From NCBI GenBank assembly GCA_000320545.1, contig ADNK01003163.1, positions 1 through 64,000 of the forward strand: DNA of 64,000 nt, in the 5' to 3' direction. Positions within the stretch are counted from its first letter, which is position 1. Each line of letters opens with the position of its first letter. Of this stretch, positions 1 to 64,000 are shown piece after piece. A model generated the notes under the pieces. That model was not told where the DNA came from and did no database searches. It saw only the letters and a program-made list of their open reading frames with translations. The position numbers were made by a program, and so were the translations under genes. This DNA is from Bigelowiella natans CCMP2755. Its lineage: Eukaryota > Protista > Cercozoa.

Positions 1-1301
1 CGAAACCCCCTCCCCCCCCCCCCTCTCCTCTTTCGTCTGCCGCGCTCTCATATTCTTCCACCGCACGACAGGTGAGGAAGGATCCAGTTGGCAGCACAGG
101 GCCTCGCATGTTAGATGCTGCCCTCAACGCATACAGGAAGAAGATCAGAAAGGCGCAGGAGGAGGAGGAGGAGGAGGAGAAAAAGATGACGCTGATGACG
201 AAGAAGAACCATGCCAACACGACGAAGACGGCTGGGGCAAAACAGGGCTCTCGCAGCGATGATCGTATCATCGGAACGAACGCAACAATGCGCACAAAGG
301 AGACGAGCAAGATGCAGCAGCAGCAGCAGCGCACCACTGCTACGATGCCATCAGAGAGTGTTAAAGGGAACTCGTCGCAGCTAGAGGCGGAAGATGTCGC
401 GGAATGGGAAGATGTCTTTGTAGGGTCGGCGAAACTAACGCACACATTGCTATCGCATTCTTTTTCTCCTCCCCCTCCTCCTCCTCCTCCTCCTCCTCGC
501 TAATGCCAATGCTCATCAGGGCGCCGGAGGTCTACATGCCTTTGTTTGATGACAAGCTCAACGATTTCTCCCAGAAATGCAGCTACTCATGGAGGCTCAG
601 TGAGAGGCAAAAAGCCTACTGCAAGGTGAGAATGGTGATGATCATCAACGAACGAGCGACGAACGACAAAAGAGCAGCGAGCGACGGCCAATACAATATG
701 CAACACCTTCTAACCGTATCGTAGCACATCGCGCCGTTGTTGCTTCTTGCTGTGGCTTTTTTTGAATTTCGGTCGTGTTGAATCAAGCTCGGAATCAAAG
801 GCCGAGATCAGTGTTATCGTCGTTTGGGCGTCGCCAATTCTGCAGCAACCGTATTGCCATTCTCACTTCCTTCCTGTCGTTGCAATCAATCGTATTTTAG
901 GAGCTCAGAAAGAGAAACTTCGAGAATAGAATCGAAGCCACCACCCTCACGGTAAGAATGGTGGTAGTGATAAACGACATCGATGCTATTGATGTTGTTG
1001 TTGTTGATGATGATGGTGATGATGGTGATGATGAAGATGATGATGATGAAGATGATGATGATGAAGATGGTGATGGTGAAGATGATGATATTGACGGAGT
1101 CTACCTTGAGAGAGAAGCGTAGCAACAATGAACACAAACGGACTGTCATCTTGCTGTGCTGCTTTACTGCTTATGCAGGTTCATCACTGGAGCCACACGT
1201 GGCTTGGCCACGTCACATCAGAGGTGCAGACGAACGTGTGAATACGTTAAAATGTATATATGAAGAAGAATGCGTGAGCGAGCGCGCGCGCGCTTGTGTG
1301 C

Positions 1302-1337
<36 letters not shown>

Positions 1338-1552
1338 CCGTGGACCACGATGATAAGCCTATGAATGTGCAGGACTTCGTCGATGTGTGGGAACTGGTCA
1401 ACACGACGCGGTCTCGGTATCTTGCGAACACGCACCACGCATCGGAGTTGGACCGGAACAATGCTGTTGCGGCCACCTTGATAAGGAAAAGGAAGGAGGA
1501 GGAAGGAAAAGCCAAGAAGGGAAAGCAGAAGGAGGAGGACGGCGGGGAGTGA
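1..1552 (+). CDS. 3' part of a multi-exon hypothetical protein gene
   Basis: Coding-like segments (RMLDAALNAYRKKIRK; APEVYMPLFDDKLNDFSQKCSYSWRLSERQKAYCK followed by gtgag donor; DFVDVWELVNTTRSRYLANTHH...EEDGGE*) separated by microsatellite-rich GT-AG introns; stop at 1552. No family recognised. Confidence 0.5.
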
Positions 1553-1596
1553 AATCGGAGATGATCCCGACGTGATTTGGCCTGTCGCGTGATGCA

Positions 1597-1650
1597 TATA
1601 TGAGACGGATGTAATGAATAAATTAAATTATTTTAATTGTCATCCTAGTG
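1597..1650 (+). repeat. Short dispersed repeat, copy 1 (sibling at 16097-16149)
   Basis: tatatgagacggatgtaatgaat...tgtcatcctagtg occurs here and at 16097-16149, each shortly downstream of a gene stop. Confidence 0.65.
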
Positions 1651-2049
1651 TATCCTAATGCAACACCGCTGCACACACACACACACACACACACACGTGT
1701 GTGTGTGTGTATAGATTGTGTGCTGTCATGTCGTCTGCTAATAGTCTGTACCCCGCATCGCACAAATGAGCACAAGCAATGCATGTGAGCGACTGTACGC
1801 GACGTGAACGACAAAGCTGGGCCAGGCGGTATGTGTGTGCGCAGAGCGCTGCAAGCCCATTACTAGATCACCTTCTGTCCACTTTTGCATTGTGCAATGT
1901 GCTCGCACATTTCAACATGAGGACGTCAGAATTGTCCATGTAGCCACAAAAGGCCACAGAGCGTACCGAGTCAAAAGCACACATGTTCACTGAGACACAT
2001 GTGGTTTGCAAAGAACATGTGCACTGAACCACACATGTTCGTACGTGCG

Positions 2050-2990
2050 TACGCCACTGGTTCAATTGTTTGTGCAATCACATGGAGAGGTCACAAAACC
2101 ATCAAACTCTCAAATCACGTGTCAGGGAAGATGCCTGCGAATCAGGGCACATGAAAACAGAAGGACACGCAAAGATGGTCAATTTTTTGAACCTGCCATG
2201 CTGCTACCAAAACACACGGAGCAAGCTAGCAAGAACGGAACTGAACAAGGCAGACAAAGAAAAAATGGAAGACACAACATGCCAAAAGAAATGACAACCA
2301 CCAACAATGTGGAACTCGCCTGGTTTGGGGAAGGCCTTTCAAAAATTTCAGAGAGGCTGCATCCTCCAGCGGGATGCGAAGTGATGCGAACCAAAGGCTC
2401 CTCTGGGAGCTTTGGGTTGAGAAAAAAGAACACAGACATGATTCACATGCACACAGAAGACAACAATCACGACATTGGTTTTTTCACACATCGCATTGAA
2501 AAACATGCTGTTGCAATGGTTTGCCTCCAACCACACCAAAACATTTCACACCTCAAAGAGAGACCAGATTTCACAATGGACATCATGAAGAAACAGAAAT
2601 GGAAAAAATGCATCACAGTGGGAGACACCAACGCTGAACACTCCACCTGCGATGTCCTGAACCAAGAAGACAGACGTGGTGGATGTTGCTGCAGCTGATT
2701 GTGTGACAGACGAATGATGATCAAAGTCACAAGAGTGGCATTCAAGGACAAGTCAAAGGAAACCACACGACGGGTTGCTGCATCTTTCATGTGAACAGCG
2801 CCCAACCAAAATTTAGAGATGGGGAGCAGCGATTGATCAAGTTGTCGTGGCCGCCAAACGTTCAATGGTTTTCAAGTCCAAACATGCGCGATGGTCTTGC
2901 CTTGTTGTTCTCTGTTGGGTTTTGAGGATGCGCTTGGCGGAGAGACATCGATCAACCTAGCCGATTTCACACGATTCTCTGCATTCTCCA
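2050..2990 (+). mobile_element. Decayed non-LTR retrotransposon (LINE) APE-type endonuclease fragment, TpA-depleted
   Basis: ORF 2006-2698 contains VGDTNAEHS (GDFNAxH-like APE motif) and PAGCEV (PxGY-like with Y->C); intronless; only about 4 TpA in 2055-2990 (CTAC, CTAG, TTAG, CTAG). Confidence 0.55.
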
Positions 2991-3206
2991 CAATCTGTAT
3001 GTTGGTCATTCAGCAAGGGACTGAACACAAAGACCGGCACATAGCACCGAGGACTGCACAGTTGCCACAACGGTGAGGGCGACGACGATCGGCAGGATTT
3101 CCTCTCGACGAAGATCTTATCTTGCATCGGGTCGATTGATGTCGCAGTGTGAAATTCCCCTTTGATCGGCCGTATTTCCTCTTAGTCTCGACGTGGGTCG
3201 ATTGAT

Positions 3207-3316
3207 GTCGCGATTCAAAACTCCGCGTCCGTTTCGGACGTGAATCCAGAAATTCATCTGCACTCCGAATCGAAGGAGGGAACGTCCTAAACGGACGCGA
3301 AGTTTTGAATCGCGAC
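3207..3316. repeat. 34-bp inverted repeat with 42-bp spacer
   Basis: 3207-3240 gtcgcgattcaaaactccgcgtccgtttcggacg pairs with 3283-3316 cgtcctaaacggacgcgaagttttgaatcgcgac (2 mismatches); also a direct repeat gggtcgattgatgtcgc at 3129 and 3195. Confidence 0.85.
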
Positions 3317-3434
3317 AACATCGAAGTGTTGTCGGTGGGAAAATAGGCAGATCGCAGCCGCCCCCCTACCCTACTTTTTACTAGGGTGTACGAAGCGGCC
3401 TCTCACAGAAGATTGATAAACAAACAAACAAATA

Positions 3435-4983
3435 ATGCTACGGACCCAACGCTGTATTCACTCGCGTTTGCAGGCTTTTGCTTCTTGCCCGTCCCTCTCC
3501 CTATTAACGGCAGCAGGTCAGCAGCGAAGAGGCCTCAGCGTGGAGAGCAACGAGGGGCTCCCATCGACATTTGTTGAGGGCTATCATGACCCAGAAATCG
3601 TTCGGAAGATGAGGTAGTTAAAAGACGGAAAAAAATATTTGTTTTCATATAACACCATTCTGACATTCATCGCTGGAAACAGGTACCGACCTCTCGGATC
3701 GCGGTGTGTGGACAAGAATGGAGTTCCGATGGAAGTTTCGATTGTCAGCATTGGCGCATCGGCTTTTGGAGGTCTACAAAGGAAGGGGGGGGGGGGTTCG
3801 TTCGTTTTTGCGCAATCGGAAAAGTGACTTATGCCATTGTTTTTTGGTTATGGATAGGGATGTACGGAACAGAGACTGTGGAGGACGAATGTGTTGAAAT
3901 CCTTCGAGAGTCCGTCAAGTAATCTTGCTCTTTGATCATCGTGCATTCACATTGTCGCAGGAATAATGATAGCTATTTGGGGTCTGCCTCCTTGATGTCC
4001 GTCTGTAGCAATGTTACTTTAAATTCCTTAAGCATATATCTGCATTACGTGTCCAGATCCGGGATCAACTTGATCGATGCTGCTGCATGGTATGGCCACG
4101 GCCGAGCAGAGGAGGTGCTACTGTTCATTATCCCCCCCCCCCCCTTTTCTATGCTACCCAACCCTTCCTTATTCTATGCCCGTATATTCAACTTTAGCAG
4201 CTCCCCTTTATCGATAGATGCATCGTCTGATTTGATTCTGGTTTATTGTTGGTTCTTTGTGTGCAGGTCTTGGGTAAGGCCCTCCAGGGCATTCCTCGGG
4301 AAGCTTACTACCTAAACACGAAAGTGTGTCGGTATAACCCCTCCATCATGGAGATGTTCGACTGGTAATGCGTGTGCAGCATGTGGGCATGCGTGCATGC
4401 GTGTATGCATGTATGCGTGTGCGTGTGTGTGTGTGTGTGTGTTTGTGTGCATATGTGCTCTGAACGGCTTAGTTCTAGCTCAGTAATGCCCCCCCCCCCC
4501 ATCTCTCCCTGATGCTACACAATGTCCTCCTCCTCTTCCTCCTCCTCTTCCTCCTCCTAATCCTCCTCCTAATCCTCCTTAGGTCTTACGATCGAACGAT
4601 GAGGGCAATAGACGAGGCTCTTGAAAGAATGGGAGTTGACTATCTCGACTCTATCCAAGTCATATATTGATATATTGATATGTGTGTGTGTGTGTGTGTG
4701 TATCATAAAGCAGACCAGCACCTCCACCCCTGCCACCACTCACAATACTATATTAAGGTTCATGATCCTGAGTTTGCCCCATCGATCGACCTTGTCGTCA
4801 GTAGCGTATTCCCCGCATTTGAGGAAGCAAAAAGGTCATCTACAATCGAGCTAAAGCATAGTAGTAGATGATGATGATGATGATGATGCTAATGATATCA
4901 TCGGCATGCTGATCATACCATGGATCATCATGTGACTAGCTTCGGATGTATCTGCGTGTTGTGAGTTTTATTCTACATGTTAC

Positions 4984-5021
<38 letters not shown>

Positions 5022-5345
5022 GTGCGTGCGTGCGTGTGTGTGCGTTTGTGTGTATACATTCATATGCATTTATGGAATTTTTGGTCCATTACTTTGACAC
5101 GGAGCAGGCAGGGCAAGGTTCGTCAGCTTGGCGTCACTGGGTTATACATTATATATATATATATATATATACTTATAAGTTGCACCTCGTGCATGTGTGC
5201 ATGTGTGTGTGTGTGTGTGTGTGTGTGTAGCTACTTCTGTACCACTCTACGTCCCCATTGGAGTGTCCGCATGATGAGAATCATCTGTTTTTTTGTGATG
5301 AATACACAACTTATGTGGCTTGATTTCCCCTGCTCAGGATCATCA

Positions 5346-5384
<39 letters not shown>

Positions 5385-5912
5385 TCCCTCCTTCACCCTA
5401 TAAAGGTACCCCCTCGAGACCCTACGTGCTCAGATCGATGGCGCGGACGAGGTAGCTAAACGAGGGAAGGGGGGGGGGGGGGATTGGCGCTTAACTCGTG
5501 ATGTTGATATCGTATCACATTGCTTTTGTTTGGGTTCACACCATACGATGATTCTCTCTCCGTTGCCGTTTCTTCTTCTTCTTCTTCTCCGTGCTTTTTT
5601 CAGGCTGGCATTGAGATCAACACCTGCCTTTCATACTGTCACTACACGCTACATGATACAACCCTCGTATCTGAGCTTGTACCGTACCTTCAAGGTGATG
5701 ATCCTCCTGTCATGTGATGATATGGCTGTAGACTACGCTGTGTCTTGGCATCATCATCATGTGTTTGTGCTCGGGGTGATATATTAGAGGGCGCAGCAGA
5801 TTGGGCGGTGCCCCTAGCATGGAAATGCGTCACGTACAGATACTTGATACATATTATCTAAATGCACAAAACATACACACACGCGCACGCGTGTACGTAA
5901 AACATATTTATA

Positions 5913-5960
<48 letters not shown>

Positions 5961-6178
5961 CTTTCATGTGTGTGTGTGTTGTGTGTGTATTGTCAGAAAA
6001 GGGAGTGGGATTGATCGGAGCATCACCAATCTCAATGGGCCTTCTAAGCAATAGAGGACCACCAGCATGGTATATTGTTGTTGATGATGTTGTTGTTGAT
6101 GATGATGATGATGATGTTTTCGGTGAGAATCCTGTTAGTCAAATGAAAGGCTTTTGTTTCTTTTACCCGATGGAATCC

Positions 6179-6220
<42 letters not shown>

Positions 6221-6438
6221 GTCTCTAAAGTTACGGACGTGTAGTTAAATCCATTGTGAATAGTATGGCCTACTATGTTGTATTGGGGGGCTGCTTATTA
6301 TCTAATACTATCAGGCACCCAGCTCCGACATTGTTGAAGCAACTTGCTGCTCAGGTGGGTATTTGAGTGTTACTGTCATTATAGATTTACACAGAATCAC
6401 AAAGAAATGCCCGCACGCACACAAACACACACACACAC

Positions 6439-6485
<47 letters not shown>

Positions 6486-6600
6486 GTTGGGCGGGGGTTG
6501 AGAATTAGCTAAATCCAAAAAAATATTCATTTTTGTATTATCACTATTGTTTAGGCTGCTGAATATTGCGTTAAGAATGACGTTGACATTGGTACTACAT

Positions 6601-6653
<53 letters not shown>

Positions 6654-6883
6654 GGGGCGGGGGGGGCGAGAGGGAGAGAGAGCCGCCCAAACGAGCATGC
6701 ATATATATATATATATATGTATTTAGATATATATATATATGTGGGCGTGTGTGTCTGTTTCTCTCTCTCTTTAGGGAAAATCTTCAGTAAGATGGCATTT
6801 TGGATGTGTTCTGTCATTTCTCCTTGTACTCATATCATATCCTCTTCTGTGTACCCGCTTAGCCGAAGCCACCACACATTAAA

Positions 6884-6926
<43 letters not shown>

Positions 6927-7197
6927 GAGAGAGGAAGAGAGAGAAAAGCAATAGGATTGTATAAGCCAGATAACATCTCCTCTGGAAGAGATGAAGGAGA
7001 ATGCTGTTGTATGTTATCGTCGGTTCTCTTGCAATACTGCACGTAATAAAACGGCATCTGCTTCCTACATTGTCTTTCTCCTAGCCATCGTCTTTTCGTC
7101 TTTCCCCGCTCCTAACCATAATCACTTACGAATATCTTCAGGCATTGCTATGATTTAAACAAGATGACGGAAAAAGAGGAGGAGGTTATTACTCCTA

Positions 7198-7228
<31 letters not shown>

Positions 7229-7434
7229 GTGATGGGAAAAGGAAGAAGGAAGAAGGCAATACAATTTCGCAGTGATATATGATAAGATAGCGCATTATGA
7301 GAATTAATAGATGGCGTGACTATTCTACAAATTATCAATAATCAAACAGGTCTTGCAGTACTTGCTCAATGATGTGTTCGGCCCCCACGGAGCACTAAGT
7401 CATGAGATCATTCAGCGCACATCCTAACACACAA

Positions 7435-7472
<38 letters not shown>

Positions 7473-7506
7473 AAATACACAAACATCACTTGACCGCACA
7501 ACTAGA

Positions 7507-7542
<36 letters not shown>

Positions 7543-7832
7543 CATCTACGTATGCTAGTGTATACCCAATGTCAGTGTGCTTTTAATAAACTATACTCTT
7601 CTCCACCACAGACTGGCAAGGAATCGAAGTGAAACAGTACTGGGAAATGCTCGACAAGTACGCGGCGGTGGTGGCTATGATGATGATGATGATGATGATG
7701 ATGGTGATGATGGATATTGCGTCATCAACTTATTCGCTTTCCCCCTCTCCCTCCTTTTTCCTTGTTTTTTAATGCAAATTTGCTAGGGCGAGGAAGGGAG
7801 AAGCAACGGGGTCGATCTCAGGCGCGATGTAG
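3435..7832 (+). CDS. Aldo/keto reductase, L-galactose dehydrogenase-like (multi-exon)
   Basis: Spliced exons read TFVEGYHDPEIVRKMR|YRPLG...VSIGASAFG, GINLIDAAAWYGHGRAEE, LGKALQGIPREAYYLNTKVCRY, ALERMGVDYLDSIQVHDPEF, GKVRQLGVTG, CLSYCHYTL, GLIGASPISMGLL, and end ...DWQGIEVKQYWEMLDK|ARKGEATGSISGAM*. These match the AKR L-GalDH-like family; the Arg/Ser-rich N-terminus may be a transit peptide. Confidence 0.85.
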
Positions 7833-8039
7833 AAAGAAATGGTAGAAGTTCAGATCTCACCTGAGTGAGAGTTTATTGCTCTGATGACAGGGCATAACAT
7901 ATTTTTGTATGCGTGTATGCGCGTGCGTGTGCGTGTGTGTAGTTACGACGCGTAGAGTTGTTATGTGATGGAGGGGACAAGACCATGTAGTCACATCTTG
8001 AGATAGTCAACTAGCTTCGATTTGTGTCGTCTTCCTCGA

Positions 8040-8640
8040 TGATTGAAAGTATTGTATGACTAAGTAACTTGCTTGTGCTAGATCGACTTTGTTGTTGCTG
8101 CATGGCGCATGTGTCACATTGAGACGTCGCAGCTTATTGTGGGAACGCAAACAAAGCATGTAGCTGTGAGCTAGTCATCCACTCTGCATGCTCAGTGCTT
8201 GCTCTGCTGTCATCCACATGCACATGCATCTAGCTGCTCTAGATCTGCGCGCGTGCACACGTATTATTTAGTCTGCACTATCATTTGTGCATGAAGCAGT
8301 AGTCTCAATTTCATGCTATGTGTCTGTGCATGCAATCATGGCTATCGCATGAGGTCCAATGCATGAGGGCTAATATGTGCCGTTGATGCTGCAATGCACA
8401 GCTCAGACATCAATCCATATGCATGCAATCGCAGTCTTGTTGCTCCACTAACAATTTTACGTGAACGGTTCGTTGACGCAATGGATGCGCAAGAGAATGG
8501 CAAATGATGAAGGGCTATTAACCAGCATGCACAAATGTGCACGATGATGCATGCTTGACTGCATGTCGCACACTGCGTATATATGTGTGAATTAAAATGC
8601 GTAGTTGCTATGGCTCAGCAAGTGCGCGTTGGCAAAAGGA
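8040..8640. repeat. Unclassified repeat remnant, partially TpA-depleted (TG/CA-rich)
   Basis: Intergenic, rich in gcatgc/tgca/cacatg, with reduced TpA that is often CTAG; no coding signal. Confidence 0.35.
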
Positions 8641-8847
8641 CATGCTGCACCACTACCATTCATGCCATTCCACCATACTCACATTTTCTACATATTGAAA
8701 GAATGTAATCATTTCTGTATATCCGTTTCAAACTCATATTTTCAGTCAATCTTGAGGACATTTGTCAGTCGTAGTGGAGTATAGAAGATTTTGAGGTCGC
8801 AACAATGCTGATAATGTTCAGTATTACTTACATACGATACGGAAGCT

Positions 8848-10238
8848 CTAATTCAAGACCCTGTCTAACCACTCATTGATGCTAGGCACAATTGTAGGCA
8901 GCAGTGTAGGTTCCACCCCTTGTCCATCATTTTCGAAATCCAGCTCTGAAGGCATTTTTGCTGGAAAAGGGGAAGCAGGTGTCATTTTCGCTGGCGAAGA
9001 AAGGGAAGGTAGCAGTCCAACGCAGTAAGACGGCCTCCCACAACCAGGGCTGCAGCTGCTGGCTCTGGTGCCGGCAGGGGTTGTAAAATGTTGAAGAGGA
9101 TGTTGATCATAATGAAGAGTACGAGAAAAAGATTCACCGTAACTATTAACACCAGATTCTGTTCTGTAACGCTTTGGGCTGTGTGGCGTATCGTCTTGAT
9201 TTGGAGATGTCTGAGAAGTGTATCCCGTATCTGCTTCACCCAGAAAATTAAAAAAGATTTCTGTTTCATTCGCTCTAGATCTCTTTCTGGATTGACAAGG
9301 AGAGTTTGAAGGTGAAGAATGTCGGCTTGAATCCGGTGTAGAATCTTGTCGGTTTTCCGTTTCAGAATCATCCCCAAAGTGTTCCGCTACGTTCGCGTTG
9401 TAAATATTCCTTGATAATGAGTCTAAATGCGGAAAGATGTCTGATATCACCTCGCGCTTGATCTCTTCATCTTTATTGAGTCTTGAATATTTCTCTTTCG
9501 CACGTATTTTTTTTATTGCTTTACAAGACTTAGCAAGATGCCGATGGAGACAGCCTACGTCCCATCCTGGTCTTACGGTCTCCCTGGGCCTTCCGATTGT
9601 GATTTTTTTCCTTTGCCCGCACAGGGGACAAGTCATTTTGACCCCTATCTTTTTATCACGACGCACATTGATGCTCTCTGGAGGTGGTAAGCAACATCTC
9701 ATACACCATCCAGTCTGTTGAGCTCCGCAGCACTCGCACCTCGTCAACTTTGGAGACAGTGTTCTCAATTCATTCAGCATCTGCTCTTCAAGTTGAGGAA
9801 GGGAAGACGTTTGGCAGAGTGTCTGTCCGTACTCGTAAGAATGAGAATGCATTCAAATGAATTGGTGAATGCAAGCTGGGCTCTTCGAATTTGCGAATCA
9901 GCGCCGATGCTGGTTTCTGTTGGTGGAGGGAAAGTGAATCCGATGTCAGTATTTTTTTCGAAATTAATCGCATTTACGAGAAAATGGGGGCTTTTAAGAC
10001 TGTATTTCCACATAAACCCGGATTTATAGTGAAATCGGACGGAGTTATCCATCACATAATTTTTGATGATGAATCGGACAACTTCTTCGGCAAAGGTCGA
10101 CTCGAGAAGGCCGGTCTTCAATTTTCCGAAAAATGTTGTCTTTTCATCGTAAAACAAGCTGAATTGCAGGTGGTTTGCGTTACATTCTTGCACCGAGTCC
10201 AGAGAGTCCAACAAGGCGTCCATGTCTTCCAAAGTCAA
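8848..10238 (-). pseudogene. Intronless unknown gene split by one frameshift (ORFs 10238-9774 and 9852-8848) with Cys/His Zn-binding motifs; probable mobile-element cargo
   Basis: Two overlapping ORFs with no microsatellite introns; motifs CECC...CMRC and CPLC...HRHLAKSC (BED-like spacing) followed by a Ser/Pro-rich tail. No family recognised. Confidence 0.5.
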
Positions 10239-10375
10239 CTCATTTCCAAATTGCGCCCGGTTATTCTCGGTTATTTACGGGTTATTCCCGCATTGATTTT
10301 TTATTTTTGTCGTAGATCTACATGTAAGTCGGTACCAGGAATCTTCGTGCTTGATGTAAACATTTCATATTTTAA

Positions 10376-10421
10376 TAACTACTTTCTTACGATGTTTTCC
10401 CGATAGGAACTCGGACCACCT
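10376..10421 (+). repeat. 46-bp dispersed repeat, TpA-intact copy (sibling at 12898-12943)
   Basis: taactactttcttacgatgttttcccgataggaactcggaccacct matches 12898-12943 at 43/46 positions. Confidence 0.9.
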
Positions 10422-10515
10422 CTCTTCACCACCAGCATCATTCGTGCCCCAACCCCTAACCTAACCCAACGGCAAACGAACAGATAGGGATCAGACGAGC
10501 GATCTTGGCCGCCCC

Positions 10516-11222
10516 ATGGTGGGATTCTTCAAAACCCTGCTGAGATCAAGGTGATTTGTCCCCCTTTACGTCTTGCTTCTACCACCACCGCGTGTTGGTC
10601 TAAGCAACAACTAAACAACTAAGGTACGCGGCACGCAGGTGGAAGTTTTCGGCACTAGTACAAAGGAGGACACAGTTTGCTCTACGTTTTACCGCGGAGG
10701 GAAACAGTGGATACGTTGGAGCGCGAGAGTATGTTTTGTACAAGCCCGGGCAGTTATTCTCCGCAAAGATGTGGCGCCGAAACTTGTATTTAAACCCGTC
10801 CCCTCACCCCGTCTTCTTCCTTTGTGAGCATTACTCCTTCCCTGTCCCCTCCCCCCCTAAACCCTTTATCGTCTTATTCTGGATCCTTTCCTTGCACAAA
10901 CATCACTTAACTCGAGTTAATTATTCAACAGTAGCAGCAGCAGTAGTAGTCTCGATGAAGACGCCGAAATACAAAGGCAACTTGAGGGCCTGGCAAAGGA
11001 TTTCCCCAAATTTTTCAGGTTGTCATGCATCACTTTCAGCTCCAGAAGTGCACGTCCACATGGAGAAACGTCAGGGAGAGTGGGAATACACACGCAATTG
11101 CTCACTTTCTACCACTACTAATTCATGGGTGTCCTAGGAAAACCGACGGTGTGATCGAGTTTGTAGTGGATTCTGAAGGTGAGAAGGGAAGCAGTGAAGT
11201 TTCATGCGGAAAATTGCATAAC

Positions 11223-11265
<43 letters not shown>

Positions 11266-11960
11266 ATAAATATGTTCAGATGACTCGAAAGAAGCGAAAG
11301 AAGCGGAGGCACGCCTCATGGAACTCATGGACATATTGGTCATAGCTCTTCCACAACTAGTCCCTTTTGCATGATATTTTACTGTCTCTCCACTAATTAC
11401 ACAGGAAGAAGAATCACCAGGAAATCTTGGAGAGACGGATGATTCAGATGGTGACACACATAGATGATTCATTTGTAAACTTATACACCCGCACTCACGA
11501 GAAATACACTCACGAGAGATAGATAGAAGAGAGAGACGGAGGCGGGGAAGAGATCCGCAGTGCAATAATTTATCACTTTCCCTTTGGTCTTAGAGGCAGA
11601 AGATGAAACAGAGGCCATTTTTGAGGAATACGCTAGGCTTGCAACGGAGGAATCAAAGGAAAGAGGCGACTCCGACGAAGATATGTAGTTGAAACCACTA
11701 ATCATAGGGAGAGACTTGCACAACGGCCTGCTCACAACCTCAGTGTCATAACAATCATTTATGTACACATTTACCCCAACTTTTATTTGTGTAAAGGTCG
11801 AAATTGTTTAGTGAAGGAGAACGAGAGAAGATTCTTGGTGACGCCTTTGCAGAATTTGAGGCCTACCATTCCTCCATCAAGCGCGAGGAAGATCTTCACT
11901 CTGTAGCTGGAAGGATGAAGAAAGAGAGAGAGCAAGTAACAACAGAAGATTTAGATTAAG
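10516..11960 (+). CDS. Putative multi-exon hypothetical protein (acidic C-terminal half)
   Basis: Coding-like segments (SLDEDAEIQRQLEGLAKDFPKFF; EAEDETEAIFEEYARLATEESKERGDSDED) bounded by plausible GT-AG sites; boundaries uncertain. Confidence 0.35.
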
Positions 11961-12029
11961 TTCCAGACACGAATAGGGCAAAATAATGATGTTGGCGGAG
12001 TAGGAACACAACATCTTTGCATCGTACAT

Positions 12030-13060
12030 TATCTAACATAGCTGAGTTGTACGTGGGTGAGAGTGTACCGGTGGCATAGCACACACATGGCTAGCTAGCA
12101 CGATGCACTGGAATGCATAGCACATTGACGATATCGCACAGCACCGCCATGCATGTACGTGCTGCATGACCACAAAAGTGCGAAACTGTTGTCGACCATT
12201 CTTGATGACAGGGCACACAGCAAACGGCCACCATGTATGCTGGATCAGATCACACTGCACAATAGCATGGGCACTGTGACTGGTACGGCCAGCGCGCACA
12301 CGAAGCGCAAGCGAGTTGCTGCATGCAAAACAATGCGAAAGCCACAATGCGCGTTCCAAGCAACAAAGCATGCACCTGTGTGCACTTGATGAGTCGTGCG
12401 CACGTCCCCCACATCGCAATCGATTGAAAACCAAGTGGGCTGCGAGTGTTGTTGTGTGGCCCCGCCGCCAAGCGATGATTAAACGCGCACATGACGTCTC
12501 ACATGTGCACATTTTGCGAGCCTTCGAGTTTCGATTCAACTTTCCAATGCAAAGCAGGCTGCAACAACACTTTCCGATCCACTTCGCGTGGTGTGTCTCG
12601 TGGTGTATGCTCCCGTGCTAGCTAGCTAGCGTGCACCCACGCTAGCCACGGTGGACCTGACAAGGCAGCTGGCGCCAGCTGGCGCTGGGAAAATGCACTC
12701 ACTTGCTTCTGCTGCGTTGCTCATCATGCGGCGGGCACTTTTGTTCCTTTTCCACATTTTTGTCACTCACCAAGCAAGAACTTCCCTGGGACCTGAATCG
12801 ACGTTGGTGCCGTTCACACGGAGTGGCTCGGTGGTGAAAGGAGCGAAGCGGCGCGCACAAATGCAATGGGGCGAGAATGAGCCGAACAGCAACGATGTAA
12901 CTACTTGCTCACGATGTTTTCCCGATGGGAACTCGGACCACCTGTGAACGCTTGGCGAAGAAGCCACAAAGGAACCGCCATCTCTCTGCACACCTCAAGC
13001 GGGCTGGGCGGGTGCAAGGACGCAAGGACTGCATGCAAGGTGCACATCATTGAATAAATG
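12030..13060. mobile_element. Unclassified repeat island, TpA-depleted
   Basis: 12300-13050 retains only a few TpA, mostly in gctagctagc; contains the mutated copy of the 46-bp repeat (12898-12943). Confidence 0.6.
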
Positions 13061-13205
13061 AATCAATGAAGCGGTTCTAGAGGAGTAGTTGAAAGGATCA
13101 CAGGTTACGATGACTCATCCTTGACCTCCTCAATCATCTAGACCTCCAGAGAAAGTTGAGGGTTTGTTCCACCCACCCGCTGTGCTCTCTGCAGCGTCCG
13201 GAGCA

Positions 13206-14108
13206 ATGGATCTGACAAATTTTCTCCTAGAAAAAGCAGCATTTTTTCGGTTTGCCTCGGCAGCAGGTATGAGTAAGACACATGGTGTTTTCAGGGTGCG
13301 ACAAGGATTCTGGAGGATTCTAACTTAATAGTAGTGCTCGTAGGTACAACTCGTGCAACACAAACAAAAAGAGCTCCCCCTGAGCCCTCTGAGCCCTCTT
13401 TCTTGGACCCAGGATTGGACTGGAGGAGGAGGAGGAGGAGGAGGAGAAGAGGGGGGCCTCCCTGCAGATTTCGACGAGAACAGTAACATCAGCATGATGA
13501 ATCAAGACTCAAAAGAAGACAGTGATGCTGAGAACAGCGTGAAGGTGATCCTTCAACACACAAGCGGTTGGGACCCAGAGCGGAAGATGAAGAAGGCACA
13601 TGATCTCTTTGAGGAATCCATCAGGTGTCACAGATCACATTTTGACAATGGGACAAGAAGAATGGTTCCGACACTGCTGTGGTATGCGTCGCTAGGTTTC
13701 ACTGTGGAAGAAACGGAAGGAAAATCGACAAGATATCGTCTAGGAAGCTGGCAATGCAGGTCGTTCCATTGAATTAGCGGCGCTTCAGCTCCTTCATCAT
13801 CTAGGATGATAACATCAGGCATCAGCTCTTGGTCACCGAAGTGCTTTGGCAGAGTGCTACTATAGGGGATGGGGAGGTTGTCGTGAAGGAAAAAAAAGAA
13901 AACTACTAAGAAACAACATGTTGCTGTGTAATTCAAGATCTTTTCTTTTCGTAGCGTGCAGCTTATTCTACTCCTTTCAGTGAAGCAAAGTTACGATATG
14001 GCTGTTGAAATATGTCGGGAAGAAGCAAAAGAGGGCATAGCTTATGCACAGTTTAAGTTGGTACTCATCAGAACGATGTTCGTCATAGTTGCATGGCTAC
14101 CTATGTTG

Positions 14109-14148
<40 letters not shown>

Positions 14149-15542
14149 ATCGGTTGTGTTCTTTCTCCGATTACGTAGGGTGTGTGTTACGAGAGAGGGA
14201 GAGGAGTGGAGAAAAATGAGGCAAAAGCGGTAAGAATGTGATGATTCATGGTGCTTGAAATAAGCATAAGATACTCCAGAGAAGAGAAGCTGCTGCTACC
14301 GATAGGTCCAGTGACCGCCTGAGCATGTGTATACGTCCCTTTTCTTCTCAGGTTGAGTGGTATTCTAAGGCAGCCGCACAAGACCACATAAGTGCTTGCG
14401 GAAACCTGGTAGCATTGACAAACATGCTTTATCAGATGCCTTCAATTTCTTTCCTTTTCCTCATGGTTGGAGAGGACTACATACATAAATGTAGCAGGGG
14501 GTTATAATTTCATGTTGATACGCGCGTCTCTTTGACGTTTTCTCTTGCACTTCTCCCCCCGTCGGTTCTTCTTTGTAGGGTGTCTGTTATGAGGAGGGCG
14601 CGGGGGTAACAAGGGACATGAATAAAGCTTTGCTGTACTACGAAAAGGTGCTGCATGCGTGTATGAACTACTATGTGCAACTAATGGTTATGATGGCGAT
14701 GATTATAGTAATGACAGTTGTCTAAGATAAGGATATATCCGTACTAACAAAAAGTTATCATTAATACACTCTAGGCTGCCAATAAAGGGGATATACTAGC
14801 ATATTTCAATCTTGGAATGAACCACGAAGATCACGATGTGGAAAAAGCAAAAAAATGGTATCGCAAAGCCGCTGCTGTAGGTTATCTAGACGCACAAGTG
14901 GAGGTTGCGCGTCTCTGTCAGTCTTCTGGGTAAGAATGGATCTTCCTTGAAAAAGAAAATTAAAGTGGGAAGTTCCCTGCTTAATAGTTTTCCTGATAAT
15001 CGTATTTTAGGGATAAAGAGTCTCTGCGAGAATCTGTGATGTGGTACACCAAGGTTGATTTAGTGTGTTTGTGCTTCAATGTGCAACATCATCTTCAAAA
15101 TACAATAATGTCAGCATATGAATTGCAAAGAGCTATACCACCACCAAACAACCCTCCCAGAATTTCTTTGAATATTCCTTTGAATTTTACCTTTTTGATC
15201 CCTTGTGCGTTGTACTCACGTAGGCTGCGGAGCAGGGCAGTGTTGAATCAATGGAAGAGTTAGCAAGATATTACGAGAAACCGCAGCTTAACGTGCGTAC
15301 AGTATTGCACTAAATCTATCACCGTTTTGTGTACAGAAAGGGACTGAGGAGATGTTCTTCCAGTTCTAATACTATTCACTTCACAACAAAGCGTTGTAGA
15401 TATTGACGCAATGCCACTATTATTTCTCATAGGAATGCTCAGATAATGCGTTGAAGTTAAGCATGCACTGGTATGCAAATACACCAGCACGCCACACACG
15501 GACACATATCCCATACACATCCCATCCCACACACACATGCAG

Positions 15543-15588
<46 letters not shown>

Positions 15589-15867
15589 TTCTACATGTGT
15601 GTGTGTTTGTGCGTGCTTTGTGTGTCATAAGCATGTAAATATTATTGTACATAAATCTTGTATTTGGTTGGTTTTCAGGTACTACAATGCTTTGAAAAAG
15701 GTGAGTTTGCAAGTCCTTACATTTGACACACTTACACACGAGATTAACCATACATACTGTTTCTGTAGAACTCTAAATTTGCAGTGAAATCTCTTTCGAC
15801 CGACGCTAGCACTCGTCAAAAAGCTATGCATTTTCTGGAAAGTCAGCGCAAGGTAATAAGCAGTTGA
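13206..15867 (+). CDS. Sel1-like repeat (SLR) protein, multi-exon
   Basis: Exons give typical SLR units: EAKEGIAYAQFKL, VEWYSKAAAQDHISACGNL|GVCYEEGAGVTRDMNKALLYYEK|AANKGDILAYFNLG, KAKKWYRKAAAVGYLDAQVEVA, ESVMWYTK|AAEQGSVESMEELARYYE. Start and end approximate. Confidence 0.85.
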
Positions 15868-16096
15868 ATCGAACAACACTTGCACTAGCTAGGCCATAGC
15901 TTTGAGATGCTATGTACTATTCCTTACAGGATTCCCTGAGGACCATTCAGTGTGACTTAAACAACCTGGAAATGCTGCACGAAAGCATTTTAGAAGCAAT
16001 GCAGGGAGACTTTTTATCAATCCTAACACAACTGTAGTTTGGCTCGCTTTAAAGCATGCCGCATCTGTCATGTATGTATATATGTATGTATGTATG

Positions 16097-16149
16097 TATA
16101 TGAGACGGATGTAATGAATCATTAATTTTTCCTAAATGTCATCCTAGTG
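16097..16149 (+). repeat. Short dispersed repeat, copy 2 (sibling at 1597-1650)
   Basis: tatatgagacggatgtaatgaatc...tgtcatcctagtg. Confidence 0.65.
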
Positions 16150-16870
16150 CAGCTTTGCAAAGTATACATATGTATGTACTATGTTGTTCTTAACTGCTAA
16201 TGTGCCCAGAACAATGCAGCGTACTGAAATCATGTCGTAGCATGATGGCAGGATCGTGCATGTATGGCGTAGCGCAGTCAGCTAGATTGATGCCATTGAT
16301 CATCCAACTATATTGTTCCACATACTATCATGCTAGTGCTACAATTTTTGTATTAGGTGCTATGTAGTCTTATTAGGATAGTTCCTAAATGCTGGAGCGT
16401 TCACGTCCATGCGTGAAACGTACTGTGCATATTACAATTGTCATTGTGATGATGGAAGCGCGCAGCCCGACATGTTTTTTCAATTAGAGATCGTTACAAT
16501 TACGCAAGCACAAATCGTAAGACGGAATGACAAGGCGTATGAGCAAGGGAGCCTCTTTATTATTTCGAAAAGATATTGTACCAAGATCTCTAGGCCGCAA
16601 TAATGATCCGGCTTATACGACACATTTATTGTTCTTGGCACTGCATTATATCCCCATGAGGCTACTTCACACAATTTTTGCTGCTTGGGTTGTTTTCAAC
16701 CCAACAGCGACATTTATTCCACAAAACCCTCCTATAATGCGAATATGTGTTTGTATTATCGTACAAGCTATCTACGCTTTCATATCATTTCTTGGGGAGT
16801 AGCTCTGTCAATTTTCCCTGTATCAAATTTCGAAGTTGTCACATGTCAGTTTTTGAAACTTCACGTGAAA

Positions 16871-17186
16871 TTACACAGAACCAGCCGAAGTATTAGTTGA
16901 ATTATGTGTCAGAGGCGCGCTCGATGAGGGAAAAGTAGCATGCAAACGGTAATACCCAATATCATCAACACATAACAAAAGTATGAACAACCACTTTGTG
17001 ATCTAACAATATTAATATCGCACCAGCACAAATCTTTCCAAATAGTCCCTCTCCGGTGGTAAATTGTAGCTCACTAATGCCACCATTTTCGTGCGCTTAG
17101 CTGTGGATTTTATGATGTAGTTTGAGAACTAAAATTAGCATCAATAGGGGATTGGTAGGTATGCATCTTTCTGACGAGAAGGAAGT

Positions 17187-17217
<31 letters not shown>

Positions 17218-17858
17218 CGGGTATGCGACACGAAAGCATAGGAGCAACAGAGACAGCACCACCTAATCGTTGTGCAAGAGAACTTCTTGTCCCATCGTCT
17301 TCTCCCAAAATGGTTGTGGCGCTGGGCACTGGGTCCTGTAATTCAATGGAATGACGGCAGGGAAAAAAACTGGCTGTGTGGCGGTGAGAAAGACTGCGGG
17401 GGTAAAACTACCATGCTTGAAAGCACTGAGATACTGAGATTGGCCATCTGTGGCGGCTGTGAGCCAACCCACACGTAGAAACTCCCTTTCATCTTTATCA
17501 GTTGTATATAAACAGGGGTGTCCATGAACCTGGTAGGTATTCTTCCTTAGAGTATTGCATATATCAATTAGACGCTCTCAACTTATCAACAACGTGATGA
17601 TACCGATACGAATGCAGCGAGACTGATATATCCTCCTCATCCTTCGACTTCTCGTCTGTAGCGCTAGAGGAAGCATCAACCTCGACTTTTGGCGCCTGCT
17701 TCTCCTGAGTGCCGTCCTCTTTTGGTGAAGGGACTCCTAGATCAGCCTTAGGAACCTGCTTTTCCTCTCCCCCCTCCCCTTTTGTGGACCTGTTTAAGGT
17801 TGTAATGTTCGAACATAGAATTAATAGACGTATCGAGTCCTTTTATTTCGTCTCCCAT
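16871..17858 (-). CDS. PSMG4: Proteasome assembly chaperone 4 (PAC4)
   Basis: Spliced: FMDTPVYIQLIKMKGSFYVWVGSQPPQMANLSISV...SATTILGEDDGTRSSLAQRL|AKRTKMVALVSYNLP, matching the PAC4 signature LAQRLARKxxxxVFVSYNL. ATG at 17858; 3' end uncertain. Confidence 0.85.
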
Positions 17859-18109
17859 CTCTCCACGGCAACCACTCCCTCGTTGTAGCGAGAGGGGAGA
17901 AAGGAAGTTGTCCTACATGCTCGTTTCGACGATGCGGTGAGCCTCAAGCCGCAGCCGTCGGGCAGATGTCGTCTACGTTGGGCTTGTTGTTGCAAATCTG
18001 GACAATTTTGTGTGCTTAGAACATCTCATTCGCGACTTCGTATGTTTGCACAGGATCATCATTGGCAATGTTATCAAAAGTTGTCATCGAATTTGGTTCG
18101 AAATATGTG

Positions 18110-19380
18110 CATGTTTCACCTTGAGACTGCGCAATGTCCGCTTGAGACAACTGCTCATTCGGCTTCATTCGTGCATTTTCTTCTTTCATTCTTTCATTCT
18201 TTCATTCATTCTTTCTTTCTTCGTTGTTTTCAGCTCGAGGCACTGCGTTTCGCACTTTGCAAGTGTCATGATGTTTCTTGTTTCTCATTTGGCTGCTAGT
18301 TGTGATGCATTCAATGTTTAGTTCGTGCCAATTTGCATGAACCCCGCTAGTTTGCTGGTCAGTCCTCACTGAAGCCAGTTCGAGGCACTGCATTTCGCGC
18401 ATTGCAAGTGTCTTGTCACACTTTGGAAATGCAGCATTTCATCATTGTTCTCATTGTTCTTGTTTCTTTCCCAGCCGCTCGAAGTGCGTCCAGCTTGTCA
18501 GCAGTGTTGTGCACGTCTTGTTGGAGTGTGGAAGTGAACACGACACGATCAATCAATCTTCTTTGTCTTCTCCTTCTTCTTCTTCCTCTTCTTCCCCTTC
18601 TTCTGGGACCAAACGAACCAATGTCATCTTGCTACCTTGCAATGAGTTGCGGCTGGGATGCAGCAAAGGACGACGACGCGCTAGCGCGACTCAAACACTG
18701 ACCGGCCAACTCAGTTGTGTCCAGCAAGTGCACCTGCCCTGTCTTGTTTCAGAAACAAAGTTGTCGTCGTCGATTGATGACCATCAATCAGGATCAGGAT
18801 CAAATTGGTGCATTGCAACAACCACAAAAAGAAAAAAATCTACATGGAAATCGAAGGACGAGTGAGGCAGTGGACACAAGACGTCATGCTTGCTTCAGAT
18901 GGCAAGAGGAAATCAAGGGAGAAGTGCTCAAGCAAGCCAGCAAGCGTGTGAAGGCACAGAAGCACAGATGCAACTTGTGGGTGCACGGTGCACTTGGACC
19001 GCGCTAGCGCGCGCACAGGAACGCCTCGCACAGCTTGGCAAAAACCTGAGCACTTGTGCTGGTGTGGCGACACGTGCACGAACCTGCACAACCCAGACAA
19101 TTTGCATGCACGTGTGAGAAAGTGGGACGCACGATGGCTAATGCATGCGGCCAGCGTCCTGCTTGGGCACATGCACCCAACTGGTCCAAACGTGCACAAA
19201 CACACATTGCAGCAATGCATCTGGGCAATGTCAGGGCACGCGTTACGCTTGTCCGACATGCGTGATCACGCGTCGTTCTAGCGCTGTTCGTTGTGCACGC
19301 CAAGAAGCATGCATGCAGCAGGACCAGAGTGAGCTAGGACGCAGCACAGCCGTTAGATTCCACAATGCAAACAATGATGC
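18110..19380. mobile_element. Unclassified repeat island, TpA-depleted, between the PSMG4 5' end and the NTH1 3' end
   Basis: About a dozen TpA in ~1.27 kb, nearly all CTA/TAG; two inverted copies of the cagtgcctcgaact motif (18231-18262, 18364-18407). Confidence 0.7.
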
Positions 19381-19405
19381 ACGCTTATGTGTTCCATGGT
19401 GTCTG

Positions 19406-20408
19406 TCACTGTTCTGGGTCACGTCGCTTACGCTTTGGCGAGCTAAGAGCAGTAGCAACATTCACTGTTGCCAATGCGTAGGGACACAGATCCTTGACGT
19501 TGCATTTGGAGCAAAGAGGCTTTCGAGCCTTGCAAATTGTCTGACCGAGTCCCACAAGCATGGGATTGATTTCTGCCCAATGTTCCTGCAACATTTGCGA
19601 TTAAATGTGTGGAAAAATCATAGGGGCAACAACGAGTAAGTAGGAAATGACCTTATATTTGTTATTCTCAAACGTTTATATTACTACATTACCCTTGGAA
19701 GCCACGTTTCTAAGGCCTTTCTCGTCTGCTCGGGATTTGTACTCTACACGAATCAACATCATTTTGATCAACACTAGCAGCTGCATCAGGAAAGAAGAAT
19801 TGTGTGTCTTTTTGTGGATGATATCTGTACGGTGAATAATGCAACTGTGTTCTCCATACATTGACCCAACCAAGCCGATTGGAGATTCGGTGCACGTGCA
19901 CGTCCACACCGATACCGACACTGCGCCCCCAAGCAGTTTGCATGCACAAGTAGGCCATCTTTGGCCCAACACCTGGCAAACATACAACGGCACTAGAATT
20001 ACCATTACCGACAAGTACCCTGCTTCCGTAGTACCCTTTCCTCAGTTTAAAATCAATTTTATCAGCTTATAATCAACGTATTCATGGCTACATACCGGGA
20101 AGCTTGCACATTTCCGTGACGTTCGCAGGAATATCGCCGTCGTATCTCTGAGACAAAATCTCCGCAGTCTGCTTCAGATACTGTGCTTTTCGACGGTAAA
20201 ACCCTGGAGAGGGTTGAGCACAGAATCATATAAATAAAATCATCGCATAATAAGCAGGGAGGGGGGTCAAGCCTGGACAAAGTTCGGCACCGAAGACGGA
20301 TAAACCCAGGTCGCATCATAACGATTACAGAGAGGAAATTCGTTCATCTTTTAAACAAAAACTCATTCCAGCATTCCCAACGGCGTGTGTTGGCAACAGC
20401 AACAACAT

Positions 20409-20453
<45 letters not shown>

Positions 20454-20815
20454 CCTACCGGCCACACTACCTGCAGGATAGATAAGCTTTTCAAGTGTCG
20501 CCGCAGACGCCGTTCTAACGCTCTCCACGGTCAACCCCCCCTGCTCAGCAAATGGCCACAAATTTCACACGACGAAACGTCGGGGAAGAAGGAAACATAT
20601 GATAGGCTCATAAGAATGAAAATAGTTATAGGAAGCGAAGGAAGAAGACCCTAAAACACTGCAACCTCTAAATTCACTTGCAGATTTTTCATCGCCTGAG
20701 CTGTGATTGGATCTGATGTCTGTGAGCTTAGCATCAAAGCAGTTAGACTTTGATAGCGCATCGTTGCAGCGGCCACACCCGGCTGAGGAAGATGAATACC
20801 AAGGAAGGAAGGGGG

Positions 20816-20847
<32 letters not shown>

Positions 20848-21985
20848 TCTGTCTGCTAGACTACTACGTTTTCCCCTAATACAACAGCTGCTAACAACTC
20901 AAATTTGCCTTGGTTTCACCTCTGCAAGTCGTTCACAGCCCATAAGATCTACCGGCGCTTCTTCCCCATGCTCTAATAAAGAATAATCAGGCGAGAAACA
21001 ACGATGAGGGGATCATCATCTCACAACAAATATTATTATGGGTAACCGGCAATCATACATACATACATACATACATACATAAATTTATAGGTAGTTCTAC
21101 AACAACACCTATTGGCACCTCTCATAGCTCGAATACTGTTGTAAACTTTTTCCCAATTCTTTGGGGATGTTGGCTGCTCTCTTGCGACTTCATCAGCCTC
21201 CATACTCTGTCCTTTGCTCTTGTCTCGCTCTTTCACGTCATCACGCTCTTTCACGTCATCATTTGGGTTGGAAGCATCGCCGTCATTACTACTAAAGGTA
21301 CAGAGTACCCTGCTCGTTATTGGGATAGAATGTGTGCGTTTTACACGTCCATTTCTTGCAATCCTGGCCCCGTTCTTACGCATTGTAGGTAAAGCTCCTC
21401 CATTTAGGGCACACTCTTCGATATCATCACACCAAGCTGCCGCTGTGCAAGTTGTCGAAGTGAGTTTTATTCCGCCATTTTTCTTTTGCTTCCCCCGCTG
21501 GCAAAGAACTGAGCCCCCCTTTCCCCCTCCACCCGAAAGGCAGCTTCTTCTTCTCATGAGGTTGGAGTTTGGGGATCCTCCTCTTGATGGCGCATATACT
21601 ACGAATGGATTGCCTAACCCATACTCTCTTATGTGAAATGGAACGCTTCTCCTGACTACTCTCTCGCATGAGCTTCCCAGTCTCACCACAAAAGGTAACG
21701 CAGAAGCAGCGATGTTTTTACAGGTGCTGCTCTGTGTGATACAGCGGTTGGTTAGTAACATTGGCGTCACAAGAAGTACAAGGAGGAGGGCTGCCGAAAA
21801 TAAGACTATCAGGCGTTTGGCAGGAATAAGGCGAACAGCAGCCCAGCGAACGAGGAGGACACGGAGGGGCGTAAAAGGCTTACAACAATCTACTAGATGA
21901 GTTGATGATCCTCGAGATGGAGCTCTCTTCATTCCCTTTTGTTTCGCATATCATACAACAAAATGACGATGGTGACGACAATGAC

Positions 21986-22027
<42 letters not shown>

Positions 22028-22400
22028 AAGGAGCAACCGCTGATCGATCCCTCAAAACAACGGCTTCCAAACTGGGGTTATTACCCGAGGGAGGGAGAGG
22101 CAAGTTGATTGTGGCAGCTGCTCGTGTGACGACGGCAAATTGACCGTGATTTTGGCCTTGCGACAAGGTTTTAATTGACGGGGATTTTGACATTGCGACA
22201 CGGTTTCATCGCCTTACGAAGTGGAGATTTTGGGCCCTGCGACAATTGCGGGGACGCCGATGGCCACGACGGTGGCCGCTTGCTCGCGAGCAGGATGGAT
22301 CTGGCCTTACTCCAAGGCTAGAGCATCTATGCGGAACATGGCGCACAAATTGTTCCTCCATGGTAAGGGCAAGACGTTGCCATACATTCGCTTTCGGCAT
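19406..22400 (-). CDS. NTH1: Endonuclease III-like DNA glycosylase/AP lyase (HhH-GPD, 4Fe-4S)
   Basis: Exons: [15 protein letters not shown]|[73 protein letters not shown]...[48 protein letters not shown] (FeS cluster). Start uncertain (22400 or 21932). Confidence 0.95.
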
Positions 22401-22566
22401 CGTAATTCAAGAAAAAGAGGAACGAGAAGGGATTCCTCACTCTCGACAGGGTAAGTGACGGATGATGAACGTCGCCCGACGCTTACACGACAATCATCAT
22501 GCGTTACTGAATTCACATTCACTTCTTGTGTCTGAACGATAACAGTTTCTACACTACCTCACGTAT
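22401..22566. promoter_or_regulatory. Probable compact bidirectional promoter between NTH1 and the ABC1 kinase
   Basis: Divergent candidate start codons only ~166 bp apart; inference from arrangement only. Confidence 0.3.
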
Positions 22567-24885
22567 ATGTGCAGTGTCAATGTCCTCCGTGTGATAATCG
22601 GAATAACGGCTGCTGGAGGGGCAGCAATGGCAGGAGGTATTTGGAGCCTCAGGCGCTCGAAGAACGAACATGCAAGACAAATGCAAGAGCAGCAGCTTCT
22701 GGTCTTACCAGAGGGAGACAATCCTTTGCTAGAAAGTTATCGACGATATCAGTCCAACTTCATCTCCTCTAAAGACATCACGGCCGCGCAGGTATGTACG
22801 TCCGACGCTAGCAACATTTATGACCATCGAGACCATCATTATCGTAACTAATCATTGCCTGACGCGTCCTTTCCCACAGGCAGTCTTTCGAGCTTTACAA
22901 CTTTCCCTATATTCACTTCCGTGCTTGATCTCTCTTCCCTTCGCACTATTGCTGCCCTTCTTGCAAGAGTCGTGGAATGAGCTGCTCGCCGAGACGCTCC
23001 AAGCATGCGGCACAACGTGGATAAAGCTGGGGCAGTGGATGTCCACTCGCCCTGATTTATTCCCTAAAACAATATGCGATCGGCTCGCTGATTTGCAAGA
23101 CCGTGTACAGCCGGATGACGAAGTTTCCATTCGTTCCTCGATCCAAAGGAGCTTACAGCAGCAGCAACAGCACCAACCACGGCAATCTCTTGACGATGTC
23201 TTCAGCGAGTTGGAACCGTCTCCTGTTGCCTCCGGTAGCATCGCTCAAGTGCATCGAGGGGTGTTGAGAGCGTCGGGAGATGTCGTTGCGGTGAAGGTCC
23301 TGAGAGGAGGAGTGAGGGAAAGTGTTGCAGTAGATGTGTATCTTCTACAGGCTATAGGAAGGTAATAGGAAGAAGAGAGTCTTGATGGAGAAGGAGGAAG
23401 TGTAGGAGGAGGAGCAAGGGGAAATGGAATGACTACTACTACGACTACTATCGCTACTAATACTACTGTCACATTGTACTCTTTCTACGAGCTGCGTTCC
23501 ATTCCTAAGCCAACGCTCCATGAACGTAAGAGGATGATATGATATTACATAAATTTCTCAAAACCCAATACGTCTTCTATCAACCCCCTCCTTTGAATCC
23601 ACTGAAACTATTCTGTTCTCACTGGTACTATCTCTTCCCCCAGGTTGCTAGATTCGTATGACGGATTTAAGTATCTTGGAGTATCGTCTACAGTAAATGA
23701 CTTTACAATGATGCTATGCACTCAGCTTGACCTACGAGTCGAGCAAAGGAATATTGAGGTATTTTCCTTTGCCATTTGATGATGACGATGATGACGATGA
23801 TGATAACTGGCACGATGTTTAGTAGCAGGCGCTATTAGGCAAATAAGAATCAGCACAAAGAAGAAACTAGACGCAATCTTCTTCTCCTTCTTCTTCTTCT
23901 TCTTCTTCTTCTTCTTCTTCTTCTGCATCTTCCTCTTCCCTCCTGAAGAGCGCCCTATTCCCTCACACGCGTACAACTACTTTATTGTAGACATTCAAGA
24001 GGATTTTCGCTCGAAATTCAGCTGTACGGTTTCCCTTTGTGTTTCCTGAGTTGTCAGGGTAAAGAGCTACTAGCTATAAGGGAAAGACTAGGAAACGTGT
24101 TCTCTTATTTGTATGCATAGCGTTGACAGTAGCATAAGTAAATGGCACATCATTGTCTTTGCCTTCACCCCCCTCCTCTCATGTACTTTGTTCTCCCCCC
24201 TCCGTTCGAATCGACATGATAGAGCATCAATGTTGGTGGAGAAGTATGAAAACGGGTTGACGTTGGCTGAGGCAAAGCGGCGTGGTGGAGGCGTAGGGAT
24301 GATTAACAACGGCTCGCCTACGGGAAGAGCGCTAGCACAATCGATAATGGATGTAAGTGAATGAAAAGAGCGGAAGGAGGGGAGAGAGGAGGAAGGGGAA
24401 TGAATCTTGATGGTGGGGACAACTGTTGCTGTTTCTGATGATGACGATGGTGCTGACCTTGCTTAAATTTATAAGAGCAGCCTGGACAACTTTTTTTAAC
24501 TTTTCGGCTATTTTCTGTTTTGCTGGAAAATGTCCTGCAGATTATCATAGATTTTATAGTTATCACCTATCCTTTTTGGTTTTGTCCCTACCAGGTATAC
24601 TCAACGATGCTGCTTCACAATTACGTCCACGCCGACCTCCATCCGGCTAACATCTTAGTGAAAATGGCAGACCCACAGCTGAGAAGTAGCTACGACAATA
24701 GTAATAGTTCGATGCAGTTGATTCGCGAGTCACTGGCGCGTAAATTGAGAGTGGAGGAAGGGAGTTACGGGTTAAAGAAATTAGGAGTCGAAGTTGTCAT
24801 ATTGGACTGTGGCCTTGTCGCTCAATTACCCAGGGTACAACCTTGATGGATTAAAATAACGATAACAATTTATTCCAAAACACAC

Positions 24886-24921
<36 letters not shown>

Positions 24922-25490
24922 TATAGTGGTTTTTCTTGTTTTCTATGGTTGGTCTATATTTATAAAAAATGAAGACAACAACTGATGTGCAAATAAAATG
25001 TTACCTGCGTCGTGACTATTCTATCAAATTAAGTGTTCTGTCATTCCTTATTTTATTAACTGCACATACAATTATACTGCAGGCAGAGGCACGCGCTGTA
25101 TTGTCAATATTGAACGACACGTTACATGGCCGGTATGAGGCGGCGACCCAATCCTTCCTCTCGACTTGCGCGATACCGGACGCGGTACTGAATCTTCCGA
25201 AACTAAGGGATAAAATTCGGTCGTTTCTACAACGGGCTCACCAGATTCAGAAGCAAGGACAACAGCAGGGCGCTTATCTTGAATCCTTGCAAGATTTAGC
25301 CCAAATTCGAAGAGAGCACAGATTTGCTATGCGGAGCAACTTCACGCCGTTCATAGTAAGTAGCCTTTTGGTTGAGGGGACGACTGCTGGGCATTGTCAA
25401 GTCGTTGACTCGCTCATCCAAACTCTAGGTGGCGAAGATGGAGGCTTCGCGAGTGAGCTACTAGATCTGTACATTGATGCAACTCTCTAG
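22567..25490 (+). CDS. ABC1/UbiB atypical kinase, ADCK2-like (multi-exon)
   Basis: GTTWIKLGQWMSTRPDLFP...LADLQD, PVASGSIAQVHRGVL...VAVKV, QLDLRVE, LLHNYVHADLHPANILV, VILDCGL; stop at 25490. Confidence 0.92.
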
Positions 25491-25499
25491 GGGCAACGT

Positions 25500-27625
25500 G
25501 TTTTTTGAACAATGAAGAAAGGCGGTCGCCGATCGATGCGACTTTGCACATGTGTGCTTCATCACACATTCAGCTACATGCGTGAGCTTGGCAGAATTGG
25601 CACAATCTGGGCGAGTGCACTTGCACCGTGTCGTCACAGCTGGCTAGCTGGTGGTGAGGTGATCTTTGAGTTTGCATTGTTATGCATGTGTGTTGCTCGT
25701 CGTTGCACTGCTAGACAGATCAGCTGCACCTTCATTTGACTCGCGCTCGCTCGGGCTCATCTGCTCATTGTTTCGAAACAGCGCGAACACGCATGGCAGA
25801 CCAGGTGCAATAAATGACATCAAGACCTGATCCAGTGGTGGTGAGCAGCGTTTTGTGATTTGCTTCACTCCTCACGAGTCACTCGGCCTCTGCACTGTCG
25901 TTTGATGCACCACATTGCATTGTCCTCTTGTCTCCGGGCCACGCCTGATTCCGTGCCAAACTGCGCCACGTGAACGAGGCTTTCTTGTCATGGTTTTCGA
26001 ACCCACGCGCCACGTCAATGTCACGTTCAATGTTCAATGTTTTGGTTCCATGCGTTTTGTGTGAAGGTGTCGCATTCTAGCATTGGCTGCACGTGGGGGA
26101 ACAGCGCGTCGCTGTTCTGATCATCCTGCCAGCCTGGCTGGGGCCTCACACCCTTGCAGCCAGGTCATCCGTCCAAGCTGGCAAGAGTGCGACAGGCCGG
26201 CGGGCGTGAAACTGCACACAAAACACACCCTCAACTTTTCCTGACCAGTTGATTGAGAAGGTCACGGATGAATCAGCGTGATGCGTGAAATCCTTTCCGT
26301 GGTTCAGCCGCTCCTGTGCAACTGCTTCGTTCGTTCATTCGCCTCGTTCGATCGCATTGCACAGCTCGTTTGTTTGGCTAGTTGGGGAGGATGAGTCAGC
26401 GTGTCCCATGCCAGCACGACCCTTTCAAGTGCTCCAACAAATCACTTCTTCTTTCTTTCTTTGCGATTGATCGTTTCTCCAAACATCAACTGTCAAAATC
26501 TGCAAATGCTTGCGGCTTGCATCGATCAAGCTAGCTAGCTAGCAAGCGATGCGAACTAGCCAGCTAGCGAAGTTCAAGGTCTGATGATGAAAAACCGCAT
26601 TTCAAAAAACGTTGCAAAAAGTTTGCAGTGCACGAAACGCAGTGCCTCGAACTAGCTCCAGTGACGGCGAAGAAGCAGAGGATTTGGATGATGGCACACC
26701 TCGGAAACCGGAAACCCTGGGCAGGAAACAATGTGGAATTTGAATTGATGTGGGATTTCAGGCAAAAACGCCTAGATCAACACATTGCATTGCAAAATGG
26801 CCGAGGATGATGCATGGTTACGACAAGGCATGTCAAAATTATCTTTTTTTGGGTCATCATGTGATGTTTCGTCCCAAATGTCCGACAACCTTTTTGGATG
26901 TGAAATGTTTGAATTTTGAACATTGTTGTTCAAAATCTGGAAGATCCAGACGACACTTTGGGAGTCTGCGTGTGGATTCTGACGAAGTGCACGTGCTCTG
27001 TTTGAACACCAACGGGTCCATTGACACCATGAGCGCGCCGTGTGAGCTTCGAGTGGTGTGATGTCACATTTGTGGTGCGTGGCAGTGTGTTTCGTGTGTT
27101 TTCGTCTGTGTTTCATGCGTGGTGTGTGTTTGTGACGTGGACGAATGGAGGAAGGGATCACATTGTGCGTGCCTCAGTGCAACGTTGAGTGTCAATTGCG
27201 GTGTGTGTGGTCATTGCAAGTGTCTTGTGTCACACAGATGTGTGTGGGAGGGTTGGCATGTGCCTGTGTGCATGAAGAAATCATCAATCTCTTCTCCTTT
27301 GGGGCATGAACCAACTTCATTGCTGAACACATTTCATGCATGTGATCCAATGTGCAATGTCATCATTTTTTGCAGCAGCAGTTTGGCAAAACGAATGCGA
27401 CAATGATGATGGTTTGTGATGCAGCCAAACAACTGTCACTGCGTGCAACCGCGCTGAGCTGGTGCACACGCATGTCTCATTGATGCAGACACGTGTGCAT
27501 GTCATGGCATGGCGTGTGCACGATGGATTCGCGCGCGCGCAACGTGATGCTGCAATCCATGGATGAACCACTGCACAGCATGATTGTGATGAAAAACGTG
27601 ACTTGGTGACTGCTGATTGCGATGA
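25500..27625. mobile_element. Unclassified transposon-derived DNA, TpA-depleted, contiguous with the pogo-like element
   Basis: Only ~16 TpA, 12 of them CTA-context; no microsatellite introns; includes the cagtgcctcgaactagc motif at 26623-26664. Confidence 0.6.
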
Positions 27626-30265
27626 TCAAATGACTGCTTTCGAACAAATGCGCTCATGCACTTTCATCTCATCAACAGATCTGATGCAACCCCCGCAGTG
27701 ATGCAAACTGCATCCACTGCAACTGTGCCATTTCCAATGATGTGAATTTTTCCTCTTCACTTTCTCAGGCATCAAATCCATCCATGCTCCTCTCAGCACG
27801 TGACACACGCCACAAGAATCGGACCAGTCAGGACACTTCTTCCAACTCTTCTTGCGTTTGTTGGATGATGCTGCCATGCATGTTTTGACGACGAAAGCAT
27901 CGAACTGTTTGTCTGCCTTGCAGTGTTTCCTGTGGGATTTCAGTGCGTCCTCAGAACAGCAGTCTGGGCACCACCACTTGGTGCACACGTCACAAGACAA
28001 TTGAGAATTCCACCCGTGATCATTCGGATTGGTTGCATCCTCAGGCAGCTCTGCGAATGCATGTTTTGGCACTTTGCACGTGTGACAAGACACACAATCC
28101 TGATCGATGACTGACATCCGTCTGCAGCTCCTGCAGTGTTTGCGTTGAGACGTTCTGATCTTGACTGACTGTTCATCGGCTGCCTTCTTTGCATCCTCCT
28201 TTTCCTTTTTGTTTTTTTCTTGCTCCTTCTTGCCATCTGGACGTGTTCTCCACTGCCTCCATCCGTCGTGTGTCAATGTGACTGATCTGTTGCTGCTCTC
28301 CTTCCGCTCGTGCACAACTTTCTTGTCAGGGTCGTGCAGCACGTCCACAGGCACGTGCTTGGCGTTGAACTCCGATTCTGTCGTGTGGCCCTTGGAGTTC
28401 ATTGACATTGCGAAGTGTGGAATCAATCTCATGGCCTTTGTTCGCCAATCTGGGAGCCGGATGAAGCCTTTGCAACGTTCAGACATCTCATCTGGATTGA
28501 ACGGATGCACGCCCGTCATCTCGAATGATTTTCTCACTTTGTCAGGGGTGCAACCCTTCACTGGCACCTCTGACATGCGTCCCAGAAAGCTGGGCAGAGA
28601 GGCCTTGAACGCAGCAGGAATGTCCTGATTTTCCCTCATTGCTCTCTTCACTCCGTTTGACACTCTCTTGCGTTTGGTTGACGCGACGTGCTCTTCGCTG
28701 TCGTTTTTGTCGTCGGTCTTTTGTTTGTGTTGACAATGAGCTGTGCTGTGAACCTGACCCACGTCCGCCGCGGCTGGTGGTCAGCGCTCGCCGAGGCAGG
28801 GGACTTTCCTGTCACGTGGTTGTGCAGTGCCAAGTGTCCAATGTCGTGTTTCACGTGCACCACTTGTTGGCTCTCCCCGTCTTGCATTTCGAAGAATGGG
28901 AGATCATCTTCCCCCGCCACCGCACGGCATCTGTTGTCAAATGGAATGATCATCTCCTCCATCAATTTTTTGTGAACCTCAGCACGTGAGGTCTCTTTCC
29001 CGGTCGTCCACAAATGACCTGGGCCACTCACGTCCTTGGTTCCTAGCTCTGGCACCTCGACGAACAACGGAGATGTGGGCTTCCCAAAAGACTTCCAAAG
29101 TGCAACGGGCCCTGAAGATCCTGACGCGGTGAGTGGTGCAGTGCACTTGGTGCTTTGATCTGGTCTTTTGCCAGGACCTTCCCTTGATGAACCCCTGGAG
29201 TCTTTCGCCCCTCTCTTGGAAACATGCGGATCTGCAGACTTTGACATCTTGGCATGATCCTCATCAAATTTCTCACAGGTCCAATCTGCATTTCCCACAC
29301 ATTCTCGGGGAAGAACGTGACGCATCTTCCCCGTTTTGATGCACGCATCGGTGTCCAATGCGGTGCACACTGTGAGAGATGCGAAACTCAAAAAATTGCG
29401 AATGCCATCTCCTGCTGTGCATCTTGCTCTGGTGCTTTCTTGTCCGCGTTTGGTTGAGTTTTCGATGGACGTGATGGCCTCCAACGTGTGCTTCTTTGTC
29501 TCAGCAGTCAATGAATTGCATTTCACGTTCTCTTTGCCGAACACTCTTGATCCAAAATTCGACTGCCTGGCCTGCTCAGACTTCAGCAAAGATTCGATCT
29601 CACTCAACCTCACAGTGAGGTCGTTCTTGTGTGCCAGTTCCACTTGATCGAGAATCTTGGCACACGCGATTGGGATGAAGGGCATGAGGACGACCTGATG
29701 AGGGCAGCACTTCGTTCAGGCAGAAATCTTCGTCAGTGTCAACCCTTTTCAGTTTTCTTGACCAACGATGCAGACTGGACCTACTAATTCTCCCGCTCAA
29801 CCTTCTGACGAGTGCAGGGATCATTGCACCGAGTGTGCCCTTTGCAATCGCGTCCATTGACCGCTCCGCTGCGTGCCTCCTTTCCTCCGTGCTGAGAGCG
29901 CCAACGGACGACGAGGTGCTGCTACTGTTGGCCGATGAACATGACGCGTTGTCATCATCAAGCACCACAGGAGGTGGGACAGTGTGCAGCTCGGGAAACA
30001 CGGTGGAGGTGGACACGGTTGACACGGAATCGGACACAGAAGAGGACGAGGATGCGCGACGGCTAGCTCTGGAGTTCGACGCGTTGAGCACATGCTGCTC
30101 GTTTCTAGCCTTCTTCCAATGCTCTTCCGATGATGAAGTCTTTTTCTGCAGTTCAAACAAATTCTGCATGGCTCGCATGACATCAGCCTGGGCGTCCTCG
30201 ACAGAGGCGGTCGCCACGTCATTGGTGGTGGAAGCTTTCCTCTTCTTTTTGCCCGATTTCCCCAT
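27626..30265 (-). mobile_element. pogo/Fot1-like (IS630-Tc1-mariner) DDD transposase, two frameshifts, TpA-erased
   Basis: Three sequential ORFs. ORF1: HTH-like ISRSSLHRW...GRP. ORF2: NADWT (D1), MQDG (D2), KSPASASADHQP. ORF3, across a frameshift: ADVG (QPxD, D3, ~37 aa after D2), SFEMTGVHPFNP (pogo GxYPFNP motif with Y->H), then two Cys/His PHD-like fingers. No Tyr in any of the three ORFs. TIRs not identified. Confidence 0.85.
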
Positions 30266-30938
30266 CAGAGAGACCGCTCAACCCAATGTGGTGTCACATG
30301 TGTGTGTGTTTGATGCTTTGGTTGCGATGGATGTGTGCAGAGTGTTTGTGTAGGGCCACACCAGCGCGTGCGAAGGGAGAGAAAGGAGACAGAAAGGACG
30401 AAGGCTCAGGCGTGTATCGGAAATAAGACAACGCCGAACTAAAAAAAAAAGGAAGGTACTGACGTCGTTTTTTTTTAACACAATATGACCTAAAATGACC
30501 AAAAAAGTGACGAATTGGCGGGAAACACAAACGAAATGGCTTCCCGCATTTTCTGTTAGCGCATTTTTGGGTGAAAATGCCTAGAAAGAGTGCCAGTCTC
30601 ACATTAATTCAAATCCCACATTATTTCCATCGCAGGAAACCCGCATTTCAAAATGACAATTTGCTACGGCAATCACGACATGGCCTGTGTTTCACATCTA
30701 CGTCCATGAACTCAAGGGAAAAACAGAGAGAAATCCATGTGTCATCTCGCACATTTAAACATAGGGGAGTTTTAAGGATTTCTTCGATGTTTCTCCAACC
30801 GACACGCGGGTTGGGCGTCGTCATGGTCTGTGCGTGTCAACCAACCAGATTGCTTCATTTTTTGTACTGGGATTTACACACTATTTTCACAGACAGTCTT
30901 GAATTATTTCATGAATGGCATGTATTTTGTGTCTTTAG

Positions 30939-31766
<828 letters not shown>

Positions 31767-31849
31767 GAAGGATCAATTGATCCACACGAAACAATGAAGT
31801 GAAGCAGAATGCATGCAACGTCACAAATTTACATCAGTGTTAGCATCGC

Positions 31850-33118
31850 ATCAGATTTGCAACTGAAACCATCAACAAAAAGTGTGACCTGAACACATGA
31901 GTTCTCAATGCGATTGCGTCACACTTGCAACGCATCACAGACGTGCAATGCGATGTGTGCAACATGCATCATGTTGCTGTCACTGTGTCCATCATGCGTG
32001 TGCGCGAATCGCATGCGATCGAGCACGCGAATCGCATGCGATCGAGCACGAAATCGCTGGGGCATGTTTGCAAGGCATGCCGTTGTGGTGTCTAGCTAGC
32101 TAGCTTGGCTAGGTGTGAGTGGGGAGCTGAGCAAGGACAGCATCCGGCCTCTCACTCAAGCCAGACGCACACGTTCCAATGATCACCTCCACCATTGTGC
32201 ATTGAAAACATTCACACACACCACATCCGTGTTGCATCATCACCGCCATCACGCAACGCACACTGCTGATGATCGACGTCACAATTGCCAGGCTAGCAGG
32301 TTGAGCTTCGTTTTGTCACTGTCACTTGACCAAGTCAGCAAGCAATCCAGGAATGCGTGCAGGACCCACGGGGTCCCATGTGTGTGTGCATGTGTGTGTG
32401 TTGTCTGTGACGTGTGCATCGACCACTTCACATGCATCTCCAAGCTCAGGTGCAATGCAAGTGAATCAGCGCACACACGAACACGTCTAGCTAGCTAGAC
32501 GTGGCACACGTGTTGATCGTGACTTGTTTGGCACACACGACTCCGTCAATGTGCCCTGTGACGACTGGGTTTTGCACAAACCATGCTTGCGCGCGCGGCC
32601 TGGCACGCTCAATCGTTGCAATTGGACATTGGAAGCACACTGGAGCCTGTTTGAAGTTCAAGTTTGATTTTTTTTCGAATTTCAGCTTCAAAACTTCACT
32701 TTTCAACGCCTGCCAGCGGAAAATGCCACTTCTGAAACAGCTAGCGCAGTTGCACTTGCTGTGCCACAAATTTTGCAAGCTCATGAAGGTGTGCGCACAC
32801 TGGCTTCACGTGCTTGCAAAATTTCAGCACAAAAACGCAAAAAATGCTCCAATTGAGAGGTCATGCCACTCGTCACAGGTTTGACGGAGTTGATTCGTCA
32901 ATGCAGGGGTCCTGAGAATGTGAGAACCAAAGCGAACATTCCAGGAAAGCTCAAAGCTCAGACTCGTGCTCCGAAATGGGATGACGAATCAGGAACAAGA
33001 ACAAGAACAAGAACAATGATGATGAACTACATTTCCAAAATGTTGCAAGACATTTGCAGTGTGCGAAATGCAGTGCCTCGAACTAGCTTTGGTGAGGACT
33101 ACAACTAGCAAACTAATG
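31850..33118. mobile_element. Unclassified repeat island, TpA-depleted
   Basis: 14 TpA by hand count, all in CTA context (11 CTAG); includes a 23-bp tandem repeat at 32003-32048 and the cagtgcctcgaactagc motif at 33054-33097. Confidence 0.75.
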
Positions 33119-33122
33119 ATAG

Positions 33123-33236
33123 ACATGCAATACACAATATATATTATATATATAGTGTATTGCTGTGTCTATTATAAGTATAACATGCAATACACAATAT
33201 ATATTATATATATAGTGTATTGCTGTGTCTATTATA
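33123..33236. repeat. 60-bp-period tandem duplication with internal palindrome
   Basis: acatgcaatacacaatatatattatatatatagtgtattgctgtgtctattata x2 (33123-33176, 33183-33236); gcaatacac/gtgtattgc arms. Confidence 0.9.
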
Positions 33237-33428
33237 CTAGCTTCAGTGGGAACTTGACTAGCAAACAGGAAGACAGTGGCTCGTGAGCACTTGTGGCATC
33301 TTCAAAACCTCAGTGTGAATGGCCTTCAATCAAAGGTTGCGACTGCATGCTAGAGCGTTTCTTTCAGAAAAAAGGAGGTGCCGTTAGATTTCATCTCAAA
33401 AGATTTGAAAGCAAGCCAAATCTACACG

Positions 33429-34228
33429 ATGGGGCAAACAACCAGTGCTAGTGGTACTAGCTCGACCCCCTCAGAGGGGGGGGGCTACTCAGGCTACTCC
33501 TCCAATGAAGAGCAGAAGAATAAAATTCGCAGTTCTACCCTTATGCTATGGAGGGGTTCCTGGAAAGGTGGAAAGTGGAAGACTAGAACCTTCCAGCTCA
33601 ACGGTGCCGTCTTGTCGTTCTCGAAAAAAAATAATACGGTAACATTAACACATTCGCTCGGTGAAACTCAGCAATATCTAGATTCTGAAATGATTGATTG
33701 TGCTAGGCTGAGGAGTACCTCGTTTTGAAACGATGCACGGTGTATGAGGGAAAGGATCCCGATTTTACCAAGAGGTTAGAGCAGCTGGGACTACCGTCAC
33801 GACTCAAGAACACTTCGGTGCGTTGTTCACTTTCTTGCAACTTTTGTTTCCATTTTTGTTTTGTTTCGAACCAATCCCAATCATATTGCCCACACATTGA
33901 GACGTGTATGCACTACTATTCGCCACCCCCTCCCTGTTACGTATAACTACCCCTTGTTGTGGCTGCTTGTCTTGTTTGAGTCTAATGCATTTAACTTCCA
34001 CCACATATGGGCTGTTGCTATTGCAAATAAGAATTGCTTCGTGGTCGCTGAGGGCCCTGGTCTATGGTATCTAGCACTCCAGCCACCAGAAAATTTACCG
34101 AAGGACGAACGAGATGTGCGCAAAACACCCAATCATAAAGACAGAGTGGGGGGAGGAAATGTGTACGAGACGTTCATTGCTAAACATCCTCTTTCGCTCA
34201 ACGACTTGTTTGCTGTTTGGGATGAATC

Positions 34229-34268
<40 letters not shown>

Positions 34269-36668
34269 TATGCGTTTGAAATTCATATGCTGTCCAAAAG
34301 AGACTTGCTAGCGAGTGGGTCGATGCTTTGCGCAAAGCCATTCATATGGCAAATAAGGCCCTTGACGAATCAAGGTGGTACAGAAGAGCAGAGTTTGCAG
34401 CAGTAGCCATAGTAGTGATGGATATGTCCCCTGGAATGTATCATGCGCTATTTCTTTTGAAATCGGGGTGTTGGTTGGTCCTCATATCTTAGGAAAGATA
34501 CAGCACTTTCATATCGAAATTGATAACTCCACAATTCGCCTGCTAACATCACTCTCTTCTTTATTGCAGAGATGAAAAGCAAGAGACGCTATCCTCATCA
34601 GTGAGAGAGGGGGTAATACAGGGAAGCGAGTGGAAAAGGAAGGAATTGAGGGAGGGAGAGAGGGAGATAGGAAGGAGGAAGAGTAAATCTGGGGATCAAA
34701 ATGTTATTGTGGTGTTGTATCGGGAAACAAAGAACGGAATTTAATACATGATGACTTTATTGTATGCAAGTGCCTGCACATTAATTGTGGTGGTGGAAAC
34801 ATGCTGCTGCTGCTACTGTTGCTGATGGCGCTGCCTAGGATCTCGTTGGGAAAACAAAGCTACAGGCACTTGAATTACTTATCGACGGCGATATAGGTTG
34901 TTGGAAATATAACGACAATAAATGATACCACCGATCAATTGTTCATCAAATACAATAAGAATGGATCTGAATCAATACCCAGCAGTAGCAAGACTTGCGA
35001 GCTACTGTCTTTCGGCATATATCTTTCAGCTAATATGTGAATTATAAGTTCGTAGTATCTTATGTGTTGCTGCTACCACTTCTTCTACAAATGAGATTAT
35101 CCTTGCAATACTCCTGACACCATGTTCTTTGCTGGAACTGTTCCTAACATCCAAAGCTGCCGTTTCGAATCCGCGACTCAAACGCCTGACGAATAGCCTA
35201 ACAACCAAGTAAAAATAGTAGCGTGAGAGTCGTAGCTGCAACAGCATTTGTAGTAGTAGTGGTGGTGGTGGTGGTGGTGGAAACCAGAGAGGGAGAAGGA
35301 GGAGGAGTAGGGGGGGAAGGGATTTCATATCAAATTTTGCATACAAAGATTCGGTATTTGTTTCAATCACCACTGACAGTCCTGCTGGCCTCTTCTTACA
35401 TTACAATCCATCAAACGCATAAACAACATACTCAGGGTCTTCGATCAATCCGATTTACATCGTGAGCAAACACAGGTGGTCCTACTACCATTAGTAGAAG
35501 AAGCAGATAGTAGTATAAGTAGGAGCAGTAGAGCAGTAGTTATTTTCATCATACTCGTGCCATTTTTAAGTGCTCTGCTCATAACGCAGTAGTTAATAAT
35601 AGCTCAAGCTTCTCATCATCATCATATACAAATGAGGTTGTGATGGAGGTTGCTGAAAGACTTCGTTTGACCATTGCCGAAGCAACTGCCAGCTTGCGTC
35701 ATTTCAGGTATTATGATTAAAGTAATAATAGAAGGAGGAGAAAATCCATTCTAGGAATCCTTGCATCGTTTGTGCACTGTTGTTATCATCATCACCATTT
35801 TAAAGAAAACAATGAGATGTTTGCATACATAAAGCTGACACCGCTGCATTGTCGCTGCTTTGTGTCATCATCAATCAGCTGGAACCGCAACAGGCTTATG
35901 AACGCATGGCATCAAGATGAAGCATCCGTAAATTCAAAATTTTCCTTCCTATTCTTCTTCCTCTTCTTCTCCTTCTTCTTCTTCACTGATGCGAACTAGC
36001 ATAGAATCATTGATCAGGATAGGAAAAGACAGATGGAAAACATAGATAATAGGGGGGAGAAGGGGGGGGATGATGGTATTTTCGTCGTAGTCCATGATAT
36101 CATTAACACAAATGAACGAATACATGCCGTCGTCATCATCATCATCATCATCATCATCGTCGTCATCTCCATGACTGAAAACAATGGTGTGATTGACAAC
36201 ACAAGGTACGTAACGAGGCAGGTCTAGCTGTCGCAGAATTCAAGAAGGTGATGCTCAAAGCAATCCCGCTACTACTCTTTGTGCATTATTTCTTGTAGCA
36301 CAATAATTATGACTTATCGTTGTACAGCATCACACGAACATAACAGATAAAACAACAACAACAACGACAATAAGATTTGTTTATCTTGAGTCATCGATCG
36401 ACGTCGCCTTTTGACACCGGCGTTTGTTGTTGTGTTTAAATCAACGATGCACTTTTATGGCTATTTATAAACACACACTCGATGATAATACACAAGTGAG
36501 ATGATGATAATAATAATACACGGCATCACCATTATCATCATATTCGTAATTGATTTTACAGGAGTTAGGCAGCGACTCGGCAGTGGATCCAAATGCCGAA
36601 GTATAACCACGCAAACTTGCCTTAAATATATGTTTATATTCATTCAATGCGTGCACTTCTTTCTTCGC

Positions 36669-36706
<38 letters not shown>

Positions 36707-36974
36707 TTGTATATATTTATCAACGGAGCCCAACATTTATGACTGTTTTGTCAGGTTCTCTGCCCTATTTGCTTCGATAACGTGAAAGTAAAAGAAACGA
36801 CTGCCCTCTCCTGTGGACACAAGGTGAGAAGAGAAAAAGATGGTGGCGGAGGAGGAGGAGCAGGAGAGTAAATGTAGACAGAGTGGACGTGGGATGCAGT
36901 AGTAGGACGTTCATACCGCCCCCTCTCTTAGAATAAATTTAGATTTGATATTTATACACCTCAGCCCCCCCCAT

Positions 36975-37009
<35 letters not shown>

Positions 37010-37661
37010 TATCACCACAACCAACACCTTCTCCTTCTCCTCATCCTCCTCGTTCCTTCTCCTTCTCCTTCTCCTTCTTCTTGTTTTTATGCACTCAACT
37101 TTGCTTTCTACCACCCTCACCTATGCCAACCGACACCACCCTTCCTTCCTCCTCCTATCGCCTCCGGGGTTGTTGTCGTATAATACAACCGTTCAATTAG
37201 TTTTGTGGAACATGCTGGAAGGGGTTCTGCGAGGAAAAAGTAATGATAGATTATTGAGGATCATGATGATGATAATGATGATGATGATGATGATGATGAT
37301 GACGTGATTCTCGAATTGTTTCACATGCACACAACATACACTAATGGCTGCTAGCTTACTGTGTATTATTGTTACTATGTTATCACATATCCAGGTTAAA
37401 TCAGGGAACTCTTGCGTCTCCGCGATTTGCATGTACCACAAGTGTACAGCAAAGGTAAAGAGGAGGAGGAGGAGGAGGAGAAGGCTGTCCGTATTACTAT
37501 TTTAAATCATGCTGCTGCTGCCTCCTTTATCTGATTCCAAGGTACCTCGAGGCACTTTCGAGAAGTTTCTGAGCGAAGATGCAGAGGGCAGGGCTTTGTT
37601 GCGGAAATACGATGAATACTCAAACTCAGACTACGTGGATAAAAATAAGGCGCTCATCTGG

Positions 37662-37722
<61 letters not shown>

Positions 37723-38200
37723 TGTGTTCCCCTTCTTCTTCTACTCTTCAATGTATGGTTGTTATAGTTGCTGACTACGGCTACAACGACGATGACGACG
37801 ATGGTGATGATGATGATCATGATGATCATGATCATGATGGTGATAATCAGGTGTCCAGCTGCAGGATGCGGAAGAGCGTTGGAGATTCCAAAAGAAGGTT
37901 ACTCAGTGATAGGCAGATATATTCTCCTTATGATGACGATGCTGATGATGATGATGCTGGTGGTGATAGTTGTATGATTTGACTAACACTGCTAGATATT
38001 TGGGAGGAATAGGGGAGGAATGAGGAGGGTATGCAACGTACCAATGACTCCTCAGCATCTTACTTGGTTGTTTGGTTGTTGTAGGAGATAGCAATCTAGA
38101 TCTTCACTGTGCTTGTGGATTTTCCTTCTGCCAATTCTGCAAAAAGGAGGCGCATGGGTTGGTTGCTTGCTTGTTGTTGGCCATACAACAATTTACCACT

Positions 38201-38234
<34 letters not shown>

Positions 38235-38560
38235 CCCTCACCATCATTTTGAATGAATATATATTATACCAGACCACTACCCTGCTCTTTGGTACAGCAA
38301 TGGGATGAATTGGTGATTGATTCTGATAGGCTCAGTGAGAAGGAGAAGAAGGTTTATGTCGTAATCAATACAATACCACCTTCCAGTTAATCAACAAGTG
38401 CTGCTTGGGCAGCACATACTCTGTCGTAGTTATGCATACGCTATTCTTTTGTTTCGATAAGGCGAAAGAAAGAACGAGAAAGCTAAAGGAAAAAATGAGG
38501 AAGGTTGTATAAATTATACTATGATGATGATGATGATGAGAAGATCGGAATATGTATATA

Positions 38561-38610
<50 letters not shown>

Positions 38611-39087
38611 GAATGCATAAATAATAGCACATTACCAAATTAAATATCAGAATGCTGAAAAGAATGAGAAATGGCTTCTGAAACGTGCAAAGCCTTGCCC
38701 ACAGGTAGGTAGGTAGGTAGTAGCATTCCTTTCTTCTTCTACTCATTCAATCACATCACATCTAATTATTTTCTTCGTCGTCCTATGCATACACCATCCT
38801 GTCGGTTTCTCATCAACCAACACTTCTAATCTTATCATTCACATGTTTGCCGTGACGCATATCGATGGAATTAGTGCCTCAGATGGATTGAGAAAAACCA
38901 AGGGTATGTATGTATGTATGTATGTATGTGTGTATGCACTCACCCATCGTGCCATAGACACTTGTAGTTATTGTTATATACGTGCTGCTGGAAAGCGCTG
39001 TGTGTCCTGTCTTCACTACGTTATGTAATTAATGTGTTATCGTCGATCTTTTCCCCTTCCTTCGCATCGTTATCACACACACACACG

Positions 39088-39163
<76 letters not shown>

Positions 39164-39478
39164 ATATTTGATTCTGCAGCTGCAACCACATGACGTGTCG
39201 CCAGAACGCTGGAGGCTGTGGGCACCAATTCTGCTGGTTGTAACAAAAGGATTGCTGCCTAAATAAACATAATATATTGTATTATATTATATTATATTAT
39301 ATATATATATATATGACATCTTCCAGGTTGTGTCTCGGTAACTGGCAAGGTCATAGAAATTGTAATTCGTCAAACGCTGCAGCCAAGCAAAGGGAAGTGC
39401 TAGAGAGAAAGCGCAAGGTACATCAATTAATACTAGTACGAATTATTCATTACTCTTACACTACAATCAGCGCTACTG

Positions 39479-39526
<48 letters not shown>

Positions 39527-40428
39527 CATCCTTTGTCATCTACTATCTAATGTTGTGAGTAGTCAAGTCTTTTAACGTCATTTTCTATCATCATCATCAT
39601 CATCATCATAGGAAGGGTATTGGGATTCTGTTAAGATTAAAATATTCGGAAGCAAGGTCATCATCATCATCATCATCATCATCATCAGTTATTGTTGTTG
39701 TTGTATGCGTATTCTTTTCTATGAGATATTGTCTTGTTGCGGCTAGTGTTCTTGATTCGTTCTCGTTCTTTGTGGAGTACCCCCTTAGAGTCATCACTAC
39801 TTCAACTACTCTTCTCCTCTCTACTACACATGATCATCTATTCGTCGTTTTTGTTTTCGTTATTCGTCTCCCCGATGGCGGGATAATATGCTTTAGCAGC
39901 ACAGAGATTTGTTTGAGACAACGATTGATTGATTCATTGAATGATTGATTGATTGATTGATGTCATCACCTATCTTTGTGCTGCCTTATTATGCGATAAC
40001 CAACACTTACATGTGTTGCTCCCTCCTCCCTCCGTGCTACTACTATGCACACAGGAAGAGGAACGTCTGGCATTCGCATCCAAGAAGTTTCTGGAAGCAA
40101 AGGTTGTCGGAAAACATGAATCAACAACAACAACGATGACGAAGTCCTTCCTCATCGCCATCATCATCATTGTCATCATCATCATCACCACATCTTAAAA
40201 TAACTATTAACCACGGCACTGACTCATTTCACGAGTATTATTTGTCCAACTACACATATTCAGTCATCGATCGAGCATTTGAAGAAAAACAGATCGGCTT
40301 TGGAAGTCGTAGTTGCTCAATCAGCGCCAAAGTTCACTCGGTATGATGATGATGATCATGATGATGATGATGATGATGACTCTATGCTGCCATGCTAATG
40401 AAGTCGGTGAGTCTTTCCTCCTCATGCT

Positions 40429-40461
<33 letters not shown>

Positions 40462-40953
40462 GTCGTCATAACCATCTCATGTTGTACTACTACTACTTAA
40501 GTGGGATGCTGCTGCTCTGCTTTCATAGGCATTTTAGTCGTATTTCTTGAAACTACTCTATACTGATAACTGCCTTTTCTATTTGATCTTGTTGTTACTA
40601 CTACTACTACTACTACCACTACCACTACTACCAAATTATATTTTTTACCAGAGCTGATCGAGAATTTCTCTATGCGGCAATCAATCGTGTTGTTCTGTGC
40701 CGACGTAATACGTGAACTACTATTACTTAAAGCGATAGAACGACAACAACAACAACAATATCATCATCATCCAACTTTGCTGAAAAATGATGATAATAAT
40801 GGATATTGATGTAAAACGGATTGAGGAGGAGTCTATTTTTGCATTATGTACTTTAAAACGGTTGATATCATCATCATCTCATCATCATCATCGTCATCAT
40901 CGTCATCATCGTCAATGTGGTGGTACTACAACTGACCGAGTGACTGATATGCA

Positions 40954-40988
<35 letters not shown>

Positions 40989-41460
40989 TACTACTACTTC
41001 TACTCCTCAGGAACACTCGCTTGGTCATATGCTCTTTCACACTTTCTTCCAGGGGATACCCCCCCTGCACAGCTGTTAGACCGTCAGCAAGCCATTCTTG
41101 AGCGCTACACCGAGGTAGGTGCATGCATTCAATTCAATAGCTGCTTCTTGCTGTATTATTATGTCCGCAGCCCTCTATCGTTGGCTGTTGTCATCGACCG
41201 ACAGCTGTTGTTTATCCACAATAATAATAACATATGCCGATGTTGTTGTTGTTGTTGTCTGAGCCTCACTAAGTAAGCTAATCTCTACGAATCAATGGAT
41301 TGGTTAGGCTCTGCACGAGATAGTAGAAGCACCGCTCAAGGTGCTCAACTACCTGGCAGGGCCAACTGCAGGAAACTTCCACCGTTTTCAATCGAGAATC
41401 TTACAGGCAAAGCTAAAAGCTGCCGCGGCAGAAAAGGCCCTCGTCACTGCAGGTGATAAG
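33429..41460 (+). CDS. N-myristoylated PH-domain protein fused to an Ariadne-type RBR E3 ubiquitin ligase (multi-exon; may continue downstream)
   Basis: MGQTTS myristoylation motif; PH start (TLMLWRGSWKGGKWKTRTFQLNGAVLSF); ARI-type UBA-like segment (VAERLRLTIAEATASLRHFR|WNRNRLM); RING1 CPICFD...LSCGHK|FCGTCW; IBR CPAAGC...CACGFSFCQFCKKEAH; RING2 KPCPQ|CLRWIEKNQG|CNHMTC...CGHQFCW|LCLGNW; Ariadne domain FLYAAINRVVLCRR|TLAWSY...QQAILERYTE. Confidence 0.85.
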
Positions 41461-41584
41461 TAATTGGAGGGGAGGAGGAAAAAGAGCGGAAGAGAGAGGA
41501 AGAAGGGGGCTGGGGGGGAGGGGAAGAGAGAGAGATTGCTTTCAATGCCTACATTTTCCCTGTCTATAAACAAGTACAATCGAC

Positions 41585-41643
<59 letters not shown>

Positions 41644-42599
41644 AAAAGGTGTTGATTTCCACGAGAACGGACTCCTCCCATCTGGAAACAAGCCCATCTA
41701 CGGTCAAGACAATGCAGTTGTTACGGGAGAAGACGTCAAGACAACAACAACAATAGCAGCAGCAGAAGCAGAGAATAGGTGGCAGCTAAATTCCGCCTGG
41801 TGGACACCGATTGACCCTCATAACAGGGATGAGGGGGGGGCGGGATATGAAGGAGTAAGAATCACTAAAGAAGCATTATCAGCTAAATTGTACGATCTTT
41901 TGTAAAATATAATAATGCCTACTCCTCCTCCTCCTCCTCTTTTGTTGTGACTATCTTCCTGCTGCCTGTTACTTGCTCATTTCATTATTCTTCATGACTA
42001 CTATACACGCGCACGCATGACACACACACTCTCAGAGAGAGAGAGAGAGAGTCCTTGACATATGGTCGGGGGGGCTGAGCAAAAAGGAGTTTTGTGGAAG
42101 AAGAGGACTACGATGAAGAACCCCTCCCCTCCATTTTCCCCGGCATGTTGGGTAAACGCTCAAAAGTTGACCCAGGGGGGGGGGGGGGGGGGGGGGAGAG
42201 AGGATGTGGCTAATTAAGAGCAGCTGATATCGAGGTGATGATGATGATTTGTATTTCTATTTTCAGTTGTAAGTTACAACAACGATGGTGTTGAAGGCTA
42301 TGGTTATGAGGGGAAGCTTAAGCAGCATCATAGTGGCAAGGAGGAGAAGGACGTAAAAGAAGAAGAAGAAGGAAGAGGAGGAGGAGGAGGTAGTAAAAAA
42401 TGATGAGAGAAAATGTGAGTAGTAGGCGGTGGTGGTAGGGAGGGGAATCTTGTTCTCTTATTGCATTATTCAATGATGATACATATTGAAGAACTACATC
42501 CACGTAGATTGAATACATACAACTACCAAAGATCACCCGTCTCCTAACTAATGGTTATTAATATTAATGATATTATTTTTTTTAATTTGTTGTTGTTCA

Positions 42600-42637
<38 letters not shown>

Positions 42638-42656
42638 ATGGAAATACAAATTAATC

Positions 42657-42783
42657 AGAACTTCTAGCACCGTTCCCAACAGCCCTCCCCTCCCTCAAGC
42701 GGCAGCCTTCAGCTATGTGGGCTTGTGTTCTCTGTGCACATCTTAATCCACTCTCGGTGTCAGAATGTGAAAGGTGATCGTCA

Positions 42784-42815
<32 letters not shown>

Positions 42816-43544
42816 ATCGTAGTTGTAGTGGTATTGCTGAGTTGTATCATCATTATTCTAAAGACAAAAATATATGATGTAAAGTTGTGTCCTTAAATAT
42901 GATGACAATAGTATTGATGATGATGATGATTATATCGTGTATACTAGACCAAGATATTATTCCATTTGTGATTATTCCTACTATTATCATCATCATCATC
43001 ATCATCATCATTATCATCATTATCATCATCAATTCCATTGTCTCATCACCGTAAAGCTAACTTCCTTTATACACATCGACTCTAATCTATCAAATAATAG
43101 ATGCAAATGTGCTAAGAACGATTTCACTTTGAGGGACTTTCAATGTGTGAACATGCACACCAAGTGCCGGATGATGATCGATAGGCTCGAGAAGTAGTGA
43201 TTGATGATAATGATGATGATGATGATGACGACGACGACTATGTAATTGGTGATAGCGATGGTGAGGTTGGGGATGTAAACAAGAATAGCAGGAAATATTG
43301 AGAGGCTTCTACTTCTGAAATTGTGTAGTAGAAACGCAATAATTAACAACTACCTACTGCTGAAATTGTGTAGTAGAAACGCAATAATTAACAACTAGCT
43401 ACTCCTGCTGCCACTTCTACCACCAGGTACGACCGTGAGGCAGAAATTTACCGAACAATTGTTGATAAAGGCAGAGCGCAACGCACCCCCATGATTCTTC
43501 TGCACTCGGAATCCTCTCCACCAAAGATAATCGCGTATGTTGTG

Positions 43545-43575
<31 letters not shown>

Positions 43576-44019
43576 TGATATACATTAGGACTAGAATGAC
43601 GAGAGATTGAGTATGTACAGCACTGTCTTACACAAACACACGCACACATATTTATATATTGTATTACTGCATATGTATTTTGTTACTATTATCGTCGTCA
43701 TCATCAATCATCATCATCAATAACAACAACATAATCAAAAACAACAAAAAAAAAAATTCATTTGAATATATAATTGAATTCTTCCAAGCAGTTGTTTCTT
43801 CATCCACAACTACTACTACTACTACAACTACTACTACTACAGTTATCAAGAGGTACTAAACGAGGAAAGAGAATTGGAAGAAAATAAGATTTCTTCGCAG
43901 CAGTACTCCTTCCTTGGGGGTAGAAGGTCTATCAATAATACCACCTATCTCATTTTCCAATATTAATCGCGTCGATCAACATAATACTTGCTATGATTCT
44001 TACCATCCGAGCCCATCAT

Positions 44020-44059
<40 letters not shown>

Positions 44060-44178
44060 CCTGATATCAGTAAGAAGAAGAAGCAAACGATGCCGCAATT
44101 CGAAAAATTGGGCGAGTGGACACAAACGCACCCTACTGTTGGAAAGTACATCAGAGGACCTGCAGGTGATGATTGATA

Positions 44179-44209
<31 letters not shown>

Positions 44210-45117
44210 CGATTCCATAGTCGTCTTTACAATAATATGATAGGAGCACAAGATGATATGTACCAAGCGTTTTACCTACACATCAGAGCCTCTCTTTCTC
44301 CCCCTCTTCCTTTATACATTAATAGCGATTGTATATCTTCCTCATACTCCTCCTTTATTCACTCATGTAGGCATTGAATATGACGCATTATACGATCGAC
44401 TGCTGATTGTGATGTCGGGCTTGAATAGAGTGCTTGTCGTATCCCTTCAAACGGGAGAAATCATTGATATGCTTGGCTTTAAAGGTGGATTAGTTATTGC
44501 TGAGGAGGAGGAGTTTGCCATATTTGTTACGACGAAAAGACGACAATATCGAAAACATCATATATTGGGAAAAGTGGGAGATCTTACTGTTCCCTCTGCA
44601 ATCTTCCTCTTTTATTTTGCTGGATTATTATTATTATTATTGTTATTATTGTTATTATTATTGTTATTATTAGTGTTATTGCCGAGTAGACACTCACAGC
44701 AGCAGCAGCTGTGCATGAGGAGGAAGGAAAAATTTTTCAAAGATTTATTCACATATATCAGCATAGCAGCAGCTCAAATTGAGACAATCGGAACAAGTGC
44801 TTCTTACTATGTGTGCGCGTGCGTGTTTCTACATTTGCACAATAACATTCAGAGGAGAAAAAAGGGGACAATAAGGTATGGAAACGTAGGGCTGATGGGA
44901 AGGGAAACCTACGGACTCCGTACTACTGCTGTGCCTTCGAGAATCGAATGTACTACTACTACTACTACTACTACAGTGTATGCTTTTGATATACTAGTAA
45001 TAATACGTACTACTGCTGTGCCTTCGAGAATCGAATGTAGTAGTATATCAAAAGCATACACTACTACTACTACTAGTAGTAGTAGTAATAATACATAGTG
45101 ACATCAATATCACACCG

Positions 45118-45171
<54 letters not shown>

Positions 45172-45426
45172 TCACGTGTTAATGCATGTTCGTATATATG
45201 AAAAACAATTTTTCATTTGGACGCAGCTGTCACTACCACAACAACAACACTTGGTCCCCCCCCCCACACAACTACTACGACTATTAGTAATATTACTAAT
45301 ACTGGTGCTTATTTACTAGTAGTAGTATCTATCAAACACAGCTAGAATATAACCCTCCTCTAAGTCATTTTTCCTTCCTTTCAACCTTCACCCTTCTTCT
45401 TCTTCTTCCCTTCCTCCTCCCTTGCT

Positions 45427-45462
<36 letters not shown>

Positions 45463-46406
45463 TTCTCTTTTCCTCTTCACCATCATGCTTTTTATCATCA
45501 AATCAAGATACGTGACATCGTACATTGACAATCGCGTTGTGGTGTACAACCGCAATACGCTTGAATTTATGAGAAATTCTCCTAATGTGACGCACCCTAT
45601 GGGAATTTGCGCCGACAATGCTCATATCTACGTGGCGGCGGCTGGAGAGAATCGTGTTGTTGTCTTTGACCGACACACCCTCTGCAAAGTCAAGACTCTT
45701 GGCTCAGGAGCAGGTTGTTGTTATGCATTATCATTATGTCTTTACTACCATTTTTATGTTGTTGTCATCATCATTATCATCATCATCATCATCATCATCA
45801 TCGTGTTGTCGGAATACCGTCATATGTTACTTGTTTGATTGATATCTTGGTTCGGTGTTGCTGTGTGCGTGCAGGGGCAAGAAACAACAACCTACAACTA
45901 CCATACGACATTGCGTGTGACGAACGTAACTTGTACATATGCGACCGCAACAACAATCGTTTGATAATCTGGGACAAAAACGATGGGAAGTATGTCCGAC
46001 AGTGGCGCTATGTGCCTAACCAAGGATCAGCGTCGATGTGTGTATTTTCTACTGCTAATACCCGTCTAAATGCCATCATTACATGCCTGTATATACTAGT
46101 AGTAGTAGTAGTAGTAGCAGCAGCAGCAGCAGGAGCATCGTTATCATCATCATTATTTTTGTTACTTTTATTATAATGATTACCACAATAATATTATCAG
46201 GCGCAGTGTGTGCGGCGTAGCGTTGTGCGGTGGTAACGTTTTCGTTCAGGAGTACACCGGAAAAGGCACTTTTATGTTCTCAGAGTCCTCCCCCATAGGA
46301 GAGATCCTACCTGCACGCCAAACGTGTTTGGGCATCACAGTGTTTCGCAAGAGACTCCGCAGCAATATCTTTGCTGCCGCTACGGTAGTAGTAGTATTAT
46401 GCGCGC

Positions 46407-46477
<71 letters not shown>

Positions 46478-46569
46478 AAGAAAGGTACCGCCGTGTTCTA
46501 TCATCGTCTCTTGAGCTTGGTCTTTATCATTACCATCACTTAGATCCTGAACACTTTTGTATATCTACA

Positions 46570-46615
<46 letters not shown>

Positions 46616-47642
46616 CTGTGGTTGGTACTGCTACTTGCTAATGGTGTGTGCTGCCTGTTGATAACAACCCTACTAATCAATTTATCTTCTTTTTCTCATT
46701 TTGTTCTTCCTCCTCCCCCCCCTCCTCCTCTCCTCCTCTCCTCAACCAACAATATAAGGCCGAGGTATCACTTTCTCGTGAGCAAGGTGCTCCTGTACTG
46801 CCCAAAAAGGGATTTACGTGGATAGCCGACAACACCGTGCGAGTATGGTGGGATACAGGTGGCTGCTTGCTTGCTTGTTGTTGTTGTGAATCATGTGACT
46901 AAGTAACGTGACGTGACGTAAGGAGAGAAGTATGTGGTGGGATGGTACTACTCACTACAGCTTGTAAGTAACTAAGTAATACAAGACAGAAAGTAGTTAG
47001 CCCCCCGGTAGTTCTTTGGCTGCTTCTCATCTTTCTCTTTGTTAATGACTCAATCCATGAATATCATCATATGTTTACATGATACTCAGGGTCACAGCAC
47101 CTCGACGTGCAATCTGTGTCTCTATCTCTGCTGCCTAAACGCTCTACGGCTTTCACGGCACACGCCATCCGCAACAATGTCAAGGAAATGGTCATTGCAG
47201 AAAGGATTCCCAATACGGTAGGCTTTTGTCTCATTAGACGTTGTTGATTATATTGGATGATTGTGATGATGATTATCATGTTTATGCGAGAATGAAGTTG
47301 GGGTGGGGGATGGAAAATAGGCTGAAAATGCTAAATTGCATCTCATCTAGCTAGCTGCATGTTTATTGTACGCAAAGGTCGTCGGATGGTCTATCTTATC
47401 ATTTCGGACTGATTCACCTTCATTCTCCCCCTCTTTCTCTTTCTCCTCCCTTTCTTTTGTGTACTACTACCACTGTGTGCGACTGTTGTAGGGTAGCATA
47501 TTCTGGCGTCTCCCAAAGGATAAGGATTTCTCCAAGCTTTTCATCTGTAACAATGAGAACCAGACTACGCTAGGAGAATTTCAAATCGCCGTAAAGTCAG
47601 TTATTACCAAAATAATGCAACGAAAACATTCAATCGAGACGT

Positions 47643-47677
<35 letters not shown>

Positions 47678-48196
47678 TTGCTACATAGAACTCATTGATT
47701 GTGTCAAGCACAGTGCTGCTGCTGAGAATACTCATATTGATAATTATGATTATTGAAAGGTACCACGCCAATGACCCTAAGGAACAGAAACTAATTAAAA
47801 TTTTGACCAGCCTCTACATGGTAAAATCATCGGCAAATCTTGCCCAAATACTTGCCGCATTGATCAAGCTTGAGTTGACAGAAGCGCAGGCTGCTACGCG
47901 TGTTGCCCCTGCCCTTTTCGCTTTGCGGACGAAATCTCCTTCGATCTTTGCAGATAATGATGCCGTGAAGAAGCTGCTTTTGCGGTTTCTAAAGCCGTAT
48001 AAGAAGAAGTTTTATGATCATGAACGTGAAATGCAAAGGCGGTTACAGAAGAAGGGAAATGGATTTGGCACTGGTGTTGACGAAGAGGCTCCCAACAAAG
48101 TAAAGAAGTGATGATCATTGTGGAAGTAGTAGTAGTAGTAGCAGTAGTGGTCGTAGCTGTAGTAGCAGATATAGTATTGTGTTTGGTTGATGTTTC

Positions 48197-48233
<37 letters not shown>

Positions 48234-50460
48234 AACCCCTCCTTACTACGATTGTGTGAGTAGTAAGTTGTAGTCGGCAATTATAATTAATGCTACAAGC
48301 CACTACTACTCCATCATCCACAATACGTCGTCATTGACATACTCGACTGACTTATTGCTACTTATTCTCTCTTCCTTCCGTGCATCGTCTTCCTCACTAT
48401 TCGTATCATCATCATCATCATCATCATTGTTGTTGTTGTTGTTGTTGTTGTTGTCGTCGTCGTTTCTCATCGTCAGAGCATCATGCGCTGCATTATGACA
48501 TCGCCATCACTCGTTGAACTGAAGGGTGTCCAACCAGCCAAGGAGGTACTGCTACTGCTACTACTACTACTACTACTACTACAAGTAGATGTGCAATGAA
48601 GTACGATGTCAAAGTGTATTGTATAGAAGTAATAACATATGCATATGAATCATAACCTCCTCCTTTTCACAAACGCTTTCTTCTCCTTCCTCCTCCTCCT
48701 CCTCCTCCTCCTACTACTACTACTACTACTACTACTACTAACAGATTCTTGATGCAACAGTCTTTAGCTGTGATGGCATTTGTATTCAGGTGCTTGTACT
48801 CAACAATAACAATCGATCGAATCAATCTTATCTACACTAACACGCTATTGGATCTCACCTTGTTACATAACGCCTCCCTTCCCTCTATCTTGTCGCCGAA
48901 TATATAATTCAGCTACAACAGCATCAAATACAGTAGTAGAAACTATATTATTATGGTTCTAACATATTGTTCTCCTCGTCAGACCGGAGCCTCTCTCTCT
49001 CTCTCTCTCTCTCTCTCCCCCCCTCTCACTCTCACTCACTCTCTTATTAGGCATCTCGTCATTCTCGGAACGTGCTATATCGATCCCAAGACACGATATT
49101 CTCTGTAATGCGCCACAGGAGAAGGATGAAGAGGACAGCTCGAGGAGAACACCTTAAAGATTCTGCCATTAAGGCTGTTGACTTGACTCTGAAGATGCCG
49201 AAGATGATGCGTGTTTCTTCAGTCGAGATCGGCCTACCGGATTGGGATGATGCGAGTAGGGTCTACTCTTCCTCTTCTTCTTCTTCTTCTTCTTCTTCTT
49301 CTTCTCCTCCTCCTCCTCCTCCTCCTTCCCCTCCTCCTCTTCTAATCGTGGTTTTATTCTCATCTTGTATCAATAATACACAACTATAAGGTACTACTCC
49401 GGTGGGTGCCTTGGCCGTGTTTGTTAGCGTACACCCTCCACCTCCAAATGCTTTCAAGGAATGGGATAATTACAATGCTGCACAGGGCGAGAGGGACTTT
49501 AATACCTATGCCAAGAAGATGCGCCAACGCGGTCGTCTAAATGTTATGGGGACAAAGTTCTCATATGATGGGCTGTGCTCGAAGTTCAAGGACCGCTATA
49601 GCAGCCTAATGATGGCAGCAGCAGCAGCAGAGGCAAAAGAAGGAAAAGGAGCGCAAATAGAAATACAAAACAGAATTAATGCAAAATGGTAATTGGTGTT
49701 GCCATAACATATCACTCTCCAGTATTTTTCCTCTGTGGTGAAGAAGGGGGAGGAGTGGTAGAGCGTATCAATGCATAGTACGAAGAGCTTACTTAGTAGT
49801 CCCCCCCCCCCCCCTCCTCCTCCCCCTCCTCCTCTTTCTGCCCTTCCGCTTTTCCTTTTTCTGTATTCGTAATAATTTCTTCTCCCCATCATCAATGCAG
49901 CTACAAGATTATAAAAAGATGCCTCTCTACCTCATTTAGAAGCCCACAAAGCTTCTTCATAGTGGTAAAAAGGAAATGATAATGAATAATTATAATGATA
50001 CTTAACAAAGATAATAATGCTATCTGATGACCATTCTTACTACTATAATGCTTTTCCTTATCTTCTTGCTACTGCTTGTGCTACTGTTGCTGCTACTACT
50101 ACCACTACTCTGCTACTACTCTCATTACGACGCCGATAACGCTACACCTACTGAATCTTTGGAAACACAACACACACAACAATAACGACAACACAACAAC
50201 ACCATAAAAGACAGGGAGGACTATAGTGCTACATCGTTACGCTTTTCGAGCTTATCACCCCTTCATTTCTCCCCCTCCCTCCTCCCCTCCCTCCTCCCTA
50301 CCTACCTTACGTTGTGGTTCCCCCCCCCCCCCCCTCCGATTGTACTACTACTAATAGGCATTAGCGAACAAGCCAGGAGTCCACATATACAATGTTGGTC
50401 AAATCGCGAGTGGCACTAATGCTGCAAATGCTCAGCCGAAGAAGGTGAAGAAGTCGCCAC

Positions 50461-50494
<34 letters not shown>

Positions 50495-53400
50495 ATAGTA
50501 GTAGCAGTAAAAGAAGAAGAAGAAGAAAAAGAGGGAGAAAGTGCGATGTAAGAAGTAGATGCACGACCTGTTCCATGTACCTTTATACTTTGCTTTCTTT
50601 TATCTTTGGTGGTGGCGACGGAGAACGTTATTTGTGTGTTTTGAGTACATCTATTGTCATCATCATCGTCATCATCATTCTATAATCTAGATTATGAACA
50701 GTGTTTCGAGTAATGGCAGTCTAAATATCTGAGCAACGCTTTCCCTTATTTCCTTTCTCTCTTTCTTGCTCTAATTTATATTAAATGTTGTTCTTATGTT
50801 TTCTTCTTTTTTCTCCTCTCTTCAGTTGTTGCACCTCAACGAGATGCGTGTGAGAGGTATTGCCGTGCAGTCCAAAAGACGTTTGGTCTATGTCATTGCG
50901 GAGAAGAGATTGAAGGTTTATAAGCTACCAGCCAGAGGGGAGGAGGAGGCTGAGATCCTTAACTCTATTCCAATCGGACATCATGTGAAAGCAGGAGGAA
51001 AACGCTTTTGTAAGCTTGCCGTCAGTTATCAATACGTCTTTATGGCTCATCCCGGTGAGAGAAAGAGAAAGAGGGTCGTGTGTTTAGAGGACTTGTTCGA
51101 TTGATAGAGTGATCCTTGACTGATGGAATAAGTGAGAGGAAGGACGAGAAGAAGAAGAAGAAGAAGAAGAAGAAGAAGAAGAAGAAGAAAGTAGACGAAA
51201 CACACAGCAGCACTAGCTTCATCTAACGCCTCATTCCTAGATCAAATATGGTGGTAGTTGTTGTTGTTGTTGTTATTGCCTACTTTTTCTTTTATTGCCT
51301 GAATTATATTTGATTTCTCTTCTTATTGTAATTTTCCTTTTTGTTCTTCTTCTTGTTCGTGAATGCAGGTGGTGTTTGGGTTCTGAGCCCTCTGCTTGAG
51401 AAGGTGTATTCGAAAATAAAGCTACCAACTTCTCCACGAGGAATCACAACGGACGGGCAATACCTCTACATCTGCCTCAAAAATACAATCCACCTCCACG
51501 ATGCTACTATGATAAAAAAGGAGGAGTCCTTTGCCAAAATTGGCACTATTGATGTATCTAACCTAATGCATATCGCTGTGTCGCCAGCATCATCATCAGA
51601 AGGGAAAAGTAATTCTAATTTTCTTTACGTTGTCGCAAAGTACAAGTCGTCCGCTATTTTCACCCGATTCCACATCAAAGTCCTTCGTGAGAATAATACG
51701 ACGACAACACAGCAGAAGAAGGAGATCTCCATCAGCAAGAGAACTCAGCTGTCTGTTGCTGCAGGGGCTATTATTAATCCTGACAAGATAACTGGCCTCT
51801 ATGTTATTCGGCAAGAAGATGATAGTGATGACAACGAAAACGACTCGGAAGATACGGTGGGTGATGAAGGCTGGAGACATACTGATGCTCTTGTGGTACA
51901 AACAGGCACTACTTTCAGTGTTTTTAACAAGTGCTGTGGTTGCAGTAGCACCACGAAGAAAAAGGAGGAGAATGAGAAGAAGAGAGGAATTCTCGAGTAT
52001 AAACTAAATCAGCTCGTAGAACCTCCTTATTCAAACAGCAATCACATCCTGAAAAAATCAGCCGCAAAGACAAAAAAGAACATTAAATGTGGCTTCATGT
52101 ACTGGGTAATACTACTAAATACTGCATATGTAGAAAATACAATTACAAGTAGAAGATAGATGATGAACACACGCACTATACTCCCATCTTACTCTGAGAA
52201 ACAAACGATGAACACACGCACTATACTCTCATCTTACTCTCATGTTGTTAAATACACAAAATAGCACCCACATTATAAGAAGCATTCTTGTCGTCGTCGT
52301 CATCGTCGTTTTCAGCATTCCTACAAGCACCACAAAAAGTCATCTCGTTCTTCCTATCATCAACACCACTGATCATCATCGTCGTTGTACTGCTGCTGCT
52401 ACTGCTGCAACTACTACTACTTAATACTGATCCAAAGGGTCCAAGTATTTACCCAGGTAACAGGAAGGAGAAACCGGAGAATCACGAGGATATTGCCTTT
52501 GAGAATGCTATTGGGGATATTCTAGGCAGTGACGGAGGGGGAGGGGGAGGAGAAAGAACAAGCAGGGCTCGTATGATCAACAATCACATGTTCATAGCTG
52601 AGATGGGGAGGAATAGACTCCAAGTACGTGATATGGGGAGTACAAACAATTCTGCAATCGCACAGTTAAACAGGGTGACCTTTGCCCCCTCTGTACCCAT
52701 ACAAGCCATTCCAAATAGGACACTAAATATGGTAATAGGAGGGACGACAAGCAAAGAACAACAACAACAACAACAACAACAATAAGACATCACCTATTAA
52801 TAATATTAATAATCACAACAATTGTAATAATTGTAACAATAATGATGAGAAAGATAATGACTTTTTGGAGAGGAAGAAGGAGAACGGTGTTGGTGAATAT
52901 AGTGTTTACGATGATTGCTGTGCATGAAAAGGAAGGGAGGGATAGGGAAGCTTTTTTGAAGATTTGAGAGCATTAACAACACCATAGGAGGAGGGGGAGG
53001 AGGAAGAGGAGGTGGAGGGTGAGGAGGAGGAGGGGGAGGAGGAAGGGAATGGTTGGTGGCGATAATAGCATCATTATTCAATTAGATGCACATATCAAAA
53101 TACTACATCGTCATCATCATCATCATCATCATCATTATCATCATCCATCAGTCTAGCATCACTTCAGTCGAAGCCGATGATCAATTCGTTTACATCAACG
53201 AGTCAGTCAGTATCATTATTAATAATAATACACTAACAAACACATGATGCTTGAGTAGTTGTAGTAGTAGTAGTGCCACTGCTGCTGCTGCTGCTGTCAT
53301 TGATAATATTCGGTGATGATGCTGGTCTGATGGATGATGATGATAATGATGCTGATGTCAACATTCAACCTTTATTCTCAAAATTTCGGCCGATCTTCTT

Positions 53401-55245
53401 TCTCATTCTCTTCATCATGATCATTGCCTTTTGATGAGATTATATGCCTATGATAGATGTTCCAAATTTAATAATGATTATAATCCTTCTTCTTCCTCCT
53501 TCAAATACTATTATTTCAGCTACAGAAACCATTGCATTCTTATCGTAAATCGAGACGATTTTGGTGGAAGTGTAGCACGCCGCGTGAACACAGCCCCGAT
53601 GAATGTTGTCCATATCTTGGGCATACGCGGTCGACTTCAGGTGGTGTGCGTTAATGCATGTGTGTTCTTGTAGTAATAATAATAATAATAATGATACCCT
53701 TACTACTACTGTTATCATTCTGTGCACTGCTATTATAACAGGGTCGGAATACGAATAACGGGTTCAGCAGCCCATGCCTAATCCACCTAGACGAGCATTA
53801 CATCTATGTATCTGACTACGGCAACTGTCGCTTGCAGGTAGTGATGAAGAGGAGGAAGAGGAAGAAAACAACAGAAAATAGGAGGAGGGAGATAATGACG
53901 ATGATGGTGATGATGATATCATTCTTTTCAGATATTTAACCGAGAAACACGGGAGTACGTCGCGACTATAGACCATAGAAGGTTCTACAGCTTCGGATGT
54001 TGCACTGATGATAATCATGTTTATATTGCCATACAATCTGCTCCGCAACAAGTGCGTGTGTTTACCAAAAACACCTGGGCGGCTGAAAGAACCATCCATG
54101 TCGCTCCTTGCACACCCTATGGTAGTTGTAGTAGTAGTAGTAGTATCACATATGCTCTTATGATAAAACTTATTATGATTAACTAACCATGAAAACAACA
54201 ACGACGACGACGACGACGATGTGACCTTCTTATTATTATTGTTGTTCTTCTTCTTCTTCTTCTTCTTCTTTGTACTACAATGTCCTCTTACATGATGATG
54301 ATGATGATGATTAAAAACAAAAGGTATCGCTGTTGATGAGCAGTACATATATCTTTCTGGGTACAACCGAAACGATTTGGTGATCCATGACAAGTATTCC
54401 GGTCGGATGGTAAGGACAATAGGTGGAACTGGTCTGCCTGGATGGAACCGCCCATTTAATATCAAATTATACGAAAATACGCTTTACGTCTCGATGGGAG
54501 GTAGTTCATTCATCACCTCACGCTACTACTTTTAGAACCAATAATCAATTAATGAATCAAAATAGAAATTAGAGAAGAAGAAGAAGAAGACAACACATAT
54601 TCCTTCTAGTTTGTTCACGTCATGTAGCTTTCCCTCCTCACTTTTGTTGTAGTAGTTGTAGTAGTAGTAGTAGTAGTAGTAGTAGTAATAGCAGTAGCAA
54701 TAGCAATTTTAGTAGGTGATCACCACGTGGTATGTATTGTTGGTACTGCTCCGTTGTTGAATAGTAATGTGTCGTAGTATGGCTCATTTTTATCGTTGTT
54801 GATATGTGTGTTCATTTCTTCTCATCTTCTAGGTGGTGGCATTGTCAAGTGCATAAATATTGCATCCGGTGTAGAAAGAGACATCACTGGTGTGAGCTCT
54901 CCGCGTGGAATTGCTTTTGCTCGTAATTTCTCGGATACGGCTGGTACTGAACGACGACGACTGAAGGCAACCGATATATCCCATTTCCGTGTCCGTGATG
55001 AAGCTAATCCAGTAGCCTTCGTTGACCTCTCTAAATACTCCCTTCAAGAGTATCCTCTCATTAGCGGAAAGAGCAGTACGAAATCATCGTCAACGTCGTC
55101 TTTTCCCTCTGATTCTACTACAGTGAGAGTTCCAGTTCCCCCCTATTTTGCCGCATGTGGGCGATATGTGACCTTCAAGCTTCTTCGGCCAAAGTCCATT
55201 ACTGAACGTGCTGATGAACTACGAGTAAGCTTGAGAGAAACAATG
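42657..55245 (+). CDS. RanBP2-type Zn finger plus multiple NHL-repeat beta-propeller segments (multi-exon; probably the same gene as the RBR region)
   Basis: WACVLCAHLNPLSVSECER|CK; NHL units THPMGICADNAHIYVAAAGENRVVVFD, LQLPYDIACDERNLYICDRNNNRLIIWD, SPRGITTDGQYLYIC, MFIAEMGRNRLQV, FSSPCLIHLDEHYIYVSDYGNCRLQ, GIAVDEQYIYLSGYNRNDLVIHD, WNRPFNIKLYENTLYVS. Confidence 0.8.
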
Positions 55246-55569
55246 GCAATGGTAAGTATTATAAGAGGGAAAGAACCCATCATCATCATCATGTGCGTAT
55301 GATACTAGTACTACTAGTAGTAGTAGTAGTAGTTGTTGTTGTAGTATACGGAACAAAATTAATAGAACAAGTGGCTGAAAACACATACAACAGCTTTGTT
55401 GGCTGAGGTATTTTAGCGTATGCAGTGCAAGTTAGTTGTTTGTCAGAACATAATGGTTGCCAATCGTGTTGCGCATTGTATGATGATAACAACACACTAA
55501 ATCCCAATCGTGTTCTTGATATATTCACATTGTATAATGATAACAACACACTAAATTCATTTTCCCCCT

Positions 55570-56717
55570 AGGCTAAGCAGGAGAGTGGTGAGAGCGACTC
55601 TTCCCTCCCACCACGATTCGATCCAAGTTTCATCTCTTCTAGGTGGGATCATATCCTCAATATGTATATAGTTTCATTTGCATCTTGCTGGTGCTATAAT
55701 AAAACGCTGCAGTAGTAATAATAGTAGTAATGGAAGTAAGACGATAACTGCAGCACTACCTCACTCATCCCCTTTCTGCTACTACTGCTACTATTGCTAC
55801 TATTGCTACTGCTGCTAGCTACTACTTACGTCGATATGCATCAACTCATAATTATCATCATCATGATATTTGATATCATATCATATCATATCATCAGAGG
55901 CACACAGATCTACGACTTCAGTAACAACAACCGTACAGCACGTAAGGCTAGGGTCGGTGGAACGATTTACATCATCCGATCTCATCGTATACCGCACCGC
56001 AAAATCATAAGAATCAGATTCCGTGTTGGTACTACTACTACTACTACTACTACTACTAGAATAAGTATGAAGCACTGCATGTTGTTGTTGTTGTTACTAT
56101 GATGTTATCATTTTGTAATTTACGTGAGATACCTGAGGTGGTTGGCTATTAAAGATTATTAGTATTTACTCCTCCTAATCCTCTTACTTTTCAAAACTGC
56201 TGGTTACTCGCTGTTTTTTACCCATCATGTTGTGCGAGGTTTATTGAGAGTTATTATTTGTGTGTTCTCCTTCGTTAGTACCCATCGACCATTTCATTCA
56301 AGCTTATAATGCTGTATTCTTCTTCTTCTTGTTCCATTGTCTGCGTACTACTACTACATATGTTACTTCTTCCTGTTCTTCTCAGATAGGTATGTGTCAG
56401 GAGACTTCCAAGTAGGCTTCATGACTCGTCGAGAAACGAGATCTGCGTGGCTGCGAAATCAAGAAAATAATGGCATTTACGGAATTACCAATGTAATATC
56501 ATTACCAATGTATAATGTACAAATGATATGATTGAAGGAGGAGGAGGAGGAGAGAGAGAAATATGAATATTTAGCATTCATAAGTGCTGTTATTACTACC
56601 GCGGATAGGAGAAAGTAGGCAAGATATTTATGTGTAAACAACGACGAAGGAAACTGAGCCAAAGCAAATAATAAGCAATTTAACGTATACTATCATGTTG
56701 TCAAGTGTTGATGTGTG

Positions 56718-56750
<33 letters not shown>

Positions 56751-56841
56751 TGTATGTGTGTGTATTTGCGTTAGTCAATGCATATGTTTTGATTATTGTC
56801 CTTTCATTACTTTCTTAACGAGTAAGCGCTTCTTCGCCATC

Positions 56842-56872
<31 letters not shown>

Positions 56873-57568
56873 CCATCATCTTCATCACCATCATCATCCA
56901 TCATTCTCATTGCAGCAACAGTACACTATGAGGGCAGGAGTCGTGATAACATTCACTGTGCGCCCATTACTCAGGGAAGCAACGGTAGTAAGTACTAGGT
57001 CTATAGATGATAATGATGATTATGATGATGACATGTCACTAATAGACAGTGATATGTGGATAATAATAGCCTACCTGCATGTATATATATACATATATTA
57101 TTAGTAGTAATATAATAATTATAATCATAATAATGATGTCGGCGATGACTCATATAACAATCGTTTTCGTATTTTGTTTACTTTTCATTCCTTCCTCGTT
57201 TTCCTCCCCCTCCTCCTCCACCCCTCTCTCCTCCTCCTCTCCTCGTGTACGATGACTATAATAGCCTGTTTGCTACTATTTTACAGCTGTTTTCATACTT
57301 CTATTCTGCCTGATTTCCACCAACAAATGTAGACTGTCAAAGATGAAGTTATCATCACTAGCAATTCCTTCTTCTTGTTGTTGTTGTTGTTGATGTTGTT
57401 GCTGTTGTTGTGTTTATCAGGCCAGTGTGGGCAATCAGACCATTCGTACATGGAATCAAATCAATATACACGGTGCACAAGCTATTTTTGCAGCAGTTGC
57501 GATGCGACAGATCGGAAATCAGGTATGTAAGTGTGTGTGTGTTTGTGTGTGTGTATGCGCGTGCCATC

Positions 57569-57613
<45 letters not shown>

Positions 57614-59448
57614 CCAGACTTGTTTGGTTTTCTGTAATCGTTATCATCATCAATCATCATCTTGAGTTATCATACATATAAGTTTATGTTAATGATAACC
57701 ACTGTCTAGGTAAATAAGGTTCAATATTGTTCTTTTCCCAGTTTTTCCTTTGCTCTCTTTGCCATCAGTTTCAAGGCATCCATTGACTACAAAATATTAA
57801 TAATAATAATAATAAATCATGTTAGGTAACTCTTCTTGGGGGAGGGTTCAACGACGGTACAAACGAGGAAAAGGTTAGTAGCTTAAATAAAATACAACGA
57901 TAATAATAATATGATCAACATGCAATGGAACATATCAGTTGCTGTCTTCCAGTAGTTAGTCATTACTACTCAAGATATCTTAATCAGTATTATCATCATC
58001 ATCATCATCATCATCATTGTGCGTGTGTGTGTGTTTACGTACATACAACGTATAATACCATTCGAGAGGTAGACCATAACATCGACCGTTTGTTCTTTTG
58101 CATCATCTTCATCCTGATCAAGCATTTTTTGACAACATATATCAATGATAAGCTATATAATTGTTGTAGGGCAACAACAACAACAACAACAACAACGGTG
58201 TAGTTTCATCGATGTTTGGTTTCCTCAAACGCGCAATAGTTGGTTCGTCGAGTATTAAAGAAGAAAAAGAAGAAAAGGTGGTGGTGTTTCTCTATCTTCT
58301 TCTCTCTCCCTTTTCTCCTCTTCTCATCCATCTACAAATTTACTGCGTGCAACCTTCATCATATTGATAGTGCAATAAGTCACCTAGCAAGGATTGTCTT
58401 TCTTACTGCTGTGTTCATATTCCCCCTTCCTCAAACTAGGGTGCTGCTGCAGAAAAGGGAAAATATGGAGATGATGATGTTTTTACCGCCGCTCAAGTTT
58501 CCAGGAAGTATAGCAGCAACAGCGACAACAACAACAACGAGGCACCGTCTATGGGTGTGAGTTTTCTTGGAATACGAGGCTGCGAGCTATCTAGAATTGA
58601 TTCTATCAGCTCTACTACTACTACTGCTGCTGCTGCTGATAATGATCAAGATAATAAGAAAGAAAAGGGGAAATACGATAAGGGAGAGGAGGTTCAATCA
58701 GACGAAAAAAGAGGCGCCAATAACGATGATAATCGTGGAGAGGAGGCCAAGATGATGAAGTCTTACATTGGACCTTCAGTGGTGAAAAAGGTTAAAGTTA
58801 ATCCATCCATCCATCATTTGTGTGACATTCAGCATCACCATCATCATTACCAGGATGATGGATGATGAACCGATCTATTACTATTAGTACCAATACTACC
58901 GCAACTATTTTTTAGGTAAATGGCGGAAGTGTGATGATCGATTTGAAAGAGAAGATCCCTCAAAATGTGACAAAATGTGCAAATGACAAAGTCGAAAAGG
59001 CAAAGAAGCAAGAAAGCCTTATAGCTTCATCACGGTAGGATATGACGAGAGGAGGAGATGTTACATGCTGTTGCTGCCTGCTATTTATTGATAGCGTATC
59101 TGCGTATGTTCCTTACTAGCAGCAGCAGCAAGAGCAGTTTGCAAATTATGTATGATTATCTTCGATGGACAAGGAAGAAGGGCCCTTGTTGCTTCTTGCT
59201 CTTGTCTACATCTTACCGCCCCCACTTTATTTTATCGTCATCAGAGATATGGAAAGACAGTTGAGCGACTATCACTACTTTCATAACAAGTGCGGCATGG
59301 ATATGTTGGCTACTGCCAAAGAATATTATGAGGAGGGCTCAAAGCCAAAGATTATCGATCGCTTGTTCGCCGTAGCGCATGTTCTTTTCAGAGCTGGAAA
59401 GTACCGCAAGAAGGAGACAGTAGGGTGGAAGAATGCTGCTGCAGGTAG

Positions 59449-59484
<36 letters not shown>

Positions 59485-60394
59485 AGAGGAAATTATTGCC
59501 ACTAGATGCGATGATTAGTACACACTTCCTTATGGGTTTTTCCCAACTCGTAGTACAAGGTAGTAACCATGTGCTGTTTATGCATGTTGTGTGTGTGTGT
59601 TTGCTTGTTTGGTAGATTTTATGACTGAAGATATAATAAGCTACATTCACTTGTTGAGTTCCTACCTCAATGAGGAAGAAGAAGACAACGATAAAAGGAA
59701 GAAGAAGAAGGAGGAGGAGGAGGAGGATACCGTAGATGGCGATGATGTGAAATCGATGCACAAAAAGGAAAGGAAGGAAGCGTTAACCGTGTCCCCCCTT
59801 AAGGTGCTGCTCACGCTTTTCCTCTCTCTCTCTATGATATATATAGAAATGTATGCATTAGGTAGTCATCATGAGTCGTCGTTGTGAACTACAAAGACTT
59901 GAAAATAACACACGATGATAATAGTCATCATGAGTCGTCGTTGTGAACTACATACAAAGACTTGAAAATAACGCACGATGATGATAATAATACGACGTTA
60001 GGTGAAACACTCTGCTCTGAGTCCTTCAAGATGTCGATGCGTTTTCGGTTTATGGGCAATGCTTTGCGAGAATCCCAAGAGGAAAGGAAGGTATTTACCA
60101 GAGATCCAATGTCTCCTTGTCACAATAGGAAAGGCTGGAGAGTTTATAAGAAATGCACTCACGCTGTCCGGTAATGCTCCAGGCGTCAGGTACACTACGA
60201 GAGAGAATGAGTAGATGCGTGTGCGTGTATAAAATATCATAGAGATCTTCCTTCTTATCATCATTCTTCAAGAAACTGTGATGAACGTTCTTCATCTACC
60301 GAATACCTGGATTTATACACATATAAGTACATATATTATACTACTAAGTGGGAATATGAATGGGGGCCATCATAATATCATTGAGTAGTAGTAA

Positions 60395-60433
<39 letters not shown>

Positions 60434-61160
60434 GTATTATTTTGGGTTGTTTTAACGCTGCTACATGTTGAAGCATTACTTGAACAGCATACACACATAG
60501 TAGTAGTAGTAGTAGTAGTGATGGTGGTATGCACGTTCATGACTCCTCTCCTTGCACATTAAAACACAGACGTTATTACTCTGTTGTTGTTGCCTCTATT
60601 ATTTGTTTTATTTCTCCACATGTCTCATATGGAAGAGCGACAGGACTTCCATAGTTTCCTTTTCTCCTCTTCAACTCTCAACTGCTATTTACTACTCTTC
60701 TTGCATTCTAATAATTGTTTTCTTGCTCAGATTTGCCGCACTGGAGGCCCTTTGTGCACTTGCTTCTAGCAATCAAGAGACATCGCCCATCCTAGCGACT
60801 CTCCTAGTTCCACACGTAATAAAGTGCCTAAGGAGTACACAAGATCAAACCATCGCTTACGAAGGACTGCGAGCGCTCCATGCTCTGCTTGAGGCATGGC
60901 CACAAATCATCTATATGATGGAGAAAAATGTGGAGAAGAAGAAGGGATTTGAGAAAAGCGCAGCAGACAAAGAAGGAGAAGAAGAGGGATGGACACCCAG
61001 TGAGTTGTCCTCCGTGACTGACAGCCTTAATGCAAGGTTTTCGTTCGATGTTGACGTTGTTTCGCTATGCATGCGCATGCGAGCTGTCATTCAAGCCATC
61101 ACAGCTGCTGAAGTTGTTGATGAGAATACAGATGCTTCCACACAGATCATCTTTGAGTAG
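55570..61160 (+). CDS. C-terminal exons with a possible SPRY-like segment and a helical ARM/HEAT-like last exon
   Basis: Exons GDFQVGFMTRR...NNGIYG, VITFTVRP and RPVWAIRPFVHG (weakly SPRY-like); last exon FAALEALCALASSNQETSPILATLLVPHVIKCL...ALHALLEAWP..., stop at 61160. Confidence 0.55.
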
Positions 61161-61499
61161 TAAAAGTGCAGGTGATAATGATTATTACCAGCGACGAGGT
61201 ATATGCATAATTTTGAATTTCCAAGAATCCGTATCATTACAGGTTAAAGAATGTGCTTGAACGATAGGTATGCTTGTCTGGCATTTCTATAGTGAGAGAA
61301 GAAGAATGTGTTCTATCATTTTTCTCGCGATGAAAACTAGACACATCTCGCCATCTGCAATGTAGAACTTAGGCTAATAATTTTGTACAAATAATGACGA
61401 TGCATCCTCGTATAGTTTTCTAATAATAACATTAGTATCTGCTGGGAAGTGTGATTCGTACCACTCGATCTCATCAGCCTCCTGCATGCGATGATGTGT

Positions 61500-61535
<36 letters not shown>

Positions 61536-62199
61536 CACACATGCGTGTGGAGCACGCCTCTCATGCACATGGTACATGCCTGATATCGCCTAACCTGATG
61601 ACGTCACTTGCGAGCAAATTTCCTTAGTTTGCAATTGCATCCATGCTGTGTGTATGCGAAGCAGCGCAAGCCATAGATTTCTATAGTGGACACAGCAATT
61701 CCATGTATGTATTACGTGGTGTCTATCATTTCTTAGCTGTGCAATGATGCAGGGGCGTAGTTGCGTCATGGACTGTTAATATATTTGACTCGCGATTTTT
61801 GATGGAGCGCCACTAGCGTCGCACGGTCGTGGCGGCACTGTCGCACATGCACACGTCAGATTGCACTTCCAGCTGCAGATGCAGCTAGTGTATCGCTAGA
61901 TCGTGAAACGAGTTTGCTTGCAGATCTGCATCTTTAGATCTCTAATCTTTTCTGCGCTGACGACTGCTGAAGCTCGACTACAAACTACGTGTCGCATGTA
62001 TGCGTACACCGCACCCACATTCTAACCATCATCCCAACTTTGTCATGAGGTGCACATACAAGCAGGCCTGTAAGCTTGTAATTGTACATGTTTCACCGTG
62101 TCGACAGTCTGCCCGCCTGTGTGTCATCTATCAACTAGCAGTACGTTTTAGCGGGCTTGCGGTAGCTGCTTAGCTTTTGTGCGCGGGACTGTGCTGATG

Positions 62200-62561
62200 T
62201 CACTGAGTGTCAACACGCGGTCCTGTGTGCGTTTGAATTGTGTTGATGACTTGTGACTTGCGCTGCATGCATGTGCGCATTGGGTTCCGGCGCATTCGCG
62301 AAGATTCTCGAATCTTCCAGAATTCTCTCGAATTCTCTGGAAGATTCTCGAAGCTTCCGGAATGCTCTCGAAGATTCTGGAAGATTCTCGAATCTTCCGG
62401 AATGTTCTCGAAGCTTCTGGAAGATTCTCGAAGCTTCTCGAAGATTCCCGAAGTTCTGAGAACTTCCATGCGCATGTGCGCAGCGCAGCGTGCAGCACGA
62501 GTGGACGTGCGCATGCTGCGACAGCTCCTTGATCGTGGGTGGCGCGGCCAGACCGCTGACA
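62200..62561 (-). mobile_element. Putative Copia LTR (TpA-erased) preceded by a polypurine tract
   Basis: On the minus strand, catgggggcg|TGTCAGCGG (PPT-LTR junction at 62561); candidate TGACA end near 62198-62212; no TpA in 62173-62854. Confidence 0.5.
62295..62467. promoter_or_regulatory. Long heat-shock-element-like array (GAAnnTTCnn)n
   Basis: 11 consecutive in-phase 10-bp units at 62340-62449 (one TTC->CTC mismatch) plus flanking units; a second ttcYRgaa cluster at ~62927-62980. Confidence 0.7.
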
Positions 62562-62990
62562 CGCCCCCATGGACGTGGTGACCACGATCAGAGTGCTGAT
62601 GTGCACGTGCCATTTCTGCCATGGTGACAGAACTTTTGCACGGTGCTGCACATGGACGCCATTCCCAAAGGTTTCGGAGTCCGAATGGTTGGCAAAATTT
62701 TGCCGACCAAACATCGCACCACCAGACGCCTGAAACTCTGTGCAGAGGCACAAAATTCCCAGGCTTGCAACTGGGCAAGGTGCCATGGGCATGGTGCACT
62801 CCGAAATCGGCAGGAAAAATTCTTGCCTGACTGGGCAAGGTGCCACCATTTCGGTACGAACTGGGACTTGTCCAAAAAATTAATTTTTTAAACGACACCA
62901 GTGTGCTTCCAGAAAAAATTCTGGAATCCCTCACGTGCTTCCAGAAAACATTCTGGAACATTCTGGAACATTCTGGAACACCGATCTGGT
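62562..62990 (-). mobile_element. TpA-depleted internal 3' region of the older LTR element
   Basis: Lies immediately 5' of the PPT on the minus strand; TpA-void to 62854; ctgggcaaggtgcca repeated at 62771 and 62831. Confidence 0.45.
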
Positions 62991-63064
62991 TTCCCATAGT
63001 CAGGTCCCCAAATTTAGGAACTTCGATCGACCGTGCTTTTAACTCTTCACCTTGCCCCACCTCT

Positions 63065-63398
63065 TGTGATGAGGCGAGCTACGTACACGTCCACGTCCCC
63101 CAATGGAGCTCTTCCCTGAGAGACGAAATTGCGGGCTGGGCTCCAAATACTGTTGGCTGGCTGGGTTGCAGCCATGCCAGATCGAGAAGGAATGCCGAAG
63201 AGAATACAGTCTGCCTTCGTGGGTCTGAAGGCATCATACTCTGGTCATAGCGACATTGTTCTTCCACACCTCCACACAGGGAAGGCAGTTTTTTTCTGTC
63301 TTATTTATTTTTAATTTCGTAGGTATCTCGTAGTATATAGCCTTATATCTTGTTCTTGTTTTGTAGGTATCCTGTCTTTGTTCCACATTCGCCCCCAT
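63065..63398 (-). mobile_element. Putative 3' LTR and PPT of the TpA-intact Copia element
   Basis: atgggggcgaa|TGTGGAAC junction at 63387, downstream of the RNase H ORF; candidate ...TCACA end at 63065; normal TpA content. Confidence 0.45.
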
Positions 63399-63620
63399 GA
63401 TTGTGCAGTGTCTGGAAGACAGACACTGTGCAATTATATAATCCATAGCGTAATTTACATTCGCCCCCATCGGAGCTGTGCACATAGCTGTGCATATAGT
63501 CCATAGTAAGATACGCAAGGAAAGGTACACACATATAAAGATGTGTGCCATTAAAACCTTGCAGCCTATATGTTCATATGTTGTAGGTTTCTAGATGGAC
63601 GTGGGGCTTTTATAGGGCGT

Positions 63621-64000
63621 CTAAGCGGACGTGGGGCCGACAAGGCGAGGGAGCTTGTAAGGTAGAGCCTTTGTTGTTATTTTTCTTTTTCTGGTGCCTT
63701 GTAGCATGATGGTTAGTTTTTCTCTGTATGATATAGGGAACAAGAAATCACAGTGTTTCTTGTTGCTAGGTCCTGGTAGAGCCTTGGTAAGTATATCAGC
63801 GGGATTGTCCTCCCCAGGTATTTTGTTTATGCAGATCTGCTTGGTTTGATAGTTATCACGAACATTGTGATATTCTATCCTTATGTTCTTGCCTTTCTGT
63901 GTGAATCCAGGCTTGGCTGCAATGGAGATAGCTGCTTGAGAGTCACAATACACAGGTACAGGGTTCGGTATTTTCATTTTTAACTCCTGTAGTAACTGAG
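63621..64000 (-). mobile_element. Ty1/Copia pol C-terminus (RNase H)
   Basis: VPVYCDSQAAISIA...KGKNIRIEYHNVRD...IPGEDNPADILTKAL, the canonical Copia RNase H motifs; runs off the window edge. Confidence 0.95.

What the first reader, a model, noticed from the sequence alone, without database searches (positions are those of the whole stretch)
25500..30410. Repeat-targeted TpA erasure (a 'reverse RIP'): about 5 kb of transposon DNA almost free of TA
Seen: reading every line, I found no TA dinucleotide in ~26832-29042 (2.2 kb) and ~23 in 25500-30410, whereas genes and introns nearby are TA-rich. TG, CA and CG are abundant instead. Equivalent islands recur at ~2050-2990, 12300-13050, 18110-19380, 31850-33118 and 62173-62854. 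All are intergenic; the ones I can classify are transposons, from three unrelated classes (pogo, LINE, LTR), so this is not one element's native composition. Established: fungal RIP converts CpA to TpA and creates TA; 5mC decay removes CpG. Neither removes TA. Inference: a genome-defence process converts TpA to TpG/CpA (A->G or T->C), with CpG where both strands are hit. I know of no description of this. Alternative: a TpA-specific base modification in silenced repeats is miscalled by single-molecule sequencing, which would itself be novel.
Basis: partly seen in the sequence, partly recalled or inferred. Interest (0 to 1): 0.95.

Follow-up and report, generated by a model that had tools for sequence, protein, structure and literature searches.

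The report
Known TpA-erasing hypermutation of transposons
About 5 kb of silent transposon-like DNA in this alga has had nearly every TA turned into TG or CA by a real DNA hypermutation process, which is striking but was already reported for Bigelowiella natans in a 2026 preprint.

Summary
Window 25500-30410 has 23 TA where about 221 are expected (o/e 0.08), and 26840-29044 is a 2,204-bp TA-free gap. Contigs from independent 2025 DNA runs match the unique part without one difference, so it is not a sequencing artefact.

It is a mutational footprint. The island's only paralogue (C1058) shows CA against TG at 40 dinucleotide sites. The LINE fragment at 2040-2740 has 42 of 46 consensus TA converted, and none became CG. 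Two other copies of the window's copia element lost about 93% of their TA, and their own LTR pairs differ only at TA sites.

Near-identical LINE and copia copies are untouched and unique DNA is hit, so the process is not triggered by repetition. CpG is not produced. The 62173-62854 "island" is the natively TA-free LTR of an intact copia element.

The process is already described (Mettrop et al., bioRxiv 2026, Bigelowiella natans), and this scan found it before on other pieces of this genome.

Details that the preprint's main text does not report:
- CTAG is almost immune to conversion.
- TG and CA outcomes show no strand-coordinated runs.
- A MITE and the copia LTR are natively TA-free.

The enzyme is unknown.

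The parts
25500..30410 (.). Main TpA-erased island, intergenic and close to transcriptionally silent.
   Evidence: 23 TA, o/e 0.08. 14 of the 23 are CTAG. Edges are sharp. Raw RNA reads of X21 give about 0-0.3x over 26748-30700, against 3.2x on the flanking gene.
27930..30637 (-). Degenerate pogo/Tc5-like DNA-transposon copy. It has one paralogue, at G000:C1058:44722-47435.
   Evidence: 93.4% identity over 2,719 bp. 164 substitutions, 153 of them transitions, and 40 CA/TG discordant dinucleotides split 20:20. The last 220 bp or so keep some TA in both copies.
27629..28780 (-). Open frame for the C-terminal part: the end of a DDE_1-like domain and a Cys-rich tail. It is part of an annotated 844-aa gene model (P0001).
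   Evidence: P0001 is 100% identical over 357 aa and has 0.0% Tyr. Its homologue P0002 (E 1e-19) resembles Transp_Tc5_C/DDE_1/HTH_Tnp_Tc5 clusters, top score 0.90. There is no Pfam HMM hit.
28651..29715 (-). Open frame for the middle part (presumed DDE core), in a different frame from its neighbours.
   Evidence: Only the C1058 paralogue matches it in the genome. No Pfam or Atlas hit.
29603..30277 (-). Open frame for the N-terminal part, basic and HTH-like by eye.
   Evidence: No significant Pfam hit.
25500..27929 (.). TA-free DNA with no other copy in the genome, apart from a short repeat inside it.
   Evidence: The search of the window's own genome finds only window 26584-26699 repeated, and nothing else for 26800-27929. 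Contigs of runs X1 and X14 match 25300-27959 with 0 differences.
26584..26699 (.). Fragment of a high-copy short repeat, the same family as 18285-18460.
   Evidence: 361 candidates in the genome. Depth of about 11,000 in DNA contigs.
2040..2740 (+). Hypermutated fragment of a LINE, from its endonuclease region.
   Evidence: Intact copies (L039-L042, about 99% alike) carry PF14529 and 47 TA in 671 bp. The window copy has 4 TA. Of 46 consensus TA, 17 became TG, 25 CA and 0 CG.
12201..13000 (.). TA-poor island, single copy in the genome, origin unknown.
   Evidence: o/e 0.13-0.21. No other copy in the genome. No Pfam hit.
17901..19200 (.). TA-poor island holding a 176-bp high-copy repeat at 18285-18460.
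   Evidence: o/e 0.17. 588 candidates for the repeat. The consensus TTTAG site is converted in 9 of 15 copies, the three CTAG sites more rarely.
31841..33118 (.). TA-poor island just downstream of the polyubiquitin gene. It includes a MITE at about 32532-32892.
   Evidence: o/e 0.17. The MITE family has more than 40 copies and terminal inverted repeats. Its consensus has TA only inside CTAG, even where the flanks are TA-rich.
62143..62855 (-). 3' LTR (62143-62561) and the adjacent untranslated stretch of an intact Ty1/copia element (62143-68316, which runs beyond the window). Natively TA-free, not mutated in place.
   Evidence: The LTRs are 419 bp and 99.76% alike. RVT_2, rve and copia gag are present. 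At least 9 copies are 99-100% identical. The TA-free state is shared by both subfamilies, while the interior has 10-24 TA per 250 bp.

Best explanation
The island is the end state of the TpA-specific DNA hypermutation that Mettrop et al. (bioRxiv 2026) measured in mutation-accumulation lines of Bigelowiella natans.

Shown here. In a silent intergenic domain of about 5 kb, which includes a dead pogo/Tc5-like transposon copy, the A of 5'-TpA-3' was changed to G on one strand or the other. Each TA therefore ended as TG or CA. Because TpA is self-complementary, the first hit removes the target on both strands, so CG is not made. The process acts on chromosomal DNA after integration. It runs to near saturation far faster than background mutation. 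It is specific for a 5' T by 20-fold or more. It almost never touches CTAG. Its limits lie within a few hundred bases of the element ends rather than exactly on them.

Inferred. Some copies and domains are chosen while identical copies elsewhere are left alone, so the trigger is local (chromatin, transcription or RNA guidance) and not sequence repetition. The chemistry is adenine deamination to inosine by a DNA-acting deaminase. The enzyme is unknown.
For: - Reality. DNA contigs from independent 2025 runs reproduce 25300-27959 with 0 differences.
- Direction and target. The LINE copy has 42 of 46 consensus TA converted to TG or CA. Copia copies L069 and L070 have 330 of 367 and 340 of 366 substitutions as A>G or T>C. 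Their ancestral TA ended as TG 140, CA 136, kept 27, CG 6 (L069) and TG 124, CA 163, kept 17, CG 3 (L070). A>G per strand is 46-47% after T against 0.4-2.2% after A, C or G, and C>T is 0-1.2% with no CpG effect.
- Independent hits after duplication. The two pogo-like copies have 40 CA/TG discordant sites. The window LINE copy and L038 agree at 22 converted sites and disagree at 18.
- After integration and fast. The two LTRs of L070 differ at 3 positions, all at TA sites (TA against CA, TG against CA), with 0 background differences in 416 bp.
- Both strands equally, without long tracts. Runs tests on TG against CA give z = -1.6 and +1.6.
- CTAG immunity. 0 of 10 and 4 of 10 CTAG sites converted, against 261 of 285 and 269 of 283 other TA (p = 1e-10 and 8e-6). 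37 of 90 residual TA in the window's islands are CTAG, against 128 of 3,738 outside (p = 2e-28). 214 of 571 are CTAG in islands at other loci.
- Silence. RNA reads are almost absent over the island.
- Agreement with the preprint. All 230 A>G or T>C mutations in its two hypermutable viral insertions (231 mutations in all) are reported there as falling on TpA, and it counts 124 genome-wide TpA-depleted clusters.
Against: - The organism's name is hidden by the tools. Identity with B. natans rests on the Rhizaria-type polyubiquitin junction, on genome size (91.4 Mb of contigs against about 94.5 Mb implied by the preprint), on the identical and otherwise unique signature, and on 14 DNA runs of one organism label, each under its own study code.
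- No de novo event was seen at this locus.
- Because TpA is palindromic, sequence cannot tell adenine deamination from a thymine-directed lesion on the other strand.
- The library type of the DNA runs is not on record in the tool.
- The TA-free state of the copia LTR and of the MITE is inherited, not made in place, so not every TA-free stretch is a local footprint.
Confidence: 0.9

Rival explanations
1. A RIP-like process set off by homology: sequences present more than once are recognised as repeats and mutated.
For: Several islands are transposon copies. Both pogo-like paralogues are mutated. As in fungal RIP, the mutated zone leaks a few hundred bases beyond element ends.
Against: At least 13 LINE copies (four aligned here, about 99% alike) keep 47 TA per 671 bp. 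At least 9 copia copies at 99-100% keep a TA-rich interior. Window 25500-27929 and 12201-13000 have no second copy in the genome yet are stripped. The preprint's 186-kb hypermutable viral region is single copy.
Confidence: 0.07
2. Native composition: the DNA arrived TA-free, or was purged of TA by selection, with no local mutation.
For: This is true for two pieces. The copia LTR with its adjacent stretch (62143-62855) is TA-free in near-identical active copies and in both subfamilies. The MITE consensus has TA only in CTAG, even inside TA-rich flanks.
Against: For the main island, 40 CA/TG discordant sites between the paralogues require an ancestral TA. The gene model has no tyrosine at all, while an intact homologue has 2.5% and sits on a contig with TA o/e 0.79. 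For the LINE fragment, the intact consensus carries TA at the converted sites.
Confidence: 0.04
3. Sequencing artefact: a TpA-specific base modification is miscalled.
For: None found.
Against: Contigs from 14 other DNA runs of 2025 hold 86-94% of the island's words. Two of those runs were laid on it and match the unique part exactly. A miscall would give one outcome per site, not TG in one paralogue and CA in the other. The preprint called the same changes as new mutations in Illumina data against a parental line.
Confidence: 0.01
4. Editing at the RNA level (ADAR-like, on U-A) of transposon transcripts, fixed by reverse transcription.
For: The preference for a 5' U/T matches ADAR (preprint discussion). 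LINE and copia elements pass through RNA.
Against: Only the sense RNA is copied back, which would give TG alone on the sense strand. The observed outcomes are TG 140 and CA 136. The two LTRs of one inserted copy were converted independently. A DNA transposon, unique flanking DNA and integrated viral DNA are hit as well.
Confidence: 0.02
5. The same targeted process, but with chemistry on thymine: a modified T in TpA mispairs with G and gives T>C. Adenine is not deaminated.
For: TpA is self-complementary, so every TG or CA outcome fits a lesion on T just as well. Thymine modification with a TpA preference is known from dinoflagellate 5-hydroxymethyluracil (my own knowledge, not tested here).
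Against: No Tet_JBP (PF12851) match in the genome, which is a weak negative because the search goes exon by exon and the control rang nowhere. Deaminase candidates exist: ADAT2/3 in the preprint and one A_deamin gene.
Confidence: 0.15

Closest known systems
TpA hypermutation of integrated viral DNA in Bigelowiella natans (Mettrop et al., bioRxiv 10.64898/2026.01.13.699255)
   Same: The same signature: A>G and T>C confined to TpA, TpA loss coupled to CpA+TpG gain, clustered in domains a few kb long, with DDE transposase and reverse transcriptase domains enriched among TA-poor genes. Probably the same genome.
   Different: The preprint measured new mutations in a giant-virus insertion and a virophage insertion, and treats transposons only as 'potentially' targeted. 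Here the saturated end state is shown on LINE, copia and pogo-like copies against intact relatives. CTAG immunity, the absence of TA->CG, the lack of strand-coordinated tracts, untouched identical repeats, and the natively TA-free LTR and MITE are not in its main text (for CTAG). Its Table S2 gives only 3-nt contexts.
Repeat-induced point mutation (RIP) of fungi
   Same: Dinucleotide-specific transition hypermutation that kills mobile DNA in place and leaks a little into the flanks.
   Different: RIP changes C to T at CpA and so creates TpA. It is set off by duplication and acts in the sexual phase (established knowledge). Here the change is A to G at TpA, it destroys TpA, and identical repeats are left alone.
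ADAR hyperediting, including ADAR action on the DNA strand of DNA:RNA hybrids
   Same: A to I (read as G) with a preference for a 5' U/T.
   Different: ADARs act on dsRNA and belong to metazoans. Here the chromosomal DNA of both strands is changed. The genome shows a single A_deamin gene, and no dsRNA-binding domain was seen in the exon examined.
APOBEC3/AID cytosine-deaminase hypermutation of retroviruses and retroelements
   Same: A host-inflicted, context-specific deamination footprint on mobile or viral DNA.
   Different: It targets C (C>T/G>A), usually on one strand during reverse transcription. Here C>T is at background, 0-1.2%.

Membership tests
B. natans TpA hypermutation (Mettrop et al. 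2026) | Substitutions almost exclusively A>G and T>C | tested here: met
   330 of 367 and 340 of 366 in the hypermutated copia copies. 51 of 63 in LINE copy L038. 153 of 164 differences between the pogo-like paralogues are transitions.
B. natans TpA hypermutation (Mettrop et al. 2026) | Mutations confined to TpA | tested here: met
   A>G per strand is 46-47% after T, against 0.4-2.2% after A, C or G.
B. natans TpA hypermutation (Mettrop et al. 2026) | TpA depletion coupled to CpA+TpG enrichment over at least 3 consecutive kb | tested here: met
   Over 4.9 kb, TA o/e is 0.08, TG 1.56 and CA 1.62. The preprint's thresholds are 0.43 or less and 1.52 or more.
B. natans TpA hypermutation (Mettrop et al. 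2026) | The genome is Bigelowiella natans | tested here: inconclusive
   Names are coded. Consistent points: the polyubiquitin [11 protein letters not shown] junction, a Rhizaria signature; 91.4 Mb of contigs against about 94.5 Mb; window GC 44.1% against 44.9% for the nuclear genome; 14 DNA runs of one organism label, each in its own study.
B. natans TpA hypermutation (Mettrop et al. 2026) | New mutations arising at the locus in mutation-accumulation lines | not testable with these tools
   Only contigs of the DNA runs were available. The island has 9 TA left outside CTAG.
Fungal RIP | C>T at CpA, creating TpA | tested here: not met
   C>T is 0-1.2%, and TpA is destroyed, not made.
Fungal RIP | All duplicated sequences above a length and identity threshold are mutated | tested here: not met
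   Near-identical LINE and copia copies are intact.
ADAR-type RNA hyperediting | The substrate is dsRNA, so a genomic footprint would come only through reverse transcription of the edited sense strand | tested here: not met
   Outcomes are strand-symmetric. LTRs diverged after integration. A DNA transposon and unique DNA are affected.
pogo/Tc5 (DDE_1) transposons, for the element at 27930-30637 | DDE_1 catalytic domain, CENP-B/Tc5-type HTH and Tc5 C-terminal domain | tested here: inconclusive
   No Pfam HMM hit on the ORFs, on the gene model or on the homologues. For the intact homologue P0002, all ten best Atlas clusters are DDE_1, top score 0.90 with 171 shared features. No terminal inverted repeats or TA target duplication were sought.
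Ty1/copia LTR retrotransposons, for 62143-68316 | Paired LTRs flanking gag, integrase and RVT_2 in the copia order | tested here: met
   419-bp LTRs, 99.76% alike. Retrotran_gag_2, rve and RVT_2.

The most novel reading that the evidence does not exclude
The process has a sharp sequence exception, and the mobile elements have answered it. CTAG is protected, either by the enzyme's own specificity or by a CTAG-specific DNA modification. Noncoding mobile sequences that still move (the copia LTR and a MITE family) have become TA-free apart from CTAG, which makes them poor targets. That would amount to an arms race written in dinucleotides.
Probability: 0.3. Interest if true: 0.7.

Novelty: already known. 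Interest (0 to 1): 0.45.

Why it matters
A eukaryotic genome defence that edits A to G at TpA in chromosomal DNA has no counterpart among the classical systems (RIP, APOBEC, ADAR), and its enzyme would be a natural DNA adenine editor. That discovery belongs to the 2026 preprint. This window adds constraints that any mechanism must meet:
- one hit per TpA, and no CpG product;
- both strands hit equally, without long tracts;
- specificity for a 5' T of 20-fold or more;
- near-total immunity of CTAG;
- action after integration, much faster than background mutation;
- choice by locus rather than by repetition.

The CTAG exception is a simple assay read-out for candidate enzymes.

Tried and rejected
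- Pfam on 22 open frames of the islands gave nothing significant.
- The search for homologous proteins with the 384-aa frame found nothing. The Atlas found nothing for the 355-aa frame.
- Naming the organism through the look-up of encoding contigs failed, and run names are coded.
I therefore give no genome-wide fraction, and the CTAG count at other loci is biased towards repeats.
- Tet_JBP gave no match, but the control rang nowhere, so this is a weak negative.
- Idea rejected: the TA-free copia LTR results from a slow neutral ratchet along the active lineage. TA at synonymous codon junctions in pol is not depleted, o/e 0.87.
- Idea rejected: strand-coordinated tracts like APOBEC kataegis. The runs tests are not significant.
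- Idea rejected: CTAG immunity is the sum of a bad C at -2 and a bad G at +1. ATAG/CTAT sites are converted at 42 of 42 and 40 of 41, and the other flank effects are at most about 2-fold.
- The 'other letters' in the reads over 27930-30400 are the C1058 paralogue. All twelve sites I checked match it, so they are not new mutations.
- Majority states of the intact copia and LINE copies were used only inside scripts for counting.

Full report
**Observation.** Window 25500-30410 (4,911 bp, GC 0.51) holds 23 TA, o/e 0.08. TG is at 1.56, CA at 1.62 and CG at 0.82. The longest TA-free gap runs from 26840 to 29044, 2,204 bp. At the window-wide TA o/e of 0.77 about 221 TA would be expected in the island and about 100 in the gap, so P(0) is about 3e-44. 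A thousand mononucleotide shuffles never gave fewer than 243. TA o/e in 300-bp windows is bimodal. The low class makes up 11.6 kb of the 64 kb: 1901-3300, 12201-13000, 13401-13800, 17901-19200, 25501-30400, 31601-33100 and 62201-63000, plus two marginal 300-bp windows at 9601-9900 and 21901-22200. The edges of the main island are sharp, 25488/25575 on the left and 30351/30415 on the right. CpG is not enriched: 0.82 in the island against 0.79 window-wide.

**Not an artefact.** Fourteen DNA runs of 2025, all with one organism label and each under its own study code, hold 86-94% of the island's sampled words. Two of them were laid on the island. Their contigs match 25300-28332 (X1) and 25300-27959 (X14) with no difference. 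Over the duplicated part a second set of contigs appears. All twelve of its differing letters that I checked are those of the paralogue. Raw RNA reads (X21) give 3.2x on the neighbouring gene and about 0-0.3x over 26748-30700, so the island is close to silent in that sample.

**What the main island is.** Window 27930-30637 has one other copy in the 91.4-Mb genome, at C1058:44722-47435, 93.4% identical. On the minus strand it carries three open frames in different phases. The public annotation joins them into an 844-aa model (P0001). That model contains no tyrosine at all, which is what erasing every TAT and TAC produces. Pfam sees nothing in it. An intact 732-aa homologue (P0002, E 1e-19, on a contig with TA o/e 0.79 and 2.5% Tyr) resembles only DDE_1/Tc5 transposase clusters in the Atlas: top score 0.90, and all ten best hits are DDE_1. 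The left 2.4 kb (25500-27929) has no other copy in the genome, apart from a fragment of about 100 bp of a high-copy repeat.

**Proof of mutation and of its direction.**

1. The two pogo-like copies differ at 164 positions, 153 of them transitions. Eighty of those lie in 40 dinucleotides that read CA in one copy and TG in the other, split 20:20. Only an ancestral TA converted independently in each copy explains that.

2. The island at 2040-2740 is a fragment of a LINE. The genome search lists at least 13 copies of the family with nearly equal scores. The four I aligned are about 99% alike, carry an endonuclease-reverse-transcriptase frame (PF14529) and have 47 TA in 671 bp. The window copy has 4. 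Of 46 consensus TA, 17 became TG, 25 became CA and none became CG. A second mutated copy (C1487) shows 20 TG, 23 CA and 0 CG. The two copies agree at 22 converted sites and disagree at 18, as independent hits would.

3. The window's own Ty1/copia element (62143-68316, minus strand; RVT_2, rve, copia gag; LTRs 99.76% alike; at least 9 copies at 99-100%) is intact, with 10-24 TA per 250 bp inside. Two other copies (C485, C873) are nearly TA-free along all 6 kb. Against the majority state of four intact copies they carry 367 and 366 substitutions, of which 330 and 340 are A>G or T>C. Their 312 and 310 ancestral TA ended as follows: TG 140, CA 136, kept 27, CG 6; and TG 124, CA 163, kept 17, CG 3. 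Counted per strand, A>G is 46-47% after T and 0.4-2.2% after A, C or G. C>T is 0-1.2% with no CpG effect.

4. The two LTRs of the C873 copy were identical at insertion. They now differ at three positions, all at TA sites (TA against CA, TG against CA), with no other difference in 416 bp. The conversion therefore happened in chromosomal DNA after integration, and it ran to about 93% completion before background mutation left a mark.

**Consequences for the mechanism.** TG and CA are about equal and show no runs (z = -1.6 and +1.6). Both strands are hit, in many small events. This excludes editing of a sense transcript followed by reverse transcription. TA->CG stays at the background level of off-target changes (0 of 85 and 9 of 572 converted sites).

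**CTAG is almost immune.** In the copia copies 0 of 10 and 4 of 10 CTAG sites were converted, against 261 of 285 and 269 of 283 other TA (p = 1e-10 and 8e-6). In the window's islands 37 of 90 surviving TA are CTAG, against 128 of 3,738 outside (p = 2e-28). In the main island it is 14 of 23. In 82.5 kb of islands at other loci it is 214 of 571, though that sample is biased towards repeats. The effect is not the sum of half-site effects, because ATAG/CTAT sites are fully converted and the other flank preferences are at most about 2-fold.

**Targeting.** Repetition is neither sufficient nor necessary. Near-identical LINE and copia copies are untouched. The sequences 25500-27929 and 12201-13000 are unique and yet stripped. 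The depleted zone starts about 300 bp outside the C873 copia copy and continues beyond its other end. The C485 copy lies in a TA-poor stretch of more than 8 kb. In both pogo-like copies the last 220 bp or so are only partly converted. I read this as choice of a locus or domain, but that step is inference.

**Not all islands are alike.** Window 62143-62855 is the 3' LTR and adjacent untranslated stretch of the intact copia element. The TA-free state is shared by near-identical copies and by a subfamily about 87% identical. It is therefore inherited. It is not a slow neutral ratchet either, since TA at synonymous codon junctions in pol is not depleted, o/e 0.87. Window 32532-32892 is a MITE whose family consensus has TA only within CTAG, even inside TA-rich flanks. 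How these became TA-free is unexplained. Descent from a mutated master copy and selection to escape attack are both open.

**Prior knowledge.** The preprint of Mettrop et al. (bioRxiv 10.64898/2026.01.13.699255, April 2026) reports that 231 of 302 new mutations fell in a giant-virus insertion and a virophage insertion of Bigelowiella natans. It describes the 230 A>G or T>C changes among them as all falling on TpA. [quoted passage not shown] Its main text does not mention CTAG, and its mutation table gives only 3-nt contexts. Earlier notes of this scan had pointed to this paper and to CTAG sparing on other pieces of the same genome. I checked both claims here.

**Organism.** The tools hide the name. 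The polyubiquitin gene at 31075-31766 has a serine between monomers ([11 protein letters not shown]), which is the Rhizaria-specific insertion (PMC3014934).

**Enzyme leads.** The genome has one A_deamin (PF02137) gene, at C2414, with no dsRNA-binding domain in the exon examined. There is no Tet_JBP match, a weak negative. Adenine deamination is the most likely chemistry, but sequence alone cannot exclude a thymine-directed lesion.

**Verdict.** Its cause is a TpA-specific DNA hypermutation that has already been reported, so it is not new. The repeat-trigger and CpG parts of the interpretation fail. The details added here are useful constraints rather than a new system: CTAG immunity, no CG product, strand symmetry, action after integration, untouched identical repeats, and the natively TA-free LTR and MITE.

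Noticed in passing
window 31075-31766 (+): A polyubiquitin gene with three 77-codon units joined by an extra serine ([11 protein letters not shown]), which is the Rhizaria-specific insertion. The third unit ends early at a stop (…LVLRL*), just before the TA-poor island that starts near 31841.
   Followed up: partly
window 27629-30277 (-), protein P0001: The public annotation carries an 844-aa gene model stitched across the three frames of the dead transposon. It has 0.0% tyrosine, a protein-level mark of complete TA loss that could be used to screen proteomes for such islands.
   Followed up: partly
window 32532-32892; L056-L060: A MITE family of about 365-405 bp with terminal inverted repeats (CACAACTCCGTCAAACC…) and more than 40 copies. 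Its consensus has TA only inside CTAG, even where the flanking DNA is TA-rich.
   Followed up: partly
window 18285-18460 and 26584-26699; L017-L030: A 176-bp repeat with at least 588 candidate copies in the genome. In most loci one flank is strongly TA-depleted, as if it were the end of a larger, usually mutated element.
   Followed up: partly
window 62143-64000, continuing to G000:C574:68316: An intact, probably active Ty1/copia element. Its LTRs differ at one position, and a copy at C394 is 100% identical over 4.2 kb. The LTRs contain tandem GAAGATTCTCGAA-like repeats of about 40 bp.
   Followed up: partly
G000:C2414:14438-15741 (L071-L073): The only A_deamin (ADAR/ADAT1-type) deaminase locus found in the genome. 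The preprint does not discuss it as a candidate.
   Followed up: partly
whole window, e.g. 36100-57000: Very many microsatellites, including (ATC)n, (TAC)n, (TA)n, (TG)n and (CT)n, in the TA-rich part of the window. (TA)n tracts often run straight into (TG)n.
   Followed up: no
preprint Table S2: By my count of the part I read, A>G in TAG context is rare (about 4) while T>C in CTA context is common (about 18), although both put G at +1 on the hit strand. A few T>C are listed in ATG or ATT context, that is, not at TpA.
   Followed up: no
L074 (Logan contig of SRR27444842): An intact 732-aa homologue of the island's transposase, on a contig with GC 0.44 and TA o/e 0.79, from a sample I could not identify.
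   Followed up: no

What the first reader, a model, noticed from the sequence alone, without database searches (positions are those of the whole stretch)
27626..30265. A transposase of ~880 residues with zero tyrosines; a conserved Tyr is read as His
Seen: the ORFs at 29600-30265, 28648-29685 and 27626-28762 contain no Y and are His/Cys-rich. The pogo-family motif TGxYPFNP reads TGVHPFNP, and the LINE remnant at ~2360 reads PAGC where PxGY is usual. Tyr codons (TAY) become CAY (His) or TGY (Cys) under TA->CA/TG. This polarises the process as loss of ancestral TA and shows how the element is inactivated: by recoding rather than by nonsense mutation. The DDD triad (NADWT, MQDG, QP-AD) is still recognisable.
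Basis: partly seen in the sequence, partly recalled or inferred. Interest (0 to 1): 0.8.

Follow-up and report, generated by a model that had tools for sequence, protein, structure and literature searches.

The report
Tyrosine-free dead transposon gene, TpA-erased
A decayed mobile-element gene of the alga Bigelowiella natans has lost every tyrosine codon because the alga's already reported TpA-to-CpA/TpG hypermutation ran to completion over it, turning Tyr into His or Cys without making a stop codon.

Summary
Window 26841-29043 has no TA dinucleotide at all, and 25712-30351 has only 20. The three minus-strand reading frames (856 codons) hold no Tyr, ATA, TTA or GTA codon. The locus is Bigelowiella natans gene model 145390.

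TpA->TpG/CpA hypermutation of foreign DNA in this alga was shown in mutation-accumulation lines in a 2026 bioRxiv preprint. Its supplement lists this gene and its paralog 80972 among TpA-depleted genes, so the process is already known. The scan also noted it before on other pieces of this genome.

New here is a direct test of polarity. Against the paralog, 7 of 86 amino-acid differences are His<->Cys (CAY against TGY), where about 0.1 is expected. Twenty differences fit opposite outcomes at one ancestral in-codon TA. So Tyr codons existed when the copies split, and each copy was erased separately.

TA->CA/TG cannot create a stop and removes TAG and half of TAA, so the frames stay open. The copy also carries two small frameshifts that the gene model hides as introns.

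The pogo identity is unconfirmed: no Pfam, PDB or database homolog was found, only motif resemblance. The TA sites that survive are mostly CTAG.

The parts
25712..30351 (.). TpA-erased domain (20 TA in 4.64 kb; CA and TG about 1.6x expected)
26841..29043 (.). core with no TA dinucleotide at all (2203 bp); its only stop codons in six frames are TGA
29741..30265 (-). coding segment A (residues 1-175 of model 145390 = P0001): low-complexity N-terminus and an HTH-like stretch
28651..29715 (-). coding segment B, a 355-codon open frame shifted by one base relative to A and C; holds NADWT and MQDG
27626..28780 (-). coding segment C, a 384-codon open frame ending at TGA 27626-27628; holds TGVHPFNP, a Lys/Glu-rich linker and a Cys/His-rich tail
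29650..29665 (-). frameshift 1: one extra base (TGCCAAG against TGC-AAG inferred from the paralog). The gene model bridges it with a 49-nt GT..AG 'intron'
28759..28776 (-). frameshift 2: two extra bases in CAGCCGCGGCGG. It splits the HQP|ADVGQV motif, which the paralog reads without a break
29873..29875 (-). His codon CAC where the paralog has Cys; inferred ancestral TAC (Tyr)
29768..29770 (-). His codon CAT where the paralog has Cys, inside SSL[H/C]RW of the HTH-like stretch; inferred ancestral TAT (Tyr)
29143..29145 (-). Cys codon TGC where the paralog has His; inferred ancestral TAC
28733..28735 (-). Cys codon TGT where the paralog has His; inferred ancestral TAT
28727..28729 (-). His codon CAC where the paralog has Cys; inferred ancestral TAC
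28385..28387 (-). His codon CAC where the paralog has Cys; inferred ancestral TAC
28133..28135 (-). Cys codon TGC where the paralog has His; inferred ancestral TAC
28493..28516 (-). TGVHPFNP motif (His = CAT). Its resemblance to the C-terminal motif of pogo/Fot1 transposases is recalled from memory and was not tested
29278..29292 (-). NADWT, putative first catalytic Asp motif (the paralog has NAGWT)
28876..28887 (-). MQDG, putative second catalytic Asp motif, 37 residues before the Asp of QPAD in the paralog-guided reading
26716..26757 (.). left arm of a 42-nt inverted repeat, inside the erased domain; it has CA and TG where the right arm has TA
30595..30636 (.). right arm of the inverted repeat, outside the erased domain, with its TA intact (ATTAAT, ATTATT). 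A candidate terminal repeat, but no TA target duplication was seen

Best explanation
The stretch 25.7-30.35 kb is a dead copy of a gene present at least twice in the Bigelowiella natans nuclear genome. It is JGI model 145390 on scaffold 98; the paralog is model 80972 on scaffold 76. It is probably the transposase of a DNA transposon.

The alga's TpA-specific T:A->C:G hypermutation has run to completion over this copy. On either strand the A of 5'-TA-3' becomes G, so TA becomes TG or CA. The likely chemistry is deamination of adenine to inosine in DNA, but the enzyme is not identified.

Consequences for the reading frame:
- Every Tyr codon is TAY, so every Tyr became His (CAY) or Cys (TGY).
- ATA became Met or Thr. 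TTA, CTA and GTA became Leu/Ser, Leu/Pro and Val/Ala.
- The change can never create a stop. It destroys TAG always and TAA half the time. The frames therefore stay open and gene predictors still call a gene.
- The protein is dead from roughly a hundred missense changes, ordinary decay and two small frameshift insertions.

Status of each step:
- Shown here: the TA erasure, the Tyr-free frames, the codon logic, independent erasure of the two copies after they split, and slow erasure of CTAG.
- Shown by others: TpA->TpG/CpA arises de novo in this species.
- Inferred: adenine deamination, targeting as a genome defence, and the transposase identity.
For: - Erasure: no TA in 2204 bp and CA/TG excess.
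- Tyr-free frames: 0 Tyr in 856 codons and no ATA/TTA/GTA.
- Organism and gene model: P0001 = jgi/Bigna1/145390. The paralog P0002 = 80972 has 80% identity and is also Tyr-free.
- Published process: the preprint 10.64898/2026.01.13.699255 shows 230 of 231 de novo mutations in two viral inserts as A->G/T->C at TpA. It finds 324 low-TpA CDS enriched in transposon domains. Both gene ids are in its supplementary lists.
- Polarity: 7 of 86 differences with the paralog are His<->Cys, with window codons CAY/TGY. A simulated null gives mean 0.1 and maximum 2 in 2000 runs.
- Double changes: 9 of the 18 differences that need two or more nucleotide changes are exactly CA<->TG.
- TA-type differences: 20 of the 22 differences in the classes H/C, M/T, A/V, L/S and L/P have the window codon in the exact TA-derived form.
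- Stops: the enumeration shows no sense-to-stop change is possible. Stops in the domain are TGA 239, TAG 27, TAA 3, with mean spacing 34 codons against 18 in the control.
- Real coding frames: three open frames of 225, 355 and 384 codons lie in series on one strand, against a mean of 33.
- Strand symmetry: CA 1.60 and TG 1.57 observed/expected; discordant sites split 4 His to 3 Cys in this copy.
Against: - No DNA of the paralog could be fetched, so the two copies were compared only protein against DNA. Single A/G differences show no clear enrichment for CA/TG context above the base rate.
- No outside homolog or Pfam domain supports 'transposase'.
- The candidate inverted repeat does not coincide with the erased domain and has no TA target duplication.
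- The two frameshifts lie in C/G runs and could be assembly errors.
- The chemistry and the targeting signal are not addressed by any result here.
Confidence: 0.85

Rival explanations
1. The element was TA-free from the start. Either its foreign source avoids TA, or selection acted against TA (for example against a TA-cutting nuclease), and no mutation process acted in this genome.
For: TA is under-represented in many genomes. The window as a whole has TA observed/expected of 0.77.
Against: - Zero TA in 2.2 kb, in coding and non-coding frames alike, with sharp edges.
- His<->Cys and other CA<->TG discordances between the paralogs need a TA ancestor.
- Repeat pairs within the window show TA in one copy and CA/TG in the other.
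- De novo TpA mutations were seen in the laboratory.
Confidence: 0.02
2. The changes are RNA editing of transcripts (ADAR-like A-to-I), fixed in the genome by reverse transcription of edited RNA.
For: ADAR enzymes prefer a 5' U next to the edited A. This is established knowledge and is cited in the preprint.
Against: - Both strands are hit equally: CA and TG are equally enriched, and His and Cys outcomes are balanced. An RNA route would give only TA->TG on the sense strand.
- The erased domain runs about 1.9 kb beyond the stop codon.
- The surviving sites are CTAG/TAG, whereas UAG is the preferred ADAR triplet (established knowledge, not tested here).
- The preprint sees the changes in single-copy integrated DNA.
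Confidence: 0.03
3. The open, Tyr-free frame is a working, domesticated host gene rather than a dead element. Its openness would then reflect selection.
For: There is no in-frame stop in 856 codons, an annotated gene model exists, and there are only two copies.
Against: - Openness is the expected by-product of a mutagen that cannot make stops. Non-coding frames are also about twice as open as elsewhere.
- This copy needs two frame changes, which the paralog reads straight through.
- The paralog lacks the TGVHPFNP stretch and has Gly and Asn at the two putative catalytic Asp positions.
- There is no detectable homolog anywhere.
Confidence: 0.05
4. The gene is a mobile or viral-derived gene, but not a pogo/Fot1 (DDE_1) transposase. 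The motif matches would then be chance or belong to another family.
For: - There is no DDE_1, HTH_Tnp_Tc5 or any other transposase hit at E<=10.
- The AlphaFold model is uninformative, with pLDDT 37.7.
- The DDE family enriched among TpA-depleted genes in the preprint is PF13359 (Harbinger type). No pogo-type Pfam accession occurs in the stored supplement.
- No TA target duplication was seen.
Against: - Four motifs occur in the order and rough spacing recalled for DDE_1 transposases: N-x-D, D-G-x-S, Q-P-x-D-V-G and F-x-x-T-G-x-x-P-F-N-P. The spacing between the last two Asp is 37, within DD29-59D.
- The protein is 844-859 aa and the element about 4 kb, both within the published pogo range.
- An HTH-like S-x-S-S-L-[Tyr]-R-W stretch appears once the discordant His/Cys is read as Tyr.
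Confidence: 0.4

Closest known systems
TpA hypermutation of integrated foreign DNA in Bigelowiella natans (Mettrop et al., bioRxiv 2026, doi 10.64898/2026.01.13.699255)
   Same: Same organism and same signature: TpA->TpG/CpA on both strands, TpA depletion with CpA+TpG gain, and transposon-type genes among the targets. This gene and its paralog are in that paper's lists of TpA-depleted CDS.
   Different: The paper shows ongoing mutation only in a giant-virus insert and a virophage insert. It does not discuss tyrosine loss, stop codons, sequence context beyond TpA, or paralog comparison.

This locus is an end state with TA completely gone. It adds independent erasure of two copies and slow erasure of CTAG.
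Repeat-induced point mutation (RIP) of fungi
   Same: Dinucleotide-specific transitions confined to repeated or foreign DNA with sharp borders. They hit both strands and each copy separately, and they kill transposon genes.
   Different: - The direction is opposite. RIP is C->T, mostly CpA->TpA. It creates TA and many stop codons (CAA/CAG->TAA/TAG, TGG->TAG/TGA).
- Here TA is destroyed and no stop can arise.
- GC rises instead of falling: 0.49-0.53 in the domain against about 0.41 nearby.
- Dependence on duplication is not shown. The preprint's giant-virus target is single copy. A 3 x 231-bp tandem polyubiquitin repeat about 700 bp from the domain edge keeps its TA.
Polynucleotide adenine deaminases (ADAR, ADAT2/3, TadA) and APOBEC-type antiviral hypermutation
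   Same: A->G outcome. The required 5' T matches the 5' U preference of ADAR and the U33-A34 substrate of ADAT/TadA (established knowledge; preprint discussion). The defence logic resembles that of APOBEC.
   Different: - The substrate is chromosomal double-stranded DNA, hit on both strands.
- TAG/CTAG is the most refractory context, whereas ADAR favours UAG (established knowledge).
- No enzyme is tied to the process. The preprint's ADAT2-like candidate Bn78255 is untested.
pogo / Fot1 (DDE_1) DNA transposons
   Same: Protein length, element length, the DD37D-like spacing of the by-eye motifs and a roughly 40-nt inverted repeat all fall within the published ranges.
   Different: There is no DDE_1 or DNA-binding-domain hit by hmmscan and no TA/TAA target duplication. 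The right repeat arm lies outside the erased domain. Membership is not established.

Membership tests
B. natans TpA-hypermutated sequence (Mettrop et al. 2026) | Strong TpA depletion together with CpA+TpG enrichment | tested here: met
   TA observed/expected is 0.17, 0.00, 0.00 and 0.07 in the four 1-kb windows from 26001 to 30000. CA/TG is 1.4-2.06. On my 1-kb grid only two windows exceed the paper's 1.52 cut-off for CpA+TpG, so membership of their '124 clusters' is not certain.
B. natans TpA-hypermutated sequence (Mettrop et al. 2026) | The changes are T/A->C/G transitions at TpA, on either strand | tested here: met
   7 His<->Cys and 20 in-codon TA-type discordances with paralog 80972. Repeat pairs within the window show TA against CA/TG.
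B. natans TpA-hypermutated sequence (Mettrop et al. 2026) | Gene listed among the low-TpA CDS of the paper | tested here: met
   Ids 145390 and 80972 each occur twice in supplementary file 2.
B. natans TpA-hypermutated sequence (Mettrop et al. 2026) | Elevated de novo mutation rate at the locus in mutation-accumulation lines | not testable with these tools
   This needs the read data. Only 20 TA targets are left at this locus in any case.
pogo superfamily (definition in PMC7386202) | DDE_1 catalytic domain found by hmmscan | tested here: not met
   No DDE_1 hit at E<=10 for the three ORFs, P0001 or P0002.
pogo superfamily (definition in PMC7386202) | CENP-B_N / HTH_Tnp_Tc5-type DNA-binding domain | tested here: not met
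   There are only weak matches to unrelated HTH-like families at residues 158-177, with E 0.08-3.7.
pogo superfamily (definition in PMC7386202) | Catalytic triad with DD29-59D spacing | tested here: inconclusive
   By-eye motifs give MQD..(37)..QPAD in the paralog-guided reading. No alignment to real members was possible.
pogo superfamily (definition in PMC7386202) | Terminal inverted repeats flanked by a TA/TAA/TAAA target duplication | tested here: inconclusive
   A 42-nt inverted repeat lies at 26716-26757 / 30595-30636, 83% complementary over 40 nt. Its flanks read AAAC, not TA. A left-side TA could itself have been erased.
pogo superfamily (definition in PMC7386202) | Several copies in the genome | tested here: met
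   At least two copies exist, on scaffolds 98 and 76. The full copy number is unknown.
Fungal RIP | C:G->T:A transitions (CpA->TpA) that raise TA and AT content | tested here: not met
   The direction is opposite: TA is lost, and GC is 0.49-0.53 in the domain.
ADAR-type editing | 5' U and 3' G neighbour preference on double-stranded RNA | tested here: not met
   The 5' T requirement fits. But CTAG/TAG sites are the survivors: 32 of 56 against 64 of 2291 in the control, odds ratio 46. Both strands are affected equally.

The most novel reading that the evidence does not exclude
The TpA hypermutation of B. natans is a general genome defence that acts copy by copy after insertion, on transposons as well as viral inserts, and runs to completion. 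Its chemistry makes it a mutagen that cannot produce stop codons and that heals TAG/TAA nonsense. Its slow action on CTAG points to a sequence-reading DNA adenine deaminase unlike ADAR.

One corollary is that Tyr->Cys/His recoding makes long open Cys/His-rich 'ghost genes'. These inflate gene counts, and they may explain part of the zinc-finger enrichment reported among TpA-depleted genes.
Probability: 0.45. Interest if true: 0.55.

Novelty: already known. Interest (0 to 1): 0.35.

Why it matters
The underlying process is remarkable: a RIP-like defence that runs in the opposite chemical direction. It was published as a preprint in 2026, and this very gene is in its lists, so this finding adds detail rather than discovery.

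Three details are useful:
- His<->Cys differences between paralogs are a simple marker of erased Tyr codons that needs no outgroup. They show that each copy was mutated separately after duplication, which extends the process from two viral inserts to transposon-like repeats.
- The mutagen cannot make stops and removes TAG/TAA. Dead elements therefore stay open, and predictors call them as genes, with frameshifts hidden as introns. This matters for the B. natans gene catalogue and for any Pfam enrichment done on it.
- CTAG is strongly refractory. This constrains the specificity of the unknown enzyme and argues against ADAR-like preferences.

Tried and rejected
- Pfam on the three ORFs, on P0001/P0002 and on ten ORFs of other TA-poor islands, including the supposed LINE at 1994-2695: no transposase, RT or endonuclease hit.
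- The search for homologous proteins with ORF2 and ORF1: nothing, because the length window excluded the 844-aa model.
- phmmer of ORF2 against 1.84 billion representatives: only the locus's own model.
- Profile of the two paralogs against PDB sequences: nothing.
- AlphaFold of ORF2: pLDDT 37.7, not usable, so no fold search was run.
- The look-up of encoding contigs for P0002, P0001 and ORF1: not on record, so no DNA of the paralog.
- Scans of metagenome and viral contigs for relatives: none.
- Context test on single A/G differences between the copies: no enrichment above the already high CA/TG base rate, so uninformative.
- A TA-restored protein was not searched against Pfam.
- Rejected readings: native TA avoidance, RNA editing plus retro-copying, and domestication (see rivals).
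Full report
**What is in the sequence**

The window has a mean TA observed/expected ratio of 0.77, but TA is distributed in two states. Most 1-kb windows lie at 0.7-1.2. A few islands lie near zero.

The largest island contains the finding. There is no TA at all between 26840 and 29044 (2204 bp), and only 20 TA lie between 25712 and 30351. The control part of the window has 7.9% TA dinucleotides, so about 170 would be expected in the TA-free core. CA and TG are raised in compensation, to 1.60 and 1.57 times expectation in the domain and about 2.0 in 27001-28000. GC is 0.49-0.53 there, against about 0.41 in the right half of the window.

**The reading frames**

Three long open frames lie in series on the minus strand: 29603-30277 (225 codons), 28651-29715 (355) and 27629-28780 (384). 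The first and third share a frame; the middle one is shifted. None contains Tyr.

Stitched with the paralog as guide, the frames give 856 codons with:
- 0 TAT, TAC, ATA, TTA and GTA, and 1 CTA
- His 4.9%, Cys 3.9%, Ile 2.5%

The absence of Tyr and the excess of His and Cys also hold in the other five frames. They follow from the dinucleotide composition and are not a property of the protein. Mean stop-to-stop distance in the core is 33 codons, so three frames of 225-384 codons on one strand indicate a real former coding region.

**Organism and gene**

- A phmmer search of the middle frame against 1.84 billion representatives returned one protein, P0001.
- A search with P0001 named it jgi/Bigna1/145390 (aug1.98_g20098). 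This is the Bigelowiella natans gene model of this very locus.
- The same search gave one paralog, P0002 = jgi/Bigna1/80972 on scaffold 76, with 859 aa, 80% identity and also no Tyr.

**Is it already known?**

Yes. A bioRxiv preprint (Mettrop et al., doi 10.64898/2026.01.13.699255, version of April 2026) reports the following:
- In B. natans mutation-accumulation lines, 231 of 302 nuclear mutations fall in two integrated viral regions.
- 230 of those 231 are A->G or T->C, and all of these lie at TpA.
- The genome holds 324 CDS with almost no TpA, enriched in DDE endonuclease, reverse-transcriptase and zinc-finger domains, and 124 TpA-poor clusters.
- The authors propose DNA adenine deamination and name an ADAT2-like candidate.

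Both 145390 and 80972 appear in the paper's supplementary gene lists. The main text never mentions tyrosine, histidine, stop codons, nonsense or any context beyond TpA. No other paper in the library describes the process. First-stage notes of this scan record the same 'reverse RIP' on many other pieces of this genome, and one records a Tyr-free open ORF elsewhere.

No outside homolog could be found, so I used the paralog.

- tblastn of P0002 on the window gives 750 aligned columns and 86 differences.
- Seven differences are His<->Cys. The window codon is CAC/CAT four times and TGC/TGT three times.
- His<->Cys needs two adjacent nucleotide changes, CA<->TG. A simulation with the same number of amino-acid differences gives a mean of 0.1 and never more than 2 in 2000 runs.
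- Of the 18 differences that need two or more nucleotide changes, 9 are exactly CA<->TG.
- The same test on the other TA codons (ATA -> ATG/ACA, TTA -> TTG/TCA, CTA -> CTG/CCA, GTA -> GTG/GCA) brings the count to 20 differences that fit opposite outcomes at one ancestral in-codon TA.
- Those 20 make up 20 of the 22 differences in the classes H/C, M/T, A/V, L/S and L/P.

So the common ancestor of the two copies still had TAY (Tyr) at seven or more sites and TA at twenty or more in-codon sites. Each copy lost them separately afterwards.

There are also 29 concordant His and 18 concordant Cys columns. That leaves room for roughly 20-25 former Tyr in 750 columns, a normal Tyr content; this figure is an estimate, not a measurement. 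One discordant site lies in S-S-L-[H/C]-R-W at 29762-29779, which with Tyr reads like the recognition helix of many transposase HTH domains. I recall that resemblance from memory and did not test it.

Two small repeat pairs within the window show the same polarity:
- The 42-nt inverted repeat at 26716-26757 / 30595-30636 has ATTAAT and ATTATT in the arm outside the domain. The arm inside has ATCAAT and ATTGTT.
- The 46-nt repeat at 10376 / 12898 differs at three positions, two of them TA->CA and TA->TG.

**Recoding without nonsense**

Enumerating all in-codon and cross-codon TA->CA/TG changes shows that none turns a sense codon into a stop. TAG always becomes Gln or Trp. TAA becomes Gln or stays a stop as TGA.

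In the domain the six frames hold 239 TGA, 27 TAG and 3 TAA. The core holds only TGA. Stops are half as dense as in the control, one per 34 codons against one per 18. This is the mirror image of fungal RIP, which makes TAA and TAG.

P0002 reads straight through both frame changes, and the residues there are conserved. That implies one extra base at 29650-29665 (TGCCAAG) and two extra bases at 28759-28776 (CAGCCGCGGCGG) in the window copy. The Augustus model hides both as introns; the first is a 49-nt GT..AG. Both sites are C/G runs, so assembly error cannot be excluded.

The paralog is damaged in other ways. It lacks the TGVHPFNP stretch, and it has Gly and Asn at the two putative catalytic Asp positions. 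About three quarters of the differences between the copies are not of the in-codon TA type, so ordinary decay has also acted.

**Is it a pogo transposase?**

This is not established.

- Pfam gives no DDE_1, HTH_Tnp_Tc5 or other transposase hit even at E<=10.
- A PDB sequence profile search is empty, and the structure model is unusable.
- Scans of metagenomic and viral contigs found no relative.
- The spacing between the last two Asp is 37, within the DD29-59D range given for pogo. Protein and element sizes also fit.
- The inverted repeat has no TA duplication and does not match the borders of the erased domain.

I put pogo/Fot1 ancestry at roughly even odds. The specific claim that the His of TGVHPFNP stands for a conserved Tyr could not be tested. 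The 'LINE remnant' at 1994-2695 has no Pfam support either; its PAGC (Cys = TGC) is merely compatible with a former TAC.

**Extra facts about the process from this window**

- Surviving TA sites are overwhelmingly CTAG. They make up 13 of 20 in this domain and 32 of 56 over six islands, against 64 of 2291 in the control (odds ratio 46, p = 3e-32).
- The core has lost even these, so CTAG is slow rather than immune.
- ADAR-type enzymes favour UAG (established knowledge), so this speaks against an ADAR-like specificity.
- The two strands are hit equally.
- Borders are sharp. A polyubiquitin gene at 31029-31766 consists of three 231-bp tandem repeats 93-95% identical. It keeps a normal TA content (25 TA in about 780 bp) between this domain and a second erased island at 31842-33028. 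Repetition alone is therefore not the trigger.

**Verdict**

The polarity and the Tyr->His/Cys recoding are confirmed by a new internal test. The family assignment is unproven.

The phenomenon, and this gene's membership in it, are already in the literature. Interest is therefore moderate to low as a discovery. The paralog His/Cys marker, the stop-proof logic and its effect on gene models, and the slow erasure of CTAG are useful additions.

Noticed in passing
window 31029-31766 (+), flanked by 25712-30351 and 31842-33028: A polyubiquitin gene (three 231-bp tandem repeats, 93-95% identical) keeps a normal TA content (25 TA in about 780 bp). It lies between two TpA-erased islands, with borders sharp to a few hundred bases. 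Tandem repetition alone does not attract the process.
   Followed up: partly
window 25712-30351, 2050-2960, 12284-13060, 18104-19140, 31842-33028: The TA sites that survive in erased islands are mostly CTAG: 32 of 56 against 2.8% of TA sites in the control. They include a GCTAGCTAGCTAGC run at 26530-26543. CTAG is a slow target. The preprint does not mention this, but another first-stage note does.
   Followed up: yes
window 10376-10421 and 12898-12943: A 46-nt direct repeat has one copy in normal DNA and one at the edge of an erased island. Two of the three differences are TA->CA and TA->TG.
   Followed up: yes
window 26716-26757 and 30595-30636: A 42-nt inverted repeat brackets the gene. The arm inside the erased domain has CA/TG where the outside arm has TA. 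If these are the element's ends, the erased domain is shifted about 1 kb past the left end and stops about 250 bp short of the right end.
   Followed up: partly
window 6604-6653, 38562-38605, 41588-41643, 39092-39157, 45118-45165: All five compound dinucleotide microsatellites have one polarity: (TA)n(TG)n or its reverse complement (CA)n(TA)n. There are none of (TG)n(TA)n or (TA)n(CA)n. Long (TA)n tracts persist in normal DNA. A link to the TpA->TpG process is possible but untested.
   Followed up: no
window 62284-62473: A TA-free island (62171-62855) holds a tandem array with a 10-bp period (units such as ATTCTCGAAG). ORFs are open in several frames and none has a Pfam match.
   Followed up: no
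window 27629-28200 (-), C-terminal third of the protein: A Cys/His-rich tail looks like zinc-finger repeats but has no Pfam match. Part of its Cys/His content may be former Tyr. Such recoding could contribute to the zinc-finger enrichment reported for TpA-depleted genes.
   Followed up: no
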